DNA of 63,827 nt, counting the filler, from Diploschistes diacapsis (lineage: Eukaryota): the NCBI GenBank assembly GCA_023645945.1. It is 6 parts of 6 records of this genome, joined end to end, with 100 filler letters (N's around TTAATTAATTAA, not from the genome) between each part and the next. Parts side by side here need not be neighbours in the genome. Positions count along the whole stretch, not along the records: positions 42,650 to 53,191 come from JALAIB010000915.1; 5 more parts are not named here. One strand, given 5' to 3'. Shown here piece by piece: positions 1-63,827 of the stretch (the first letter of the stretch is position 1; the number at the start of each line of letters is the position of its first letter). The position numbers were made by a program, and so were the translations under genes. The notes below the pieces were generated by a model. It saw nothing but the letters and a program-made list of their open reading frames with translations. It had not been told where the DNA came from and made no database searches.

Positions 1-173
1 GTGAAGGAGGAGGTCGCGGTGGAGGTTGAGGTTGAGGTTGAAGGCGAAGGGCTGGGGACGGGTGGTTCAAGAAGGTCGGTTAGGGTTATGCTGTGGATGG
101 AGGGATGTGAGAGGAGGGCGGAGGCGAGGGAGCGCCCGAGAAAGCCGGAGGCGCCGGTTATGAGGACGGACAT
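1..173 (-). CDS. NAD(P)-dependent epimerase/dehydratase (extended SDR) family protein, N-terminal part only (runs off window start)
   Basis: Manual minus-strand translation from ATG at 173: MSVLITGASGFLGRSLASALLSHPSIHSITLTDLLEPP... It has the TGxxGxxG Rossmann motif and an Asp at the end of beta-2. The plus-strand ORF 1..192 is its antisense shadow. Confidence 0.8.
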   Translation of the reverse strand, partial: MSVLITGASGFLGRSLASALLSHPSIHSITLTDLLEPPVPSPSPSTSTSTSTATSSF

Positions 174-705
174 CTTGGAGGGGGGAGGGTAGAGCGGGCG
201 TAGTTGCTCTTCTCGAATGGAGGTGGGAGGATAGGAGAAGCTTGGCAAGAAGTAAGGGGACGAGGAATGGCAGATGTTGCGTGTCTTGCCTCTTTGAGCT
301 GATACCTGAACGCTAGTTGCTGTGAAGTTGGCTTGCGGTTGATGAGTCTCTTTCTTTGTCCTCAAGCTCCTCATAAAGTCTGACTGTCAACTAGTAATTG
401 CCCATCGCAACGCTCATGCAGCCAACGGCCCCGCTTGTATCAACCCCCTTTCGTAAGTCACTTCCACCTTCCCTTATCGGCCGAGGCAATTTGTGGGGTA
501 AATCTTTGCCTGCAGTCTATTTTTCTGAGGCCGAGGTTCAACATGGAAGTTACTAAAGTTATGTCGCTTAGTTAGAACAGAATGTAAGCTTACCACTGGT
601 ACCTCACGAACTTTCTGAATCCATTGAATAAATAATTTCTCGAATAAGGTCTGCTTTTGCCGTTCCTATACCTTTGCTTGTTCGCTAGCTGGCGGTTTGC
701 TCATT

Positions 706-2259
706 ATGGCTGCTTCTGACACCATTCCTCCGGAAGTAATTTCGAAGCACAACAAAAGCGAAGACTGCTGGGTAATAGTCCACAACAAGGTTTACGATGT
801 GACCTCTTTCCTAGAAAAGCACCCCGGAGGGCCCCACATAATCCTACAATATGCCGGCTTAGACGCCACAACAGCATATGATGAGGTCCACGCGCCCGGC
901 ATCATCGAGGAGTCTCTCCCCAAAGAAGCCTACAAGGGATCCATTTCCGACAGCGATCTCGAGCGCCTGCCAAAACTCGATAAGCCCACCGCCTCGCCAG
1001 ACCAATCTTCAGCGCCAGAGCCAGAATCATCAGCACCCAAGTCCTACGAGAAGCCACTGCTGGACTCTCTGATCAACGTATACGACTTCGAAGCCGTCGC
1101 CGAGAAGCTTTTCTCCCCCAAAGCATGGGCCTTCTATTCCGGTGCGGCTACGGATCTATACACCCATCGCCTGAACTCGAGTCTCTACTCTCGGATATGG
1201 CTCCGTCCGCGGATTCTTCGCAACGTGAAAACCGTAAGCACTCAAAGTTCGATTCTTGGCTTTCCGACATCTCTTCCTCTCTTTGTAGCGCCGGCTGCTA
1301 TGGCTCGTCTAGCGCACCCAGACGGCGAACTGGCCATGGCGCGAGCCTGCAGGGACGAGGATATTGTGCAGGTGATCTCGACCAATGCTTCGTTTCCGCT
1401 GGCGCAGATTGTCAGGTCTTCGATCCCAGAAGGCAGCCAAGAGTCTCCGGCCCAAATATTTTTTCTCCAGCTCTATGTTAATGTATCTCGGCAACAGACT
1501 GTCAACCTTCTGAAACATACTCAGGAGCTAGGCGTTAAGGCTATCTTCGTGACAGTCGACGCTCCCATAGCTGGCAAGCGAGAATCGGACGAGCGTATCG
1601 CGTTCGACACATCTCTAAGCTCCGGTATTAGTGGCGCTGGAAGCAAGAATGCAACGGATACCAAGGGCGGAGGAATAGGCCGATTGATGGGTTCCTATGT
1701 CGACTGTACACTGACTTGGGACGATATACCATGGATACACTCAGCTTCCGGTGAACTGCCGCTCGTGATCAAAGGTATTCAAACGGCAGCAGACGCCAAG
1801 AAGGCAATACAGCACACGCGACACGGTGTGCGAGGCATAATGCTCAGCAACCATGGCGGGCGAAGTCTAGACACTAGCCAGCCGGCCATTATCACGCTTC
1901 TGGAGATGTGGAAGGTCTGTCCAGAGATCTTCGAGGCTTTGGAAGTATATATAGATGGGGGCATCCATCGTGGGACGGACGTTGTCAAAGCGCTGGCGCT
2001 TGGAGCAACGGCCGTTGGTGTTGGGCGGTCATTTCTTTACTCGCTGGCATACGGACAGGAGGGTATGCACCGTATGATTAAGATATATAGAGACGAGGTG
2101 GAGGTCACCCTTCGCATGCTTGGCATTACCGATATCAATGATCTGCATCCTGGCCTACTGAACACAAGGGATATTGATCGTCTAGTTCCAGATGAGGACG
2201 GGCAGAGACACCCGTATGCTGGACGGGGGCGGAACGTGATACGTAGCGCGAAGCTGTGA
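706..2259 (+). CDS. Flavocytochrome b2-like FMN-dependent alpha-hydroxy acid dehydrogenase (cytochrome b5 domain + FMN domain), probable peroxisomal form
   Basis: N-terminal cytochrome b5 domain (HNKSEDCWVIVHNKVYDVT, HPGG). FMN_dh motifs LRPRIL, QLY, TVDAP..GKRE, KGIQ, SNHGGR, DGGIHRGTD. No mitochondrial presequence; C-terminus AKL. First ATG at 706; intronless. Confidence 0.93.
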   Translation: MAASDTIPPEVISKHNKSEDCWVIVHNKVYDVTSFLEKHPGGPHIILQYAGLDATTAYDEVHAPGIIEESLPKEAYKGSISDSDLERLPKLDKPTASPDQSSAPEPESSAPKSYEKPLLDSLINVYDFEAVAEKLFSPKAWAFYSGAATDLYTHRLNSSLYSRIWLRPRILRNVKTVSTQSSILGFPTSLPLFVAPAAMARLAHPDGELAMARACRDEDIVQVISTNASFPLAQIVRSSIPEGSQESPAQIFFLQLYVNVSRQQTVNLLKHTQELGVKAIFVTVDAPIAGKRESDERIAFDTSLSSGISGAGSKNATDTKGGGIGRLMGSYVDCTLTWDDIPWIHSASGELPLVIKGIQTAADAKKAIQHTRHGVRGIMLSNHGGRSLDTSQPAIITLLEMWKVCPEIFEALEVYIDGGIHRGTDVVKALALGATAVGVGRSFLYSLAYGQEGMHRMIKIYRDEVEVTLRMLGITDINDLHPGLLNTRDIDRLVPDEDGQRHPYAGRGRNVIRSAKL

Positions 2260-4306
2260 GGTCGAGACCTAGGTGCACTTGCTTATATGACGTATACAAT
2301 GTATGCGATGAGGAAGAGGAGATTAGGATGCTAGTCGGCTCAGGATAATGGTCCGTAGTCCGTCAATCTGTAGCTTATTTCACGCAGCGAGGGTCGAGGT
2401 TAGTGGACCGGAAGCGCTCGCTGGCCTACTGACGCGGCCACGCTTCTGAAGTTAAAGTGCGCCGAGGTCCCCGAAGAGCTGCCTATGTATTCCGTAGCCT
2501 TGGACATCTTCTAGGCTTTGCTGGATGCGCATCCTTAAAGGCCACCAGTATATCTTGGAATGTGAGCATTTTGAAAGACCCCCGATAGCTGCTGATGTGG
2601 TCGATGCGCTTGAATAGCATGCCTGCCCCTAGCTCTTTCTCAATAAGGTAAAAGCATAATCATCATTGCTGTGCACTGCAAACATAGACATCTCGTGAGT
2701 TCTTACCTACACTCCTCGAAAGAAGTACTGGTCCATAAGTGTGTCAACAAAGCGCAGCAGATAGCTTTCTATACCTATACCCATGACGACACTGTTCTGG
2801 TGCAAATGATCTCCAACGGCCCGTTGAGGCTTGGAGTCCGACTCCAGCGATGCTCTGTGGCTGTTCAACCATAACGACATGCACGGCTCTGGTGCCCTGG
2901 AGCTGTCCAGAGATACCGATCGAGAAATTGAACTTCCGCCAATCTTGATACTCTAATATATCCGAAAAACTAGCACTAAGCGCGGTGCTGAGATCCGTGG
3001 AGACTGTAAGCAAATTTTTGTGTATACTTACATATTTCAGAGATGCGAGGAGTATTCCCGCATCGCGGCGACGGTTGATGCAACCCTAATAATGAATGGA
3101 ATCAGCTGGCCAACTTTTCTGGTACTGTAAACCCCAGTGATGTTGCTTTGACTGATCGTCAATTCAATTCATGTGTTGAAATAGGCAGTAGTAGCAAGCG
3201 TGAGTACGTGAAGAGCTCCCAAATGACGACTAGGCAGGACCTGGACCTGTGTTTCGGTGGCTGACAGTACCTATCTTGGTATAGAGGATGAGGCATTTAC
3301 CTTATAATCTCAGAAACTTCGGTAATATATTCTGCTATGGCTCCTTCTACTGCATCGCTCAGAAAAGACAAGTACGCTTTACTTAGATCCAAACTGGATA
3401 GTGGCTGCCGTACCAGGGACAGCTCTCCGTTGGTTGGACATTGGCATGAAAGTTGAGAATGGTTAGAATTGGAAGATCTGCTGGAAGGGAACCGGGAACA
3501 CTGGGGAGAAAGATTTCCTGTAGACGCGATGTTTCTCTGTACCACACGTTTGACATCGGATGGTCTGAGAGAAAACCCAATGCAGATACAAGCCTGGACG
3601 AATTCCTAAACCGTACAGCTCGGAATTCCTCCAAATAAGCCGTAGGTTGGTGTTGTTGTTATGGAGCGTGCGTTGCCCTTAAACATACTGAGAGAGAGAA
3701 GAACTGTTCGTGCGCGGTTAATACTTAGCGCCAGCGCGAAGAGGAAGCATAAATACTTAGAACTTGGCATCTTTCTAAAACCGTATCTATTCCAGGCACC
3801 TTGTTTCTGTTTGTAGAAAGGTTACTCACAAGTAAAGGAAAAGACTGAATTTCCAGCTTTTCGAAACAAGAAGGCTGGGAAAAGCTTTCCTCTCTTGAAG
3901 CTCTCGTGTATTGGCCACTCAAAGATTCCCAGAAATGCAAGCCCAAATGCTCTGTTATCAGTCGGCTGAACAGAGAACTCTGCCAGGAAGTGGGTTTTCT
4001 GTGGAAGGATGCCAAGGCATGGTGCAAACACTCAATATTTCGCAGTAGGTTGTTCAGATTCATCGATATCGCATGCGGTGAGATCAAATATGATCTTCGA
4101 GCTCATTATCCGGCTCTAACGCTTCAAATGCTGATCCTAAGCCAGAAATAATGCAAACCAAGAAAACATCAACCATCGTAATGCCATCTCAAACCATGCC
4201 CCATCACCCATTTCGAGGCCGTCATTAGGAAGGACAAAGCCGAACCCAAACACCGCAAGTAAGCCAACCCACATAGTCCGAAGAACACCCTTGTACAGTG
4301 TACAGA

Positions 4307-7300
4307 TTACTTCATGTCTGATGGAGTCAAGCTTTGAACCACACTAGTTCCGTCCACGAATCTTGTTCTGAAGATACGGTTTGCATTCTGAAACATGCCA
4401 TCCTTGAGCGACACGACAATGAACTGGGCGCCATGGAAGCGTGTCTTGATAAGCCGTCCGATGTTCTGCGTATGGGAAAGATCCAGAGCAGCGTCGACTT
4501 CGTCCAGAATGTACATAGGCGCCGGCTTGAACTGCAGTAATGCTAGGATCAGAGAAATAGCAATGAGTGATCTGTGATGCAGGCAGTAAGCAATGTGAAA
4601 TTATAGATCAATAGAGTAGTGGACAGTTGGAGAAACAACATACCTTTGGCCACCACTCAACTCCGTCAAGCTCTGCTTCCATACCCTTCCCAAGGAAACT
4701 TTCACTTCGAGTCCGTCCGAGATCTGCTTACCTTCTGGTGGGTCAAGTTTGGCAAAGCTGCCTGGCAGCAAGTCTGCGAAGATCTGGCCGAAATCGCCGT
4801 TGACCTTCTCCCATGTCTTCCGCAGAGCCTCTTTCTTATACTCGTCGAGACTCGATATTGTCTCTTCGATCTTCCGCTTGTCGCGAATCACAGTCTTCAT
4901 CATCTGTTTCAGGGATGCTTCCTTCTTCTCGACACTGTCGATCATATTCATGACCTTGGGATTGATCTTCTTTTTCATTCCTTGGAAGCGTTCGGTTATG
5001 TTCTTCAGGCTCGACTTGCATTCAGCGATGTTGGAGTTGTTGAAGGCGTATGGAGTATTCGGCTTGCCGAAGCTATCTTGCTCGCCTGCTATCCATTCGT
5101 GCTCATTCTCCATAGAAGCAAGCGATTGCGTTGCTTGTTGCTGTTCCTTGTGGAACTTCTCGACCTGGTGGCCTAGCTTTTGTAATTCCAGCGACTCTTC
5201 CGTGATGCGCTTAATTTTAGCTTTGGAAGTATCCTCCAGAGACTTAAGTTCGTCATTAAAGCCGGAAAGCTTGGCTCGCTCATTTTCTAGTTGGGCTTGG
5301 GCCATATCATGTGCATCCTAGGCAAGTCAGTTCAAGCGAGTAGTATGCGTTGGTTTGCATTTACCTTGAGTGCAGCCTGCTCCTCCTGCAACGACCTCAT
5401 CTCTTCCTCCTGTGCTTTCAAAGCATTCTCGGCTTCCTCAAGCTGTTCCTGGGCAGCACCAAGATCACTACCTACCTGTTCCTGCTCTAGCCGAGCTTCT
5501 TGGAGACCTTTCTGCAGCCGCTTGACAGCTGTTGAATCCTTAGCCTGGCTCATCCGGAGCTTCTGTACGGAGGACTCTAGCTCCGCCAATTTGCTGTCTT
5601 TGTTGTTGTTGAAGTCATTCATATCCTTCTCTATCCTTTTGATGTCCTTTGTTGCTTCAGCATGCCTAGCTTTAGATTCGGTAATACCTTTCTTGAGTTG
5701 CTCTATGTTCGCCTTCATCTCCTCTACAGCATGAATAATCTTCAAACTTTAGTTATGGTTGCTTGAAAACTTAAGGGGGCTTACAGAAGACGAAGAATTT
5801 CCTTCGATCTGGTCGTCTGTCAGCTTGATTTCATGTTTCTTGAGATCAAGGTCCTGTTTAAGTTGTCGTGCCGAGTCTAGCTTTTTCTTCTCTTTAGCCA
5901 TTACGGACCGCAGCTCCGCCAGAGCATCTTCTTTCGTCTTGAGTTCTTTGTTGAGTGCATTCAGTTTCTGTAGGGTAACGAGGACACCGCTGGAGTTTGG
6001 CGAACTTCCTCCAGATAGCGTGCCAGAAGGATCGTAAACGTCTCCTTCGAGAGTGACGCTCTTTAATCTTACAGCAGGGTCAAACGTCACGCGCTTCGCG
6101 GTTTCCGCGTCTTCACAGACAAGGGTCGAACCAAATACATATTCCATGGCCTTTAAAACCTCGTCCTCGTAGCCAATGAGAGACAGCGCGAGATCCACTT
6201 TTCCAGGAGCCACTTTCTTTGCCGCTCCGACTTTCTCAGCCGAAGCACGGAAAGCAGAGATCTTAGTCAACGGGATGATAGTGACACGTTTCTTCAGCTT
6301 GCCGTTCTGCAGAAGCTGGGTGCCTGTCTCTGCTGAGTCTACAACCACATTGTACAACCGACCTCCGGCACAGATCTCTAATGCCGTTCCAGCTTGAGCT
6401 TTGTCTTTGTCAAGAGTGAACAGCTGAGCAACGAGTCCTTTGACTTTAGAACGATCAAAGTGTGGCGAAGGATCGTTGTATGAGAAGTCAACGTTGGCTA
6501 CTCTGCGCTTAAGGGCGTCGACTTCCTGTCCAAGAGTGTAGATTTCCTTGTCCAGCTGCGCTTCTTGCCGGTTCATCTCTTCCTCCCTTCCTGGCTCAAA
6601 GCCTAGCTTGTTCAGCTCTGCTTCAAGTTTCTTGGCTTGTGTTCTCTGGCCTTCAAGATCTTTGAGCAGGCCAGAATTCTGCTCTTTTGCCTTCTTCGCC
6701 CGGGGCTCATCTTCCTTGATCCGCTTCTCGAAGTGCGAGATCTTCAACTTCGCCTGCTCCTGCTCTGTTGTCGCTGCACTTGCCCGATTCCGCGCATCTT
6801 GCAACTGACCTTGATAGCCGCTCTCTTGACCTTCTTTTGACGCAACACCGGTTTGAAGGGTTTGAAGTAATTCTTCTTTCTGCTCAACCTCCTTGACCTG
6901 CTTGTCGTAGTCCGCCTTTGCAATGTCATATTCGCTTTGTCGTTTCTCGTAATCCTTTGATTTGCTTTGCAATAATGCTTCAAATTCTTTAACGGAAGCC
7001 GCCGCCTTGTGACTCCTTTCTTGCTCTTCTATATGACTTGACTTCTTGAGATCCATCGAAGTGGACAGTCGCACCATCTCATGAGAATGCTCTTTGACTT
7101 GGTTCTCCAATGCCTGGAACCTTCCGCCTTTACGCAGCTCTTTATCCCGCAGCGCCTTCACCTTGTAGCCATCTTCCTCGAGATTAGCGATCTCACTCTT
7201 CAATCTCTTTGCCCCCTCTTCGATGTCCCGCATCCTATTTTTCTTCGCCTCCAAGTCACTCTCCGACTGTCTAACCTTCTCGCGACACCGTACATAATCG

Positions 7301-8010
7301 TAAGCAACCACCAGCCTCGTCAGCCTCTCTAGATCGTTCTGTGTCTGTTGAAAATCCAAAAAAGCCCTCTTCTCTCCTCTCAGCTTTTCAAGCTTGGGCT
7401 CAATCTCATCCTTGAGCAGCTCAGTAATCTCCTGCACCTTTAATTCCTTCTTAGACATGGTCTTGAACGCCTTGTCCCTACGATCCTCAAACATACGGGT
7501 CCCAGCCGCCTCCTCAATCAGAGCTAGTATCTCCACAGGCTTCATGTTCAGCACCTTCGTGATGCGCCCCTGCATGATCAAAAAATTCGGATTATTGATA
7601 TTCAACTGCACGCTCTGGAACAGATTCTGCACCGTATGCTGCTGCGCGCGGTGGCCATTGATCAAATACTTCGACGTCCCGCCCAGCACGATCTGGCGCG
7701 TGACGGAGATCTGCGCGTACTCCTCGAAGCCGATGGGGCTCTTGCTCTTGTCGCGGTTGTCGAAGACTATCGTCACCGACGCCTTCGTGACGCCCGCCTG
7801 CCCGCGCTTGTAGATGAGATCCTGCAGGTTCTGCGCGCGCACGGTGGACATGTTCGTGATGCCGAGCACGAAGCATATCGAGTCGAGGATGTTGGACTTG
7901 CCGGAGCCGTTGAGGCCGGTGATGGAGTTGAAGGAGCTGTCCCAGCCGCTGATAACGGTGCGTACGGCGTAGGACTTGAAGCCGTCGATGACTACCTCGA
8001 CCACCCGCAT
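4307..8010 (-). CDS. SMC2: Condensin subunit SMC2 (Cut14)
   Basis: Walker A GLNGSGKS, hinge region, signature LSGGQRS, Walker [12 protein letters not shown]. Introns 5784-5740, 5364-5318 and 4643-4572 join the ORF pieces in frame. Confidence 0.97.
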
Positions 8011-8584
8011 TTTGGCAGCGAGGGCGATGCGCTGCTGTTGGTGTTAGTTGTAGGATTATTGGAGACGCCTTGAACCGGAAGACGCGGATCGCATATTTGT
8101 TGACTTTGCAAGCGATGGCCGGTGTTAAGGGTTGTGCCCGAAGCCCGTTACCTGCTGCACTTCTCAGTCTCAACTAGCCTCGGTCCAAGATTTGTTGAAG
8201 AAGCTCAGCAAGTTGCTGAATATGGTAAACCGTCTTACAGTATTGGAGAAGTGTGCTGTAACTTATCGTTTCCGTTTTATTCCACTTGAAATTGTGCGTA
8301 TGCCATTTGAGCGATAGCTTGAGTCTCAATGGAATAGACTTCATTCAGTTCGATAGTACAGTTTGACATTTCGAAGTTAACCGCTTGAAAACGAGGGGTA
8401 GGCCCATTTCTATATGTTGTGGTTCATAGTCAGCATGTCTCCCATTTCACTTCTATCTTCGAGAGTATGGTCGCTGCAACTGTACCTATGTAAAGCACTC
8501 TGCCTCTATATTATCTATCCTGTATAGCTGTCTGCCGATCGCCCCTTTCCTCAGCAGCACTACCAAGTTAGCACCGAAGCCGCC

Positions 8585-9391
8585 ATGGCAAAGCGGCTTC
8601 TCAACAAAGTCGCCATCGTAACAGGCTCCTCCTCTGGACTCGGCCGCGCAATAGCCCAAACCTACTCCCAAGAAGGTGCCCTTATTGCCTGCGCCGACCT
8701 CCGCCCCTCCGCGCGATCCCAAGTAGCCACAGAGACGGAAACCAACACGGATGATTTGATCAGGAAAGAAGGTGGCTGCGCCATCTTCATTCCCACAGAC
8801 GTAACCAGCTCCTCACAAATGCAATCCCTCGTCTCCAAGACAGCCCAAGCCTTCGGCCGCTTAGACATCATGGTCAACAACGCCGGCATCTCCCTCGAAT
8901 CATACAACCCGGCCCCCATCCACCAAACCGCCGATGATGTCTGGCACAGAACCTTCGCCGTCAACACCACCTCCGTCTTCCATGGCTGCAAACACGCAGC
9001 CGCCCAGATGCTCGCCCAGCCCGCCCACGCCTCCGGTGACAGGGGCTGGATCGTCAACATTTCCTCTATCCTCGGCCACGTCGGCCTAACCCGTGCTCCA
9101 GCCTACGTAGCATCCAAAGGCGCCGTCACCCAGCTGACGAAGCAGGTCGCGCTCGACTATGCAGAGCATAGGATACGCTGTAATGCCATTTGTCCGGGTT
9201 TCATCAAGACGGCGATATTCGCGGAGACGACGAAGCACGTGGATTCGGCGTTGCTGGACGAGAAGCACCCTCTCGGCGGCGCGGGGACGCCGGAGGATGT
9301 TGCGCGCATGGCGGTGGTGCTGGCGAGTGATGATGCGCGGTGGATGACGGGGGCGAATGTGCTTGTTGATGGGGGATACACGGCGCAGTGA
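8585..9391 (+). CDS. Classical short-chain dehydrogenase/reductase (FabG/glucose-1-dehydrogenase-like)
   Basis: TGSSSGLG, NNAG, catalytic Ser (NISS), YVASK, NAICPG and C-terminal VDGGY motifs. Confidence 0.93.
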   Translation: MAKRLLNKVAIVTGSSSGLGRAIAQTYSQEGALIACADLRPSARSQVATETETNTDDLIRKEGGCAIFIPTDVTSSSQMQSLVSKTAQAFGRLDIMVNNAGISLESYNPAPIHQTADDVWHRTFAVNTTSVFHGCKHAAAQMLAQPAHASGDRGWIVNISSILGHVGLTRAPAYVASKGAVTQLTKQVALDYAEHRIRCNAICPGFIKTAIFAETTKHVDSALLDEKHPLGGAGTPEDVARMAVVLASDDARWMTGANVLVDGGYTAQ

Positions 9392-10584
9392 ATGTGTCGG
9401 GTTTAGTGAACGGCGCTAGTATGAGAGGCGAGGTGGATGAGAGTGCGCAGTACCTGGCCCTCGACCGCGGACTTGCGCTTGATGACGAGAAAGACTGGCG
9501 GGTTTAGGTGGGCGTGGAAGGCCAAAAGCCCTTCTGAAGAGAGAAAGGGGTTGTTCGCCCGCGGATGCGGGCATGGAGCGCTTTGATGGTGCATTATCAT
9601 CACGGTCGCAGAATCCGTTGACATCCAGAAGGTAGGGATGTATAGCCATCGCTTTACGATTTGTGGCGCGACCAGTCCCAATAGTACCAGAAAACTCGTA
9701 GAGATACCGGGGATTATCCTTATACTCAACATCATAACTTTGTGGCAGCTCCCAGGCTGCATAACCTACTATTTATAACAAATGAGATCTAGAATTTCCT
9801 ACAGACATCTCGAATCTGGCCACTTCTTTAGTAACCATCACGGCTGATATCCTTCGTCCATCCCCAGAAGGCGCCAAAGCGATCTACAATACGAATTCTC
9901 TGCCTGCGCTGTCAAAAACCCACCACGTTAACCTCGCCCGAGAGGTAAAAGAGCAAGGCTTTTTAAAGTTCGAATTCAGGTCAACGTAAGTCCTAACATC
10001 GATAATTGACGATTGGTTATGGATAGCGCTTTCCAAACAAGCACTAGTTTCACGAGGCTTATTAGGAAACTGCTATTTATACCATCGATTACCGACATTG
10101 GGACTTACGATAAACTGAAATCGATCTAAAAAAGATGTTTATGGGATATTGAAGTAATCAGCTTCGAAGATCTTTAGGAACATCTGGAGCTGCTGGTGCC
10201 TGCTGAACGCTCGAGCGCCAGAAGATTTGCATTATTGACTTATTCTTTTCGCCCACAAGAGATGCGAGTCATGGTATAGCTTGGTATCTTATTATGGCCA
10301 GTTGTTCAAAATCTCTCGTTTGAAATAACGTTTAACTAGGATACTGAATGTATTATCAAAATCCGCGGTTTTAAAGATGCATGTTATACTAGTAGATAAT
10401 GCAGCCTGCAGCTCTATAAAAAATTATTTCCAGCTTCCATGAAGACCAGCTAACGTACCACCACTCAGATCTCCTTACACCACCGTCCCAACAGCCCGCC
10501 CAACCCATCCACCCATCCCGCCGAATCCCTAATCTCCTCCAAACTAACATCAACCCTAACCAGCCACCCGCCCCTACCCATATC

Positions 10585-10684
10585 NNNNNNNNNNNNNNNN
10601 NNNNNNNNNNNNNNNNNNNNNNNNNNNNTTAATTAATTAANNNNNNNNNNNNNNNNNNNNNNNNNNNNNNNNNNNNNNNNNNNN
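10585..10684. other. Artificial contig spacer
   Basis: 44 N + TTAATTAATTAA (stops in all six frames) + 44 N = 100 nt. Confidence 0.99.
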
Positions 10685-10750
10685 TAGTTTTGTTATTGTA
10701 TCATGTGCTCGGTAACTAGGGTCTGCTCGGGTACTAGGGTCACGACTCTA
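10685..10750 (+). mobile_element. Terminus of a Fot1/pogo-like DNA transposon (copy 1)
   Basis: Near-identical to the last 66 nt of copy 2 and to the reverse complement of 31247-31312. Ends ...GGTCACGACTC-TA and contains two tandem ~18-nt repeats (TGCTCGG..ACTAGGGTC). Confidence 0.8.
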
Positions 10751-11360
10751 ATATTAAATGGGTCAGCCAGTTCTTAGCATTAGTAGATCCTTCTTTGACT
10801 CCTCATGGAATTTTAATCAGTGACAAGAGAACTTTACAAATATCACAAATATCAACAAGCTTCTCGCCGGGAACACCGAATGGCAGAGGTTCATCCTCTA
10901 CGACATCCTCCCCCAATTTGATTATATTTCAACCAACAACTGGAGCTTCGGCAACTTTTTCTTCCACTCTACACACTTCGTCCCGGACGCTAATGCTAAG
11001 ATCCAAATGCTTTTCCTCAGCTCCGACGTTATATGGACATCAATATGACCACATCGACCTGGTAGCTATGTTGAAGACTATAGCCCGTGGAAACTGATGC
11101 CAAACCTCGAAGAGCCGTCGGTGCACTTCGAATTCATTAAGGCGCGAGATGGCATCGGCGACCAGTTTTCGGGGTTACATAGACAATAACCCAAGGGAAC
11201 CATTTATTGCCGTCTCGAGGCGCTCAAAGTCGTTGACGTCTGCAAGGCAATTATTGCCGGTCTGAACAGTTGGCGACTGGCAAAAGAGATTGAAGAGTGT
11301 ATGATGCAAGCACGTTCCAAGGAAAGCGAAGGATTTTACGAATCGAGCCATGTTAGATGC
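10751..11360 (+). pseudogene. F-box-like family paralog A, frameshifted and 5'-truncated by the transposon
   Basis: Fragments in different frames (INKLLAGNTEWQRFILYDILPQFDYISTNNWSFGNFFFHSTHFVPDANAKIQMLFL; MLKTIARG/LMPNLEE; LEALKVVDVCKAIIAGLNSWRLAKEIEECMMQ) align with 12085..12795. End coordinate approximate. Confidence 0.8.
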
Positions 11361-12084
11361 CTTGGACAAGAGTTCCAAGTGACTTTGTATGCTTGGGACA
11401 AGTCCCAGTGGCGTTATTTGCCTCTAAGAATCATCGCGATTTACACTTGGACGTTTAGGAATAACTTCTGTTTCTACGATTTCATCGGAAATAGCTCCTT
11501 ATTCGTTATCATCAATCGGGTTTCTCGATTACAAAGCTCTGGCTTCGGGTGGAAATGCTGCTTGTTGATACGAGTGGAGGCGACATGTTTTCGTATAGTC
11601 ACGGTATGCTCTCGTTGGCCGATGCTTACGCAAAGAGTAACGTTGTCTAGTTCTTTACTTTTGGCAGAGCTAGGTCTTTCTGTTGATCAGTATACCGAAA
11701 ACAAGCCACACTGTTTTGCTGATGCATGTTTCATGTCATGCTCACGGGGTAATATGCAAATATAGGTATCCAAAAAGTCATGAAGAGCAATTTAAGGCTC
11801 TCAATACTCGGATAGTCGCAATCTAAACAATCAGTGCTGGGTCCACTGACATTTCTACATCCAGATAATCGAATCTGGAGAACTGACGCCGGAACCATGG
11901 AGGCTTATTACACTAGGACAGTCGAAATCAGAAGAGTCGTCACCTATGTCAAGGATACCTCCTATGTATAAATTAATGATTTCTTAAGGCATCGCTTCTC
12001 CCTTGTCTAATATACTCGAACGGGTAACTTCAAGTCCAGCAACAGCAAACAGAACCTTCTTGTACTGAAGCCTACAGCATCATC

Positions 12085-12795
12085 ATGCTTGCAATATGTC
12101 AACCAACACCTTTAGGTACTTTCGGAAAGCTTCCCAAGGAGCTTTTCGTGGCAATCATTGATAAGGTCCTTGATCCAACATCTGACGATATGATTTGGGA
12201 CATCACACCTGATCCAGTCATGAATCTCGATGGAACTCTGACCAGCAAGGAGAGCGAAGGAGGTTACGTTGGCTACGTCGAAATCACCAAACTACTATCT
12301 GTCAGCAGCATATGGCATGAGCACTGTCTCAGAAGTCTCCTTCGCCGCGCGTCATTGTTATTCACCAGCAACTGGACCTTTTCGTATTTCTTCTGGAACT
12401 GCTCGTACTTCATTCCTGAACCAGGTGCTATAGTGCGCAAGCTCTGCCTGAATTCGAACTATGTATCTCAGCGTGACACGGAAAACCTAGCAGGAACGGC
12501 AAAAACTCTGGCGAGAGGAAGACTGCTTCCCAACCTACAAGAACTTGTCATTGGCTTTGAGAATGACCGAGTGAAAAATGGGTATGGTGAATCCACGTTT
12601 CTCTACGCAGACAACGGCAGGACAGAGGAGTTCTTCGCCCTTATTGAAGAGCTGAAGAAGATCCGGGTCTGCAAAGCGAAAGTTCTGGGCCTCGAAAGTC
12701 GGCAATTGGAGCTGGAGATTGAGGAATGTATGATGGGAGAACGTCTAGGAGATGAGGGTTTCTTGGAGTTAAGAGAGGTGGAATTTCTTGCGTAG
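12085..12795 (+). CDS. Uncharacterised F-box-like protein, paralog B (236 aa, intronless)
   Basis: N-terminal LGTFGKLPKELFVAIIDKVL resembles an F-box start (LPxEL..I). Collinear similarity to neighbouring paralogs (VRKLCL, LLPNLQEL, GL....LE.E.EECMM). Confidence 0.75.
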   Translation: MLAICQPTPLGTFGKLPKELFVAIIDKVLDPTSDDMIWDITPDPVMNLDGTLTSKESEGGYVGYVEITKLLSVSSIWHEHCLRSLLRRASLLFTSNWTFSYFFWNCSYFIPEPGAIVRKLCLNSNYVSQRDTENLAGTAKTLARGRLLPNLQELVIGFENDRVKNGYGESTFLYADNGRTEEFFALIEELKKIRVCKAKVLGLESRQLELEIEECMMGERLGDEGFLELREVEFLA

Positions 12796-13361
12796 AGCTC
12801 TGAAAGCAACTGCCTAGGATTTTTGGTATGCTTGCGTTTTCCCTTCATTAGGTATGCCGCACAGGAAGCTAAGAGTGTATTGATCTAAGTTGATGATGTT
12901 GAAGAAGTCTTCAGTTCGTTGTAGGCTGACAATCAACAGAATAGTAAATGAGGTAGCGAATTCTCTGATTTGGCACATCTGTGTCTGTTTAGCGGACGTG
13001 GGTCTCCAAGGGGCTTATATCCGGACAGTCGAAACCTGAAGAATCAACACCGGTTCCGCAGGTGCTACACTTCAAGTAGTCGAAACCTGAAGAGTTAACC
13101 GAAACTGGATGGATCAATCCCTTTGTGTGGGAGTGCAATGGCACAAAGCTAAGGCATTAGTACTCAAAGGGGTTTCCACGCTCAATGGGCAAATTGTACA
13201 CGGACTTCGACAAATTTTGCTATATATGATCTCTCAACCGTGTCGTATATTGCCTTCGCTCTTCAATCTAGCCAACCGCAACCACATCTATCAGAAGCTT
13301 GCAATCACCATAATATACTCTTCAGTTTCTTTGCCGATATCAACTCAAAGACCGTGCAATC

Positions 13362-14051
13362 ATGTCTCAAGGTACCACCCAAGGAGCCTTCCTTCCATCA
13401 GAACTGATTGCGATGGTTTTTGAGCACTTGCTCGACATCGACTCAGACTACCTAGAATGGGACACATACTGGGATCAAGCGGTCAGCACCACTACTGGCA
13501 GACTTGAGAACATAGCCACACACGACTTCGCTCCCAACGTGCTGCTTGCACTTAATAAGACTTGGAGGAGGTATGTTCTTACTCGCGTCCTCACTCGCAC
13601 AACCTGGACGTTCACGGATGATTCGACATTGAACAACTTCATCTTACAAAGTTCGGTGTTCGTCCCCGATGCTGAAGCTCTCATCACGAAGCTTTGGCTT
13701 AAAATTGCGCTACCGGAGACGCTGAGACCTGGATGCGACGTGTTCCCAGCTCTGAGAGCAATATCGAGGAATAAGCTGATGTCCAACTTGAAACATCTCA
13801 CAATCGTCTTCGATTGTTGGAGTGGCAGGGCGCTAGGTGGTAGTCGTTGGCATATACATGCAGACTACGACCCTTCAGATGAATTGTTCCAGAAAATTCT
13901 TGAAGAGTTACGAAGAGTGCGAGTCCCCAAAGCCACTGTGTCGGGTTTGAAAAGACGAGAGCTAGAAGAAGAACTGGAGCAATGCATGATGCAAGTCCCG
14001 ATGGACGACGACCCTACTATCCAGGACGTTGAAAGGTTCTATGAAGAGTAA
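13362..14051 (+). CDS. Uncharacterised F-box-like protein, paralog C (229 aa, intronless)
   Basis: FLPSELIAMVFEHLL; LLALNKTWRRY; FVPDAEALITKLWL; LMSNLKHLTI; GLKRRELEEELEQCMM. Confidence 0.75.
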   Translation: MSQGTTQGAFLPSELIAMVFEHLLDIDSDYLEWDTYWDQAVSTTTGRLENIATHDFAPNVLLALNKTWRRYVLTRVLTRTTWTFTDDSTLNNFILQSSVFVPDAEALITKLWLKIALPETLRPGCDVFPALRAISRNKLMSNLKHLTIVFDCWSGRALGGSRWHIHADYDPSDELFQKILEELRRVRVPKATVSGLKRRELEEELEQCMMQVPMDDDPTIQDVERFYEE

Positions 14052-14980
14052 CGATCGACAAGAGCATTCTGAAGTCGATGGAATGTGGGTCCATCCTAAG
14101 GATTGAGGCTTGATCAACAATTGCACTATTTTTTGCAGCCCGACGCAGGTTATAATTTCATGCTCCAATTAATAGGCAGATGAAATGATCGGATTTCGGT
14201 TTGTCGTAGCTACAGGTCGTTTGGCCATACCAAAAAGAGAGTTGTACCTCTTGCAAGAGATATTAACTTACATGATAAAAGAATTTGAAGAATCAAGGCA
14301 CCTGCGTCTCGCGGAATACTCGGTTGGTTTTGTCGGATGGATAATCATATATATCAGGACCTAATTGTGATGCTTTCCCGAAAGAAAATCATTTGCTGGA
14401 GCAGCTACTCGGATAATCCGCTGCGAAACGTCTACTCCAGCTTCGCATGCGATCGTAATATCGGCATAACTTTAGCTGAGACTTTTAGACGGAGGTGATT
14501 CTGTATTGATCTGAGGCAATGACCTTGAAGAATAATCCAGTTAGTCATAAGTTGTTATTGACCAGGAGGATTGTAACAACATAGCTGATTTTTCTGGTTT
14601 TGATGGACCTCCGCCTGTGCGTACAGATACAGGTATCCCAAGCTCCAGTCACAACCATCAAAATGCTCTGTACACTAGAACAGTTTACGATGGTCAGACT
14701 TCTTGTGTTTGGACGGACATGTCTCCATGTGTAATACCCAATAGCACACGAAGCCTTGGTGTTGGCAGTCACAGGGCTTTTTACACTCTGAACAGTCAAA
14801 ACTCTTTGAATCTGCTGTACACAGATTGTGATAGAAGTTCCTATATATGATCCTCGAATTCAGGTTGTCATGAAGTCTTTTCTCTTTACCCTATCGGATA
14901 ATTCCTACCAGCTGCCTTCGATTTCCCGCAAGGTTCGTCAAAGCCTTTCCTCAATAGTACTCCCAAGTAGCTTTGCAGAT

Positions 14981-15700
14981 ATGTCTCAACCCATCATTCT
15001 GGGAACACTCAGGAGGCTTCCAAACGAAGTTCTCGACAAGGTGTTCGACCATTTGTAGGACATCGATTCCGACTTTCTTGGTTGGGATCAGCACTGGGAT
15101 AAAAGGACCGGTGATACCACTGGCTAGTTGCTGAATACATTTCCTCCTGGTTTCGATTTCCGTCCAAATATAATGCTGGCTGTCAATAAGTCATGGAGGT
15201 ATCATTTTCTTCCAAGAATCATGGCGCGCAACACCTGGACCTTTACAGATGACTCGTATTTCTGCAACTTTATCGAACCGAGCTCCTTATTCGTCCCTAA
15301 TGCATATTCCTTGATCACGAAGCTCTGGCTTCAGGTGGGACTACTGCGTGTTGATAGCAGGAGAGGCAACGTAGCACCCACTCTCAAGGCCATAGCGAGA
15401 AAGAGGCTTCTACCTGGCTTCCGGAATCTCCATGTCGAGTTCGAAAAATGGCAGGTTATATCGCAAGGTGCAACATGGGGACTGCATGTGGATAAGGATT
15501 CGACCATCCAGAATTTCAATGGATCCCGGGAATACTTCGAAAGATTCGTCTCTAAAGGTGACACTGCACGGATTGCAAGATTTCGCCCTACAGAAGGAAC
15601 TTGAGAAGTGTCTGACGGAAGATCCGGAGGCGAATGATGATGCGGTGATTGAGAATATTCAGGAGTTGTATGAGAAGCAATGGATGCCAAAAGGAGGACT
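14981..15700 (+). pseudogene. F-box-like family paralog D with premature stops and frameshifts
   Basis: MSQPIILGTLRRLPNEVLDKVFDHL*DIDSDFLGWDQHWD..TTG*L..PNIMLAVNKSWRY..TWTFTDDS..LITKLWL. TAG at 15056 and 15125; frameshifts near 15500-15555 before KVTLHGL..LQKELEKCL. Closest to paralog C. End coordinate approximate. Confidence 0.85.
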
Positions 15701-16032
15701 AGACGAAGAAACAATCGTGTTTGATCTTGAGAATATTGGATGGAACACATTTTGTCACTGGACGTCGGTTTCTCCTAACCAACCTATTTCTCGCTCGGAT
15801 ATGCTTTTCCAGACCTTACTCAGTCATCAGATCTAGCGACATCAGTCGTGCCTCCCCTAACTGTTCGCAGCATAAGGAAGTTTATTTGGAGCCCTCATCT
15901 CTAGAAGAGTTGCGGCACGAGCCATTGAGGCACGGTGATAGATGGAAGTGTTCCTGAAGTCAGTGAAAGCCCGCGACTCTGGGCTAGGGACACGAGAACT
16001 GTATGCATAACTTGTTATTTGAATAGAAATCT

Positions 16033-17829
16033 TTAGACTGGTCTTTTGAGTGGATGTGCTTCCGTATTGAACACGTATTCGTCCAGGCTTATTATATTAG
16101 GCCGACTGAATAGCAAATAGAAATACTTGAGCGTCTCCGCAGTCCAGAAGCTTTCCATTTTATCCAGCTTGGGCGGGTTCTTCTGGGTAACATCACTCAG
16201 AGCAGCATGTGCAATATCAGTCCGGGTAAGCTTGTTGACAGCTTGGAACATCTTCCATCCGTGTGCTTGTAATGCTTGGTCTCCTGTTATGCGGAAGAGA
16301 ATGAACACCGATTCGATAGCTTCTGGACGTAACAAATACGTAGGATTGGCAATGCTTGTAAAGCCCTGGGGTAGCTTGTCGTCGCGCATTATCTGATTCA
16401 TCAAGATCTCGTTGCCCATGGCGGCGCCCTTAATTTCGGCCATCCACTTTTCCGTATCCCATTCGCACTGATTATTGCAAGGTATCATGGAAAAGGTTTC
16501 GGGCATTATGCCAGAGGGCATCGACTCGTAGGCCCAAATACAGCCATCGACCAATTTGCGCGCGATCTCCAAGTCACCTTGTAATTCGAAAATCTTGGCG
16601 CCAATAGCGACCATGCCGCCTGCAAAACAGACTAGATGCTGTCCTTCCGGCTTTAGAATTGGGCCTTGTTCAGTGATTTTCAGCATCCCCGATATCAAAA
16701 TATCCCGGTTCTCTGGGACCATTGGACGAAAGAACATTCCTTGCTTTGCTGCCTTGATTGCTGATTCGTACATTCGGCGATATTGAAGCTGACCGCCTCC
16801 TAGAAGCATATGCTCTTTAGGGAGGTATTCATAGAGACTGTCAGCCATTGCGCCAAGGCTGAACTCGTGGTGGATGGTGGTGTCCGCCTGCCTCCCATAA
16901 AACACTAAAGGCCATAGTCCCGGAAGTCTAGTCCGGCTCTGCTGATGGTCGAAAATGTCAGTTATGCGCGAAATGGCATCATAATATTTTGGATTGCCAG
17001 TCAGTTGAGACAGGCGAGTGAATTCTAAAGAGAGTGATCCAGGCTCTGCCACGATTATAGCATCTTCTGGAACCTGTGGATTGCCGTACAGAGCGCTAGA
17101 AGCAGATCAGCAAGGTCTTCACACCGTACTATGCATCAAGACAGACCTAGTCCAATTCCACCTGGCAACTGGCACACGTTTTTCGGTATCGAACGCAACG
17201 TAAAGCATTTCTCCCAGTTCCACAGCCTTCGTCAGCAATATTTCCCTTCCGCTGAGATCGTAGGCGGCGAGCAGGCCGCCAAGAAATCTGATCGTAGTTT
17301 CAAAGACGTTGATGATGGCCGATTGAGGTGTAGTAAAGTCAATCTGGGCAACGGCTGCAACAGCTTCGTCGAACTCGGCCTCGAAACCCATTATCCAAAG
17401 TGAGTCTAGGGAATCAACCAGCGTAGCAGCCCATCCTCCAAAGGTTGTTCTATTTTCCCCAGACAGAGGTGCAACCTCATCTTTACCCCAAGCTCTCTCT
17501 CTATAACCCTTCCAAGAGTGTGCGAAGCTCTCTCGCACTGCGCCCAATCTTTCTTCCCTTATCTTCCGATTTTCGGGCGTCTCTTCGTGGAAATCATATT
17601 GTATAATCGGTATGTTCTGAGCTTTGCCTTTGGGAAGCTGCCGGAAAGAATGGACGGGGTACCTTTCCCTGTAACGTGCCCATTTTGAGCCCAACGGCTG
17701 CGTGCCAAAGCCGAGGTATGGACTAGATAATTGAAGGTTTTCGCGCCAAGAGAAAGTCTTATAGATTGAGAGGATGAGGACAAATGCGACGAGGCTAAGA
17801 AAGACCCATCGACGGGCAATGGAAGGCAT
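16033..17829 (-). CDS. Class I alpha-1,2-mannosidase (glycoside hydrolase family 47), type II membrane protein
   Basis: N-terminal signal anchor. Motifs AWGKDE, TLVDSLD, VFETTIRFLGGLL, AEPGSLSLEF, DSLYEYL, LRPEAIES, ESFWTAETLKYFYLLF, NTEAHP. One 51-nt intron 17146-17096. Confidence 0.95.
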
Positions 17830-18101
17830 CGCTGATCGTTACCATTGCCCGAGGTTCATGACCTTAAATTCATGTAGAGACAATAGGGATATGCCAAGCC
17901 GTGACGTTTCCCCACGGAGCCCTTGCGCCTGGTCACGTGAGCATCTTAGGGTATCAAGTTGTATCGCTTCCCTTAGATCCGTTCCTTAGTTCCGGTAGAG
18001 CTTTATCCCACTCCAGATTGACCGATACACACCCTGATATACTTGACAATACTCGGCTACCCAATAAAAGTGACCGCTGTTGCGTTGCTTTAGTCGCCAG
18101 A

Positions 18102-18834
18102 ATGGCAATCGAGTACGTGAGAGTCAAGGTAGAGTGACTGTACGTCTATGCTAATATTCAACAGCTACCTGATCCTGTTGTCAAGGCAGGGTAAAGTGGT
18201 CGGTCCCCCACCTCAGTCTGAAAATTCATATGGGTACTGATATAAGTTAAAGAGACTGGCGAAATGGTTCAAGACAATGTCTCCAAAGGAAAAGGCCAAG
18301 ATCATCAAGGACGTTTCTCAGCTTGTCCTTTCACGGAGAACACGTATGTGTAACTTCTTGGAGTACAAAGGTATACGGGCCAGCAATAGACCCATTTAGA
18401 GAAGCCACTCAAGTTGTCCCAGACTCGAAGATAGTCTACCGCCGATATGCATCACTCTTTTTCATTGCTGGCTGCGCATCAACGGACAATGAGCTGATCA
18501 CTCTCGAGATCGTGCATCGCTACGTCGAGCAGATGGATAAGTACTACGGCAATGTCTGCGAACTGGACATCATCTTCAATTTCCAAAAAGCATACTTCAT
18601 ACTTGATGAATTGTTACTGGCAGGCGAGATGCAGGAGAGCAGTAAGAAGAATGTACTGCGTTCTATAAGCCAGCAAGACAGCCTTGAAGACATGGAGGTA
18701 AGTCGAAATATTTTGTTGTTACGGATTGAAATATCTTCAGCTAGTGAATTCACGAAATGTTGCTTCATGTATACATTGACTGACGAGACTTTCGTTTCCA
18801 GGTCGACGATACCGGCGTTGCTAAGATAATGTAA
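18102..18834 (+). CDS. APS1: AP-1 adaptor complex sigma subunit
   Basis: Spliced translation [21 protein letters not shown]...[22 protein letters not shown]...[14 protein letters not shown]...[15 protein letters not shown]. Introns 18113-18164, 18199-18252, 18371-18422, 18698-18801. Confidence 0.93.
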
Positions 18835-19770
18835 TATTTGTATAGCTGTCTGTGACTTGTACATATTGGTTGGCATAGCGAGGGCGTTGACATTGCTGAA
18901 TATGCATTTATTGTCTTATGTGCAGTTCTCTTCCATTCCTATAACTAACAACTGACCTTAGATGGACGAAATGATCATCAAGAACCTTGATAGGATGGGG
19001 TTCACTTAACCCGACTTGAGAACAGGCAGACTCAATATCAGTCTTGGATCAGGGACCAGCTTCATACAGTAGAGGATCCCAGAATAGGTCAAAGCGCCAA
19101 GCTTGAGACGAAGACATCCATTTTGGACTTTTTGACCTTTGAATCTTTTGAGTTTCAGTTACCTATATGTTGACATGATGCAGAGACCAGGATAATCTGC
19201 TGTTGCAGGCGTGTGCATGTTGTCATCTAGCAGGCAATGAGTTAACTCTGATCGTGCACGGGAAAATCTATTCGGATACCCTTTCACGTGTACAAACTTT
19301 CAGCTGGCTTTTTCATGAGGATAGTTATGTAAGCCGCTAAGCCTAATCCGTTAGAGGCTCGTCACCTCACCTCCACCTTCCGCTTCTCGGTTGCACGGTT
19401 GTCTTATCATCAGGAAACTATTCTCCCAAACACCACCAATGGATATCAGTTGTTCTCAGTCTGCCTGCTAGGCGCTTGTCGTCTAGCAGATACGCGACAG
19501 CTTGAGAAACTTGGCCGCCAGCCAAGGTGCTCTTGACTAAAGCAAGCAGTTACTCAGCGACCTCCGCTTAGCACCTAACCATTGTGACGCAGCGCCCAAG
19601 GGCAAAGACTGCAGTCGCATTCTTGTAACACGTTTGACGACAAACAAGACTTGCGGTAGCTTTGTTCGGTGTGAAACGGTTCTGGGACGTTCGTCTCACA
19701 GCTACTTAAGCTCAAGCGCGATAGGGCAGGTTGTCAACCTCACATTCTCACAATCTGAACGAATCGCAAA

Positions 19771-20867
19771 ATGAAGGTAAACATATCCAATGACTGGAAA
19801 TCCATTATGATTTAACAACAACATGATAGTACATTCCTAATCCCGAGCTTGATGAAGTTACGAGCGCCCTCAACTTCGATACTGTGGACTGCCGCGTGGA
19901 AGGGAGTTGCGACCTTTACACAACTAAGGCAGCGGGAGGCGATCGAAAGCTGTACAAAAACATAGAACACTCGCTTGAATCACAGTATGAGTCTCTTCTA
20001 CGATTCTCGGCTTCACTTTCACCACCTCAAACCACCTCAGCCGCGCTTTCCGTCAATCTCTCACGGTCCAGCCCTTTCGGATCATTGAGCCATAATTCCA
20101 GTCGCCGAACCTTCGCCTATCTGATTGCAACATTGAACGCGAGTCATTCTGATTATGATTTCTCTCACGACCTAAAGCCGAGTGATTTTCGCCGGGAGAA
20201 GTACTTGCGTCTGGTGATGAATACCCTCGATACCACACTCCACAACCTTTGGCCCAAGCCAGCTTACCGTTACGGGTCGCCTCACTGGTCATCTGCTATC
20301 ACGCCGGCTGACACCATGAGTCCCCCACGAAGATGGAGTCCGAAGATGTGGCGCGCTATTGATAAGGAAATGGACTTGAAAGACTGCGCTATCTACTCGC
20401 TGTCTCCGGAAGAGGAGATTTACAATGAAGAAGAGGGCGTAATCTGGAGCTTCAATTATTTCTTTTTCAACAAAACACGGAAGAGAGTGTGTTACATCTA
20501 TCTTCGAGGCTTGAGCATCATAAACCAAGATAACGTTCCCAAAACTCCTCTATCGGAAGTGGGCAGCCAGCGCAGTGACCTGGACTGGACATATGATGCT
20601 GGTGCCAGCAAGCGTGCTAAGTTCTGGCTTGGCAATAGGGGGCCTTCCGTTGAAATTGAAGGTGGCTGGGACGAAGATGACGATGATGAGATGCTGGCTT
20701 GTTCCTACAACAAACGTGTGCGCGAACCAAGGCTTCTTCCACGCAATGACCATAAAAAATTTGTGCACATCCCCAGCGATCCAGGTAGCCTCCGTAACTC
20801 TCGCAGTAGGAGCAAAAGTACCGTGCGCGGTATCAGTGAGGATATTGTTGAGTCGATGGAGGTTTGA
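19771..20867 (+). CDS. MAF1: Repressor of RNA polymerase III transcription Maf1
   Basis: ATGAAG micro-exon, intron 19777-19829. Motifs GSCDLYTTK, PFG.L....SRRTFAYLIATLNASH.DYDFS, IWSFNYFFFNK.RKRV. Confidence 0.93.
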
Positions 20868-21113
20868 ATGGTTCTCGCCGCATGTTCTACTGCAATTTAT
20901 GCATTCATTCTGTTCTTGCACGCTTGGACATCTATGCACTTGTTATTTGCACCACGTCGTTATCGATTCCTATTCTACTTCAGTACTGCCAGGGGTAATG
21001 GATGGATATGGATGGCGTCCCAATTGTTTCAGGTTAGGAACTTTCGGCGGCGCTTAGATACGGGCAACATCGGGTCTAGTGAAAGCGACACTCGGTTCGC
21101 CTTGTACCTTTTA

Positions 21114-21253
21114 GGCCCTGTTTGGTGGTCAGCGTAGAGCATGCGTAAAGCCTCTACGTAGCTTGTACGAGGTCACATGACACTCTACGCTCCCACCAAA
21201 CGCCCCTTTTCATAGAGCGTCTACGTAGACGTCGTAGAGCGTCTACGCGCTCT
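21114..21253. mobile_element. Putative PIF/Harbinger (Tourist-like) MITE end, cut by the contig break
   Basis: TTA followed by GGCCCTGTTTGGTGG. Imperfect inverted copy CTCTACGCTCCCACCAAACGCCCC at 21183-21206. Repeated GTAGAG/CTCTAC/GTCTAC motifs continue to the contig end. Confidence 0.55.
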
Positions 21254-21353
21254 NNNNNNNNNNNNNNNNNNNNNNNNNNNNNNNNNNNNNNNNNNNNTTA
21301 ATTAATTAANNNNNNNNNNNNNNNNNNNNNNNNNNNNNNNNNNNNNNNNNNNN
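21254..21353. other. Artificial contig spacer
   Basis: N44-TTAATTAATTAA-N44. Confidence 0.99.
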
Positions 21354-21495
21354 ATATAGTTATTATTCGATTTATAAGGCTTCAAATTAATTACTTTTGG
21401 AAATATTTTACTTTAAATATTTATTATTGTAGTTTTGTTATTGTATCACGTGCACGGGTACTAGGGTCTGCACGGGTACTAGGGTCACGACTCTA
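21354..21495 (+). mobile_element. Terminus of Fot1/pogo-like DNA transposon (copy 2), AT-rich
   Basis: Aligns over ~140 nt with the reverse complement of 31247-31388. Ends GGTCACGACTC-TA; perfect tandem repeat TGCACGGGTACTAGGGTC x2. Confidence 0.82.
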
Positions 21496-21678
21496 GTCTA
21501 TAGTAGGCTGTGTATATTATCTCTTTACTTTGATCATAATAGTAGGTAATCCTCTCTGGCTCCCTCTGCGGAGCACCGAATTGGCGTCTATATCATTCGA
21601 TCCAAAGGTGTTTTTTCTTCTCTTCGTTATGTAGTCTTCCCTTTTGTAAAGGTATCTCCTATTCGAATATCATATCCA

Positions 21679-24600
21679 ATGTCTTCTTTCAGAGCATCCT
21701 CATCGTTTTCCCAGAGAACGTCCACCACAAGTCTATCTTCTATGTCTACTGATTATGCACGCGACATGCGCTCCCAAGCAGAATTCAGCACCACAAGCAT
21801 CAGCAGGCCGAAGACTAGGGCAAGAACTACTATATCTACGCTGGGAGGCTCAGGTGACCAACAGATTGTTTGTGCCATTGCCGAGTCTCGAGGTATCTCT
21901 CCTACTGTTGGCTTAGCTTTTGTCAATCTTTCCACAACCGAAGCTGTTCTCTGTCAGATAGCAGACAATCAGACCTATGTCCGAACGTTGCACAAGCTCC
22001 ATGTCTTGGAACCGACGGATATTCTTCTTCCGAATTCGGCAACCTCGCCTGTGAAGTCGAAGCTGTTCCAAGTTCTTGAGACGAACTTGGACTTCGACGC
22101 TCCGTTGACCTCCATCACGAGGCGGTATTGGGATGAGACCGCAGGTAGCCAATACATTGAACGCATGGCATTCAAAGAGGATGTAGAAGCTATCAAGGTT
22201 TCGGTTGGAGGCAACTACTTTGCAACATGTTGTCTGTCGGCGGCACGTACTGCAAACCAGAAACAATGGCGCCAGCTGATCGGTTGCAGTGCCTGAAGTA
22301 CATTGAGCTAGGTTTACATGTTTCTTTCGCTCCCCATTCCATGCGTATCAGATACGAGCCTTCGGAGGGCTCAATGATGGTAGACCTATCAACCATACAC
22401 TCACTCGAGCTAATACAGAACCTTCAAAATGCAAAATCAAAAGATTGCCTATTTGGCCTGCTCAATCAAACCTTGACAATTATGGGATCTCGACTTCTTC
22501 GGTGCAATATTTTGCAGCCACAGACGGAGCAATCCGTCCTTGAGAAACGCTACGCAGCGGTTGAAGAGCTGACAACTCAAGAGGCGAACTTTTCCGCTGT
22601 ACGCAAAGGTCAGTTATTGGCCCTCAAACAATGACAGCGCAGGCTGAACCTCTTAGCGTTGGGAAATTTTCAAGATATCGACAAGGTATTATCGGAGGTA
22701 AGGTTGATTTTTATACTAGGGTTGCTATAACTGAATGTTCAGATCGTCATCATACCTACTAGACCATCTCTACAACGCTGGGAATTGTCTCTTAACAATG
22801 TGATACTCCTAAGACAATATGTCAGGCTAATTCCACCTCTGTATGAGGCACTAGAAGGGCTGGATAGTGATCTATTTCGACAAATCCGGGAAGTAGGTAA
22901 ACTACATTAACTCAGCTATTAGGTGGTTAACGATTGCAGATATGTGCACCTGCAATGATCGAAAATGTATCGAATATCCTTGACGCTGCCATCAATGAAG
23001 ACGTCTCATTTCAGAAGAAGCCCCTAGATTTGCGAAATCAGCGTACATATGCCGTTAGGGTAGGGCTCGTTGAAAGTCAATTGGACCGCTGCTTATGGTG
23101 GGTAGGCTGGACAAAATGGGTTGCTTGAAGTTGCGAGGCAAACATATAAAGAGGCCAGCCAAGACGCTGTGAACCACATGAATGAACTAGCTGGTACGTA
23201 CACTGCTTGTTGTCCATTATCTCAACTGACCCTTTTTAGACGCTCACGACCTGAACCTTGATCTCAAGTATGATCCTCGACGTCATTTTTTCCTAACCCT
23301 ACCAACGTCGGAACTCGAGGAGCGAAATTTGCCCGCTATTTTCATCAATGTCTATCGTCGAAAGCACATCATCGAGTGTCAAACTCTGGACTTGATCAAG
23401 TTGAACCAGAAGATCAACGACTCTCATCACGAAGTGCTACAGATGAGCGATCGTGTTATCCAAGACGTTATTGAGAGTATAAGAGCCGATGTCGCTCCGT
23501 TGTTCAGGATAAGTGAGAGTATAGCCACAGTAGATATGCTGGCAGCGTTTGCCCAAGTAGCGACAGCTCAAGACTACTGCCGTCCAGAGCTCACCTCGAC
23601 CCTTGCGGTCAAGAGTGGCCGTCATCCTATCCATGAGAAGATCCGCAAGGGCAAATTCATCCCTAACGATGTCTATGCAACGCAACAAGCCCGTTTTCAG
23701 ATTATTACAGGTTGCAATATGTCCGGCAAGAGCACCTACATTCGTTCTATTGCCTTGATGACGATCATGGCGCAAGTTGGCTCCTTTGTACCTGCCATGT
23801 ATGCGTCATTTCCCATCCGTCATCAGCTATTCGCACGGCTCTCGCTTGATGATAGCTCGACGTCCAACATATCCACATTCGCTTCGGAGATGCGTGAGAC
23901 AGCCTTCATTCTCCGCAATGTCAACCGTCAGTCGCTGATCATAATCGACGAGCTTGGACGTGGAACCTCAAGCCGTGATGGTCTAGCCATCGCACTTGCT
24001 GTGGCAGAAGCTCTCATCCAGTCTAGAGCAACCGTCTGGTTTGTAACGCATTTTGTAGACTTGGCAAGATTCCTCGCCGAGCGACCTGGTTCGGTCAACC
24101 TGCATCTCGCTGTACAGCTCGAGGAACAGAGCCGGATGAAGATGCTATATCGGATCACACAAGGACCAGTAGAGGAAGAAAATTATGGCATCACTCTTGC
24201 CAAGGTCGTAGGTCTTCCTCCAGACATCCTGGCGCGTGCCCAAAATGTCTCAAACAGCATCAGACAGGGCCGTGCAATCCGACGCAAGGATAATAGCACT
24301 TTGATACAGACGAGAAAGAAGAAGCTGTTCCTCGGCCTTGAAGAGCATCTGGTGCAAGTCAAAGAAGGGTCGCTTAGAGGCGAGGACCTCAGAAGCCACC
24401 TCAAGAGTCTGCAGGATGAATTTGTCAGAAGGTTCAGCGAGCTCGAAGATGAAGAGGCGGCGATGGCAGCTTCCACCGAGACTTTCGAGACTGTATCGTC
24501 GAGCATGAGCAAGCCTCCCTCTACATATAGTGACAGTGAGGATGCCCAGGGAGCGGTGGCAGCAGACGCGATCACGATTTCTAGCGCTACAGAGTCCGAG

Positions 24601-24714
24601 CGCTCCACGACCGCTGACACGGGGTCAGAAGACACGAACTCGTTAGTCTGGAGCCCTCCAAGAACTTGGAGGCAGAGGCCGGATCCTGGCTATATGATGT
24701 GTGGAGCTCTATAG
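21679..24714 (+). CDS. MSH4: Meiosis-specific MutS homolog MSH4
   Basis: MSH4-type N-terminus AIAESRGISPTVGLAFVNLST with no mismatch-recognition domain. SLELIQNL, Walker A ITGCNMSGKS, STFASEMRE, IIDELGRGTS, FVTHF. About six short introns between 22243 and 23239, the first GC-AG. Confidence 0.93.
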
Positions 24715-24918
24715 CTCGCGTCGATTGATTAGAAGAAGCTCATGGTGTCGTAACCATGCACGGTGCTTGTGAGGCTATTAAATTAAGCTTTGAGCGCTGT
24801 GATGAAGCTACTAGTGTTCGCTGCTCCTATCTCGAGAAAAGTCGATGCTACGGTCCTGGATGAATGTTTCAAAAGAGTTCCACGTGTTGCTACGTTGCTC
24901 AATCAAAGACCTTTCCCG

Positions 24919-27164
24919 TTATCGAAGATCACCCACTCTTTCGAGAGTACCCGCTTCGCTTGTACCCTCCACGCCCTGAACAACATCAAGCCCATTAACG
25001 CCCCCCGACCGACCCTGCGCCGCTCCCTCCAGCACCTCCCCTTTACTCATCCCCGCCTCCCTCGCCGCCCTAACCACCTTCCTCTCCTCCACGAAAATCC
25101 TGCACCTCTCTCTTCCTTTCGCCACGTCCACGCACCAGACCCCAACGCTTGCTGCCGTGCACAGCGCAAACAGGAAAGGAAACCCTGTCCAGTTATTTCC
25201 GGTGTTGTTGACTATGGCCTGCACGACATTGGGCCCGATGATGCTGGACGCTCTGTTCGTGATGCCGAAGAGGCCGAAGAACATGTTTTCGTACCCCCGC
25301 GGCGCGAGTTCGGACATCATGGTCTGGCTATAGGCGTAGTAGGGGGCTTGGAAGAGGCCGAAGATTATGTTGTAGAGGTAGAATTCCCAGAGATTCTGTT
25401 TAATGGGAAAAAGAGGGAAGGGGGTTGTTAGCGAGGTGGATAAGCTGTTTGGATAGATAGGGTGGGAGTAACAAGGGTTTGAGTGTTTGATGCGGAGAGG
25501 AAAGGAGAGAAAAGGTAGGCGTTGCGGTTGGGGTCGACTTACGTGGTAGCCGATGCGAGTGGTCCACAGTCCGATCATGCCATACAGGGGGATGAGGATG
25601 CTAAAGAGGTTGGTGAAGATGAACATCGGCTTGGTGCGTATGCGGAAGTAGCGCTGAAAGTACCAGAAGCCGAAGGTGGAGAAGATGGAGCAGATCGCTG
25701 AGGAAACGTGAGTTGGCATGAAAGGGGTAGAGCGAGGGGGGTTTGAGTTCGAAATTTAGAGTATGGTTGGAGCATCAGGAGCTTACCCTGGGTAAGGCCG
25801 AGATAGGTAAGTTGGACGAAGGAGAAGGTGATTTCATCGTTCTGGATGATGCTCACGAGCGTTGCTAGGCGCTTGTCAGCATTTTCATTTCTGGTATATC
25901 TGGGAATTGGCAGTACATACTGGTCGTATTAAGACCGTCGGCAAGGAGGAAGAACGCGAAAAGGTACAGGAACGTTTGAGGAAGATATTTGATTTCTCTG
26001 ATTGCAAGCGCTACTTGCTTGTACCCTATTGTCAAGTAGCTTGACCCCTTGGGCATGCTGGGGCCAGACCGCTTCTGCTGCCAGATAAACCACGGAATAC
26101 CAAGGATAACCCAGTCTACTCGCGTCAGTACTTGCTTAGTTGCTATGGGATCAGAAGCTCACAGGAATTTGTCAGACATAGAGCAAGATTATTGGCGTAC
26201 GAGTTTCCCTGGAGGGGGAGCAAAACGCTCAGGTTGACGGCTAACGTCAACAGATACCCAATGTTCGAGTGCGCGGTGGAAACGTTCGAGATGTGGTTTC
26301 TCTCCAGACTCTCCACCATCTCATACTCTTCCTGGCTAATCTTCCCCCCTTTCAGCTTCTCCTCCCTCGCCTTCCTCACATGCGGCATATATCTCGCCAG
26401 CCTCGGGAAAACAGCAGCATAGAACACCAGCGTAGCCCCATACGACACATAGGCAACAATATACAAGCCCATAGCAGTAGGCCACTGCGATGAGTCCCGG
26501 ATAACCAGAAACCCATACTGAAACACCCAACAGATGATCGTCAACGCGAAGAGCAACCAGCGCCCGAAAGACCCGTAGTCAGCGGCGCTACCGAGCCACA
26601 CGAACAGCACGGTCATGAAGATGAACGTAAGGCCGTTGGCGATCAGCACCACGCTGGACACGGACCGCGTGCCGCCTACCCATGGCACAACACACGCGCT
26701 GGAGCCGGTACATGGCTGGCCATTGCCGGGCTGAAAGCCAGCGCTCTGCAGCATGGACTGGAAGCTGCGGATGATGGATCAACACAGGTGCTAGCCAGTA
26801 CGAAGGAGGGCCTGGGTGGGAAGAAGCTTACAGCGCCTGCGAATAGGAGCCTGGGCCGACGCCGTTGTCGCCTGGTCTGTAGTAAGCTCCGGCGAAAGCA
26901 TGGGATGCGGCGAGGACGCATACCATTATAGTAGAGATAGTAGGACCACAGCTCCTTTCTCGAGGTGGTTGGCTGCTCGAAGGCATCCTCGTCTACGCCG
27001 AAGAGTCGCTCGAACCTCTCCAAGTTCTCCTTGATCTTTTGCTGGTCGGGGACGTCGGTGGCGGTCGAATCCACAGCCTCCTCCACCGCGTCCAACTCTG
27101 CAGCGTCTCTCATATGTCCGATGCGGATTGTAGTATGGTTTGGGACCCTCATGGAAAAGGCCAT
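24919..27164 (-). CDS. ATG22-like vacuolar MFS transporter (multi-exon)
   Basis: TTSRKELWSYYLYYNG/DNG, GSAADYG, LERNHISNVST, AFFLLADGLNT, QAPYYAYSQTMMSELAPRGYENMFFGLFGITNRASSIIGP. Several GT-AG introns; start codon tentative. Confidence 0.85.
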
Positions 27165-27704
27165 GCATGCATCTTGAGGCTTTTTCTAATAGGCAAGACT
27201 ATCCATGAGGACAAGCCTTGCTTCGAGGGGGTTTACCCCGCCCATGCAAGTGCAAAGGGATCTAGAGTGTGCTTTCGGCCACAAATCTTCCATACAAGGC
27301 TCTGAGTTGTTGTCCTTGTTAGCCCCCTTTAACTTGTTGTGTCTCTATATTATTAAGTGCATCTCCGTAGAGCTTTCTGCGTGTCCGATGGGGTTTGTCC
27401 GCTTTTAGAAATTAGAAATTAAGCGAGTTGAATTATAGCTGCAGCTGCCTTATATCAACTTTAGACCACGACCTTCTATAGTACAGTATCCATCTTCTAA
27501 TCCATCCACCTCTACTATTATCCTGAAAGCATCATACACCTCATTATCCCTATCAGTGGTAGGCAGTACGCGTTATTTTTTATAGCAGAATTAGAAACGC
27601 ACCGCAAGTACTGCGCAACAGGGTGCATTAATCAAGAAGAATGTTTTTGCGTCTACCGGATTTCCTATATACCTGTTATTGAATGCACTCGCTAATGTAT
27701 ATGA

Positions 27705-29494
27705 TCATAATTTCGGCTGAAACTTTGGGTTCGTCCGAATTCTTTCGCCGTATCGTGTGAGGAGTATGGGCACTGGCAAAAGTGCCAGCGATATGAAGCC
27801 GAGTAGTGAATTCCCCCAGCCCAAGCCTAACTTTGCGTACATTGGCAGTCCAGCTAGAGGAAGTATTGCGCCAACCAGCGAGCGCCAGATAGTATTCGCC
27901 GCGAGCGCTGACGCCGCGTATATCGTGAACGCGTCAACGAGATATGTTGTTATCGGCATAAAGGTTCCAATCAAACCCAACCCGACAAAGCCTGTGCCGA
28001 TAATTGGAGCTATCCAGTGCACACCATACTGGGCAGTCCAGCCGTACAGAAAGAGGCCGATGGGGATTGCAACCGCTCCAGGAAACATGACGGGAAGACG
28101 ATACTCGGGCTTCATCTCGCCAGAACCAGCCTTTGCTTTTAAGATACGGTCTGACAGCGTACCGAAGATGGCCAAACCGATGAACATACCAACGCCAATG
28201 CCTATGTACGACAGCCCCACAGTTCCTTGTGAAAACCCATATTGAAATTCGAACACGATGGTAATTGTTGAGAAGAGAAGGTAAAGGTACCCATAAACCA
28301 CGGCCATGAGAGTGGATAGAATCAGGACAATGGGCGACAGAAAGAGAAGTTTCACCGGCCGTACAATAGCCATGGAAAAGGCTTTGCCAGGGGTCAAACC
28401 TCGATCAAGTTTTGAGCGCAGAGCATCGTTCCCTGTTTCCTTACGCAAGCGCCTAGCTTTCTTCTCAAGGATAACAGGTGTATACGATTCGCGGAGGATA
28501 ATTGCCATGGAGATAATGACGCATCCCATCTATTACGTGTTAACAATAGTACTGTAAGAGCTCAAGTGAAACGTACAGCAATAGCAATAACCCAAAACAC
28601 CCACCTCCAACCCTTGGCCTGGCAAAGAAAGCCTCCTCCAATCGGTCCCTGCTCGAATCAATAACGTGGTTTTCGCAACGGACGCCTCAAATACGCACCA
28701 CAACGGGCCCTATAAGGGGTCCCATCGACCATATAGCCATGGCGCGCCCACGTTCTTCTTGCCGGAACAGGTCTGCCACCGTCCCACCTCCCATGGTGAT
28801 AGCGGCAGATCCTGCGATACCCTGCAAGAAACGAAAACCAATCAACATGTTCAAATTCGAGCTGACTCCGCATGCGATGGTGAAGATGAGGAACAGCACG
28901 TTAGTGGCGTTATACAAAGGCATTCGGCCATACAATTCCGATAGTGGCGAAATAACCATCGGACCACAGGCGTATCCCAAGACGTAGATGGAGACAACGA
29001 GGGCTTCAAGAATGGTGTTACTCGATTGAAACTCCTGGAACACTTGAGGCACTCCAGGAGCGAACATTGATGAGGCCAAGGGCCTGTTCGTCCGCCATCA
29101 ACATCGGAGGCTTTCCCCGGAATTTGGGTACTTACGTGACGAGAGTAAGAAACGACAAGATGGCCACCATGCTCCACTTCTTCGAGATTGACCAATTCAT
29201 GGCCATTTCCGGGTCTTCAGGCCCTGTGAAATCCACTATGTTTGGATCCGAGACCACCTTCTCTGCCTGCGCGGCGTCCGCTTCAGACCCACCGTTTTCG
29301 ACATCTTTGCCTAGTTCCCGCTCGCCCTCGGGTGCTGCGGAAGCTGTCGTGGCACTCGAGGCATTCCCTCCACTTTTGACTTCCGGTGCCAATGTTGAGG
29401 CTTCCGTAGACTTGAAGCTGCCGCGCGGGGAGTGACCACCAGCCTCGATGCGTTTAGAGTCGTTTGCCAAAAGCGAAGCTCTTCTCTGGTCCAT
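27705..29494 (-). CDS. MFS drug:H+ antiporter (DHA1 family)
   Basis: [56 protein letters not shown]. Multiple introns between 28530 and 29135. Confidence 0.92.
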
Positions 29495-30027
29495 CAGGGT
29501 GGATAACGGTTGCTGGATGGCGCAATATGACCCCAACAATGGTGCAATTGATAATAGACAAAACGGAGATAAGTTATGTTGTTTCTGTTATACACCTACC
29601 ACCTCCCTCCCCTTCTGACAATCAGCAGATTCGATAGCGGATGCTTTGAAGCCGTAGCTGTTCGGCATGTTTGGTGGCAGTAAATAATGAAGACTTTATG
29701 CAAACAGTAGGTAGTGTATTTCAATAAAAAGTGGTCGATCGGCTCAGTAGCATGCTTCACCCTTCTTCCAGCCTGATGGATGCCAGAAAGCGGTGAGAAT
29801 GTGCGATGAGCTAGCGATAAGCTAATAATTGAGCTTCAGCCAATTAGAGAGTGCTTATTATGTAATCCTCTTCTCTTTCCTTGTCATCTCATCACCATAC
29901 CATTATCACATTGTCCTCCACCGCCACTGCCACCAGCCTCGAAACAGATCTACAGGAAACCTCCGTAGCCTCTGTGATAACATCTCCTTATCCGTCACTG
30001 TCCCTCTGAGCCTCGTCGCTTTTCCTA

Positions 30028-30905
30028 ATGGCTACTGCCCTGCGTCCAGCGACGTCGCGCCTCCTCAACTCCGCTCGCCCCCTCATCAAGCCCGTGGTCA
30101 CAAGCCGATCTTATGCCACAGCTGAACCCATCCCATCTCAAGAACCAAAACTAAAGACGTTCCATATCTACCGATGGAATCCCGACCATCCAACGGAAAA
30201 GCCAAAGATGCAGGCTTACACGCTGGACATGAAGAAAACAGGCCCCATGGTGCTGGACGCATTGATCAGGATCAAGAACGAGATGGATCCCACCCTAACC
30301 TTTCGACGCAGCTGTCGCGAGGGTATATGCGGAAGCTGTGCCATGAACATCGATGGCATCAACACCTTGGCCTGTCTTTGTAGGCATCCCGGCCCTTCCG
30401 ACACTTGAGACCCCTAACGTGCTCAGGTCGTATCCCATCCAATCCGTCACATGAGACTCGCGTTTACCCTCTGCCGCACACCTACGTCGTCAAAGATTTA
30501 GTACCAGATCTCACGCTCTTTTACAAGCAGTACAAGTCCATCAAGCCCTACCTTCAGCGAGACACACCGCCACCCGATGGACGTGAGAACAGGCAATCGA
30601 CGGAGGACCGTAAGAAACTCGACGGTCTCTACGAATGCATCCTATGCGCTTGCTGCTCGACCTCGTGTCCGTCATACTGGTGGAATGCCGAGGAGTACCT
30701 CGGCCCGGCCGTACTTCTGCAGTCTTACAGGTGGATTGCGGACTCGCGGGACGAGCGCACCGATGAGAGGAAGAGGCAGTTCGAGAACGACATGGCCCTC
30801 TACCGCTGTCACACGATTCTCAACTGTTCAAGAACTTGTCCCAAGGGGCTAAACCCGGCCAAGGCGATTGCAGAGATTAAGAAGAGCATGGCCACAGGGG
30901 CCTGA
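30028..30905 (+). CDS. SDH2: Succinate dehydrogenase iron-sulfur subunit, mitochondrial
   Basis: Presequence; [49 protein letters not shown]. Intron 30380-30426. Confidence 0.98.
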
Positions 30906-31246
30906 GCGTATGACTTACTTTCCTCGTATCATGGGTCGACGAACAGTTTGCAGCAAGCTCTTGTGATGTATATAGTCTTTTATTTCAAAATGACGTGCAT
31001 TTTCAAATACCACAACGTCTATGATGCCTCTATAATTATCCGCGCTTTCCCCGAGGTCTGGGCTCATGATACAGCAATCGATATATGAAATACGTAAGAG
31101 CGGCATTGTCCAGTTCATTGTATGCGTACTCTTTATAGTCATACCAGACATTAGCGCGCACTCTTACCTAGTGAAAAGATTGATTCCCAGGGGTAGGGCA
31201 GTGCATTCCGCCTGCCGGTCTGTGGGCCGTTTAAGTTGTGACAGAC

Positions 31247-31905
31247 TAGAGTCGTGACCCTAGTACCCGAGCAGACCCTAGTTACCGAGCACGTGATACA
31301 ATAACAAAACTACAATAATAAATATTTAAAATGAAATATCTTTTAAAGTAATTAATTTAAAGCCCTGTAAATCGAATAGTAGTTATATCTAATTTTATAA
31401 ATTTATTTATTATGTCTAATTGTTAGCGTCGACGACGCTAGCGATAGAAAGTCTTTTTAAGATAACCAGCCTTTCTTTCGGGATTATCTTTTTATTTTTA
31501 TTTATTTTAATAGCCTGAAGTATTATTAACTTCTTTTTTTTAGCCTGCTTCTGCTTTTTCTGTCTATTAATCTCGTAAAATGTTTGTTTTTTCGCCTAAC
31601 GCGCGTCAGCAGCTTTTATAAAAATTAAAAACTTATTTCTTATAATTACGATAATGTATTTACGTTTTTAACGATATGTCGAGACTTTCCTAAGCTTTTT
31701 ATTCTTTGTCGTTAAAAGCGTAATTTCTATAAAAATCTTTTTAATCGTTTTAATCATTTTAAGGAAGTTTCGGGACATTTTAAGCTTTTATCGAAAATTT
31801 AAAGTCGAGTTTTTTAAAAGATTTATCTTTCGGAGAGTTCAAGGCGTTGTAAATAGGGTATAACGAGTTTTAAAGGCGTTAAAAGGGTCCTCGACGATGT
31901 CGGAA
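31247..31905 (-). mobile_element. Fot1/pogo-like DNA transposon relic (copy 3), RIP-like AT-rich, cut by contig end
   Basis: Begins TA-GAGTCGTGACCCTAGT (same terminus as copies 1 and 2). Minus strand has a stop-ridden transposase C-terminal-like reading (TTP*TLRKIN...EITLLTTKNKKLRK at 31727-31689). CpA/TpG poor, TpA rich, CpG retained. Confidence 0.75.
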
Positions 31906-32005
31906 NNNNNNNNNNNNNNNNNNNNNNNNNNNNNNNNNNNNNNNNNNNNTTAATTAATTAANNNNNNNNNNNNNNNNNNNNNNNNNNNNNNNNNNNNNNN
32001 NNNNN
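31906..32005. other. Artificial contig spacer
   Basis: N44-TTAATTAATTAA-N44. Confidence 0.99.
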
Positions 32006-33134
32006 ATTCTGCCTTGTGGAGCACCTGTAATTTACAGATGTGTTGGATTTTCCGGGAGTACTTACTGCACCATACAAATTTGTATGGAGCATCAGGTACT
32101 TCGGAAACCCTCTCTTGTTTGTTTACTTTTTTGTTGCTTACTTCAATTTTTTCTTCCATTTTTTTTCTTGTACTAACATACTCAATAGATACACGATGTC
32201 TGGCCTGCCTGCGCCGCCGTTTGTGACTTTCGACGTCGCTATCGACGTCAACGATCCCAACGACGTCTATATCTTCGACCTGCTCTCGCCCGCTGCGCCC
32301 GACCGCGATCGCGCCCCTTCGCCGCCGCTAGCACCTTTGCCTCCGGCTGGGAGGCTTTACAGCTTCCCCCCGGGCCTCCCTAAGAGGAGAGCGCGTTTGT
32401 TGGCCGTCGCGGACGTCCTCAAGATGTCTGCGGCGGAGTTCGACGCGCTCTATCGGTGCCGGCAGTGGCGTGCCGATTCGCCGTCGACGGTCGACGAGAA
32501 CGACGTCGAGATCAAAAGACCGAGCGTCTTTCGGGTGCTTGCTGCGCAGTAAGTTGCCCTGGGCTACGAGCTCGAAGACGTCTCGCGCGCCCTCCGCGGC
32601 GCTGACGATATCAGGCTCCCCGCGGGAGCTTAACGTCGTCGGCGGCAGGTAAGTGGCCCCCTCTAAACGCGATTCTCTACTAATTACGGCAGTTTAGGGA
32701 GGTTTTAAAGGGCCTGCAGGCCTCCTTCTACGATTGAGAGGCTGCGGCGGAGCGGGAACCGCCCGAGACCCGCGACGGCCTCATGCGCGCCTTTCTGGAC
32801 GCCGCAGGCGGCCTCGCTGACGAGATGCGACGTCGTGCGGAAGATGGGCTGGCTGGGAGAGGATAGAGGACACGGGGAAGGGGTGGAAAACGGCCTCAAC
32901 GCCGTCAGAGGGGAGGGAGGGGGTCCTACGTGATCTCAACACCACATTTTTTGTATATACGCGTATATAGAGCTTCAAATTCATTACATTTCTATTAAAA
33001 ACTTTACAAATTGTAGAATGACTTAAATTTCTATGTAAATTGCTAACTAATTTATGTACCTCGGCAATCGCAATCGCGGCGGTCAAGCCAGATTACCACT
33101 AAAATTGTTTACTAGCGGCTCCACAAGGCAGAAT
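32006..33134. mobile_element. Unclassified ~1.13-kb element with terminal inverted repeats
   Basis: ATTCTGCCTTGTGGAGC (32006-32022) is the exact reverse complement of GCTCCACAAGGCAGAAT (33118-33134). The contig starts exactly at the left repeat; interior composition differs from host genes. Confidence 0.65.
32196..32866 (+). pseudogene. Spliced gene of unknown function inside the TIR element, with three in-frame stops
   Basis: 5'-UTR intron 32096-32188 (TACTAAC branch), ATG 32196, intron 32649-32692 (GTAAGT..CTAAT..CAG) keeps frame. Stops TAA 32550, TAA 32631, TGA 32735; restored product ~208 aa. Confidence 0.55.
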
Positions 33135-33556
33135 AACACAAGCCCGTATTCCCCGCACACAAAAAAGTTTTTGGCGCTTATCGAGATCGGGTGGTATAAC
33201 CGTGATCTTCAACTATGTTCAGATGCTAGCGTATCACAAAGACACCTTTCAATAGAGAGGAAAAGGACGTCTCATGCTAACATTTGAGTATGGCTTAACG
33301 CTCCTGCATCTCCGCCCTTGCTTTTCTCCCTCCAAGTCATCCAAACCCAATTTCGGACCCGGGTGTTTGAGCGCTTTGTAAACGTCGAGGGTTCATTCTC
33401 GAACTCAATGCCGTAGCCGATTTGGCAGCTGTGTTACCCTTCAGCAGCTCAGTACGCGGACAGTATCACTTCGCTCTAGGCTCTCACCCCTACCGCTCTT
33501 GACGGAAAGTAAAGGGCGCACCAGAATAGAGGTAAATCTGGAAATGTGACATCGCA

Positions 33557-33995
33557 ATGCCGTGCCCAGCCTGCTTCCAAGGTGTCGAACGCACTGACGC
33601 GAAGCCAGCTGGTAAAGAGGCCCGGATCCACGGATTAGGCTGCTACGTCGCTTATCTAGCCAACGGTCAGCTTGCTCGAGGCATCATCGCCATCGTTCCA
33701 GACGCATCTGGTTGGACGTTCGTGAGCAACCGTCTGCTGGCCGACGAGTATGCTCGACAAGGGGAATTTCCAAGTGCACCTCCAGACTTCATGAACGGTG
33801 AGTGCCGCACATTTCAGCTTCTAGCAAATCAGTAACTGACTTCTACCACTTGCACAGGCCAAGCCTGTCCTCTTTGGGTCCCCAACGAGCTGGACAGTGA
33901 GTCCGGTGAGCCAAACTACCAAAGGTGTGAGATTGGTCTTCAGTGGACATGGTATTCGCCTCCCTTGCGAATCTGGCGAAGCTGTCAGCGTTGAA
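33557..33995 (+). pseudogene. Dienelactone hydrolase family gene remnant
   Basis: MPCPACFQG..PAGKEARIHGLGCYVA..GIIAIVPDASGWTFVSNRLLADEYA..PDFMNG matches the fungal DLH N-terminus. After an intron (33798-33857) similarity collapses and no G.C.GG nucleophile motif is found. Confidence 0.7.
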
Positions 33996-35119
33996 ATCTG
34001 AATCACGAAATGAAGCATGACCGCTGGCTGCACTGCTTGAAGCCGCGCCGCCGCCAATACGATTTGGAAGGATATGGGATAAGCATGGCTAGAGAGGCGC
34101 GGAGTCAGGGTGAAGCCATCAAGTCTGAAATGCACTTTCTGCCCTAATAACTAAGCTTAAAAGAACTAAGCCGAGCCACAAGATTACCGTTAAACAGGCG
34201 CGCAGGGCAATGAGAGCCTACAAAGCGTCTGATCTGAGGCCACTATAAGAACAGCCTAGCTCCAATTCTAAGAAAAAGGGAAGTTGCTCAAAAGTCGCGC
34301 TGCTTCTTAGCAAACAACATGCGGATTTACCAATTAATCTAAGAAGAAAGCCACCGGCATCGCCATGATGCAGGCCGCCTTTAGAAGATGATGGCTCGTC
34401 TTTTCTTAAGTAAGGGAGAGGTTCGAGGTGGTCTGATTCCCATGATCTTTACAATCCAGGAGCACATACTATTGCTTGCTGGCTTTGAATAACTTAACGA
34501 AGCATGTGAAGCATAGTTAACAACAAGAGAGCTGCCTGTGTTCCTACCGGTCCTGTTCAGCGGCTTTACACATCAACATGATCCGAAGCGATGAGGTACT
34601 GGAGACCTTGCCTTAGGTCGGATTGTACATATTAAGCCTTCCTCGGGAATCTGCTTCTCAAGCCTCAGCGAGATAAAGATTCGATCTGGCGACCCAAACG
34701 ACAGAGCCTTGCTCAACGCTCCCCCTGGTAATCCTTTACGTGTGGTTACTGATTCGGGAGATCTTTGATGAGACGAGACAAGAGAACAGGAGAGGGTGTT
34801 TCCGATGACGTCACAGCCAGAAGGTCAAATCTGAGTGTTTCCAGCAAAACCAGCAGTTGTTTTTGCTCTCCGGATTAAAGTCAGTCGTTTGGACTTTGGG
34901 TCAGCTAAATTCGGTCTCTCAAGTCTCGGATTTGGTTTCTTATTTACACTTCTCTTAGCGCTATGTTCATGACTCTGGTATTCCGGAGTTATGGCCACCA
35001 AATCCCGACCCTTTAACTCCGCTTTGACCATTACGCCTTGATCTCATGGATAACTAAATGCATTTAAGCATTTCTGTCACTTGCATGAATCGAATCTTAA
35101 CCCCCAAGTATTCAGATAC

Positions 35120-36215
35120 ATGAACTCGATTCGCACTACCTCAGCACGCTTGCCATCAGTTCTTTCTCAAAGCACTCAACTTCGCCCACGGACCCGAGGG
35201 CTTGCCACAATGGCCAAGTACGCGCTTCAAGACACTGTTCCCTTGCCTCCCACCAACACTCCAATTCCGCGTCTTGGCCTCGGCGTGTACAAGGCAAAGG
35301 GCTCGAAATGTGCAGCAGCTGTTTCCGCTGCGCTCGAGCACGGCTATCGCCATGTAGATACTGCTCAGGTAAGCATATTACTGTAAGGAGTTTAAGGATG
35401 CTTTGACTAACCCGACTCTTAGGGGTATGGTAACGAAGCTGAGGTGGGTGAGAGTGTTCGTCAGTCAGGGCTTCCCCGCGAGCAAGTTTTTGTCACAACA
35501 AAGATTCTGTCGCCGGCTGGTTCCCCCGAGAAGACTTATGCGGCGTTGAAGGGTAGTGTTGAGAAACTAGGATTGGGGTACGTTGATTGCTACTTGATTC
35601 ACACGCCCGGCTCCGGACTGGAAGGACGGAAAGAGCTGTGGGCTGCACTGGAGAAGCTCCAAAAGGAGGGCCTGAGCAAGACTATTGGTGTCAGTAACTA
35701 CGGGGTGCACCATCTCAAGGAGATGAAGGAGTACGCAAAAAGCTACCCCCCGTGCTTGAATCAGATCGAGGTAAGTAAAAGCAGGGCATAAGGGTAGCAT
35801 TCGGAAAATTACTAACTCCTGTAAGCTGCACCCGTGGTGTCAGCAGAGAGATATCACCTCCTACTGCGAGCAAGAGGGTATCCCCATTGAAGCTTACTCT
35901 CCACTTGTCCGGCAGCAGAGAGCCGACGATCCCGATCTAAACAGTGTTGCGGAGAAATGTGGAAAGACGACGAACCAGATTCTTGTCCGATATGCATTGC
36001 AAAAAGGCTGGATTCCACTGCCAAAGAGCGAAAGTCCAGAGCGCATCGCGGCGAATGCGGACGTGTTTGGCTTTGAGATTCCGGAAGTTGAGATGCAGAG
36101 GCTTGATGCCTTGGATCAAGGGCGTGAAGGTGCGTACAGTTGATTTTCCGCCAAGCTGAACTTGCTAAGGATCTGATTAGGAGCCATCGCCTGGACGCCT
36201 CAATTCGGGCCTTGA
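35120..36215 (+). CDS. Aldo-keto reductase (AKR5/2,5-diketogluconate reductase-like)
   Basis: LGLGVY, GYRHVDTAQ/GYGNE, VFVTTK, YLIH, IGVSNY, NQIE/LHPW, AYSPL, PLPKS. Introns 35369-35422, 35771-35825, 36130-36180. Second in-frame ATG at 35210. Confidence 0.92.
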
Positions 36216-37571
36216 ACGTGAAGCCTTTGAGTTTGTCTAGAAGGGATATTGAAGGTTGGTTCGGAATTAAATCATCCACTCCAAGCAAATTCTTCGACAT
36301 GATTTTTCCCACCGCGATTATCGTTCCTATCTCATCTCTCGACGACAATGTGCGTCATCTTTGGGACGAAGTTTGCCGTTCTTTCCCATTTCCCCCCCAA
36401 ACCGGACGCTGTACCTCTTCAGCTCTCGTAGTCCCGCTACGGGTAGAGAATTTCTCCATTCTTTAGTCCCAATACTCATTCCGTGTTTTATGTTGCAGTT
36501 GGGAAAACTATATATGGTTACCTGCACATCTGGTGCTAGGTAAGGTTATCAAGTCCCCGAGAAATTGACATCCGTGAGCTCGACATCCAGTTATGAGGCC
36601 CATGGCCAGCTCACATTGACTTTCCAGGCCTTTGCGAAGGCTCCCGAATACCAAGGACAGTTAGGCTATCATGCTACACGTCTGGCACATTGTTGGGGCA
36701 GATTAGGGTATTCCACTTTGGTCCCATGCGCACCGTGCAAGTGCAAGCATACAATTTGGAAGGCTCACCTTAATTGCAGGCCACTCGATGTTTGCCAACT
36801 CATAGGCATCTGCGCTGGGAACTGCGACCGTGTCGCAATTGAAACTGTCACACGGACCTTTTCTTGTGTCAGCAGCCTCGATCTGCGCTTGCACCGGCTT
36901 GTCCGTTCCTGGGAACGATTTTTATGGTGGCTTGCAACAATGCGATACATGTAGCGAACGGATATGCAATCATAACCATTACGGGGCGAAGGCTAGATCA
37001 TGTGTCATGATGGGATACTGGCGTGATGCAGGTGGCTCGTGGTTACAGCATACAGGGACAGCCCCGGGAGCGTTGGTAATCGCATGCTTAATGGTTCGAA
37101 CCGGTTGACCGTATGCGGACTCAGCAGGATCGGCTCAAGGTGATACAGGTCTGTACTGGTCGAGTGCTCAACCGTTGCAGCACGTTGGCCCTCGTTGCGG
37201 GCTTCATAATCGGTTTCGCGAGTAAATGCTTTTAATCCCATTCACATCGATTACTACAACTGCCGAGCATCGGGATAGCAAGCAGGATGTCATATCATCT
37301 TCAGCGCTTGGCCCCGCAGCCATGGAAGATATCAATTGACATTTTGGGCACCGTTAATTCCACTTTCTGATCTCACGAAAAACAAGACCGCCTGGCACAT
37401 CATAAGTGTCTCGATTTGCCATGGACAAAGATGAAGCAACTCGATAGCTGTCCTCTACACCATAAAAGCGTCCTTTGCCCACTTGACGTTTCGAAGATGA
37501 ATAACCGAATTTACATACCTAAAGGCTGCGTCTCTTCGCCGCATAAGCCCGACTCAAACCCAGATAAAGTC

Positions 37572-37806
37572 ATGTCGCTCTCAGTTGAAGCCATTCTCAC
37601 GCTCATCGGTCTCTTCCTTAATCTTCCCCCCAGCGCTGTTAGTTTTTTGGAAGCGGTGCAAGTATAGAACTTCACCCAACTGCGAGATTGAAGGTCGCGT
37701 GGTAAGCTCTTTGCAACCTTACCGGAAACTGATGGCTGCAGATGTCGCGATCAACGAGCTCCCCAAGTACTTCTCTATAGGTACGGAGGCGGGGGTGCGG
37801 AGTTGA
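37572..37806 (+). pseudogene. Small putative membrane-anchored protein gene with an apparent +1 frameshift
   Basis: MSLSVEAILTLIGLFLNLP then, after removing one C from a C6 run (~37626-37631), PALLVFWKRCKYR. Followed by a probable intron. Family identity not certain. Confidence 0.35.
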
Positions 37807-40186
37807 TGATCCATTCCGCGTAGCATATGCATGGCAAAGACGACCAGTGTTGATCAATGAACCCCCGGAAGACACTTTGGATGTATGTTTAGTCAGACAG
37901 ATTTTTGCCTGCCACTTGTGGGGACATTGGATATGCATTCTTGCTAGAGTCCAGGCGTCGGAATTCTAATTCAAACGAACGAGCTTGAACTGTATGACTA
38001 CCGTATCCCATTGGTAACGGAATGTAACGCCATGCAAGGGAATCCTGTCAGATTCGGGGCTGACTGAAGAGACCTTACAGGGCATTAATAGCAATCATAA
38101 CATAAAGTTGCAACTTTTACCGCCACATGGGATCACGATAGTCTGCAACACCGATGGGCGATTTCTTAACAGTGACGGCAGCGAATTCATGCGGAAAACG
38201 CCAGGGATTATTATGAAGTCTCGTCGTCCACTGGTTCCAGCTACTCTTCTGGTTGTTTGTAACTGTCATGTTCAGTGTAGGCTATGTGTGACTGCTGGGT
38301 ACAGGCAGTTGAGATACAGTCAAGCAGAGCGCTCTTACGGACGAGGCCTCGACAACCCTATGCCTGTCTTTCCGTATCCATGAGAATCGAGGCTATTGAG
38401 TTAACAGTCATGAGAATGAGCCAGATGGAAAGACACGGTCGAGTCACTCGTACGAAATCACTTGTTGACGAGACTGCCACAATATTTACAATTTGTGTCC
38501 ATTCACCCTCAAGCCGTTATTAGACCAGGCTCGCAGGAATCGAATCTCGGGACTATACTATTGAATCACCTCTCTGGCTTCGTCTTGGGATCCAGAGCAA
38601 GCTAGATTGAGATGCTCCACGCCAGATCCACGTACGGCATATCAAAAGTTCAAGCATGATTCACCATCTACAAGCCTCGCTGCAGGTAATCGCGGCCGCA
38701 TTCTGATTTCTTGGAGCCGCGATCCAGTGTAATGTGTGTTCGTATTAAGAAAAAAGAGAGATCAAAGCGCACTAGACTACGTTGAGGCGAAGCATGCTAT
38801 CACTATCAACTGTGAAGCTCAAGGACAATACTAAGTTCGGCCTCTTTCGGCGCTACTGGCACGGGCCCACTAATAGAGTTCAAGTTGACGTTTCCGCTAT
38901 GCGAGATGGTGTGGTCCAGACTAGGCTCCATAGCCACCTTGCACGGGGCAGGTGCTTCCAACCCCACCTGAAGCTTTGATGTTCAGGCAGGCACGGGTTC
39001 TCATCACGGAACGGGAGCTCGATATTCTCATACCTGTTCACACTCACCACGTTGACGACTGCAAATTAGTCATTTCCATGAGTGCACGATTACACTTTGG
39101 AAATCTAGATGCGCTTTGGGGATCTGCCAGGTGAGTTGAGAGTCCTCTGCTGCTCTATTTAACGGGCGCTCCGCTCATCACTCTCTCAATGCTGTATTCA
39201 ACTACTCCATCCAAAATCGCCTCTCTTCTCAAGTCCACAAAAGTTCAGCCAAACGAAGTCATGTCGCTCTGATCGGTCGCGGCTTCAACCTTCATTTTTG
39301 GGTGCTTTCGCCCGTGTAGGGCAACAACCCATCGCGCACTCGAAGGTTGTATAGCGCATTACTTCAATATGACCTAAAGCATGAGCTTCCAAAAACGGTG
39401 TCAGTGCGAGAAGTAAGGCTCGGTTGCGTGGTTGGATAGATTTAAATCAACGGTTTTGACTATGAACAGAGGATCTGTGGAGGATATCATTGTGTACATA
39501 GGATCTAGATACCACACGACTGCTGCGACCTTACTAACTGCACAGTTTATAATTTTATCTCCCTGGGGATTATTGTGAATAATATAACGTTAAACTCTTC
39601 GCCCGTTCAAGACGCTAACTAGAATAACTAGAAATATTTTCCTGAAAGGGAGCTAGCGCTAGGGCTTAAGCGGGACCAGACGGAGATAGCGCTGCTTAGC
39701 AGGGAGATGCTTTCCCTGGCAAATCCTTCGAATCAACTACCGAAGAAGCATGCTAGAAGTTGAGCTTAAGAGTTCATGAGCTTGGGTGAGCTTGCCCTGA
39801 TCGCCAACTGTATTTGATTCGTGTGGGAGAGTCAGAAATGTAGGATGAGAGGCATGTTTTGCGCATGCACTTTGTGCCTGATTCGACGCTTGGGTTCTGA
39901 ATTGGCTAGGCCCCAGGAACACATTGGGGCATAGTCTTGAAGCTCAAGAACGAAAGTATTGCAAAGTGTCCGGGGTCTCGTTCCCTTACAAACCGGTAGA
40001 GTGCTCCTTAAAGAAAGCCGTCCCGTTATACAAGCGCAGATAGCTCCGATAAATCGGAAAAACAAAATCCCCCGTGCTTCCGCCGCTCAATTCCCCCCAT
40101 GTTCTGTGGGGCTGTCGCATTTCACTGATTTGCCGTGCGAGGAGCTTGATCTTGAACAACGGCAAGCACAGATTCGAAGCGCAACC

Positions 40187-41630
40187 ATGGCCGAGGCACC
40201 CATAGGTACGTGAGTCCCATTGGTAACGTTGAATACTCGCGGCTTACGTTGTTGCGCAGTCCTCGATGGCGGGACGGGGTTCCTCAAGGTCGGATATGCC
40301 GCGCAGGTACGAAGCCGCACCACACATGCCGTGGACGCTGCCTACAGCAGGCTCATGCTACGAGTTAGAACTTCCCGGAGCACCAGTACCCTTCAATTGT
40401 CGGAAGACCCATCCTTCGTTCAGAAGAGCGTGCAGGGGATATTGTGGTGAAAGATATTATGTGCGGAGATGAGGCCGCGGCGGCGAGGTCCATGCTGCAA
40501 ATCAGCTATCCTGTAGGTCTAGCAGCATCACGCGCTTTATAAGGGACGCGTAGCTCACCCGGACCGCTCAGATGAACAATGGTATTGTGCAGAAGTGGGA
40601 CGATATGGAGCATCTCTGGGATTTCACATTCGCCGAAAAGCTGAAAATCAACCCTGCTGGCCGAAAGATCCTCCTTACAGAGCCTCCTCTAAATCCACTG
40701 AAAAACCGAGAGCGGATGTGCGAGGTCATGTTCGAAAGGTACAACTTCGGTGGCGTCTACGTTTCGATACAAGCGGTGCTTGCTCTGTACGCCCAAGGGC
40801 TGAGCAGCGGCGTCGTGGTCGATTCTGGCGATGGAGTTACGCATATTGTCCCGGTCTACGAATCTACCGTCCTCAACCATCTCACCAGACGCCTCGATGT
40901 CGCTGGCCGGAATGTCACAAGCAACCTGATCGCCCTCCTTCTGCGCCGTGGTTACGCACTCAACCGAACAGCCGATTTTGAAACCGTGAGACAGATTAAA
41001 GAAAAGCTTTGCTACGTCAGCTACGATCTTGAGCTGGACAAAAAGCTCAGTGAAGACACAACAGTGCTCGTTGACTCGTATACTCTACCAGATGGTCGAG
41101 TGATTCGAATAGGAAGCGAACGATTCGAGGCTCCCGAATGTTTGTTCCAGCCTCATCTGGTCGACGTGGAACAGCCCGGCATAGCGGAGTTTCTGTTCAA
41201 CACTATCCAAGCCGCTGATGTTGATATTCGAAGTAGTCTGTACAAGGCGATTGTTCTTAGTGGAGGCAGCAGCATGTATCCCGGCTTACCATCTCGAATG
41301 GAAAAGGAACTGAAGCAACTATGGCTGACAAAGGTCTTGGGAGGAAATCCAGAACGACTGAATGCAAGTCGTCTGCTCGCTGCCTTCGCATCACCAAGCT
41401 AACAGCTAGCCAGAAATTCAAGGTGAGGATAGAAGACCCGCCACGGCGGAGACACATGGTTTTTTTGGGAGGTGCAGTGCTTGCGAATATTGTATGTTAC
41501 CAATTTTTCAAGTGTCTTCATGATAGTATCTGACCGCGACAAGATGTCAAATCAACCGCAGATGTGGGTTTCGAAGGAAGAATGGCAGGAGCAAGGGCCA
41601 AGGGCTTTGGAGAAATTCGGAGGACGATAG
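40187..41630 (+). CDS. ARP2: Actin-related protein 2 (Arp2/3 complex)
   Basis: [80 protein letters not shown]. Five introns, one GC-AG (41364-41413). Confidence 0.97.
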
Positions 41631-41821
41631 CTCCTACTCCTTCGCCCCCCATATATATCTTATTTGGTGTTCAGTAGGTCCTGAACCGGGGTCACTGTTT
41701 GGCAGGCTATCATGAGGGAGCTTTTCGAGTGGAGGGCTCCACATGACGCTTGCTCCCCACGTATTACCAAAGACAAAATCTAGGAAGTTATTGAGCATGG
41801 GCTACAAACATTGTATCCATC

Positions 41822-42549
41822 ATGACTCTGTACAAAATCCTGATCATCAATCCGAATACGACTGCGTCGATGACTGACGCCCTGATGCCTATTGTAGAAG
41901 GTTTAGACTATAACAATGTAAAGATCTTGTTTCCTTCTCTACCTTCAATATTTGCCCCACTCGGTCGAGACGCTCCTCAAGCACTCAAGCCTTCGGACTT
42001 CGCTCCAGGAGAACATGACATTATCGTCGGCACAGTTATCTGCATACTTCGAATTGGGAGGGGAGCGACACCGTTATTGTCGCTGCCATCCTTTCCCCTC
42101 CCGAGGGAAGACAATGAGGGATTGTTAGAAAACCGGTAGCACGACACACCCCGCATTGCGACATATTGGGTGAAGTTTGGGTACAAGGACGGAACATCAG
42201 CTGCAGCCGCACTGACCGGCTCCCCCTGGGTCTTCCAGTGACTGACTCCTCTTATCTGCGCCAGACGTCCTACACCTACCTAACCAACCCCTCCCCCGAC
42301 GGCCCGGCCTCGATCAACTCCCCCGAAGACGGCATCCTCTCCACGGAGACCATCCTCCCGCACCTCATCCCCCTCCTCCCAGCCCACGACGCCTTCCTCG
42401 TCGCCTGCTACAGCCCGCACCCGCTCGTCGCGCGCCTGCGCTCCCTCCTCCTCCTCCAACCCCCAGCTCCCTCACCATCTTCTTCTTCCGCGCCCAACAC
42501 CGACACCGACAACGACGCCCCGCCCCCGCCCAGACGCAAGCCAGTAACC
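41822..42549 (+). CDS. Asp/Glu/hydantoin racemase family protein (DCG1-like), 3'-truncated by contig end
   Basis: ILIINPNTTASMT; after intron 41918-42264, GPASIN and DAFLVACYSPHPLV. Confidence 0.85.
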
Positions 42550-42649
42550 NNNNNNNNNNNNNNNNNNNNNNNNNNNNNNNNNNNNNNNNNNNNTTAATTA
42601 ATTAANNNNNNNNNNNNNNNNNNNNNNNNNNNNNNNNNNNNNNNNNNNN
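42550..42649. other. Artificial contig spacer
   Basis: N44-TTAATTAATTAA-N44. Confidence 0.99.
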
Positions 42650-42741
42650 TACAGCACGCTTTCCTCCACCCCCCCCTTCCTAAAGCCTCGGCCCTCGCCC
42701 TTCGCCGAATATCAGGTGCTGATGCTATCCGATCCCTTTTG

Positions 42742-44051
42742 CTACTTACTGGACAGCGCAGAAACACCGGGCAGGTCCTTCCCTTCAAGCAGCTCAAGCG
42801 ACGCACCGCCTCCCGTCGACACATGGCTCAGCTTGTCCTCGACGCCATACTTGGCCGCCACTGTTGCCGTGTCTCCGCCACCAATGATGACGATCTTGCC
42901 GTTCTGCGCCGCCTCGACCGCCGCATCTAGTGTCGCCTTTGTGCCCTTGGAAAAAGCATCGAACTCGAACAGACCTGGTGGTCCGTTCCAGAGGATCGTC
43001 TTGGCTTCGCTAATGGCCTCCTTATACAGCTTTAAGCTCTCCTCCCCGTCATCCAGACCCATCCAGCCGTCGGGTATGCCCTGCTCGTCCGTTGCGTGTC
43101 CCGTCTTCGCGTCCTTGTCGAACTTATCCGCCGTGACGTAGTCTACCGGCAGCACGACCTTGACATTATTCTTCTTGGCCTTCTCTATCAGATCACCGAC
43201 CGTCTTACTGCCCGCCTCGTCGAACAGACTGTTCCCGATCTTAACATTATACAGCGTCTTCTTGAATGTGAACGCCATGCCGCCGCAGATTATCAGAGAG
43301 TTGACTTTTGTGAGGAGGTTGTCGATGAGCTGGATCTTATCGGACACCTTGGCGCCACCCAGTATGGCAAGGAAGGGGCGTTGTGGGTTCTCAAGGGCTT
43401 GCGCAAAGTAGTCGAGTTCTTTTTTGACAAGGAAGCCCGAGGCTTTTTGCGGTAGGTCGACGCCGACCATTGAGCTGTGCGCGCGATGCGCGGTGCCAAA
43501 GGCGTCGTCTGACCGGAGCGTTAGCACTCTGCCGGGGAGAAATCCCGGTTCAAGATTGACGCACTGATGTAGACATCCCCTAGCGCTGTAAGTCCCTTCC
43601 TGAACTTCTCCACGTCCGCCTTGTCCGCCTTGACCTTATTCCCGTCCTTATCCTTGCTGCTCCCCTCCTCTTCTGCATGAAACCGCAGATTCTCCAGCAG
43701 GATGACCTCCCCGCCGCTCGCCTTGTTGACGGTCTCCTCCACCTCCGGCCCTACGCAATCGTTTGTGAGGACGACCTTTTTGCCCAGCTGCTTCTCCAAC
43801 TCTGGGACGACCGGTTTCAGCGAGTATTTCTCATTTCGCTTCCCGTCCGGGCGGCCGAGGTGCGACATGAGGACGACGGCCTTGGCGCCATGGTCAATGG
43901 CGTATTTGATTGTGGGCACGGCGCCGACGATGCGTTGGTTGTTGGTGACATGCTGGTCGGCGTCAAGGGGTACGTTGAAGTCGACGCGGATAAGCACGCG
44001 CTTGCCTTTGAGGTCGACGTCGGTTATGGCGAGCTTGTTGGAGAGAGACAT
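42742..44051 (-). CDS. PGK1: Phosphoglycerate kinase
   Basis: [66 protein letters not shown]. Intron 43564-43509. Confidence 0.99.
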
Positions 44052-44674
44052 GTTCGGGTTTGGCGTGCTTGGTGAGATAAATTGGCTTGGAGGATTCGCA
44101 GAGGGCTGTGTCGAATTATGGGTCAATGAGGCTCTGGTGGGGGTCGGCAAGCATGAGATTTGTTTTAGTGGGGCAGAGCTGTCACGGTGACGAAGGGTTG
44201 GGCAAGGGGTTTCCTTTGGGTTCTTAACCTTACACTGTCTCGCGATGTAATTTCAATCAAAGAGAGGTTAACAACATTGAAGGGCTGTAAATTGATGGTA
44301 TCGGTCAGACGGGTACTTCCTACATGGGAATTGACCAGAAAAACATGGCAGCCGGCGCATCTAATGACACCGCAGTAGAGGAAACAGAGCACCAAGGTAT
44401 GTGCGAATCTTGTTCAACGATAAATGGTTCGCATATAAATTGACACTGCGCCTTGTATCCTGTTCATGGTTCCAAGCATAGAACCAAGTTGATACCACAA
44501 CCCTTTCATAGGGAAAAACTACCAGAGACTTCCAAAGCCCAGTAACACCGAGTAAACATGCTCAAGTTAGGATTCAGTGTGGCCCGCCCAGAACCCGCGA
44601 CGCCATCCATGCAAAACCGCACAACCGCATAGCACATAGTTTTAATTGTGCTCTATTGATGAACCTGCTGTTTA

Positions 44675-45523
44675 TTATATCTTCTCTGTCTCCGAGGAAT
44701 TGCTAAGACTTAAGTAGCAAGTCCAAATAATACCGATACTAGAGACGAATGGCTGCTCGGTATTAGTATATATGCCTCGAAAACCATGGATGAATAACTA
44801 ACAATCTGGAACTGAACTGGAATGACCCTGAAGTTGAGAATCTGCACAGTAGGCCATATCATCCAGTTAGCCTTCAGTGACGGCAGGTAAATATCCTGAA
44901 ATTTCTTGCTGATCGCCCGACGTCCACCTCCTTCGGCAACGGTCATGAAAGTAAAGAACGTTGCCAAACCGAGCGGAGCAAATATCAACTGGTCGCATGC
45001 CATTCTTTTGAAGGCCGGCAAAGTCCCAGAAGCCTTTGTGACGGGAAAAGCCTTCGACAAGAAAGAGAACCAATGAAACTGGACGGGTGACATGATAAAA
45101 CCATAAGCCATGAATCTGGTCAACCTCTCAAAGTCGAAAGGTGGCGGCTGGTCTCTGGTGTTTGGAACGTATTCGTACTGCGGCAAGGCACTCTTCTTGT
45201 CTATGTCTCTGATCTCAACAGATACCATTTGGTCCTTTGCAGAGCTTTCACGTCGCTTGGATGCCTGTCGCATACGGAACGATGTAAGGGTTTGGGCGCA
45301 AGTGTCGGCTATTCCTCCAAGAATCTACCAGATATGAGCTTCAACCCTTTCTATTATCGTAGTGGTCTATAGCAAATTGGCTCGCTTACAGCGTTGGTGA
45401 TCATGATGGTAAGGACTACAGGATCTGTCAGCAAAGCGAAGCCAGATGCTGTGTCGCAGCCATACCTGGTTTATCAGCGTAGTAAGAGTTGAATTTGGCT
45501 GCAAGCCTAGCTGTGATGCCCAT
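44675..45523 (-). CDS. Mpv17/PMP22 family membrane protein (SYM1-like)
   Basis: FNSYYADKP/VLTIMITNA/ILGGIADTCAQ, FDFERLTRFMAYG, DQLIFAP, NWMIWPTVQILNF, PFVSSIGIIW.CYLS. Three introns. Confidence 0.9.
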
Positions 45524-46928
45524 TTCGATGAGAAATATGATGGTGTGAACGAGAGGCTGTTTAAGAGAAAAATCAGTCTCTTGATTTGATGTAGGAGGGC
45601 GTGCAGTTGTCAAAAGGGCCACTAGTGAGATGCCATATTTAAAGGTAGTATGACAAGGTAATGAAGGTACAGTTCTTCAAAGGTACTGACCAGTCTTCCG
45701 TAGATGTATCTCGAGTTCAAAGCAGCCAACGCCGACCGACGGGTCGATTCCATAGTGATGGATTCGTTGCCAGAGGTTCAAGGGGGGTTTTAAGACGAGA
45801 AGGCGGCCTCGCCCAAGTCAAGCCGACCGTGACCTTTCTGGCGGATGGAAACGAAGCTCCCTTCGGAACGAATGGCAATGTCTCGAGAAATCAAGAGTCA
45901 GCATATATTATTGAACCACTTGATTCTAAGAGTTTGGGAAGTTGAATGGGAAGCAGCCACCTACTCATGGATGATGTGCCGCATGAACGAATAATGAGGC
46001 ATTCAGCCCTACGCGTTCCAATCACAAAAAGGCAGCAACGAAAGAAGTGTATATACTACTATGTTACTATTTTATCTCAAAGCGCCTTTTACAATGATAA
46101 GCTACTCTCGAAGCTTCACATATTGGTTGTTTATCTCGTCCTACTGCCATGTCCTTCGAACAGGTATAACCTATGAATGAATTCGAGTATCGCAAGAATG
46201 AAAAGACGCATAAGAATAAATTCTTCTTTTACTTGCCACCCAGCTCGTTCCTCATTTATCAAGTTTTTTTCTGTTCTAATTCGACTTATCTCATGAATTT
46301 CTGAGCGAGCTCGTTACTTTCAAGCTTTATTGGCAATTGTAAACTGCTTGCTCAGTCTGCTCGTGGAATTCGGTCCACTGTGCTATGCGAACACGCCTCT
46401 GTTCCTGGAACATTGCTGAAGAAGGTTAATTCAGCTTCCGACTTCAATGAACGATAAAAGGAGCTCTGGCGATATTGAGTACGAAGTTGAAAGCAAGGTT
46501 TGGAGACCAATGCTTGTAATATGGTCCTGTCTGAGGTTCGCAAGTAACGGAACGACAATGTGTCTCTTCCTACCTTTTTCTATACCGCATGCTGCATATA
46601 GGTTTGCTTGGTGTCTTGAACCCAGCTTAGTTGCGAAATCCACAAGAGCCTATCTTGGTGCATTGAAACAGACTGCTATGCTATGATGGGTAAGTGGTTG
46701 CAAGTTGTAACGTCCCCGAAGTCCGAGGAACTTTGCCCAATGGGCCGTTGCATCACTTATATAGGTCATCTACAAGGCTTTACTATAAAACCCATGACAG
46801 AGACCGCACACTGTGGCTCATTATGTGTTATCATCAGCCACACTTGCGTCAGGCCGCATGTAGTGAGCATGGCTGTGCAGCCAGCATTTATCGAAAGCAC
46901 GGACGGGGAGTATTTCACATACTATTCC

Positions 46929-47008
46929 CATATTCCCCCTCATATTCCCCCATATTCTCTATTCCTCCAAGATGTGGCTTGAAGTGGCTTGAAGTGGCTT
47001 GAAGTGGC
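46929..47008. repeat. Two short tandem repeats: ~3x CATATTCCC-like and 3.5x GTGGCTTGAA
   Basis: Read directly at 46929-46957 and 46974-47008. Confidence 0.85.
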
Positions 47009-47270
47009 AACTCAGCTTTTCCCTTCATCCAAAGGGTTCAATTGCAAGCACAATATACAATATTCAAACCATCGTTCATATCTTGAAACTCTACCATTTT
47101 CTTCTGACCTATATAGCCTGGGACTTTTTGATGCTCTCAAACAGAGTAATGTAATGCGCTCTGTAGCATATGCTGTACTCTGTGCTTCAGAAGCCTTTGC
47201 GCGCCAATTAACCATCAACGGTAGAATGTAGTATGACCTCATAAGGGATATCGTGATATCGTCATGTTTC

Positions 47271-47310
47271 CTCTTTTTCTTTTTCTTCTTCTTCTTCTTC
47301 TTCTTCCTTC
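47271..47310. repeat. (TTC)n / polypyrimidine microsatellite
   Basis: About eight TTC units upstream of the 47655 gene. Confidence 0.9.
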
Positions 47311-47654
47311 CTCCAACCCCTTCCTGTGGCTTAGGCATTAAACGCCCTTGTTGATCTTCTACTTATTCGGCAAGTGGGTTGCTGTGCTTTGTAGGACGGG
47401 CACTTCGGACTGACTTCCACCATCATTACGACCAACCCACTGGGTAGGAATTACGAGGTACGCCGAGGACCCTGATTATTCCAAGTTCTGTACTTCACCA
47501 CCAAAAGGTTGAAAAAGGTAGCGCTATCCAATTCTCATACCTCGCTCCGGTTCTTATAACTACCCTCACATAATGTCATGGTAGCAAAGAAGTCTCAAAA
47601 AATTTACCTCCATTCTCATTCAACTATTGCCGTCACATTTCGTATAATCTAAAG

Positions 47655-49277
47655 ATGCTGTATAAGGGCATTTCAGCAGCTCTGGTGCTGCTAAATGCGG
47701 TCGACGTTCGCGGCCAAAGCTCTCTAGGACTTGCTGGTGTGATATCAGACGCTGCAAGCCTTGCCTCAGCCCTCGCAGCATCTAGTTCAGCAGCATCAGC
47801 ATCCGCCACAGCTTCCACAAGCACTACACCCACATCACAGTCGACGACTTTGCAAACTTCACATACAGCCTCAGCAGCTGCAACATCCGACCCAAGCTCC
47901 AATGGCATAAATCCCCAGGCTCGAACCATTATCCTCGCAGTGTGCATCCCAGTGGGTTTACTATTACTTGGAGCCTTGATTGGCTGCCTCTTGTGCTGCT
48001 GCATCAGGCGCAGGAGAAAGCACCGGCGTGCCGCCACTCCTGAAGTAGCTGAAGTGGGCAGAGATGACTGGAGACGGGGCGACTCTGCACACCACGGTTA
48101 CGTGAGCAGCGACAGCGACCTGAACCGCCACCCGAAAATCCCAACAACAGCATCACAAGATTCTGCACCGTTGATGGCGGAGACCGCAGAAAAAACAGCG
48201 CCATCGACGTCTGTCCATCCAGCATACCGCACTCACTCTTGGGGCAGTCCAAGCAACGTCAACTCGCAGAATCCATTCACTCCTCCACCGCCTGTTGCCC
48301 GTAAACCTTTGCCAGGTGGACACCACAATGGCCGCCCGGCTCTTGCAGCTGGAGCTGGCGCTGCGGCAGGTGCAGCTGCACTTCGTCAACATCATAAGAA
48401 GCAAGATGAGCAAAAATACACAAACCCTCACCATCCTCTCAGCTCGCATCCGACGGAACCGTCTCCATATACCCGTGAAGGGGAACTAGCACGTGATTTC
48501 AGGGATCCTAACCGCCCCCCAACTCCGTTTGGCCTTAACTCTTTCGGCGCGGAAAAGAAAAATCCGGACTACGCTGTTGTCGATCCTGTGGTGCCCACTG
48601 GAGAGAGTGAATATACCTCTCCACACAATGTGAATTATCCTACAGAAGCTCAGAGGCGTTCACTATCCGAGCGGGATTTGATTGGTGCCGGACAGAGTAT
48701 GGCAGCACCCGAGCCATCTCTTCCCGAGCGTTCCCCTAAGCGTTCTTCATTCGGCAATTCTGGGTATCTCAATCAGTACGGCTCGGCAAGACCATCATTC
48801 AACGATAACAGCTACACCGGTAATGATTCCGATACTAGCCACGAGTCATGGCAGAGTGCGCAAGGAGCCCAAAATCACGCCCAACCTCAAGCTCAGCATC
48901 CCTATTACGAGGATACGCAGCCGGTTCGAACTCAAGCTCGACATCCATATTACGAGGATGCACAGCACTATGACCCGGATCCAAGGCAAAGCGAGGACTA
49001 TAGCTACGGCGACGGCAATAGATTCAGCAACGTACCATTGGTTGCCCCGAACCCTGTGTGGAATGACAGCCACAGAAGCCACAGAGACAGTTCCGAAAGC
49101 TCTTCTTCGAGAATCCAAGATAGTCCTTGGAGACTATATGGACCCGATGGTAGCCCAAGGAGGAGTATCGGGCCGGACGGAAAGCCAAGACGATTGAGAT
49201 TTAGTGATCTACAGCCACAAGAGTATCGCTACGATTACGATCACCACGACGCTCACACGGTGGGCCAGGCTTTATGA
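47655..49277 (+). CDS. Single-pass type I membrane protein: signal peptide, Ser/Thr/Ala-rich ectodomain, long disordered cytoplasmic tail (Mid2/Skg-like architecture)
   Basis: Hydrophobic N-terminus; S/T/A tract; TM IILAVCIPVGLLLLGALIGCLLCCCI followed by RRRRKHRR; 540-codon intronless ORF. Confidence 0.85.
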   Translation: MLYKGISAALVLLNAVDVRGQSSLGLAGVISDAASLASALAASSSAASASATASTSTTPTSQSTTLQTSHTASAAATSDPSSNGINPQARTIILAVCIPVGLLLLGALIGCLLCCCIRRRRKHRRAATPEVAEVGRDDWRRGDSAHHGYVSSDSDLNRHPKIPTTASQDSAPLMAETAEKTAPSTSVHPAYRTHSWGSPSNVNSQNPFTPPPPVARKPLPGGHHNGRPALAAGAGAAAGAAALRQHHKKQDEQKYTNPHHPLSSHPTEPSPYTREGELARDFRDPNRPPTPFGLNSFGAEKKNPDYAVVDPVVPTGESEYTSPHNVNYPTEAQRRSLSERDLIGAGQSMAAPEPSLPERSPKRSSFGNSGYLNQYGSARPSFNDNSYTGNDSDTSHESWQSAQGAQNHAQPQAQHPYYEDTQPVRTQARHPYYEDAQHYDPDPRQSEDYSYGDGNRFSNVPLVAPNPVWNDSHRSHRDSSESSSSRIQDSPWRLYGPDGSPRRSIGPDGKPRRLRFSDLQPQEYRYDYDHHDAHTVGQAL

Positions 49278-50309
49278 AGCTCAAGCTATGGCATGGTTTC
49301 ATGAATTTGGTGATCCTTTTTCCTATCTATTTGTACTTTAGCGGATACGACCGTATGCAACCGAATACCCCTTGACGATGAACACCGTTATGCTATGCAC
49401 ATATCTTTTGAAAATCATTATTAGTTGTACTGTACACGTCATACCATTGGACTATTGATATCCATTACATCAGGCAGTTCCATTGTGCACATTGACTTTT
49501 GATGTCTGCTCGCGGTCTTCGTGCTTTAGCTTCTATAAATATCTATCTTGGGATGTATCCCGTTGCCAAACCGGGAAAATACAAGTCTCACTCGCGTTAT
49601 ATTGTTTCTTTATTCACAGCGAACCGATATACAAGTCCGCTACGCTTAATGACAAGGTAAAGATCACACGGTATGACTCAACAAGCCGAGAAATGGCTCT
49701 CAGAGACGCTGTCACCACTGAGAGATACTAGGCTATTCCAGGCGGACCATGCTTTCCACGTTCCACGCGTTTGTGTCATCGCCCTAGCGTTTCATATTCT
49801 CATTAGCTGGATATTCCACGAATGTTGTCTTGGATCTGCGCGCCAATCTCGTCCCATGACCCCGAATCTAGGGCCATAGCTCTATTGTTACTGCTACCGG
49901 TCCTGTGAATCTCTCACTCGCTATACATCCAAGAGAGAATTGTTAATCTTCGGTTCAGTATAGCAGCGCTCCATGACCCACCGTGGCTGCTCCAGCCTAT
50001 TTTTCCGTCAGATCACTTGAGCCTGGTATTCTCCGTTGAATCTAATGGCTGGCTGTCGATTCACAGCACGTGCAGAGGATCTGGAAATCTATATATTGCG
50101 GCCTTCCCCCCCTTCCCTCTTCCAACCTTACCCCCTACACATCATCTGAGTCGGTATCTGGGTTTCAATCCAAACACAGACGATCCTACTCTGCACTCTG
50201 CTCACTGAGCATCAGATAACAAATTCTATCATCAGGTAACAAGCTCAAGCAGGAGAAGTGTCGAAGCTTATACCTTCGCCAGCTCAAATTCTTCCTTCAC
50301 GAATTTGAA

Positions 50310-51116
50310 ATGGCGCAGATTGAACAAGACTTGAAGTGAGTTTCACCTCCCCATCTTTCCATTACCCACGCTTATACTTTTAAGCTTCCCGTTCGAGCAC
50401 ATCAAGGGGCACTTGACCAGTGCTCTACCCCTTGATTTACCAGGCAATCATGACAGCCGCCGTAACAGGAGTAAGTTACCAAACCCGGCACATTCCTAGC
50501 TCCTGCGGCTGACCAATATCCTCTAGCCTCCGCGGAGACTATGGTCTACAGAAGTCGCGAGTTCTCTCACATGGCGTTTCCCAACCACCAAGAAGGTATA
50601 GACAGGTTCTACCTTGGGACGAACACATTCTACATGCCAATCTGGGCTCTTACTGGTGTCGTCCGCGGTAGCCACGACGAGATGGCCGCTAAGGTTCGTA
50701 AACTGACTCTGGAGAGCTGCCTTTGGTTTTCTCGAGTAGGACTTGTGGAGGCATTGAGACGATTCCCCAACGTGACCCACATCACGCTCGAGCTTCCGGT
50801 CGGTGGAGTCACCGCGTATGCTTATGCCAGTGACGTCGAAACGTGCAACGGCGAGGACGTCGGCATTGATGACCTTGCCGACATTGAACAAATGCACTTG
50901 ATCCAGGCTTTTATGTATGATATCGACAAGAACCTGGACAAGCTTCGAGAGACTCAGATCATCATCATTGGCGAAGATGGTCAACGCTACGATAGTCTCT
51001 ACCCGGGCTACCCAACTTGGGTGCGCGGTGTCGAACGACAGTTCCAGAGATGGATCTACGAGGGCCGGCGTGGTAAGCATACTTCTCACACCACTTTCTC
51101 TAGACTACAGGACTAA
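50310..51116 (+). CDS. Hypothetical protein, three exons, ~233 aa
   Basis: Exons 50310-50335, 50385-50470 and 50527-51116 (GTGAGT..AAG; GTAAGT..CTGAC..TAG) splice into one open frame of 702 nt. Confidence 0.65.
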
Positions 51117-53191
51117 AAAGGGACAGGCGCGAAGTGTGAGTGTGGGCGCGGGCGCGAGCACGAGCGCGAGACCTGAGCCTTCAATTTGCACGGTTCTTCG
51201 TCTACGACATGGGGCTCTGCTGGACCTACTGACGCAGCACTTCTCATTCTCGGCCATGAAGCACAACCATCTTGAATCGGCGATCACGGCAGCTCAAACT
51301 TACAAATCAGCTGCGCTGTCATCGACCAACACACTTTCGGCATCCAGTCCGCTCGACACATCTTACTGCTTGCTCTAGCTGTCCCAGACCCAGCATCATT
51401 ATTGACAACCATCAACTACGCCCTGCGGCTGAAGACATCTTACAACTCGATGACTATGCATGGGGTTGGGGATACACGGAGTGGACTTTGTTCGACTAAG
51501 TCTCGCCATCGACGCGTCATCAGGTCAATCTTCAGCACGGAGGCAGGAACGGGTGAAAGGCATATACTGTTAGCAGCACAACCACAATAAGTGGGCTCGA
51601 GATCTCGATGCCTGCCACTGGATACCTCATATTAGACTATTAAATCAGTTACCCATGAACCTGAAGACCGAGCCTGTGCATCTCGTAGTGCATTATCTAC
51701 CATCCAACTATACCGTAAATACCATCAGCCTCGTCGACGCCGCACCCCCTTGACCTTCTATACTCAGCCCGGCTTGTTCTCTTTCCTTTCTATACCCGTA
51801 GCTACAAGTCTCTACAATGCTGTGCTCTTACCCCAGTTAGGCATACTATCCCACTAGAACTAGGGCTTAGATCTCGCTTAGAGCCAAAAGAGAGCGTACT
51901 GCCAAGGCGCTAAAGCGCTGAGTTAGCCTTATTTCGCTCTACTTTGTAGGCCATTTCAGGACAGGACAGGTTTTGGCTGCCGACTGTACCGCTTGAGGAG
52001 GGCTTTCTTTTGGCAGAAGGGCGGTTTTGTGGGCGTTTTGGGAGCTGTGATGTCTGGAGTGTACGGAGGAGAAGTTTGTTTGCTAGATTATCCTTTGTGT
52101 TTCCTTTTTCATGGGATGGCTGTTGTGATTTTGAGGTGCTGTTCGTCTCATGATTGAGGGTTCGCTCGATAAGCAGCTGGAGAGTTTCTGTCTTTTGTGG
52201 TTCATGCTTCCTGCGCTTTTGTAACTCATGCCTGCTCTTGTTTCCTGGGACTATTGGGATTGCATGTCCCAGCGAAGCTCGTATTTGGGGGTGCTCGACC
52301 TTTGTATTATTGCCCGCTTGTCATCCTCTCCGTGAACGCACTTGGCGTTCTCGTCGTCTGTGAATTCTCCCGCTCGTTCGAACATTGCATGTTCTGATCG
52401 AGATAGTCAGTTCACGACTATCTGTAATAGGTTACGGTTCATTTCGAAAATCTCTGTATTTCGGACTGATAATCCTTTAAAACTATTAGGTCTATTAGAA
52501 CTTCCGGGGTTTCTTTACCTCACGATAACATAATCATTCTTCAGTGCCCATGGTTCACCTCGCTTCAGACCTCGTGGGGCTGCCTTCTTGTCCATCACAG
52601 CCGCTGACCCTCTACAGGTCTCTGACAATCTTGGACGATAGTAAAGAAGGGCCCGTCGCTGATCACCACCCTCTGGAGTTCCCAGCATGGAAGGATCGAA
52701 CGGAGATATATCAGTAAAGAGACTCAGAATATTCTTCTACTTTCTTTGGCGCTTGAACTGATTTTGTTGTCCTCCAGATTGACACGACAACTCGCTTTTG
52801 ACAAAACTTCTACAAAGCAGTTTCTGCCTACCCCAACGAAATGGGAAAACATTCGACGGTGTTTGGTGCAGGAGAGCGAATTCAATCCACCTACCTCGAG
52901 TGAAGGGGTGGTTAGGGCAAATCGGAGAAACAGATGGTGAAACTGGGCCATGACATATCCATCTACGAGTTGCGTTTGGAACCAAGGCACCACAACAGTA
53001 CGCGCAAGGCTGTATTCCAAACCCACGTTCAAAGCTGCATGTTCAACGACCTTTCATCGTCATCATAGAAATTCCGAGATGGGTCGATAGTAACCTGCGG
53101 TACCCCTCGTCAACGCACACTGCATGTCCGTAGTAGATCCTACCTAGTGGTTCTACAGCAAAGCCCCCCCCCCCCCAGCACAGTCATCACC

Positions 53192-53291
53192 NNNNNNNNN
53201 NNNNNNNNNNNNNNNNNNNNNNNNNNNNNNNNNNNTTAATTAATTAANNNNNNNNNNNNNNNNNNNNNNNNNNNNNNNNNNNNNNNNNNNN
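53192..53291. other. Artificial contig spacer
   Basis: N44-TTAATTAATTAA-N44. Confidence 0.99.
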
Positions 53292-55683
53292 CCCCCCTCC
53301 GGCTCGGACTCCCCCTGCGACTCCTGCTCCTCCGCTGTGGCTCCAACGCCAGTCCGCCAATCCCTCCAGCAAAGGCCTCCCTCAAACTCTCCCTACTGTC
53401 CGTCCGAATGAACAAGCCCTCCCCGCCACCAACGCTCGCGCTGCTCCCGCTCCCGCTGCCACGCAGGTGTCCATGGCCCGGGCCATCCGAGGCAGCAAGA
53501 GTCCCATCAGGTTTCGGCGTGCCGACGCGTAATCGCGGCGTGCCCCATCCCGAGACCCGGCCTTTGCGCATGGAGCCCGAGTCGTCGGAATATAAATCGT
53601 CGTCGCCGCCAGGATAGGGGCTGTCGGCGACGGAGCCGAGCTCGAAGTCCTGTGGGTCTGCGAGGAGGCTGCCTGATTCGAGGAGGGATTGGCGCTGGGA
53701 GATGTCCATTGCGTTGCTGTGCTGCATGGAGGCCGAGGACATCAAGGAGGGTTTCGCGGAGGAGAAGAGGCCGAGACCGAGACCGCCACCGCGGTTGTTC
53801 CGACGGGAGGGACGCGGCTTTGAAAAGGGAGATGGTGAGGGGAAGAGTTTGTGAAAGAGGCGAGTGCGGCGGCCTTTGCCGCAGAAGAGGAAGGCGGCGA
53901 TGCAGAGCATTAGCATGAATAAGAGAAAACCGGGGACGCGGCGGAGCGGTTTGCCGTGGAAGAGGGTATCGTGCCAACTCTCGCTAGAGTTGAGGGTGGA
54001 TAGAAAGGATTCGGCGGATGAGGTGCCGTTTGGTCGTGGGGGGTGGTAGATGCCCGCGAACTGGAAGTCGTCTGGGACGCCGGGCTTGTTGGAACCGAAG
54101 CCAACAGGTAAGGTGTTCGTTTTGTGGGGGGCAATTTCTGAGGCGGCGTAGAGAACCATCTTGCCGAGTGTCCACGAGACTTCCGTACCGTCGATCTTGT
54201 TGACGGCTTGGAAGGGATCCGAATAACCTTTGCTCTTGGCGGAGTCGAGGACATCTTTTGTTCCGTTCGTGCTGCCGTCTGGTAGTCCCTCGAGCCCTAC
54301 GCGCGGGATCCCAATGCCGTTGTGCAGCATGTTGATGAGCCAGCTCGCTTTGAAACAGACCTCTGCCGTAGTAGTCTCTGTGACTTTCTCTCCCCATTTC
54401 CGTGCCGCAACGGACGATGCAATAGCGGCCCAGTCTGTGGTGCAAAATTCATCGACACGCTCTTGATACGTCCTCCAATCGTAAGACTTGTCTTTATGCG
54501 CGAATTCGAAGATTTCGTGGGTAGTGTGCCAGTACTCGGATACGCCTACAAAATGGTTTACTTCGAAGTCGATGGCGGGGACGTGGACACCGTCAAGGAG
54601 ACAGGGGGCGTCGCTGCAAGGGGCGTCTTTGTTCAGAAGAGGCTGGGTGGAGCGGAGACATTCTTGGAAGTTGGCAGTTCCGGTAAGGTAGACCTCTTTG
54701 CCTTTGATTTCATCGGGTGTAAGGATGTCCCCTTTGGTACTGATTGTTAGGCCTTTCGGGAGACACGGGTCCGGGAGCTCTCCTTTTGCAGCACCGTACT
54801 TTTCCATCAGACCCTCAACATACCTTCGCCTTGCTTCATGTACTCCAAACTCCAGCCACGTTGTCACAAAGACGTTGTATTCATCAACATTGCCGTTGAC
54901 CTTCCGAAACCGTAATAGCTTGAGGTCTTCGGCATGCTTGGCAGCTTCCGTTGCATTTGGAGCAAAAGCTATCTGTGCAGAAGCGCCTCCCATATCGAGG
55001 AATCCATATGTGTGGTGCCCTTTCCCGTGCTCATGCTTTTCCGGTGCATCGAAGCCACCCAGTAAATAATTTGCCGCTATCCAGCCATATAGGCCTTCCG
55101 TCTCCCCAGGTATTACTTGGAAATGTAGATTGCAGCTGGAAACTTGGAACTCTGTATTTGAGCGAGTGTAGGCGCATATCCGGTCTAGAAGTCGTTCGCG
55201 CTGAAAATTTGGGAGGAGTCGCATGCCCGCCGTAGCGAGCAGGAAGATGGGTGTAGAAGGAACATATTCTTCGGGAATCTTTTCGAGAGCGAAGTCAAAG
55301 AGCTCTTTGAGATGCTTCTCGCCAACGAGCTCTGGCGTTTCACCAAAAGTAGAGATGCCTTGGGAATTGTCAGACTGGATGCGCTCTCTCCCGCCTTGTG
55401 TCTACATACCGGGATGTATTTTCTTGATCCAATCATGCTTCGATTTCACTACCGGTAACGACTCCAATTCCTTTGCGTCTGCATCCTTATAGGCTCTTGC
55501 AGCATTAAGCCATCTGTAAACATGAAGTCGAGATCCCTTCCTCCTTGTTAGCCCTTCCTTGTGCTAAAGCGGATTGCATTGTTGCATACCGACGAGCCAG
55601 CGTCAATAACAATCCCATATTGCCCTATGACTATATCAGTGTAGCTGAAGTGAGCCATACGGTTTTGACATACACTTTGCCAT
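53292..55683 (-). CDS. YND1: Golgi apyrase / nucleoside diphosphatase (GDA1/CD39 family), 3'-truncated
   Basis: MAKWQYGIVIDAGSS/GSRLHVYRW (ACR1), LLATAGMRLL, GETEGLYGWIAANYLLG, LDMGGASAQI, SWTLG. Single C-terminal TM helix (YND1 topology). Three introns near the 5' end. Confidence 0.92.
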
Positions 55684-57296
55684 GCTAGAGAGTTAGCGGC
55701 CGCGGTAAAGATTCGTAGATTCTATCACAACATGAACATGATCGAGTTGGCAGCACAATAACACTCTCCAGCGAGCGACAGGCGAATCAGAAGGTATTAC
55801 TAGGCATTAAAAAGCGGCGATAGAGTAGAAGAGGTGGAGTAGTAGGGTGATGAGGTGTTACGAGTGCGTTGAGCCAGAACGAGTGACGAGGGGGTACAAA
55901 GATGAGAAGATACGAGGTTAGGAAGTTGCAGTGCGCAGATAATCAGAAAAGGGACTGCGACAGGGGGACTGCTCCGGCGACTCCGGCGACGACAACGCGG
56001 CCTTTGCCGAGTCAGGATTAGTGCACTCAGTGAAGCTTGGCCGCAGATCCCAGAACGGCGACCAATCAAAGGTAATGAAGGTCAACGGTCAAGTCCTGCG
56101 CTATCTAATTTTTAGAGTATTCGCTCTTCCATTGCAGTAACTCGGGGTAAAGAGCGAAGCACGCTAAGCAATGAGCTCCGATGCTCTGCTTGAATGGCCA
56201 TTCATTGGTTATTGGTCTCTCGGTCTTCTAGAAGCTTCGTCTTGACGTTTTCACCGGCAGGGCTGAGGCCTATTAGACCATGATTCGGGATGACATTGGC
56301 CTTTTGAGCTATTCATTAAGACGCAGCTGGGAATGCATCACTATGAACATTCAAAGAAGACGAGAAAAATGCAAGCAAATTAGAGGATCCTACCATTCCG
56401 AGCATGAGACGATGCTGCCAGTCTCAGTGCTGCTGGAGACAAGAATAGTTCTCCCTATTATACATCCTCTGGACCTGGGTCGGGTATGATTGCCCATACT
56501 GACTTGTATCTTGTTGCTGTGGGTGGGTCCAAGAACCACTTGCCTATGCTGTGTTTGAAACGGTGTGCTCGTGAAAGAGCATATGATGAGCTGTGCTTCT
56601 CAGATACCTCGCCATGCCGTTAACGCTATGCAACATTGACGGTTGTACATGTGTCTGGTGCAGCCATCGTTAATAACTGATCAAGCTATAGCTATCTCTG
56701 CTTTGTGCAGATGACGTCCTAGGTAACCTGAACAGGTCCGACATATAATTTGTTTTTCATTTCACAACTCCTTTTCAGTCTCCTTGTCTTGGACTCTTTA
56801 TTGTGCATTCCAAGGTCCTAGAGGTTATGGTACTATTCAGAGTTACCAACACTTGGAAGAATGTATGGGTCTAAGTACCTATACCGCATTGCCCTGGCGG
56901 CGACGGCGTCGGTGTTGAGCCATTTCATTTTGTAATTACATCGGGGTTATAGTTTCAAATCAATCTTATGTTAATCATTATACCGGTGTGACTAGGTGCT
57001 TGCGAGGCTATTTGTTTGTTTACTACACTTCATGTCTTACACCCACACGGAACGGTTCTACACTCTACACTCCATTTGAGCTTCCAGCACCAAAACACCT
57101 GACCTTCCCTTTTCTATATAAGACAACCATCCTACTATCTTCATCTTCCTTCCCTCGTCCTCTCATGACAACTCTTATTCTACGATACACTTTAGCACAC
57201 TACTTCCATACTCATCTCCCTTCCTTCTGGCACTCAAACATTCTATCCCTTCAAAGGATTACGAAGCTAAAAGGGTTTCAAAGGACGTTATTCGCA

Positions 57297-59468
57297 ATGG
57301 ATGTCAAAAAGTAAGTCGGCTCCTTTGTCTGACTACCTTTCTTTGCCATCAATTAGGATGTTCCAAAACATTAGAAGCTCATAATGCTGACTACCCGATG
57401 CCAGAAAACATAGAATGACGGCAAGGGACTTCAGTAGCGTCTCAGCATACTATCAATGGAGGAGTGAGCAGAGGAGTAGCTCTAGTGACGTTTCATCAAC
57501 CGGAAGTCTTAAGGTCTCCCCTAAACAATACTTGAAGAAGCAGAAGGAGCGAAAGAGGGTGGCTGTTGAAACCGCTCGCCAGAAGAAAGCAGACGAACGA
57601 GCTGCTCGAATGACGGTACGTGAAGCTCAGAAGGCTGAACAGCAGGAGATGAAGGCACTCTTTCAAGAGTTGCCCATAGAGATGCCGGCCTCGACAGTCA
57701 AGCTTGACATGGTTAGTACTACCCAAGGTTCTCTGTCCGTAGCATTTGCTTATAATCGCTTCTTTAGAGTTCCAACTCGTCTTGTACGTCTGGAACGGAA
57801 GATGATCTGAAAGAGGAGGGTTCGATTACCGAAAGCAGCGAGAGCAACAATTCGTCTGCTGTGTACCTAACCAAGCATTCAGAGGCCTCGGCAACACCAC
57901 CGATCGATGGACCAACTATTGCGAGTGATAAAGTCTCGATGTTCGAAATAATCCGCAGCAACACCCCTGAAGGTCCAGGTCCCGCCACTTTATGGGGGAT
58001 CCTAGCCAGCCTGTCAAATGCATATGAGGAGCAGCACATCAGCCGGCCTGTTACACCCGCAGCAGCTAGCTCCTCCTTATCCAAAAACCCTGGTCCCGCT
58101 ACCCTTTGGGGTATCCTAGCTAGCGAAACTGAGCAGGTACCCTTTGACAGCATTGACAGCGCCAGTCCTGCCATTTCTGGGGGTATATTGGACAATGAGT
58201 CAAGTCAGCTTGAGAATGATGGTGTTATGGAGCTGGCGCAGCCAACAGTAGATGTTCCTACCTTGTCCGGCAATGGGTCTGGCCTAGTCACACACTTGAG
58301 CATGTTAGTTGATGAGCCGAGCCAGCACTATGAAAATGTTACGAATCTGGCCGAATTCACAACAAACATCCCTACCTTAACCAGCAATGGGGCCGGCCCG
58401 GCTACGCTTTGGGGGATTTTGGCTAGCGAGATGCAGCAGGACGCATCTGGCACCAACACTCGAGTCCCTGAAGCACAGAATGCGTCTGGGGAGATGAAAG
58501 TGTGTCCAGCCCAGGGCGATGCGCATTCTGAATCGTTGATCGTCTTGTCTGGAAGTCTCGAGATCACCGCAGGTGTCTCTAACAACATTGCTGGGTCTTC
58601 CGAAGGTGAAAGCAAACCCGAAGAGGTCGAGAAGGGTGAGTCTCAGGAGGAAACTCACCCGCAAGGGTCAGCCGATTCGTTGGAATATTCTGAAGTTGTC
58701 GAAGTTGTTTGGAACGGGGAGCAATCAGAGTCAGCAGACAGCGAGTACTTCAGCGCTCAAGAAGCTGTCCCACCCACCGGACTGGATATAGAGTCCATCA
58801 CTTACAAGGATGCCCCGAAGGCCGCCAAATGCCCTGAAGCATGCAAGATTCCCAATGAAGAGAGCATCAATATGCAGCTTACCGTTATCGCGAAGCGCAA
58901 CTTTAGCGGCGACACGACCGACTCTACCACAACTGCCACATCGGCCACGCCCAATCCAACACCCACCGACTCGCGTCCCGACAGCGCCGCCACCCAAGCC
59001 TCATCCGCATCCGAGGACGCGCCTTCACCTCGGCAGCAATCCAGCACAAGCAAGGCCCCCGACAGCATCTCCCCCGAAATGCAGTCCGTCCTGCGCTCAA
59101 TCTACGCGCACTTCAACGACCGGTGCGACAACCTCGAGGAGCAAAACAAGCTCCTAGCAAACGAACTCTACACCGTCCAGCAAGAGAACGCCGAGCTGAA
59201 GAAGCAAATCCAAATGGGCGCTGCCGCGGTCAGGGAGACGTCGGAGCACACGAAGGATGCGTTGAAGCGATCGGAAGTCCTGTTGGCAGAGTTCTTGAGT
59301 AATAAGGATAAGGTGGAGGATTTGGAGGGCGAGATGGATGGGATCGTGGGACGGGTGGATAGTATTGAGCGGAGGCTGAGGGTGTTTAGGAGGAATAATA
59401 GGTTGGGTGGGGGCGATGAGGAGGAGGGACGTGTTGATGCGGAGAGTTTGGCATCGGATGAAGATTAG
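57297..59468 (+). CDS. Orphan low-complexity protein with repeated GPATLWGILAS motif and C-terminal coiled coil
   Basis: Exons 57297-57310, 57405-57711 and 57768-59468 splice in frame. TATA-like TATATAA near 57115. Heptad-like LEEQNKLLANELYTVQQENAELKKQI. Confidence 0.75.
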
Positions 59469-61355
59469 GGGGGGTTTGGCTTAAAGAGGTGGTGTGGTGT
59501 TGTGATAGTGCGATCTTTGATGATGGCATACGTTCCGGTTTCTGATGTAGGTGGTGATTCTTGGAGATTTGTTCTTGTTACGGCATGAGAGGCCAGGGGC
59601 CCTGAGATTGATGGATGGCACGAGGGCGATTTATCTACCGCGCACTCGGTCATCAATCTCTCCTGCCCCTGGTTTATGACAGGCGAGGCTTTGGGGTGTT
59701 TACATGGTTGATAGTGGATGCTCGGAGCTATGTCATGTTCGTTATAGTTTTCTGGTTTTGGGGGCAAGTTGCTTCTGTGGGCTCTGTCTTATGGCTCTCT
59801 TTACGTGCAGTGGATGCTGCGAGCTACGAAACATGGAGACCGCTGAGGTTTACTGAAGGCTTTGGGACAAGGCGCAAGGGCATGGACTAGGTGGTTTTGG
59901 ACGCAATTTGACGATCAATGGGCATTGGACGCTTGGTGATTGTATTTCTATCTTGCATGGAGCATATCTGGCAATAGGTGATGTATCTACGATTGATATT
60001 CCAAGCATTCGTCCTTTTACTAAGAGATCCTAGTTCTGCTCCGTGAGATGCCCCTAAAGCCTACCTAATGCCATGACCGTGACTCCAACATACTCTGCTC
60101 TATCCTCTTCAGACTGTCGTTCATGTCTATCTTGTAAGCGCTGGAGCCTTAGTTCCTACCCTAACTCTCTAGACTCGTGCCGAGTGCCTCCTACCTACGA
60201 ACCATCCAACAGAGAATACTATAACACCCTGAACAACCTTCACCTCCCGTCGAATACTCTAACACTCTCTACACCACCCTTTTTCGCACCCTAGTCGGTC
60301 ACAACAAACACATCTCACCACCCCTACACGTCCTTTCAACCTCTCCACCGCCACATAATACCTAACCCCTAATTCCCTCTACATCCCCACCGCCTCCTTT
60401 CCACCATGCAGGAAACGAAGCAAACAAGCTGAACACTTGGTGAATCTCAACACGGAAAACGGGAACCCCAGGAAATGTGGGCGAACAATGTGAACACTCG
60501 CGGAATGGATGAATGCTGGAGCAAACGATACTTATGAGCCCCCACTTCTTCTCTTCCTCACTCCTCTCTTTCTTTCTTACCTTCATGTTCTTCAAGTTCT
60601 CCACCACCCACCAACACTACTCTCGACCTATCTTGAGAAGTCAAGTCTTTTTGATATCCAGTGCTCATTACTGAATAACCTCACAGCTTCCCATTGAGAT
60701 AAGCAAGAGCATCAAGCACCAGAACGAACATTCACCCTCTCTATCTTGATAGTGAAGAAAGAAGGAAAGAACCTACCTGGTTGGCCTAGTCTTGCCCACT
60801 CACCTACCACCTCTTGCATACCGATAGTACCGAAAGTATCGATAGCACCAAGGACACTACCTCGTTCCATTGACCAACCTCTCTCCTCTTGGGATAGAAA
60901 AGACTTGCTGATACCTCATTCCACCTTAATAACCTAGCAAGCTCATTGAATCAAGAGTGCGAGGTGCGTGTCTTTCGCCCCATCATATTGTGCCGTGCTA
61001 ATGCTTATAAGTTCCCCTGGAGACTTCAGCTTCTTCTGTCAAAGCGTACCTTAGTATTCCCTCGTATCCAAGTACCATCTCATAGGTTAGCTAGTTTCTA
61101 TTCAAGTGTCACACACCTTCCGGTGCTAATCTTTCAAAGCTCCTCTCGGACTGTGCTCAACCGTGATTCGAATTGAAGAGGATCCTGTTCAAGGACTCTT
61201 CCTTATCAAACGTGATTTGAATCTAGAGAAGTATTTTATCAGCCAGTTGTCTGCTCAGCATACCTTCTAACGCGTATCCCCAGAATCTCTGGTTAGAGAC
61301 AGAAGTCGTCGAAAACACCAGCTTATCTCCCAGCAGCTCGATATCTGATTCCAAG

Positions 61356-63827
61356 ATGCCGCGGATTCGCAACGAGGAGGATCTTCTCAAGCTTGTCTCA
61401 CCCAGTGACACGAAAACAAGCAAACACTCGGGGCTTCAACAGATGATTGATGCAACTAGTGCAATGGCGTCTGCAAGCAAATCCAATGCAACAGCTGCTC
61501 ACCCCACAGCTATAGCATCTCAAGTCACAACGGGAAACAGCCTAATCTATACTCCCACCCCTCGAACGACGCCACGGAATCCCGCCGGTAGGATCCCTGC
61601 CAATGCTGCATCGTCAACCCCATCCCAGCCAAGTGGTTCTGGTATTTCCTCGCACCAGAGCCCGACCAATACCGTCGGTGGCCCTAGTTGGTTTACCCAT
61701 CAACCCTCCGGTCCGGCACACAGATTGCCGCGTGCTAGCCCGACACCCTCAAACTCCCAGCAGCCGGCCCCATTGACAGCTCCAGGCCAGACTAGGCCAG
61801 CACACTCGAGGTATGGTGTCTACCGTGCGACACCAACGACAAGTATAATCGGCCCTATGCAGCAGACAACGTTTCAGCCAGCGATGTCAACCGTCACCAT
61901 GCCACCGAAGCGGGGGGTGCAGGAAGTAATGGACAAGTTCACCACTAACAGTTCCGGATGCTTTCCTGGTGTCAATAGGGATGTGAGTGGGAGAGCCAAC
62001 ACCACCCCAACGAACTTGGGTCCTCCGGCTGCTACCCTGGGAGCATTGGCCACGACTTCTGGACTCAAGAAGACTGAAGTACCCGCGACGAACGCTACTT
62101 CTGTGAAAGACACGGTCGCTACTACATCCAGCCTGTCTACCCCTACCGCGTTAGCAGCGCCGTCAACACCGTCACCTCGTCGTAAAATTGAGATAGATGA
62201 CAACTTCGGGGACGAACAGGATGCAGAGGGCGAGACGGACACCGAGTATGTCGCGGAGTTGGCATCCAAAGCTTCTAAGAAGCGGCCACAATCCGCCGTA
62301 CAGACTCAGGCGGTTCGTGCCACGAGCTCGGGATCAAAAGGGCCAGCTCAACAAGCTGCCATTGCACCTGCTGCTTCCTCTGCCTCAGCCAGCTCATCAA
62401 AGCCACGAAGGTTTGACCACGAGCTTTACAACCGGTTAAAGAAAGAAGCCTATGAGAAGGAAGCGCAGGCTGCAGCTTCGGCAAGTGTCGCCGGCCCTTC
62501 CTCAGCCGCCCCATCCAACATAGCCCAAGATTCTGCCATTGGTTCCAAGGTCTCTGCAGGCCCCGTAGCATCCGGCATCACCCCATCATATCTTCCTGGA
62601 TTGAGCATCCCCACAACTGCCCCCAGTTCTCAGCCGTCTGCTCCTGTCGCCCCCGCACCGGCCCCGAATCTTGTTCATGTGAAACCAGCAGCGAGTCAAG
62701 TTCAAGGACCCGTCACTGCCCCGATACAGCCCGCCGCTTCCTCTCCCCCTGGTCCCGGGGCTACTGCTAGACCCTCTCTAGCAGATCTCGTTGCGCCTAC
62801 CAGCCTGCCGACCTGGAGATTGAGTGGGCTGCAGACCAGCAAGTGGGCCGTCAGTACCTTAGCTGCTGCCACTCCATCGGCAGGCCTTCTCGAGGGCGCG
62901 TCTGAGTACTTCCGCAGGTCGGAGTATTCCTCGAACAAGACGGCATGCGACGACGAGGAGGTCCTCGAGGCCCTTAAAAACCTGTGCATTATACAGGTAG
63001 ACGAGGTCGACGAGGTCAACGACGCTTTGGCAAACATGAACTGGTCGCTTCCGACAAGTGAGGAAGCGGACACTGAGATGACGGACGTGGCGTCTCCTGC
63101 CCCGGCGGTGTCACTTCCAGTGAGTACCGAGATGGGGACGCTTCCGGAAGCTGCTGCCGCGCCGGAGGGTTTATTTGTCAATGCTCCAGGAAACTTGGCA
63201 GTTCTGGCCCAAAGCATGCCGCTACCGCAGCTGGCGCCAATGATATCACTCCCTCAGCTGCAGCCAGTGGTTTCACAACCTCAGCTGCAGCCAGTGGTTC
63301 CACCACCTCAGCCGGCGCCAATGGTATCACAACCTCAGCTGCAGCCAGTGGTTCTACCACCTCAGCCGACGCCAGCGATGTCACTGCTCCAGCCAATGGT
63401 TCTACCATCTCAGCCCATGCCAGTGATATCACTACCCCAGCTGCAGCCAGTGGTTCCAGCATCTCAGCCCCAGCCAGCATGCTCAGAAATCGGCCCGACA
63501 ATCGCTCCCCTGCCTACGGTCATGGCTACTGAAGAAGAAGCGGTATCGCCGCTGCATGTCCGACCAGCTCCACCGCCTAAGAAGGCTGCAGACCAAAAAC
63601 GGAAAGGGGAGTCTCTCCTTTCGAAGAGGCGTCCACCTCCTCCGAGCATGCAGCGACCTTGCCTAAAACGGAAGGCGGAGGAGGATCTTTGCTCGGATAG
63701 ACCAAAGAAGCAGTCGCGTTCGCAGTCGGCGTCACCGCCGCTTATCTTGGTGAGGGTCAAATATAGGCCTCGTCCTTCCTACCCGCGGTCCTCCCCCCCA
63801 ACGGTACCACAACCCGCAGGGCCGCCC
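61356..63827 (+). CDS. Large Pro/Ala/Ser/Thr-rich hypothetical protein, at least 824 aa, runs off window end
   Basis: Manual translation from ATG 61356 (MPRIRNEEDLLKLV...) has no stop to the end of the window. Absent from the ORF track, presumably because it lacks a stop. Confidence 0.75.
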   Translation, partial: MPRIRNEEDLLKLVSPSDTKTSKHSGLQQMIDATSAMASASKSNATAAHPTAIASQVTTGNSLIYTPTPRTTPRNPAGRIPANAASSTPSQPSGSGISSHQSPTNTVGGPSWFTHQPSGPAHRLPRASPTPSNSQQPAPLTAPGQTRPAHSRYGVYRATPTTSIIGPMQQTTFQPAMSTVTMPPKRGVQEVMDKFTTNSSGCFPGVNRDVSGRANTTPTNLGPPAATLGALATTSGLKKTEVPATNATSVKDTVATTSSLSTPTALAAPSTPSPRRKIEIDDNFGDEQDAEGETDTEYVAELASKASKKRPQSAVQTQAVRATSSGSKGPAQQAAIAPAASSASASSSKPRRFDHELYNRLKKEAYEKEAQAAASASVAGPSSAAPSNIAQDSAIGSKVSAGPVASGITPSYLPGLSIPTTAPSSQPSAPVAPAPAPNLVHVKPAASQVQGPVTAPIQPAASSPPGPGATARPSLADLVAPTSLPTWRLSGLQTSKWAVSTLAAATPSAGLLEGASEYFRRSEYSSNKTACDDEEVLEALKNLCIIQVDEVDEVNDALANMNWSLPTSEEADTEMTDVASPAPAVSLPVSTEMGTLPEAAAAPEGLFVNAPGNLAVLAQSMPLPQLAPMISLPQLQPVVSQPQLQPVVPPPQPAPMVSQPQLQPVVLPPQPTPAMSLLQPMVLPSQPMPVISLPQLQPVVPASQPQPACSEIGPTIAPLPTVMATEEEAVSPLHVRPAPPPKKAADQKRKGESLLSKRRPPPPSMQRPCLKRKAEEDLCSDRPKKQSRSQSASPPLILVRVKYRPRPSYPRSSPPTVPQPAGPP
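63225..63480 (+). repeat. Coding minisatellite, ~27-nt unit, about 9 copies (PQLQPVVxx)
   Basis: Recurrent CCTCAGCTGCAGCCAGTGGTT and variants. Confidence 0.9.

Follow-up and report, generated by a model that had tools for sequence, protein, structure and literature searches.

The PGK locus of Diploschistes diacapsis raises the question of whether a single gene gives rise to two proteins, a cytosolic enzyme and a minor peroxisomal one, by way of an intron that runs across the stop codon. We examined the gene on the minus strand of a stretch of 63,827 nucleotides of this genome, filler included (hereafter the window). Exon 1 (43565..44051, with its ATG at 44051) matches the Pfam PGK family at positions 1-137 (E 3.6e-50) and exon 2 (42742..43508), which closes with the stop codon of the cytosolic protein (417 aa, -SSK), matches it with an E value of 2.4e-94, so that PF00162 spans both exons at positions 1-137 and 139-379. 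Between them lies the constitutive intron 1 of 56 nt (43509..43564; GTGCGT..CTAAC..CAG), whose removal joins the frame. Exactly these 56 nt are omitted from three contigs of run X1, which represent relatives rather than D. diacapsis itself; at 80% likeness the X1 contigs (share 0.14) comprise 71 records, of which 6 reach at least 90%, and the run is probably mixed. None of these contigs has a junction at the terminal intron described below, and positions 42655-42709 fall outside their cover. The open frame of the short form is intact over all 417 aa, the gene is the single PGK match in the 29-Mb genome, and the human and yeast PGK structures match the protein up to its last residues. Among the best homologues, the closest fungal PGKs are 91% identical and come mostly from lichen-forming ascomycetes; those of other Pezizomycotina reach 87-90%. 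Judged by PGK similarity, the source would fall among the filamentous ascomycetes, with lichen-forming fungi nearest, and the comparison places it no more closely than that.

Directly upstream of PGK is a Mpv17/PMP22-family gene (44710-45324, minus strand). On the other side an Asp/Glu/hydantoin racemase-like gene (41822-42549, plus strand), with an Arp2-like actin-family gene (∼40200-41630) ahead of it, converges on PGK and is truncated by a run of Ns. In the relatives' loci L002-L035, TBLASTN found neither neighbour within 1.5 kb of PGK, the Mpv17/PMP22-family gene included. The N run is an assembly gap (42550..42649) that holds a 12-nt TTAA-type linker, TTAATTAATTAA (42594-42605), with stops in all frames; the linker is an assembly artefact, and both the size of the gap and the join across it are uncertain. 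The PGK contig, C4269, begins at window position 42650, which leaves the candidate new stop 30 nt, and the tail that it closes 30-50 nt, from the contig end. With the contig ending there, at the gap, the PGK 3' UTR and polyA site are missing from the assembly.

The preliminary description of this DNA had proposed a cryptic intron over the PGK stop codon, and the positions given there for donor, branch-like site, acceptor and new stop were all confirmed in the sequence. The gene closes on the minus strand with the codons TCC (42753-42751), AGT (42750-42748), AAG (42747-42745) and TAG (42744-42742). Within these codons lies a 5' donor, GTAAGT (42744..42749), which would cut the penultimate Ser codon in phase 1 and takes in the Lys codon as well as the stop's first base, and the short-form stop (42742..42744) thereby falls inside a putative optional intron of 50 nt (42700..42749). 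A branch-site motif, CTGAT (42711..42715; CTRAY), has its branch A 12 nt ahead of the G of the acceptor. The likely 3' acceptor is AAG (42700..42702), the first AG past the branch motif, and relatives mostly carry AAG at 50-57 nt. A possible second acceptor, GAG (42694..42696), would give a 56-nt intron in the same frame; as the second AG, and a GAG, it is judged less likely. Translation bore out the claim that either choice ends in -PRL. The hidden last coding exon would occupy 42680..42699, with the PRL codons at 42691-42683 and TAG at 42682-42680, giving a spliced protein of 421 aa that ends -RRGPRL in place of the unspliced 417 aa ending -SSK. Two AGs inside the intron (TAG at 42725 and CAG at 42719) were rejected as acceptors: they would leave introns of only 25 and 31 nt and stand ahead of the branch motif. 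The candidate has the U2-type features of a consensus GT donor, a CTRAY branch, an AG acceptor, here of the minority RAG class, and a size within the range of the genome. It is purine-rich, with 36% pyrimidine as against 54% in intron 1. The tripeptide -PRL fits the consensus for peroxisomal targeting signals of type 1 (PTS1), [A/S/C/P]-[K/R/H]-L, as worded in the available part of PMC13343957.

In all likelihood, then, judging from these signals and their conservation, the single PGK gene encodes both a cytosolic -SSK form and a minor, spliced, peroxisomal -PRL form. Most transcripts would retain the 50-nt terminal intron and stop at the TAG at 42744, yielding cytosolic PGK, while a minority would be spliced from A|GTAAGT (42749) to AAG| (42700), deleting the stop and adding a six-residue tail. 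The -PRL end would act as a weak PTS1 read by Pex5, through which a small pool of PGK would enter peroxisomes. Two arginines upstream of -PRL should help receptor binding. The non-YAG acceptor and the purine-rich intron would hold the spliced form minor, and a weak acceptor and a weak signal would both limit the peroxisomal pool. We infer the splicing in D. diacapsis, the minor share of its product, the effect of acceptor and intron, and the import driven by the tail. Among peroxisomal import genes, the genome has three RING-peroxin (Pex2/10/12-type) matches and two Pex14_N matches.

How ordinary such an intron would be in this genome was judged from 174,847 bases of its own DNA, made up of the window and further fetched stretches. 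Donor-branch-acceptor motifs spaced for introns of 45-69 nt numbered 37, compared with 14.5 in shuffled sequence, the excess lying at 45-54 nt. A heuristic search for introns whose removal joins the frame gave 43 candidates, some repeated across phases and false positives included, of 40-86 nt (median 55), with CTGAT as the commonest branch motif (16); the description of 50 nt as a typical size thus held. Acceptors among these candidates were TAG in 18, CAG in 11, AAG in 10 and GAG in 4. The acceptor had also been called weak, a claim that stands in part. In its favour, RAG acceptors make up 5.69% of 2022 introns in Fusarium core genes, where CTRAY accounts for 91% of branch sites, according to the accessible text of PMC5677156, and in 13 of the 14 relatives with a PTS1-like spliced end, described below, the first-listed acceptor that gives this end is AAG or GAG. 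Against it, AAG may be less rare here, and this step of the mechanism is weakened because AAG makes up 10 of the 43 candidates.

The same DNA bears on whether the arrangement is accidental, codon choice having produced a donor-like word and the tail being an accident of the 3' UTR or of the contig end. The shortness of a six-residue tail and the nearness of the N gap speak for an accident. When the 90 nt behind the PGK stop were shuffled 300 times, however, a PTS1-type product arose in just 0.7%, and among 29 A|GTRAGT sites examined in the genome's own DNA the PGK site alone yielded a PTS1-like product.

We turned to relatives' DNA for conservation of the PGK 3' end, as the preliminary description had suggested. 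A metagenome scan gave 80 loci, of which 24 distinct ones from L002-L031 were kept alongside the window; L032-L081 (50 loci at ≤74% identity, bacteria included), five near-duplicates and one locus without the C-terminus were dropped. A GTRAGT donor stands at the PGK position, 5 nt before the stop, in 18 of the 24 relatives (19 of 25 with the window) and is missing in the other 6. At the penultimate Ser, AGT is the codon in 17 of 18 -SSK genes, the window included, compared with 13 of the 119 remaining Ser codons; when AGY codons alone form the background (13/44), the difference gives p 1.3e-8, a value that is overstated, since kin share codons and are not independent. Acceptors were sought 42-100 nt on, with 300 shuffles per locus, and a spliced end of the canonical class [SACP][KRH][LM] was found in 7 of the 18 donor-bearing relatives, or 8 of 19 with the window, where the shuffles predict 0.33. 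When the class is widened to admit xSL and xNL, a step taken after the data had been seen, it takes in 14 of 18 (15 of 19 with the window) against 0.57 expected. The canonical ends are PRL in the window, L002 and L023, SKL in L005, L007 and L008, PKL in L013, and AKL in L016, where the match depends on another donor, 4 nt further downstream. By the rule used, four donor-bearing loci have no PTS1-like end, namely L004 (-TSL), L012 (-STL), L024 (none) and L028 (-ASL, beyond 100 nt). In the 14 relatives the first-listed acceptor giving such an end is AAG in nine, GAG in four and TAG in one, which differs from the 29 YAG acceptors among the 43 own candidates with p 1e-4, though purine-rich sequence favours RAG in any case. 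In locus L021 the upstream intron is missing but the terminal one is present; the locus probably derives from mRNA.

Public gene models point the same way, with the reservation that they are annotations that may or may not rest on RNA. Of the 120 top homologues, four carry a spliced tail, ending -SSL, in their annotation, so that the statement that standard annotation would miss the isoform is usually but not always right. Among 480 proteins fetched, a set that includes searches aimed at PTS1-like tails as well as cluster look-ups, 16 have short PTS1-like tails, and 14 of the 16 are NCBI gene models. Each of these 14 parts from the short form right after ...ALS and continues with a residue that can be encoded by a codon starting with A, which is what cutting the Ser codon in phase 1 requires. 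Aspergillus taichungensis (-NTGSKL) and A. campestris (-STGPKL) both reach 421 aa, while A. candidus ends -SSK at 417 aa; further tails are -TTGPKL in A. californicus, -RAVSKL in the lichen fungus Gallowayella weberi and -RSSSRL in Lophiostoma. For Cadophora gregata both PGK forms are annotated (XP_058351826.1 and XP_058351827.1, the latter being the short one, 'variant 2'). In the Cadophora cluster the two 425-aa 'merc' proteins, which are of transcript type, end -SSK, the spliced tail being absent from both. Two over-long public PGK models (P0255, 1195 aa; P0350, 1087 aa) go on past ...ALS with different sequence, as though gene predictors had used the donor that overlaps the stop and fused PGK to its neighbour. 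With isoforms sharing the same junction in public annotation and canonical ends at 8 of 19 loci, an accidental arrangement is largely refuted by conservation, and we regard it as very improbable. The dual-targeting reading of the preliminary description, by contrast, is supported by these annotated isoforms and by a donor, acceptor class and PTS1-like end that are conserved across filamentous ascomycetes.

A peroxisomal form could instead arise by readthrough of the stop codon, as in Ustilago PGK, without any splicing. The stop stands in the context TAG CAA, a leaky one in yeast, which counts for readthrough, as does a frame open to a PTS1-type end behind the stop of L002 (-PRL), L005 (-SKL) and L010 (-AKL). 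In L002 and L005, where the intron is a multiple of three and no further stop intervenes, readthrough would lead to the tail that splicing would also give; L010 has no donor. Here the extension ends -IST after nine residues, which is not a PTS1, and -PRL lies in another frame, the intron being 50 nt. The efficient fungal context, TGA CTA in the part of PMC4207609 available, is also missing. Because the reading frame ends -IST, readthrough is refuted at this locus, and of the alternatives we considered it receives the least credence, hardly any at all.

Splicing to a -PRL form might also be a thing of the past, with intron and tail inherited from an ascomycete system and splicing or import now negligible in this lineage. 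In Histoplasma, as far as the accessible text of PMC13343957 goes, -PRL took a fluorescent protein to peroxisomal puncta with some cytosolic signal, which its authors called inefficient; none of the other Pex5-dependent proteins found there ends in -PRL, and the sole bearer was not enriched in peroxisomes. Donor or tail has been lost in some relatives, and a predicted PGK splicing event in Yarrowia lipolytica went undetected in RNA-seq according to the part of PMC7491326 available to us. The genome's own GAPDH 3' end (G000:C23:8663-8790; L082, L087) has no cryptic PTS1 by readthrough (ends -KTS) or by shifts of the last-intron donor or acceptor to nearby alternative sites. Against a relic, the terminal intron of D. 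diacapsis has diverged in sequence from those of relatives while its donor, branch motif and acceptor, the frame and the tripeptide have all stayed intact, and -PRL or -PKL recurs in L002, L013, L023 and two Aspergillus models. We consider a relic improbable, though less so than an accident, and retain the reading of a working minor isoform.

In this respect GAPDH here is unlike that of A. nidulans; another of its frames ends -IRL, which is not a standard signal. The predicted product of the TPI last exon (G000:C385, L084) ends -ARL, a canonical PTS1-type end at an ordinary stop, and TPI may be a second glycolytic enzyme with dual targeting. In reviews available in part, the role proposed for such a peroxisomal pool is in redox and energy balance of the peroxisome.

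A more speculative extension, which we put forward as a doubtful possibility, is that the acceptor forms a conserved dial, AAG or GAG being kept over CAG or TAG in filamentous ascomycetes and holding peroxisomal PGK low, and that loci with an in-frame intron (L002, L005) or with donor loss (L010) represent an evolutionary bridge between splicing and readthrough. Neither idea was found in the literature searched, which excluded the 2012 paper of Freitag and colleagues and its supplement. That paper (Freitag, Ast and Bolker 2012, Nature 485:522) is reportedly the source of the A. nidulans PGK peroxisomal splice isoform, to go by the papers that cite it. The natural panel of tails (PRL, PKL, SKL, AKL, SNL, xSL), together with a conserved poor acceptor, could serve to test how the peroxisomal share is set. 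For D. diacapsis itself the gene model is corrected to two isoforms from one PGK gene. The published, conserved event thereby gains a further filamentous ascomycete, and no new mechanism is opened.

That event is already published for the same gene: the available text of PMC3597508 describes PGK splicing as conserved in Ascomycota, and, of the kinds of precedent named in the preliminary description, splicing of A. nidulans PGK to a peroxisomal form and readthrough in U. maydis PGK are both backed by PMC3798809 and PMC12316961, as well as by PMC9549241 and PMC3798556, in the portions of these reviews at hand. In its workings the event proposed here resembles the published ascomycete one, to which its position very probably makes it orthologous. 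A. nidulans PGK is the closest parallel, the same gene in the same subphylum acquiring a C-terminal PTS1 through alternative splicing, and the identity of the junction is deduced from its congeners. The other Aspergillus models diverge at the same codon as D. diacapsis PGK, two of them also at 421 aa, and differ in the tail, which is -SKL or -PKL where D. diacapsis has -PRL. In Cadophora gregata, Drepanopeziza, Rhynchosporium and Tricladium the short -SSK and long forms likewise part after ...ALS, but the tail is longer than in D. diacapsis and ends -SSL. In U. maydis the outcome is the same, a minor peroxisomal enzyme pool from a single gene, for PGK and TPI (readthrough) and for GAPDH (alternative splicing), whereas the D. 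diacapsis PGK readthrough frame yields no PTS1. The MDH of Aspergillus fumigatus and Lipomyces, in the available part of PMC7491326, shares the logic of a retained last intron that holds the stop of the major form and is spliced to give a PTS1; it is a different gene, in which the PTS1 comes from a distal UAG acceptor and an AAG acceptor restores the cytosolic end.
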